Shown here in pieces: positions 1-20,000 of a stretch of DNA of 20,000 bases. Numbering within the stretch: the first letter of the stretch is position 1; the number at the start of each line of letters is the position of its first letter. Origin of the DNA: Catajapyx aquilonaris (lineage: Eukaryota); the NCBI GenBank assembly GCA_000934665.2, contig JYFJ02001425.1:61002-81001 (forward strand), given 5' to 3'. A program made the translations under genes and the position numbers. The notes below the pieces were generated by a model that was given only the letters and a program-made list of their open reading frames with translations, ran no database searches and was not told the DNA's origin.

Positions 1-457
1 AATTCTACTCGTTCCTCAAACACTCGACACAGCGGAGTTCATTACATTTCATTCTAGCCAGTGCAGTTTGCCCTGTTCAGCAACAATGGAGCCAAATTAA
101 TCCCCACTCTTTTCCTGATTATGAAAGCAATCAGTTTATTGTCGCAATCCCTGATGGGAAGAATGCGCGCGCTTGACGTGACGCTGATATTGCTTTGAGC
201 ACATCCTTTCATGCATTATGTAGCAGGTCTACTGGGATAATGACGACGGGCATAAACGCCCCCCACCCCCTCTCTTTTCCTGACAGCTGGAATGCACTAG
301 TTGATTTTATAATGGGGAGGCCTGCCCCACAATTGCGTAATGAAAGGGATCTCCTTGCATCTGAAACAATCATTTGAATTGAAAGGGATGGAATTAAAGT
401 GTGTGACACGCTTTTTATTGCACAAGCTCCATCCTTTAAAAAATGCACCCACTCTAT

Positions 458-952
458 TTAAAAGAATTGACTAGCTGCCGACAGTCCCGTCAGCAAACCC
501 AGAGGAATCGCTGCTAAAATCTGGTACAAAAAGAGGCACAATGAGGAGGGTTGTCTGCCCAGCATCTCCACGAAGAGAAGAGCCGCAAGTCCGAAGAACA
601 CTTTCCTCATATTAACCGCCGTTTGGGAGCTTGGAAAGTCCGGTCCCAGAGGTTTGATTAGACCGAAGATCAACGCCCACAGTGTCGTGTTGGCATAGCA
701 TACCGCCCCGTACTTGTAGAAAACCGGAAGGAAAAATGCGGCCAGGATGGCCACCACCACACTGGAGCCTGGCCTCTTCTCCAGCTTGTGGATGAATCCT
801 CCGGGGCCGAATAGCTCAGGCGCGGGCATGGCCCTCAGCACCATGGAGAGGATGAACACGTCCACACGTGGGTCTGAGCTGCCTCCAAAGAGACGGATCA
901 TTGACAGCAGAGAGATGACCATGACCACATATTGCGAGTGAATGATCGCCAT
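458..952 (-). CDS. Orphan 164-aa hydrophobic protein, about 5-6 predicted membrane segments (MAIIHSQYVVMVISLL...GLLTGLSAASQFF), single coding exon
   Basis: Uninterrupted 495-nt GC-richer ORF; ATG at 952 immediately follows an acceptor (tttgcag|G ATG); matching donor CAAG|gtaagg at 1013 gives a 60-nt 5'UTR intron (1013-954), the same size as other introns here; AATAAA at 419-414 about 40 nt after the stop. No family recognised. Confidence 0.65.
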   Translation of the reverse strand: MAIIHSQYVVMVISLLSMIRLFGGSSDPRVDVFILSMVLRAMPAPELFGPGGFIHKLEKRPGSSVVVAILAAFFLPVFYKYGAVCYANTTLWALIFGLIKPLGPDFPSSQTAVNMRKVFFGLAALLFVEMLGRQPSSLCLFLYQILAAIPLGLLTGLSAASQFF

Positions 953-1380
953 CCTGCAAACAGAATTGGACACGTGAGAAGCCCCTTTTTTGTTCAACAG
1001 GGACCTTCCTTACCTTGCTCGACAGCAGACCGAGGAGTAAATAAAATCCGGGAAGGGGGGACAACCGGGTCAAGGGGCTTTTTATCGGCCACAGGGCATG
1101 ACGGGAGTTTGACGCTGTTTTCGTGTATAGAAGAGGGTGCATTTGACAATAATGGGGCGATCCGAGGATTTCCAAGGCTACGTCACTCGAGGAAATTGTA
1201 ACCATAACAACAATAACGGTCAAGTGGTCAAGTGTCAGCTTATCTTGTGGAGTGGAATTTAAGTTTTGAATACATTCTTGTTTGAAAAACTCTTCGGATT
1301 TTTATGCAAGTCATTGCCCAGTCTAATGAACGTGATCCTGATTTTTGTCTCCCGCACTCATTTGTTACTGAAGTCTCTTG

Positions 1381-1393
1381 GACCACCCTGTAT
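1381..1393 (-). mobile_element. Solitary Tc1/mariner-type terminal sequence (TACAGGGTGGTCC)
   Basis: Matches the typical TA-CAGGGTG end of Tc1/mariner-family elements; partner end not found in the window. Confidence 0.3.
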
Positions 1394-2048
1394 GTCAAAT
1401 GTAGTTCCTAGTTACAAATAGCGTAGGCGGAACTTCATGTACTGCTCTCTTTAGCGAACTGCACGATAGTGAGAATAAACCGCTCTTGGGAGCTGATAAA
1501 AATTCCTGCAAAGTAATTGGTGAGCTGGCCATCAACTCGTCTCATTAGCATGCACTCCTCCTTTTTGCGACCAGACAAAAACCATGGAGCGTAACTGTTT
1601 CGAAGAGCTTGACGAGCTTGAAGATCATCCTTCCTCGTTGAGACGTCAGTGGTGGAGAGGTGCTAAATGTGGCTCCATCCCTCCCTCTTTACCCTCGATT
1701 GTCCCACTCCTCCTCCACATACCACACATGATGATAAAGTGTGAGTATATGAGTGTAGGCGGCTTATGAGAACAAAAGGTCGAGAGGAGAGAGAGAGCCC
1801 AAGCAGGAAGGAAATCCTCTGCTTCCCTTAACCATCACTCGTGGACAACACAACATCAGAGAGTTGGACCATTTTTTTTTATTCGGCTTCATTATTGTTT
1901 TTTTTTTTGTCTCTCTCTTCATCTGATAGAGCGTGGTAGTTGTATACAGTAGATACAAAGGACCTTGGCGAATAGCCGACGGGGCGGGGATGCTGTCGAG
2001 AGTCGCCAATTGAGTCGGAGGGCCTCTTGTGCTGACCCACTACTCCCA

Positions 2049-3045
2049 TCACGGTTTGGGATAACCGGGACACCTAATTCGAGGGCAGCAGTGAGGGAAC
2101 TGAAGGGACAGGTTCTCGGGCTCGATCCGGCATCTCGAGTGCATCGGAAGCTTCGGAACAGGCTCGCATCTGAAGTGTATGCCAAAAAAATTAAATATTC
2201 GTCCATGCTATAGTGACATATTGTGCAATTATTGAAAAATGAGCATACCCGAATCCCCAGACGGTTCCGTTGGTGCATTTGGCTTCTTCGCATGTTGCGG
2301 TGGGCCAGGCGGTACCCGATGGGACCATCATGCCCAGTTCGGCGGCATAGCACGTGCGGAGATTCGCATGTTTTTCCCTGTTCTCCTCGGTGTCTTCCTC
2401 GTAGTAGTAGAATGTCCGGTCATCTACGGATCTGGCATACTCGGCTGCAGAGAATCCAAAATTTCGGAAATTAATATTTGGGTGTGAGTGTATGCTGTCC
2501 ATGGATTTTCAATACAGTACATTTCCGTCGCTTATAACGAATCTTTGTCGAAATTTAATTTCCAAAAAGGTCGAAAAATGTGAAAGATTTTAGGGACGGA
2601 AGGGACTCCACCATCGATGGAAGTTACGGTACTAATGTAATACCATCAGAATTGTTACTTCATCCATAAGCAAACAATGACTGTATGATGGCAACTGGAA
2701 GCTGATCACACATAAAAAGATTGATATGTCACTTGTCGCATGAGGAGAAATATACACATAAATTTATTACACGTACAATGAAACATGATCCGCACCTGAC
2801 ATCTCTTACATATAACACCATAATTATGTAACACCTTGACACATTCCAAGCCAACCAACACGGGACCCAACAGCGTTCAAGTTTTCCCGGGCCTCAAACT
2901 TGAACTTGTCAAAATGTTTCAAACTTATGAGCTAATAAATGGAATGGAACTGACCGTCGTCTTCGGACCAAATGACCGAGGGCCATCCGAGTACCAGAGT
3001 GGTACAGGCGAGGAGGAAGCAGAGTCGGAGCCAGGCCGTCATCAT
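2049..3045 (-). CDS. SVWC-domain secreted protein 1 (135 aa) with acidic N-terminal extension; exons 3045-2955, 2444-2249, 2169-2049
   Basis: MMTAWLRLCFLLACTTLVLG signal peptide; ...TCYAAELGMMVPSGTAWPTATCEEAKCTNGTVWGFGCEPVPKLPMHSRCRIEPENLSLQFPHCCPRIRCPGYPKP; 8 Cys with FPxCCPxxxC end; GT-AG introns phase 1 and 2; AATAAA at 1883-1878. Exon 1 assignment is slightly less certain (510-nt intron). Confidence 0.88.
2517..2606. mobile_element. Short degenerate MITE-like element in SVWC1 intron 1
   Basis: Imperfect inverted ends ttccgtcgctta...aatcttt / aaagattttagggacggaa, resembling the CTCCGTCCC...GGGACGGAG ends of Stowaway/mariner-type MITEs. Confidence 0.35.
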
Positions 3046-3599
3046 CTGACACAAGAGTCGGACCGAGTGTGACTGACTTGATAGTCCAAAAGAGTTGGCG
3101 GACAGGGGCTGAAAGTAGCCGGCCCTCTTCAAACAGGCTACTTACTTGTAATAGTTAAAGCAGCCAGCTATTGTTCTCAGAACGTGGTTGACGCAATGCT
3201 GTTTGATGCAGCTCAAATTTTAGAAGTGACGAATAGGATTATTTAGTCGAGTGGAATACTTTTAAAAAGTTACAGGCTACCAGTGGGTGACAAAATGTGA
3301 CATCACATTGCAATACACATACGGAAATTTTAAATGTAACTTTCTTCAAGTCCATAACAGTTCTTATTATTGGTATTACAAATGTGAAAATTATTTAATA
3401 TTTGACATTTTTGTTACTTTATGCATAATGGGACTGGTTTGCCCTTAAGAAAAAAAAGCGGTCTTTACAATTTATTATTTTGTGTCATTATCAAAAAATA
3501 TGAAAGGCTATCCGACTACTCTGATGTGACACAATGCTATTGTGGAGTATTAGCTAAGTCCATCACTAGCGACCTTGCCGCATCCTTTTGCTCTCAGAA

Positions 3600-3646
3600 T
3601 AAGGGGGCTGGTTGAGTGAGAGGGAAGGAGAGAGACCACACATGTG

Positions 3647-3680
<34 letters not shown>

Positions 3681-3963
3681 CAGAGGGCGGGGGCAGGGCC
3701 CAGGGCCGCCCCCCATCTCCCTCTCGTCCTACGCATTTCCGCCCCTGGGAGTGCGTAGTGCGTGGGGGGGCCTGATTCCTGATAGCCACTTATACTCATT
3801 TAGGGGGACGCCACATCTTCAGATACAGCTACTCAACTGCCCCTTTCAGAAAATATTGCTCTTATCAAAAGGTTACAAACATTGTTATGCAACTGGGGAC
3901 TGCCGGCTGCGACACTTTATATGCGATGGGAGCCGAGCTAAACGGGCTCCCATAAGCTCTTGA
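3600..3963 (+). mobile_element. Probable HINE/DINE-1-like (Helentron-associated) non-autonomous element, 3' portion; left boundary uncertain
   Basis: 9-bp stem hairpin ATGGGAGCC-N10-GGCTCCCAT (3926-3953) followed by AAGCTCTTGA, analogous to the DINE-1 hairpin+CTCTTG terminus; internal microsatellite and GC-rich block. Sub-terminal inverted repeat not found. Confidence 0.4.
3650..3677 (+). repeat. (AG)14 microsatellite
   Basis: Perfect dinucleotide run. Confidence 0.97.
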
Positions 3964-4791
3964 TATGTGTTGTTGATGCACGGTTCACGGTTTTTGCCAA
4001 TTAAGAATTCTTTACTCGTATACAATATGTTACGCATCTAAATCCTTGTTTTCTACTGCAAATCCATCTACAGTATACCCGGGCTTGTAGTTTTTATTTA
4101 TATAAGTGATTATGCTGTCAGTTGAAGTGTTTTCGGTTTAATTGCCCGAAAACGGTGCAAGCACTGGAGTCAGCTGCCGAATTTTACCAGCGTGTTCAAT
4201 ATTTTGCAATTACATAACAGAAACCGGCATTATGGGCATATGAAACTATCGAGGAATTTATTTTCATGTGGCACATGTTGATTGGAAAAATTAATGATAG
4301 CTTATCATAAAGGAAGTCTAATCGCAACGCGTGTCAAAAAATAAATAAATTAACTAATCACTACACTGTGGCATGAAATTCTGTATACAGTAGGTTACTC
4401 GAACATCTTGCACCCTGACGTTTTGCGCGATAACCTGCAAGGTAGACTTTGTCCGACCACCATCGTTAATATATGTTTAACATTTAATTTTTTTCCCTAA
4501 TTTCGAGGAAAGTTTATTACATCGAATATTGTCCGATATAGCGTATGTAGCACGCCTGGTGCACATATCAGTCGGAAAAAATCTTCTGGTAAATGATTCG
4601 ATTCATCCGAAAGCAGCAATACTGTAAATGCAAAGACGTGAACGGCATACATGATCAATACGAAGAAATGACGACATTTGCATAATCAGGTGATTTTCGG
4701 ACACTAACACTCGCTGATTACGCGATCATTTCAAGGCTACCTGTCACCTGATAGCTGCATCCTTTGCACCAATCAAATCAGAAGGTACCAG

Positions 4792-4864
4792 CAGGAAGGA
4801 ATCGCATAAAAATAATCACGTGTCAACAAGGAAGTCGCTCTTAAACAAAGTGACTCGATATAAA
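4792..4864 (+). promoter_or_regulatory. SVWC2 promoter: CAGGAAG (4792-4798), ATAATC (4812-4817), TATAAA (4859-4864)
   Basis: TATA box 46 nt upstream of ATG; shared motif seen in paralog promoters. Confidence 0.65.
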
Positions 4865-4909
4865 TGCAGCACATTTTAACGCCTTGTTACGAGTTACGCT
4901 CTGCTCAAG

Positions 4910-5365
4910 ATGAATCGTCCTCTGCTGGTGTTGCTATTCCTCGGCGTCTTCTTCACCATCACTGCGGGTGTACCTCGTCCGTCAGGTACGTTTTTTTGAT
5001 CTAAATGTGCTGATATCACCCTATAACACTCGCATTTTGTTGAAGCTGAAGATGCGGAAGGTGACAAGGACTACTGCATAACAGAGACCAACGAACGAAT
5101 TCCAGTTGGAACTCACTTTGACATACCTGGCGTGTGTAGACCATACTACTGCGCTGAAGGAGGTCGCATATCATGGAATGGAGTGTACGTCAAGTGGTAG
5201 TTACATTTATATTACAAAATATACTAAGGACTTAAAGTTTTCAGGTGTGATTGGCCTGGCAACCCACCAGGATGCCATATCGAGAGCCGATCGGATGAAC
5301 CGTGGCCGAGATGTTGCCCTCACCTCGTGTGTACAGAAGTTGTTACACCCAGAAGACCCCAGTAA
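4910..5365 (+). CDS. SVWC-domain secreted protein 2 (111 aa); exons 4910-4985, 5046-5184, 5245-5365
   Basis: MNRPLLVLLFLGVFFTITAG signal peptide; DYCITETNERIPVGTHFDIPGVCRPYYCAEGGRISWNGVCDWPGNPPGCHIESRSDEPWPRCCPHLVCTEVVTPRRPQ; two 60-nt GT-AG introns; AATAAA 5400-5405. Confidence 0.93.
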
Positions 5366-6070
5366 ACTGACTTGCTAACATCAGGCAATAGGCTATTAGA
5401 ATAAAGGCATGGATTAAAATCATATGTATGCTACAGTGTCATTGTTCTTCCTCATAAAAAGTTCGATCAGACAGCTGGTCCCAAGGATCACCATCTTGAC
5501 CGTAAAAAATAAGGCTAAGAAATTAATGTAATAATTGGAGGGCGGTATGGAATACATTGCACTAATCTGGTCTTAAGTGGAGGCTATTGTAAGGGCAAGA
5601 CATTCTCGGTACCACCGCATTATATAATTACACACTAAGTACTGTCTGCATTGTTTCCGCGTTGCTCTTAGTTAGTACACCTCGGTCGAGAGTGTGTGCG
5701 CACATCCTTCAAAAAATGCTTTAATGTCACTTGAAGTCTCATGATTGACAGTGCAATTGGTGAGCATAGCAGTGACATAACTGCACCAAATGGAATGCTG
5801 AGTGTTCCTTCTGACTCACTTCACACTCTTCCGGTGCGGCTTCCTCAAGGCTGCTCGAAATAGGATATATACCGCCAGCAACTTACATAACTTCTGAAGG
5901 AACCTTCTTGATTAGCCCAGGCCGTCTTGATTAATAAAAAGTCCTTCCTTAAGTAGAACTCGTCCCAAGAATGCTCCATATAGCACGATTAATGGCTCTT
6001 ACATAACTCTGTTTTGAATTTTTCCGACCTTGTAGACTCCTTTTTTCCGACATTGAGAGTATAATATTGG

Positions 6071-6091
6071 CAGGAAGCCACTTTCATTATC
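6071..6091 (+). promoter_or_regulatory. SVWC3 upstream composite motif CAGGAAG-N8-ATTATC (ETS-like + GATA)
   Basis: Same motif, orientation and distance (~110 nt before ATG) as in SVWC2, 6, 7, 8. Confidence 0.55.
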
Positions 6092-6185
6092 TGTCTTAAA
6101 ATGATGCCAGTCAAGAAAACCCAAACTGGGGCTGCAGTTATCTGGGATCTTCCCGTAAGTCGTGCGTATTAGATCCGATCACATT

Positions 6186-6762
6186 ATGCGCTTGTGCATG
6201 TTGGTTTTCTTCGCGTCTCTTCTCGCCTTGACCTCAACCAGGCCTACTGACGATGGTGAGTCCTTGCCACTGGAATTACTTGAAATTATTGGCGATTTTT
6301 TTACTTGTTTTGTTTCTACAGATACAACATGTTTCGTGCCTGGAGTTGGTGTGTTTGAAGTAGGAGAGAGATGGGAGGACCCCAGATGCATGGTGGGACT
6401 TTGCATGAGAGGAGGACTCGTTGGCTATGCCATGTTAGTTCATTATTGCACTTTAGTCATGTGAAGACTTGAATTTCAGAACGGTCACATTTTGGTCGAA
6501 ATGGTGAAATAAGCTTTGTCCAGGTCAAGGATGAGCAATATTATATGATTGGTCAATATATTTGTGAGTGATCATGGTAATGACCAAGCAATGATCTTTT
6601 TTGCAATTGCTGTCTGTACTTATTATGCTAATAATTGTGCGTCGTTTCGACAGGTGCCCGAAGCCGACCGTCCCATTTGGATGCTACGTGGAAGCTAGCC
6701 CTGGAGAGCCTTATCCGAAGTGTTGCCCTGGGCTCAGGTGTCACTTTTGGGACAACAAATAG
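6186..6762 (+). CDS. SVWC-domain secreted protein 3 (96 aa); exons 6186-6255, 6322-6433, 6654-6762
   Basis: MRLCMLVFFASLLALTST signal peptide; TCFVPGVGVFEVGERWEDPRCMVGLCMRGGLVGYAMCPKPTVPFGCYVEASPGEPYPKCCPGLRCHFWDNK; 8 Cys; GT-AG introns phase 1 and 2. Confidence 0.93.
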
Positions 6763-7504
6763 ACGTAATAATTATTCAGCAGCCACATTTGACCGTGTAA
6801 TTAACTCACACGCGAAAATATATTTTGCTTTACAATGAACGATGATGTCTGGGTGACTGACACTGTATAAATTGTTATGCGCTGCTAAAGTCCCCAGTTC
6901 AAGGGGGGAGGTATTTGGGAAACTTATTTGCACATATCGCTTTCATTTCTCTGATGACCTCGTATAGTTCTCCTTACTGATATGTTTTGTGAGAATAGGA
7001 TATCAAGGTCAAAATTTTCAATGAATCGGAATGAGCTGTTTTAATAATGTTTCGCAAGAGTTTCTGTCACCATTGGGCGTTGCTATGTTGATGGGAATAT
7101 TGTGGCCAATATATCGTTGTTGCACTAATCACCCGGTCGAAGGAAGGTCATTTTAATGCTGAAGTCAGCAGACAACGACTCTTCTTGATGATTCCGAAAT
7201 CAAAGTATAGACTTGCTTGCATTTGTCGCTGAATGACCTGACCCCAAGTGATCGGCATTACTCACTGATATTTATTATCATAAGAAACATTCATGGAGAA
7301 TCAGCATGCAGCAGTCGCAATGAAATCAATATTGTAAATATTTGAGAGGTAATTACAATAAGTACTGTACTACGTACTTGCTATATTTTGTGGCATGTGT
7401 CATACGCTTATAATGACACAAAAATAATATTTAAAGCTGTGTGGCCAGAGAGTATACAAGTAGCCAATATTACGAATTAAAGTGATTTATGTGACGAAGT
7501 TACA

Positions 7505-8253
7505 TCATTTCTTTCCGAGATGATCTTCCACAGGGCACAGCACGTGAGGACAGCAATCTGGATATTGCCCCTCGCCATACTCGATGAGGCAGCCATGTTT
7601 GGCCTCAGGCCAGTCGCAACTGAAATATATTATTGGCAAATTATTATTTATCCTGCAGTGAGCCATATGTAGCAGCAGAATAATATGTTGTGGACGGATC
7701 ATTTTGCCATTACCAACCACAAGGTTACATACGTATCTAATAGGTATTAAATAAATTATACAGTATGTGCAAAGAATAATTATGCTTCATAGGTAACTGA
7801 TGCTCAAGACATATAACAAGTAGTAACGACAATGTGAACAATTCAGTTGGAACTCCTTGCATAAAATCTGCTTATGCATACAAACTATAATTATACTATA
7901 TCAGTACTTACCTTCCCGCTTCCTTTGCATGCCCGCCTTCTTCACACGCGTACATCACACATAGGCCAGGTTCATGAAACACATGTCCAACCGGGACGAG
8001 TTCATTTTTGGAAGTGGTGCAATACCCACGAAGATCCGTATCTGTATATGCATAAATGGGGAATATAATTTTCTTAGTCCCTAATTATATTATTCGATGA
8101 CAGGTTATTCATTGGGAATAGCAATAGATATCGCGACCAATTATTATTTTCCTCACTGCGAATCTTACCATGATGGCCATGCTTGCGCGGGAAGGCTCTG
8201 GCAATGTGTAAAACTATGGCTAAGGCAACGAGGAGAAGCAGAGAACGAGCCAT
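7505..8253 (-). CDS. SVWC-domain secreted protein 4 (109 aa); exons 8253-8169, 8041-7912, 7619-7505
   Basis: MARSLLLLVALAIVLHIARA signal peptide; FPRKHGHHDTDLRGYCTTSKNELVPVGHVFHEPGLCVMYACEEGGHAKEAGSCDWPEAKHGCLIEYGEGQYPDCCPHVLCPVEDHLGKK; consensus gtaag donors. Confidence 0.93.
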
Positions 8254-8278
8254 CTTGTCAGAATCCAAAGCTGCAGTC

Positions 8279-8315
8279 AACTGAAATGGCAACGAACTCA
8301 AATGTCCTTTTAAAA
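8279..8315 (-). promoter_or_regulatory. SVWC4 core promoter: TATA-like TTTAAAA (~8314-8308) and arthropod initiator TCAGTT (8284-8279)
   Basis: Canonical Inr about 25-30 nt downstream of an AT-rich box and 26 nt before the ATG. Confidence 0.55.
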
Positions 8316-8561
8316 GGCTGCTGTGACCATCCAATTATTTCTCCTCTCCGCCCACTTTCGATTATTATCGGTTACAAGGTGTATCCATTAGAACTTTGAC
8401 AAAGATATCAGTATAGCTCATTAACGTTTCCGGAATGCCACCTTCCCCTGCTGGTTTATTGACAGGTTGGTAATGCATAAACTTATAGGATTGTATGTAT
8501 CAAAAATAGACTATTGTCACTTCGGCTATATGGTTTTTACCGCAGTGTTATGGCCAATGCC

Positions 8562-8636
8562 TGCTGCACTTGCAGTATAGCTGATGCAACGTTATTACGA
8601 GGCGAATGTTGCATCAGCTACACTGCAAGTGCAACA
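8562..8636. repeat. 75-nt hairpin: 32-bp inverted repeat (3 mismatches) with 11-nt loop
   Basis: tgctgcacttgcagtatagctgatgcaacgtt (8562-8593) versus aatgttgcatcagctacactgcaagtgcaaca (8605-8636). Confidence 0.9.
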
Positions 8637-8738
8637 ACGTATTTCAGTGCATATTTTTATTCAAGAAGCGACGCGACGAGACGTACAGTACACCTCGCAT
8701 ATAATTATGTGCATTATGTAAATGCATCTACTTATCCT

Positions 8739-9035
8739 CTAGTCACATTTCAAATAAGGACAGGAATATGGGAACTTCCCGCCTTCGGATTGCACAATGT
8801 GGCAGCCACAGGTTCGAAGCTAGGGCACGAGCTAGGGTATTCACAGCTGAAAAATATGTGTAGTGCGGACCTATTGATTCGGGTTGATTTAGGAATAAGA
8901 AGGGATCATTAGGGCCTAAACTTTCAATGCATGGCGTATATGTTTCCAGGCAGCGAAAGACCTTGCATATTCCTGGCACGTAATATTCCTGGCCCACAGG
9001 GATACATACTCTTCAGTCTCCATCACTGTCTGTCT
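8739..9035 (-). pseudogene. SVWC pseudogene (copy 5); exon 2 remnant 9035-8921, exon 3 remnant 8846-8739
   Basis: IPVGQEYYVPGICKVFRC and CEYPS..FEP/GCHIVQSEGGKFPYSCPYLKCD* are clearly paralogous; in-frame TGA 9015-9013, expected phase-2 donor reads TT instead of GT, exon 3 has a 12-nt duplication plus 2-nt frameshift, CC changed to SC, no recognisable signal-peptide exon. Confidence 0.85.
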
Positions 9036-9711
9036 CTGAAATATTGTAATCAGTGAACCAATTAGGTAAATAATATTGCGCAGGAAAGACGCGGGGTAAT
9101 CTCACATGTAGCAGGCCTAACTTCCTATACAGATGATTTTGTAGCTGATTTTGTCGATGTGGCGAGAACCTGCGCTCTCTCTGACGGATTGCTTGTTCAT
9201 CGTTATCCATTTCCCTTTTTTATTTTATATCCTCTTCTGTAATTTTTCTTGTCCGGAAAGATACGAGTTTCATGCAGAATGTGACATTCCATAAAATGCG
9301 TGACCATTAAAAGGTTGCACAATTGGCTCAATTTTGCAGGATGTTGAAGGAGGCGCAATTGGTATTTTTATTCAGCTTGATTTATTTGTGTAACAGAATA
9401 AGTGGGCGAGTATGTGTGCGAGTATATTCCATTAAATACCTCTGAAACCTTTTTGCATAACAAAGGCACATCTATGGAATAGTTTATAATTATAATATAA
9501 AACTAATAGCGGTGCCAGTTCTAAACCATTCAAGTGCAAATTAAGATTTTGGTCCGATGTGAGTTCCCAACATAGCATCTATATAGAGATAATTTTTATC
9601 ATATGCTGAACTTTAATATATCCTATTGATAATAGTTTAATTAAACGAATGTAAAACAAATTTCCCTCGAAGTATTGTGTAGATAGTTGGTGACTAGAAG
9701 GCTATTTCCTG

Positions 9712-10219
9712 TCAGACATTATTTTGTTCCAGAAGGTCGGTTTCTTCGAGATTGTCACACACCTCTTGAGGACAACATTCCGGCCACTGTCCGCCACCAT
9801 TTTCGACGATGTGGCATCCAGGTTTGGCGTCACGCCAGCCACAACTGCAATAACATATTGCATGTTATATAATATGATACAGAAAGGTGTTATTACACGG
9901 TTTTCTCACTGTATACTGTTGTCCTTACTTACATGCCCGATCTCACTATATTCCCGTCTTCTTCACATCTGTACAACGCGCACCTTCCAGGCATATGGAA
10001 GGCTTGACCAGCTGGTATGTGTACATTTTCTAATACGACGCAGTATTTTCGGTTTCTTTCGTCGCCTATAGCAAGTAATTAGGGAATCTGATAAACTGAA
10101 TTAAAGTAGTCCTTATACCTCCTATCCACAAGAGTGTTACCGTTATCAGGGCGAGGGATGGCTCCAACAGTGCTGATGACCAATGTGAAAGCAAGCAGGC
10201 ACAGCAGAAAACGGTTCAT
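9712..10219 (-). CDS. SVWC-domain secreted protein 6 (114 aa); exons 10219-10141, 10065-9933, 9844-9712
   Basis: MNRFLLCLLAFTLVISTVGA signal peptide; KYCVVLENVHIPAGQAFHMPGRCALYRCEEDGNIVRSGICGWRDAKPGCHIVENGGGQWPECCPQEVCDNLEETDLLEQNNV; GT-AG introns; entirely missed by the ORF track. Confidence 0.93.
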
Positions 10220-10688
10220 ATTGGCTGGACTAACAAATATAATGTGACAACAATTTACATCCCCGTGATAATAATTATTGTCAGGTCCACTTCAGGCTGT
10301 AAGCTGATGATTAGCTCACTGCCTTCCTGTTGGATTTCCTGGCTGATACCTGGTGTTGCACAGCTGACTCAACAGCAATGTGTATACAAAATGATTAAGA
10401 ATCACAATAATTTATCAACAACACTGATGATAATGGTTTTTAAAAAATAAGCCTGGTTTATAATAGCATCCTGGTCATCAACTTAATACATTGAAAATAT
10501 AATTTTGTAGACGTCATATGTATTAGCCTCAGAAATACTTTTATTCAAAGAGTAGGATAAACTACAGTACAATGACGAAAGGAGAAATGCTTATTAAGAA
10601 GAATAAGAAAGTTTCGGGAAGTTTTACATGAGTTGTCTTGTACGGCCCTTAATATACCTGTAGGCCTATTAATTCGTCAAAGGTCTTC

Positions 10689-11174
10689 TTATACATCATT
10701 GTCACACACCACATGAGGACAGCATTTTGGCCAAGGTCCGTTGCCATACTCGATGTGACATCCAAATTCAGCGTGAGGCCAGCCACAACTGTCAATTATT
10801 CAAAGTTAATATTGCAGTATACAATTATTAGACTATCAGTATTTATATGCATGGTACTACGGTTTATTAGAAAGATGGCATTGCGTTGCTCTACCTACGT
10901 TGCCACTGGATAAATGCGGAGTTCTTCATCGCACCATAACAGCCTGCATGCTTCAGGGTCGGGAAACTGCTGTCCCGCGGGGAACTGCTGTCCTCCAGGC
11001 ATTACGCAGTACCCTTGGTCGTTCTCATCTTCTGAAGTGCAATAATTATTATAGTAGCATAAGACAACATTGTGGTACACAAGAGCGTGGACTAATCCCA
11101 CCTGGAGCGGGGAGGGCCTCCAGATAATTGAAAGCAATGGTAAAAACCAGCAGGATAATCAGAGGACGACTCAT
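10689..11174 (-). CDS. SVWC-domain secreted protein 7 (101 aa); exons 11174-11102, 11031-10899, 10788-10689
   Basis: MSRPLIILLVFTIAFNYLEA signal peptide; GYCVMPGGQQFPAGQQFPDPEACRLLWCDEELRIYPVATCGWPHAEFGCHIEYGNGPWPKCCPHVVCDNDV; AATAAA 10545-10540. Confidence 0.93.
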
Positions 11175-11177
11175 CTC

Positions 11178-11284
11178 GACTGAATTCAAAGTCAGAGTAA
11201 GGCAAATATTTATCTTTTTTATAGCCGGGGTAGTCTCCCCTGTTGCAAGCTGCAGGCTGGTGATAATTTAACAGCTTCTTCCTG
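11178..11284 (-). promoter_or_regulatory. SVWC7 promoter: CAGGAAG (11284-11278), ATTATC (11267-11262), TATAAAA (~11223-11217), Inr-like TCAGTC (11183-11178)
   Basis: Ordered set of core and upstream motifs shared with paralogs. Confidence 0.65.
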
Positions 11285-11674
11285 CTGTTGATCTGATATT
11301 GTCGAGTACGACAATACCCGAATGCCATGATGCTAAATTATTTACTGTATCAATCTGGCAAACGACGTAGTTAAATGCGGTCGGAAATCGGCTCATTTTT
11401 GTCACCCAGGGTAAGCAGATTTGTTGATCTTAGGTATAATTGACGTCAGTCATTCAGAAATCAATAAAGCTATTTATTGAACGAGCATGATACGAAATGG
11501 AGAAACTTTCTACAATTGCACACAAGCAGTGCATATTTTAAAATAAGAATATGCAAGATATGTAGATGAAAGACGATGTAAGAGCATACTAAATAAGAGT
11601 TAGTGAGTGTCAGGTAAAGGAGTGGTTGAGAGGTGTGCCGCTGGAGCATATATTAATTTTCCGGGAGTAGGTCT

Positions 11675-12148
11675 TCATTCTTCATCTTCACACACCACAT
11701 AAGGGCAGCAGTCTGGGAAATCTCCTGAGCCATACTCCACGTCACAGCCAGGTCCAAAATGTGGCCAGTCACACCTGCAATGAAAGTTTGTTTTAGATAC
11801 GTATAACTTATAGATAATACTACTGATTATAGTATAGTCTATGGAAGTTTAGAGTATACAATATTTGTTATTTAGAGGGATGATAGTACTCACGTTGCAA
11901 TTAGCAAGGGTCCGTAATCCTTGCACATAAAAAGAGCGCATTGGTCTGGCTCGTGAAATTTCTGACCCACGGGGATGTGATCCCCAGCAGAAGTTACGCA
12001 GGATTTCTCATCACCTGAAAGTTCAATTAGTGTAACAAATAGGCACATTTTCTGAGTAGGCCAATATAATCTGACCTTGATCAGGGAGGGCCCCAACGGA
12101 ACTAAGGGCAATGGCAACAGCCAACAGGAACAGCACAAGACGACCCAT
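11675..12148 (-). CDS. SVWC-domain secreted protein 8 (97 aa); exons 12148-12076, 12014-11894, 11774-11675
   Basis: MGRLVLFLLAVAIALSSVGA signal peptide; KSCVTSAGDHIPVGQKFHEPDQCALFMCKDYGPLLIATCDWPHFGPGCDVEYGSGDFPDCCPYVVCEDEE; AATAAA 11478-11473. Confidence 0.93.
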
Positions 12149-12158
12149 CTCCACTGTT

Positions 12159-12268
12159 GACTGAATCCAGAGTGAAAATAAGCTGAAACAGCGACACTTA
12201 TTTATTGGGCCTATCTTTTTCTGCCAGGATGCAAATTACTAGGACAGCGATAATTTTGCAGCTTCCTG
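12159..12268 (-). promoter_or_regulatory. SVWC8 promoter: CAGGAAG (12268-12262), ATTATC (12254-12249), AT-rich box (~12205-12198), Inr-like TCAGTC (12164-12159)
   Basis: Same motif order as SVWC7. Confidence 0.6.
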
Positions 12269-13120
12269 CTAACGATTTTGTATAGGCCTGATATCTAATA
12301 TTTATATTATTTTCAGCCTCCATACAAATAGCCGAACTCCATATAATATAAAACACAAAAATGCAGCAAACGACAGCGGTATAGCAATATTACAATATTA
12401 TTTTTCAATGTGGGATACACATTTCTGACTTTTAAGACGTCCAACGGAAGCTATTGCGTCCGTTGTATTTTCATTGTCATCGTCACAGTCACACACTTGA
12501 CCTTTCCTCCACTACTTATGCATCGCTAAGGTAAAATCATGACTTTTGTGACTCAGTGTTGCTTTTTTACATGGCTATATACCGCACTGAATTATTGGAC
12601 AAGTTTCTTGTCAGATGCATGATAACCTACCAGGACTTACAGTTAGCTACATAGTCAGCTAGTCTTTGCTGTGTGTTGCGTACTCATTATATCGTTAGGC
12701 TGCTTATTTTAATCAACAAATGAGAGGATAGTATTTTGCATCCTCAGGGATTTATACCCCACAGGGTATGAGGTGAGCACGCGTACATACCGTATACCTC
12801 TTGATAATAGTGAATTTGAATTAGAACTACAGTATTTTTAATATTGTGCAATCATGCTGGGTTGACACGTCTTCTGTATTCCCGTCAACTTCACTTTAAA
12901 ATTGAGAGTCAAAATTCCGGAGATGGTTGTGGATATAGACCTGCACAATTAAGCGTGTGGAATAATAGCAACAACAAGCTAGGAGCTCTTCTAATTTTAT
13001 TCTGAATAATATTATTATAATCCCTTTCGCTCAAGTAACAGAAATAATGTGTTTTATATGATGAGACACAAAAAATTTAACGAGTCGTAAGGCATCTTCT
13101 AATCAGTGTGTATGTCCCGT

Positions 13121-15767
13121 TCAGCAATGGGCACTTGTTTCTGAAATGTAAAGTCGCAGTAATAATAATCGCAAATAGATAAGTTAATTTATGAAATGGA
13201 GAAACATGCCGACCTTTTGAGCAGGTCAGCGTGTCGTTCTGATGCATGAAACCATCTGGACAAACACAAGATACTTTTGATGACCTCTCGTTGATTTGAG
13301 GCGCTGCAAGGCAGAGATGAGAACATAACCTGTTTCTGTTATCCAGGCAGTAATTGATTCCTTCTGGTTGACGCAGTTTGTGATAAATCAGAACCGGGCT
13401 GTGGGGCTGTAACGGCATGAATGAGTGATGGTATGTGCAAATGAAAAAAAAAACAACTCCAGTACAATAGCATAAATGCTTACTCTGGTTGAGCGTAGTC
13501 GAGTAACGTTTTCACCATTAAATTTGTTCGCTTTATAAACTACGCCATCCACATGTGTCCAATATATCCAATCTTCAAAGGTGGAAACACTAGTAGAAAA
13601 TGGCCGATTCAAATTAGTGCCGTGACCAATGATGACTTGTCTCTTGGATCCGTCATAGTTGCAGGAAGAAACGACACGTTGCGTGAGGTCCACGTAGTAT
13701 ATTTTTTTAAAGACTAGGTCCAGTGTCAAGCCGACGGGTTGTGCGTCCACATTAGACACGATGGTGTGACGACGAGTTCCGTCCATTCCTGCCCTTTCAA
13801 TTACACCACTTGGTCCGTTTTTGGTGTCCATATTGTTTGTCCAGTACATCCATCTGTGAACATCCAACACAGTAGATACCGATATGCCCATATAGTGCGC
13901 TCTATCATGAAGGTGTACAAATAGCACTTACCCGTCTAATGGATTAACAGCGATAGATGTCGGTTTCACGAGACTGCCCCAAAACAGCTTCTTCTCATTC
14001 CTTCCATCCAAGTCGGCAACTGAAAGCGTGTTTTTCTCAGAGTCTGTCCAGTATATGTGACTATAAATCCAGTCCACTGCAAGACGCACACTTCTGGTCG
14101 TGCCTGACAAGATCACATCAGCGATTGTGCTTCGGTTATCAATGGAAGCCCTAGAGGTTTAAAGCGGAGGGAATAACTGGCGAGTCACGGTGACAATATA
14201 CCACAGACAATCTCTTAAGGAGCCCTGACGGCCCTGACACACCGTCTTATCACAATGCCATACCTTAGCCTATTTAAACCCTTGCCAACTGCAGCTTACA
14301 TACCTGCGGATATAATAACTATTGACGCCAAACTCGTAGTTCCAGAATACTATTCCTTGAGCATAGTCATAGTCCATGGCAGTTATTTGGGAGGTGGGGG
14401 GTATCTTCACAACAGGCTTTTCAATGTCGTCAGCGTCCAGTGACACCAGCTTGATGTCATTGTGCTGGATCATGAGTGAGGCACTTTCTGCAGCCTTGCA
14501 TCTGGACTGGTCTTCTGTTTCCGCCTGGTAAGGGGCCTGGCATTCGCACCTGAAGCTTCCTGGACTGTTTATGCATGTCTGGGAGCAGATGCCTAGTATG
14601 TCGCACTCGTCCACATCTGAAAGTAATATCACAGTGAATGTTGCAGACAGCAATATTTTCTCGTTGATGATGACACTTTTACCTTCACATGTGCCGTTCC
14701 CCACTAGTGTGAACCCTTCATTGCATTCGCACTGAATCCCTTCCCGAGTGCCAACGCATATCTGGGAGCATCCTCCATTGTTGTCTCTGCACTGGTCGCA
14801 GCAAATCTCGTTGTTTTCGTCCTCCCAGTTTCCGCAGTCGTTATTCTGGTCGCAGGTCTTGTTCAGAGGAATGCACATGCCTCTTTTGCAACTGAACTCG
14901 TTTTCACCGCAGTGGGTGCTAGGAATGGCTGAAAAACGAGTTAATGTGACATGTTGTATGTGACAGTTAGGTACGCAATATAATGCTTATAGCCTACTGC
15001 AGTTTTCTTCGTCACTTCCATCTTGGCAATTGGTACTTCCATCGCATTGCTTTAGGCCATCAAAACACTCCTTGTTGTTGCTGCACTGGAACTGGTCAGG
15101 GCGACATGTTAAATAAGGTAAGCAACTTATGTGGGTTTCATCCGAATTATCGTCGCAGTCTCTCAAACCATCGCACTTCCATCTGCTGGGAATGCACCAT
15201 TTGCCATCAGCACAGGGAAATGTTCCCTCACCACAACCACGACAGGGCTAAAATGATAACGTATAATGTGATCACACACAGTAGTACCGGTGCTGACAAG
15301 GATTTATTACGATATAATATTAGTTGCCATTATTGAATTCCTGCCTATAGAGACAGGCATTTATTGGAAAATGAAAGGTGGAGAAAAGGCTTGCCTGGTG
15401 TTCATCCGAATTATCGTCGCAGTCTCTTGCTCTATCGCACACCCATCTGCTGGGAATGCACCTTTTGCCGTCAGCACAGCGAAATGTTCCCCCAACACAA
15501 CCACGACAGGGCTAAAATGATAACGTAATGTGATCACTCACAGTAAGTAACGGTGCTGACAAGGATTTATTACGATATAATATTTAGTTGCCATTATTGA
15601 ATTCCTGACTAGAGACCGATATTCATTGGAAAATAAAAGGTGAGAATATAGACTTGCCTCTTCATCTGAACCATCTTGACAGTCTCTGTCATTGTCACAC
15701 AAATAGGCTCTTCGTATGCACTTTTCTCCATTCTTGCACGCAAATTGATCCACTTGACAAACAACTG

Positions 15768-15838
<71 letters not shown>

Positions 15839-18705
15839 TTTAATGAGAATTAAATGTTGCAGGCAGATGCTCACATGCAGAGTTATTATTATATTTCTGT
15901 AAAAGTTACTATGGCTGTCTTGCATAAAACATGCACTTATGATTCTTATGTTGCTGGTGAAATTATTACTACCGTATTACCTCACTCGACCTCACCATGC
16001 CGGTGTAGTCGAGGTCGACCAGATTTTTAAAATGCACGATCTGGTGGCCATACTGGCATGCCGGTCTAAGCGAGGTATGCCGGCATAAGGCGAGGTTTCA
16101 CAGCATATAATTATTATAACGATCTCAGTGAATATTATTATTTCTCAAATGAATGCATTGCATCATGTTCTACGGTGCGGATACAGCCCAAGACACATTT
16201 ATTACCTGTTACGTCCCATAAGATCGTTCGTTAAGTCCATATTCACAGCAACATTACAATTATTCAAAGTACAAGGCTGCAAGAAGGGAAGCATACCCAC
16301 CAGGATATTTCATACGCTGGGTTTGAATTTTATTATCTGAGTGACGAGGTTTCTCAGACATTGATACCACTACCGTGACTACTCAAAGTGATTCTCTGAA
16401 TGCCAACGTGATCTACGACCAGCCAACTATTGAGGAATACGAAGGACTGAACGACTGAAGGAATTTGCCTGAATCCTCTGTAATGTTTAGGGGGGTTCCC
16501 CTCTCAGAGGAAGCTGAATATAAGATTGATGGTCACACTCTGTGGTCTATGGCCTATGAAACATAATTATGAACTTGCATATTCTCACAGCCCTACCCTC
16601 GCATATTTTTCACTTTAACATTATTTTAGTACAGTACCAGATGCATTCCAAAAAATTTGACAAGGATCAAAACTAAATTATTGAAATCTACCTCGGTTAT
16701 TGCGGCATTTCCGGCCACCCCCAGGTTATACCACCATGCTGGTCGACCTCGTTTTATTCCCGCATGCCGCTTTATATGAGGTAATACGGTAATAAGGGTT
16801 ATAGTTGTAGATCGGCACTGGTTTTTCACTGTGCCTTGTGTAAAGTATAAATGTTACTAGCAGAAACAATAGGAGATCCACGGTAAACATTTTTCCAGGT
16901 GGGGTATAACTCACATCAGAATGCTGTATATAGGTGTACAGTACATATAGTTATCAGACCCTAGATATGTTTAGTATATAATTAGGCTATACAGTCATAT
17001 TCTTAGCAAGTATTATATACGACGTTAAAAAGGGAATGAAGGAGGAATTAAATGAAAAAGAATAAAAATGAAGCATAGAACGCTCAAAGCCCATAGAAAT
17101 GAATCGGCGAATGAAGGCACTATATAATATTATGATCTGTCATGAACCTTAAAGTCACCCGCCTGCGAGTGGTGCAAAATATTTTCAGAAAGTGAAAGGA
17201 GTTTGATAGATGCGCCTCTGCCAGGCCAATGGAATGGAACTACTGCATAACACCATTCGCATGTGGGTTGTACTGTAAATATTTAATAATTATCAGCACT
17301 CTGACCATTAAAGAGGATTATTTTAGTGACCCTATTTCACCCACGTGAGTAATACTCCATGAATGGAGTTTATTATTAAGACTCACCTGAGGAATTTGCT
17401 CCGGTGAAGAGATGAGGGCCGAAGAAAGTTATCTGCCATACAATGCCAAATCCAAAGGGAATGAAAAGAATTTGTTTCATCCTGAATAATTACAAGCTGC
17501 AAAGAAAGTTCAAAAGTAAGAATAATGACATCTTTACAACGTTGGCACATTTCTACTGTAAATAGTTGTACAAGCACAATACCATATTTTTCAGTTGGTA
17601 GAAACATGATATTATCTCTATTCTAAAGCATTTCAATTGGGATGCGTTTATGGATTGAAGAAGGTCGCTATGAGCATAAAAATGCATCGAGTAGCTTTGT
17701 TTTTTTGTTGTATATTAAAGTGGATATTCGCAACGCTAAATTCAATTTGTCAAAGAATTGAGTAGGCTACGTGATATTTACTTTCTGCCCTGGAAATCCT
17801 CAAAAATCCTTGTCAAAGATGCATTTACTGGACGCCCTGTGTGCTTGTCTGAATTTTTTAAATGCCCAGAAATTGTCCTGGCCGTAGAATAGGCCAATAA
17901 CAAATTTGAAACATGTCCTTTCTCACAAGCTCCTCAAGCTGACATATGTTTATACAGTGGTGTTTCCACCTCTTGCGACCCAATAAAAAGTGTTTAGTCC
18001 GAGGTTTAGTCATACCAACAACACAGAATTCATCTTTTATATTAGTTGTTAAAACAACTTAATGTCGACATAAACGAATATAGGCTACTACCTGAAACAA
18101 TTGCTGATCCTCACTCGACAGTAAGCCCCCCAGACAAAAGCAATTTAACAACGACCATACCCCAAATTTATCGCTCTTTTAAATATCTGAAGCAGATAGT
18201 ACTAGTAGTGTATTCGTCTATGACTATGTAATAACTGGTAATAACAAAGCATGATAAAGCGGAGAAACCTGATATTGAATTGACGCATTGTGTCAAAAAA
18301 TTGCGATGGCATAATGTTAGATTTTACATTATGGGAATTTGTGTAGTCTAATAATGAGGAACCTAATAAAATATAATTATTATACAATATATAGGTTCAT
18401 TAAAATACATTACATGAATAGGTGTGAAGATTGAAGCTTACTCCAATTTACTTGAAGCACAGGGGAAGGGAACGCTATCTTAATGAAATGGTATGGAATG
18501 TCCGATAATGGCTAATTATTAGAAGTGAATGGAATAATTAATTAATGCCAAATCAAGATGAAGCGCTAGTTGTCTTAGTCTAGTAATTCAGTTGTTGAAA
18601 CATGTTTCGTGGTGTTACAAAGGTTACATATTAATTAATGTAATGTAACTTAATTGAAATTAGCAATAATAATTTGAACACCGACTCAGCCAGCACTTAC
18701 CTCAT
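13121..18705 (-). CDS. Lipophorin receptor/VLDLR-like LDL-receptor family protein, ~644 aa, predicted secreted (signal peptide, 5 LA repeats, EGF-A, EGF-B, YWTD propeller, EGF-C, no TM); exons 18705-18701, 17481-17387, 15764-15658, 15511-15395, 15247-14998, 14928-14683, 14616-14304, 14150-13932, 13853-13484, 13406-13214, 13140-13121
   Basis: LA motifs (e.g. [14 protein letters not shown]), DVDEC Ca-binding [30 protein letters not shown], and [25 protein letters not shown] typical of arthropod LpR; all exon phases join into one open frame (1935 nt). Core exons 15764-13214 are high confidence; first two and last exons are less certain (alternative start ATG at 17480). Confidence 0.85.
15135..15657 (-). 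repeat. Tandem duplication of an intron+LA exon unit (~263 nt; 15657-15395 and 15394-~15135)
   Basis: Both introns and exons align closely (e.g. ggtgctgacaaggatttattacgatataatatt in both; exons differ at 12 of 111 nt). Confidence 0.92.
15769..15837 (+). repeat. (AAT)23 microsatellite abutting the LA1 splice acceptor
   Basis: Perfect trinucleotide run; explains the spurious poly-Tyr ORF. Confidence 0.97.
15970..16107 (+). mobile_element. MITE-like element, TA-CCGTA-type end (pogo/Tigger/mariner-like)
   Basis: Starts taccgtattacctca, internal catgccgg/cgaggt sub-repeats, degenerate right end; homologous inverted copy at 16685-16791. Confidence 0.6.
16685..16791 (-). mobile_element. Second, inverted copy of the same MITE family
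   Basis: tgaggtaatacggta (16777-16791) is the exact reverse complement of 15970-15984; ctggtcgacctc (16739-16750) matches 16011-16022 at identical 41-nt offset. Confidence 0.6.
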
Positions 18706-19947
18706 CACCCACGTCGACCCTGCAGTAACTAGAGTATTACTAAAAACCGAAGAAATTCACCGACAGGGTGAGCAGATTGACCCAAAGTGTCCGGAAGGGC
18801 CAAAGCAAGTACTGGACACTTGCATAGTGCATACGGCAAATATGTACTACGACCAATTCGGTCCAACCCGCCTCCTCCACTAGTGTCACCCTCGTATCTA
18901 TATCTCACACCTCCTTGTGGTTCCTGTCCACACCACACGCCTCGATTCGTCTTTCATGTCAGCGGGGAATTACCCACGGGCTGACCACAGCAAAATGCAA
19001 GGCAAAATGTGACGATATAGGATCGGAAGCAAAATACAATATGCTTCGGAGAGTTTTGCTGCACTGATGAAAGTACAGTATAATTGTATATTATGCTACA
19101 CAGGATTCTCGAAGTGACTAGGTACCCCATCGTGAATAGCAAACTTTTACGAGATTACGACTCTTTCCAGCCATTTTTATTGCATTTTTAAGGGTGCTGC
19201 AACCGGACCTTATAGTGGCGAAATATTTCAGACAAGGAACACATCTGGAGGCCCAAGTTAAAACCCCGTATCTTCGAAAATCACGTAAATGGATATTAAT
19301 GCACCAATATAATGCTGCACTCCTCTTTGCAAGCCACACATGTTGGTACAGTACAAAGCCCGTAACTGTAGGAGCAACCCTTACAAAGTTTTGGCCAATT
19401 GAAATCATGCCCTTTCATAATATACGGTAATGGAAGAAAAACACTTCAAACGCGACTATCTCGATATGACAAAAGGCAGAGAGATACAAGGTTTTGACTT
19501 GGGGCATCAGACATGCTATCAGTGAGTAACTTAGGGACCCCTTTTCCATAATCATCTAGTATAACGGACCCAGCTTCAAGAAGAAAAGGATTGAAAGGAT
19601 TGCCAGAAAATAATATCAACAATGTAACCAATTAAAGGACACTGCTGTATTTACTTGCGGCAAGGTAGATATAGGTATAAACTACCATTAATATAAATTA
19701 TTATACAGTATAATTATGTACAGTATATGTATATTATAAATTATGTTACTGTACACAGTGTGAGTATACTGTTTAGTGTATATTGTATGATACTCATATA
19801 CGTGTAACCTTCAACATAAAATTCACAGCACTGAAGCTGGAGAACAATCGTGCTTGCCGGTAGCAGTCGGCTAAAGGAGTATGTTATTACCAGACCCCTA
19901 ACCAAGAAATTAGCCTCCAACAGAGGTGCTGCCTAGGGGAGTGAGAT

Positions 19948-19998
19948 TTATTGTATCAGGGGGAAGAACAGAGGTGCTGCTTCCCCCTGATACAATAA
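19948..19998. repeat. Perfect 19-bp inverted repeat with 13-nt loop at window edge
   Basis: ttattgtatcagggggaag (19948-19966) / cttccccctgatacaataa (19980-19998). Confidence 0.93.
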
Positions 19999-20000
19999 GT

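Follow-up and report, generated by a model that had tools for sequence, protein, structure and literature searches.

A transcribed lipophorin-receptor-type gene that probably encodes a secreted ectodomain

Results

The minus strand of a 20,000-nt stretch of Catajapyx aquilonaris DNA (the window, i.e. the whole stretch analysed) carries an LDL-receptor-family gene whose spliced transcript reaches a stop codon six codons after its third EGF module, EGF-C. Because the transcript ends after this module, no anchor exons are found in the window and the structural cysteines of the modules present are kept, we regard a secreted lipophorin-receptor-type ectodomain as the most likely main product. As an overall explanation it is favoured with some reserve. 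Of its parts, the lack of a membrane anchor is highly probable, and secretion is likely.

Gene organization

The gene consists of ten exons between 17480 and 12985, as defined by the exon model and Pfam (Table 1). Its modules are arranged in the order predicted signal peptide, five LA repeats, EGF-A, EGF-B, YWTD propeller and EGF-C. The frame is open across all ten exons with intact splice sites, and the spliced product counts 642 residues (636 plus the six codons of the last exon). Exon 1 was chosen by a scan of 15765-20000 for hydrophobic exons that begin with ATG and carry a phase-1 donor; it alone of the two resulting candidates combines an N-terminal hydrophobic core with an 8/9 donor match. 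A 264-bp segment is duplicated in tandem (TRF period 264, 2 copies, 88%), with exon 3 as its first copy.

Table 1. Exons and related features of the receptor gene (window positions). LA, Ldl_recept_a module; X1, transcript run.
Feature	Position	Strand	Content	Evidence
Exon 1	17387..17480	-	ATG and predicted signal peptide (31 residues); phase-1 donor CAG/GTGAGT	From sequence
Exon 2	15658..15764	-	LA repeat 1; GC-AG intron donor GAG/GCAAGT	Pfam Ldl_recept_a E=1.7e-12
Exon 3	15395..15511	-	LA repeat 2; GC donor CAG/GCAAGC	Pfam Ldl_recept_a E=1.2e-12
Exon 4	14998..15247	-	LA repeats 3 and 4	Pfam Ldl_recept_a E=8.6e-23, 2 stretches; X1 joint 14998/14928
Exon 5	14683..14928	-	LA repeat 5 and EGF-A	Pfam Ldl_recept_a 7.2e-10, FXa_inhibition 1.8e-09
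Exon 5 joints	14928/14998 and 14683/14616	-		X1
Exon 6	14304..14616	-	Calcium-binding EGF-B and start of YWTD propeller	Pfam EGF_CA 2.2e-07; X1 contig covers 14303-14616
Exon 7	13932..14150	-	Propeller blades	Pfam Ldl_recept_b 2.1e-08; X1 joint 13932/13853
Exon 8	13484..13853	-	Propeller blades	Pfam Ldl_recept_b 1.2e-08; inside 938-nt X1 contig
Exon 9	13214..13406	-	Propeller end and EGF-C, phase-1 end	Pfam FXa_inhibition 6.5e-08; X1 joints 13484/13406, 13214/13140
Intron 9	13141..13213	-	73 nt, GT..AG (CT..AC on plus strand)	Absent from transcript contig
Exon 10 (terminal)	12985..13140	-	ETSAHC (six codons), TGA 13123-13121, 3´ UTR, AATAAA 13001-12996	

The LA cluster that marks the LDLR/VLDLR/lipophorin-receptor group is present on exons 2-5 (Ldl_recept_a, E 7.2e-10 to 8.6e-23), and both the six-cysteine pattern and the DxSDE/NWEDE calcium-cage motifs of its repeats are visible in the alignment. 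Repeat 5 is of the NWEDE type, like the last LA of insect lipophorin receptors. The EGF-precursor part follows on exons 5-9 as FXa_inhibition, EGF_CA, Ldl_recept_b and FXa_inhibition, colinear with four insect receptors. The lipophorin-receptor-type ectodomain proposed in the initial annotation is thus supported by exon model, Pfam and end-to-end alignment with insect receptors.

Transcript and early stop

Transcript data come from one public run (X1), whose kind is not on record and which contains 0.57 of the sampled words. We treat it as RNA because its contigs are spliced; all 13 joints have GT..AG or CT..AC ends. Five of them lie in the receptor gene and agree with predicted introns, 13214/13140 among them. 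X1 shows exons 4 to 10 of the gene, save for the join of exons 6 and 7. The joints listed for X1 did not include exons 1-2, 2-3, 3-4 and 6-7, and exon 1 is covered by no contig. As X1 consists of contigs, rare isoforms may be hidden and the RNA end is not provable from them. Bins without cover (12007-12673, 15342-16008 and 17343-18676) were not used as evidence.

The EGF-C exon is closed by a phase-1 donor (GT 13213-13212, AAAAG/GTCGGC). Splicing to the acceptor AG 13142-13141 starts the next exon at 13140 with G/AA ACA AGT GCC CAT TGC TGA, that is, ETSAHC and a stop. A 938-nt contig of X1 is composed of 14150-13932, 13853-13484, 13406-13214 and 13140-12985 with no letters left over. Its final block after the joint is 156 nt long, and its end at 12985 lies 11 nt beyond AATAAA. 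From 13214, the sole joint in X1 goes to 13140. Degradation by nonsense-mediated decay is governed, by an established rule, by the position of the stop relative to the last junction; since the ETSAHC stop is located in the last exon, 18 nt beyond the last junction, such decay is not expected.

These data agree with the initial annotation in several respects. Its phase-1 donor at 13213, acceptor at 13141, ETSAHC-stop at 13123-13121 and AATAAA at 13001-12996 all hold on minus-strand reading. The second acceptor that it placed near 12941 (AG 12942-12941) also stops within 10 codons, as GLYPQPSPEF-stop. Its central claim, a receptor without TM helix and NPxY tail, is borne out by the spliced 13214/13140 contig and by the absence of an anchor exon downstream in the window. 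It had named transcripts spliced from 13214 to a TM/NPxY exon, or a lack of any expression, as findings that would speak against this claim; X1 contains a spliced RNA contig and no such joint.

Search for anchor and tail exons

No NPxY is encoded below 13213 in any minus-strand frame, and all six frames of the window hold only two, at 16800 and 16323. When four insect receptors were used as tblastn queries, no tail or membrane-helix match was obtained downstream at E<=10. Between 13213 and 12150 there is no hydrophobic 19-mer with a usable acceptor. Over the whole 13 kb downstream, to the window end, neither NPxY nor a match to a receptor tail nor a convincing exon for a membrane helix occurs. 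This region holds eight SVWC genes on both strands, several of them with their own spliced contigs. A membrane helix was therefore not found within the window: the transcript stops 6 codons after EGF-C and the best non-signal hydropathy window is 1.34 even with the 73-nt intron retained.

Two candidates were rejected. A tail-like tblastn match at 16890-16777 (hydrophobic run and NPYY; E 1.3-4.4, 3/4 queries) is located upstream of the LA exons, in intron 1. A transposon-like element of ~830 bp lies there, and the NPYY of the match (16800-16789) falls partly within the 19-nt terminal inverted repeat of this element (16777-16795); an X1 contig at this place continues into a diverged copy (loose end 16710). 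A hydrophobic ORF at 12391-12320 lies in AT-rich intergenic DNA and has neither an in-frame AG acceptor nor a tail motif.

Comparison with insect receptors

Residues 33-634 of the spliced core align with insect receptors, at best with 47% identity and 494 bits, up to subject residue 750 of 883. Insect lipophorin/VLDLR-type receptors (Locusta migratoria P0012, Blattella germanica P0016, Cryptotermes VLDLR isoform X4 P0013) share the module order and are 41-47% identical to the window protein over ~600 residues. Its last two LA repeats match repeats 7 and 8 of the insect receptors, including TCRPDQFQC and the NWEDE calcium cage. Unlike these receptors, the window protein lacks a stalk, a membrane helix and the FDNPVY tail. 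Its LA repeats number five, whereas the four aligned insect receptors have seven or eight, and cysteines occur at two additional sites (residues 233 and 642). The four insect receptors share 62 invariant cysteine columns; the window protein retains 48 of them, and each of the 14 it lacks lies in an LA module that is absent. Several YWTD motifs are degenerate (FWNY, YWTN, YYVD, YWTH).

Among the matches listed, insect lipophorin/VLDL receptors are the best named matches of the window protein. A search of exon 8 against longer proteins gave 50-55% identity to these receptors and no close ortholog, nothing listed exceeding 55% (best 120 listed of 224 with E<=0.001, 911 candidates). Matches without helix and NPxY make up 23 of the 120 listed; they were LRP5/6-type proteins, fragments or cut models with intron read-through, and a clear anchorless receptor was not among them. 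For the genomic ORF of 144 aa that surrounds exon 9, two candidates came up, none significant and none near-length. In a quick, unfinished tree, which leaves placement open, the end branch of the window protein measures 8.47 against a median of 0.35 and is far longer than that of any insect receptor in this tree.

The two copies of the recently duplicated LA exon differ by 9 replacements and 1 silent change (pN 0.133, pS 0.109, pN/pS ~1.2). None of the 10 changed codons falls on the 16 structural positions (p = 0.0018), which, by the LA consensus, are the six Cys, the calcium cage and the F/I/W core. Because all these positions are spared, the pattern argues that the LA fold has been under selection after the duplication. 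The duplicated intron has changed at 13 of 143 sites; its divergence and that of the exon do not differ significantly (Fisher p = 0.42). With pN close to pS and an intron that diverged like the exon, overall constraint is not demonstrated; for positive selection, the same ratio and the insignificant exon-intron difference provide no proof either.

Discussion

Since the mRNA ends six codons after the ectodomain, its product is expected to be secreted in free form and not to sit on the cell surface as a receptor. In the mechanism we propose, the splice seen in X1 stops the frame six codons after the third EGF module, and the RNA would be cleaved and polyadenylated ~135 nt further. The predicted 642-residue protein contains five calcium-cage LA repeats, EGF-A, EGF-B, the YWTD propeller and EGF-C, and has no O-glycosylated stalk, helix or NPxY. 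It would presumably enter the secretory pathway and be released as a soluble lipophorin-receptor-type ectodomain. If it behaves like soluble LDLR, VLDLR and ApoER2, its LA repeats might bind the usual lysine-presenting ligands extracellularly; candidates are lipophorin, other LA ligands and possibly virus glycoproteins. Such an ectodomain would compete with membrane-bound receptors or deliver to them, without ligand uptake of its own. A carrier or decoy role may follow from this analogy with soluble vertebrate receptors, and the idea of a ligand trap or modulator is put forward only tentatively. The gene might likewise be a paralog beside a canonical receptor and be dedicated to the soluble form, as the initial annotation had it.

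Other explanations must be weighed against secretion of a gene-encoded ectodomain. The soluble form could be one isoform of a gene whose donor at 13213 also splices past the SVWC cluster to stalk, helix and NPxY exons beyond the left window end. In vertebrate relatives, soluble forms do originate from anchored receptors, by splicing or by the proteolysis described in PMC1635701; further, X1 contigs drop rare variants and the DNA inspected stops at the window end, 13 kb downstream. Nevertheless, we hold this to be unlikely: in X1, 13214 joins 13140 only, the contig ends just after AATAAA, the intervening 13 kb are without a receptor-tail exon and contain, on both strands, eight SVWC genes with transcripts of their own, and five LA repeats on a very long branch are unlike the tightly conserved canonical receptors. 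An anchored isoform could also result from retention of intron 9, which the initial annotation had considered. Reading into the 73-nt intron is in frame for 45 codons (stop 13079-13077); it yields a 27-residue stretch followed by ...TTR-stop, and a 15-residue hydrophobic run with basic residues (RNK) behind it might hold a tail-less surface receptor. The hydrophobic stretch does exist; its use as an anchor fared less well. Its best 19-residue Kyte-Doolittle mean is 1.34, compared with 3.34 for the helix of the Locusta receptor and a usual cut-off of ~1.6 for membrane helices, and it is too weak for a membrane helix. The run comprises just 15 residues, encoded by the pyrimidine-rich (T-rich) 3´ acceptor tract of the intron, which is spliced out in the X1 contig. 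A surface receptor of this kind is thus hardly credible.

The gene may instead be a partial lipophorin-receptor duplicate that lost its 3´ exons, is transcribed without a function of its own and is becoming a pseudogene. Its six-codon ending resembles former intron or stalk sequence, it has fewer LA repeats than the four aligned insect receptors as well as degenerate YWTD motifs, pN is close to pS between the duplicated LA exons, and the very long branch is accompanied by no ortholog among the matches listed. Several features speak against decay, which we consider improbable: the frame of 642 codons is open across ten exons and no splice site is broken; the modules still present keep their 48 structural cysteines and the calcium-cage acids; the changes between the duplicated LA exons miss all 16 structural positions (p = 0.0018); the contig ends at a proper AATAAA, and spliced RNA is present. 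Finally, the protein could stay inside the cell, like the anchorless LDLR-related protein of ticks. A tick LRP without membrane domain is reported in PMC13193390 to be intracellular and to promote lipophagy, and exon 1 of the window gene has no X1 contig cover. Yet exon 1 encodes what is typical of a signal sequence at the N-terminus, its donor is strong and matches in phase, and the tick protein lacks the propeller that the window protein has. The 51 cysteines of the LA and EGF modules would moreover need the oxidising secretory pathway, as is generally known, and an intracellular location is very improbable. A secreted ectodomain remains the reading we prefer.

Soluble forms of the LDLR family are already known; in the window gene, solubility seems to be built into the gene structure. 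According to the review PMC1635701, vertebrate soluble LDLR, VLDLR, ApoER2 and LRP are proteolytic products of anchored receptors (shedding, furin cleavage), and soluble ApoER2 dominant-negatively blocks ligand binding to full-length receptors. They are membrane-free ligand-binding ectodomains, as proposed for the window protein. They differ from it in their origin, because the only transcript seen of the window gene has its own terminal exon and poly(A) signal, with no anchor exons nearby. Soluble LDL receptor is described as antiviral in PMC9980337, and its surface counterpart as the VSV entry receptor. According to PMC13193390, the hard-tick LRP (Haemaphysalis longicornis, with homologs in Dermacentor and Ixodes) has no membrane domain, is intracellular and is STAT-regulated. 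It is, like the window protein, an arthropod LDLR-family member encoded without membrane domain. Compared by description, it consists of LDLa and EGF modules only, with no YWTD, whereas the window protein has a complete ectodomain with predicted signal peptide; the Pfam-supported YWTD propeller sets the latter apart from the tick type. A full-text literature search found no lipophorin receptor with complete ectodomain and no anchor, the propeller-less tick LRP being nearest.

A bolder proposal, which we consider quite unlikely, would connect the receptor with its neighbours: the ectodomain, whose gene sits head-to-tail with the cluster of eight SVWC (Vago-like) genes, might be an inducible humoral trap working with them against viruses or toxins that enter by way of LA repeats, or might retune lipophorin delivery in infection or starvation. 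If this were true, the gene would represent an arthropod counterpart of the mammalian antiviral soluble LDL receptor, and the fast LA surfaces, with 9 replacements against 1 silent change and untouched structural residues, would reflect an arms race.

Arthropods take up lipids mainly through lipophorin/VLDL-type receptors, relatives of which serve as entry receptors for several viruses. With a gene for the complete ectodomain only, the animal would have a protein in circulation that binds what these receptors bind. This would be a built-in means of lowering or rerouting lipoprotein uptake, or of intercepting ligands and pathogens that attach to LA repeats.

Results

The lipophorin-receptor-like gene can be assembled from the genomic sequence as ten exons that share a single open frame and are bounded by canonical splice sites; it lies on the minus strand and spans 17480 to about 12985. 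Its introns are short (66-153 nt) and the DNA is eukaryotic. Pfam searches with single-exon translations confirmed every module: Ldl_recept_a on the LDL-receptor class A (LA) exons (E 7e-10 to 9e-23), EGF_CA (E 2e-07), Ldl_recept_b (E about 1e-08) and, for EGF-C, FXa_inhibition (E 6.5e-08). The LA and EGF-precursor parts of an LDL-receptor-family protein are present, and the membrane helix and NPxY motif are absent within the window. Upstream of the LA exons (15765-20000), a signal-peptide scan returned two candidates, among which exon 1 is the only phase-matched one with a good N-terminal hydrophobic segment.

Features of the receptor-like gene and its surroundings (window positions)
Feature	Positions	Strand	Remarks
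Exon 1	17480-17387	-	Met, then hydrophobic core; strong phase-1 donor; predicted from sequence
Transposon-like element	15966-16795		~830 bp, intron 1; 19-nt terminal inverted repeats 16777-16795 and 15966-15984, 95% complementary
Exons 2-5	15764-14683	-	five LA repeats and EGF-A
Exons 6-9	14616-13214	-	calcium-binding EGF-B, YWTD propeller, EGF-C
SVWC (Vago-like) cluster	~1872-12148	both	eight genes, downstream of receptor-like gene
SVWC gene	12148-11675	-	next gene after receptor-like gene
SVWC gene	11100-10695	-	
SVWC gene	10066-9745	-	
SVWC gene	9003-8926	-	N-half only
SVWC gene	8021-7523	-	
SVWC gene	6250-6744	+	
SVWC gene	5060-5338	+	
SVWC gene	~1872-3109	-	

Exon 9 ends at 13214 in phase 1 and is followed by its donor GT (13213-13212). 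Past the acceptor AG (13142-13141), the next exon begins at 13140 and encodes ETSAHC before a TGA (13123-13121), and an AATAAA follows at 13001-12996. The alternative acceptor (12942-12941) leads to a stop after 10 codons, and retention of the 73-nt intron yields a [15 protein letters not shown] stretch with a stop at 13079-13077. All coordinates proposed in the initial annotation hold on the sequence.

Transcript evidence comes from a single public sequencing run of unrecorded type, X1, the one returned by the run search; its contigs contain 0.57 of the sampled words and were mapped to the whole window. The 13 joints found at the receptor-like gene and the adjoining small genes all have GT..AG or CT..AC ends, so X1 behaves as RNA. 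Five belong to the receptor-like gene (14998/14928, 14683/14616, 13932/13853, 13484/13406 and 13214/13140). One X1 contig of 938 nt is accounted for in full by exon 7 (219 nt), exon 8 (370 nt), exon 9 (193 nt) and the 156 nt between 13140 and 12985; it therefore lacks the 73-nt intron and ends 11 nt past the AATAAA. The splice from the EGF-C donor to 13140 with its early stop, as the initial annotation had it, is present in this contig. Its end lies about as far past the only AATAAA as cleavage would be expected, which fits polyadenylation there, although contigs cannot prove an RNA end. Because the stop codon sits in the last exon, the rule of nonsense-mediated decay predicts a stable message. 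The joins of exons 1-2, 2-3, 3-4 and 6-7 are outside the listed X1 joints, so that the 5´ end of the model, signal-peptide exon included, is a prediction from sequence. From exon 4 onwards, 6-7 is the single internal junction without a bridging contig: contigs stop at 14303 and restart at 14150, and the gap (14151-14303, a 153-nt intron) could stem from low depth or from a variant at the intron.

Could a membrane anchor have been overlooked? The six reading frames of the window contain just two NPxY motifs (at 16800 and 16323), each of them upstream of the LA exons. When four full-length insect receptors were used as tblastn queries (E<=10), matches fell on LA, EGF and propeller exons, and their last 150 residues had none downstream of 13213. 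Between 13213 and the ATG of the next gene (12148-12146) lies a single hydrophobic window (12391-12320), with neither acceptor nor tail. Within the window, these three scans agree with the original claim that no intact helix or NPxY exon precedes the SVWC promoter. The caveat attached to it, that the retained intron might anchor an isoform, is weak: with the intron kept, hydropathy averages at most 1.34 over 19 residues, compared with 3.34 in the helix of the Locusta receptor, and the stretch is a translated T-rich acceptor tract. A tail-like match at 16890-16777 was rejected as a chance product, its NPYY overlapping the terminal inverted repeat of the transposon-like element; there, NPYY codons after a short hydrophobic run mimic receptor helix and tail in tblastn. 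At this element an X1 contig runs off into a diverged copy, hence the element occurs more than once in the genome. Numerous loose ends of different contigs crowd 19903-19964, as in a dispersed repeat.

The search with exon 8 gave 224 proteins at E<=0.001 among 911 candidates; insect lipophorin/VLDL-type receptors share 45-55% identity with it, and none is closer among the best 120 of the 224. Residues 33-634 of the spliced 636-residue core align to such receptors (best match 47% identity, 494 bits). The alignment stops at subject residue 750 of 883, and the subject's stalk, helix and tail are consequently without counterpart. When the protein is aligned with four insect receptors (five sequences in all), it retains 48 of the 62 cysteine columns that do not vary among the four, the other 14 all lying within LA modules absent from this gene. 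Its LA4 and LA5 are the counterparts of repeats 7 and 8 of the receptors ([14 protein letters not shown]). Two extra cysteines occur at residue 233 (window ~14785, between LA5 and EGF-A, EIC-C-DQC) and at the very C-terminal residue 642 (13126-13124); that they pair with each other or form a covalent dimer is pure conjecture.

LA2 and LA3 arose by a recent tandem duplication that copied an intron together with an LA exon (period 264, 88% identical, 15137-15659). In exon 4 the copy has lost its donor and continues straight into LA4. The introns that follow exons 2 and 3 begin with GC instead of GT (GAG|GCAAGT, 15656-15657; CAG|GCAAGC, 15393-15394), so the gene has two predicted GC-AG introns, of which the second was inherited through the duplication; X1 contigs cover neither junction.

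Downstream, several SVWC (single von Willebrand C) genes have their own spliced X1 contigs, one with a word depth of ~1130; Pfam SVWC matches to each half-exon stay below the family cut-off (E 0.007). The region 1-1300 is GC-richer (0.49) and holds a well-covered contig (552-859, depth ~150); its long ORFs gave no Pfam match.

Discussion

What the mRNA encodes is an entire receptor ectodomain and no more. Between the two LA exon copies, 15 of 117 sites have changed (nine replacement codons, one silent), and between the duplicated introns 13 of 143 aligned sites; pN (0.133) and pS (0.109) of the exons do not differ significantly. None of the 10 changed codons falls on the 16 positions which we take from the LA consensus to be structural (p = 0.0018). 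These untouched positions, together with the open 642-codon frame, intact splice sites and spliced RNA, speak for a working gene and against a decaying copy, albeit from a small sample. Partly degenerate propeller motifs and an end branch of 8.47 against a median of 0.35 in a quick tree that does not settle its placement, suggest either a fast-evolving derivative or descent within a lineage distant from the insects sampled. A receptor-SVWC fusion is conceivable: the EGF-C donor (13213) and the exon 2 acceptor of the next SVWC gene (12015/12014) share phase 1, and read-through splicing between them would keep the frame. No such joint is among the listed X1 joints, and that SVWC gene has no X1 cover.

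The predicted signal peptide and 51 LA/EGF cysteines that need the secretory pathway suggest that the protein is secreted, and the ectodomain would then bind LA ligands outside the cell. Competition is the best-known behaviour of soluble receptor ectodomains, to which we liken the putative action of this product. Soluble ApoER2 is described as blocking the binding of ligand to full-length receptors (PMC1635701), and soluble LDL receptor as antiviral, its surface form being an entry receptor for VSV (PMC9980337). For these reasons we favour, at modest odds, a ligand trap or modulator of lipophorin or other LA ligands; a decoy role is a candidate idea only, and any functional link with the SVWC neighbours is putative. 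Ticks have an LDLR-related protein without anchor, which as described in PMC13193390 consists of LDLa and EGF modules only, is intracellular and lacks the propeller, whereas the present product has a YWTD propeller. In our full-text literature search, no lipophorin receptor with full ectodomain and without anchor came up. Soluble LDLR-family forms are already known, and the predicted anchorless ectodomain, seen in one transcript source, would join them.
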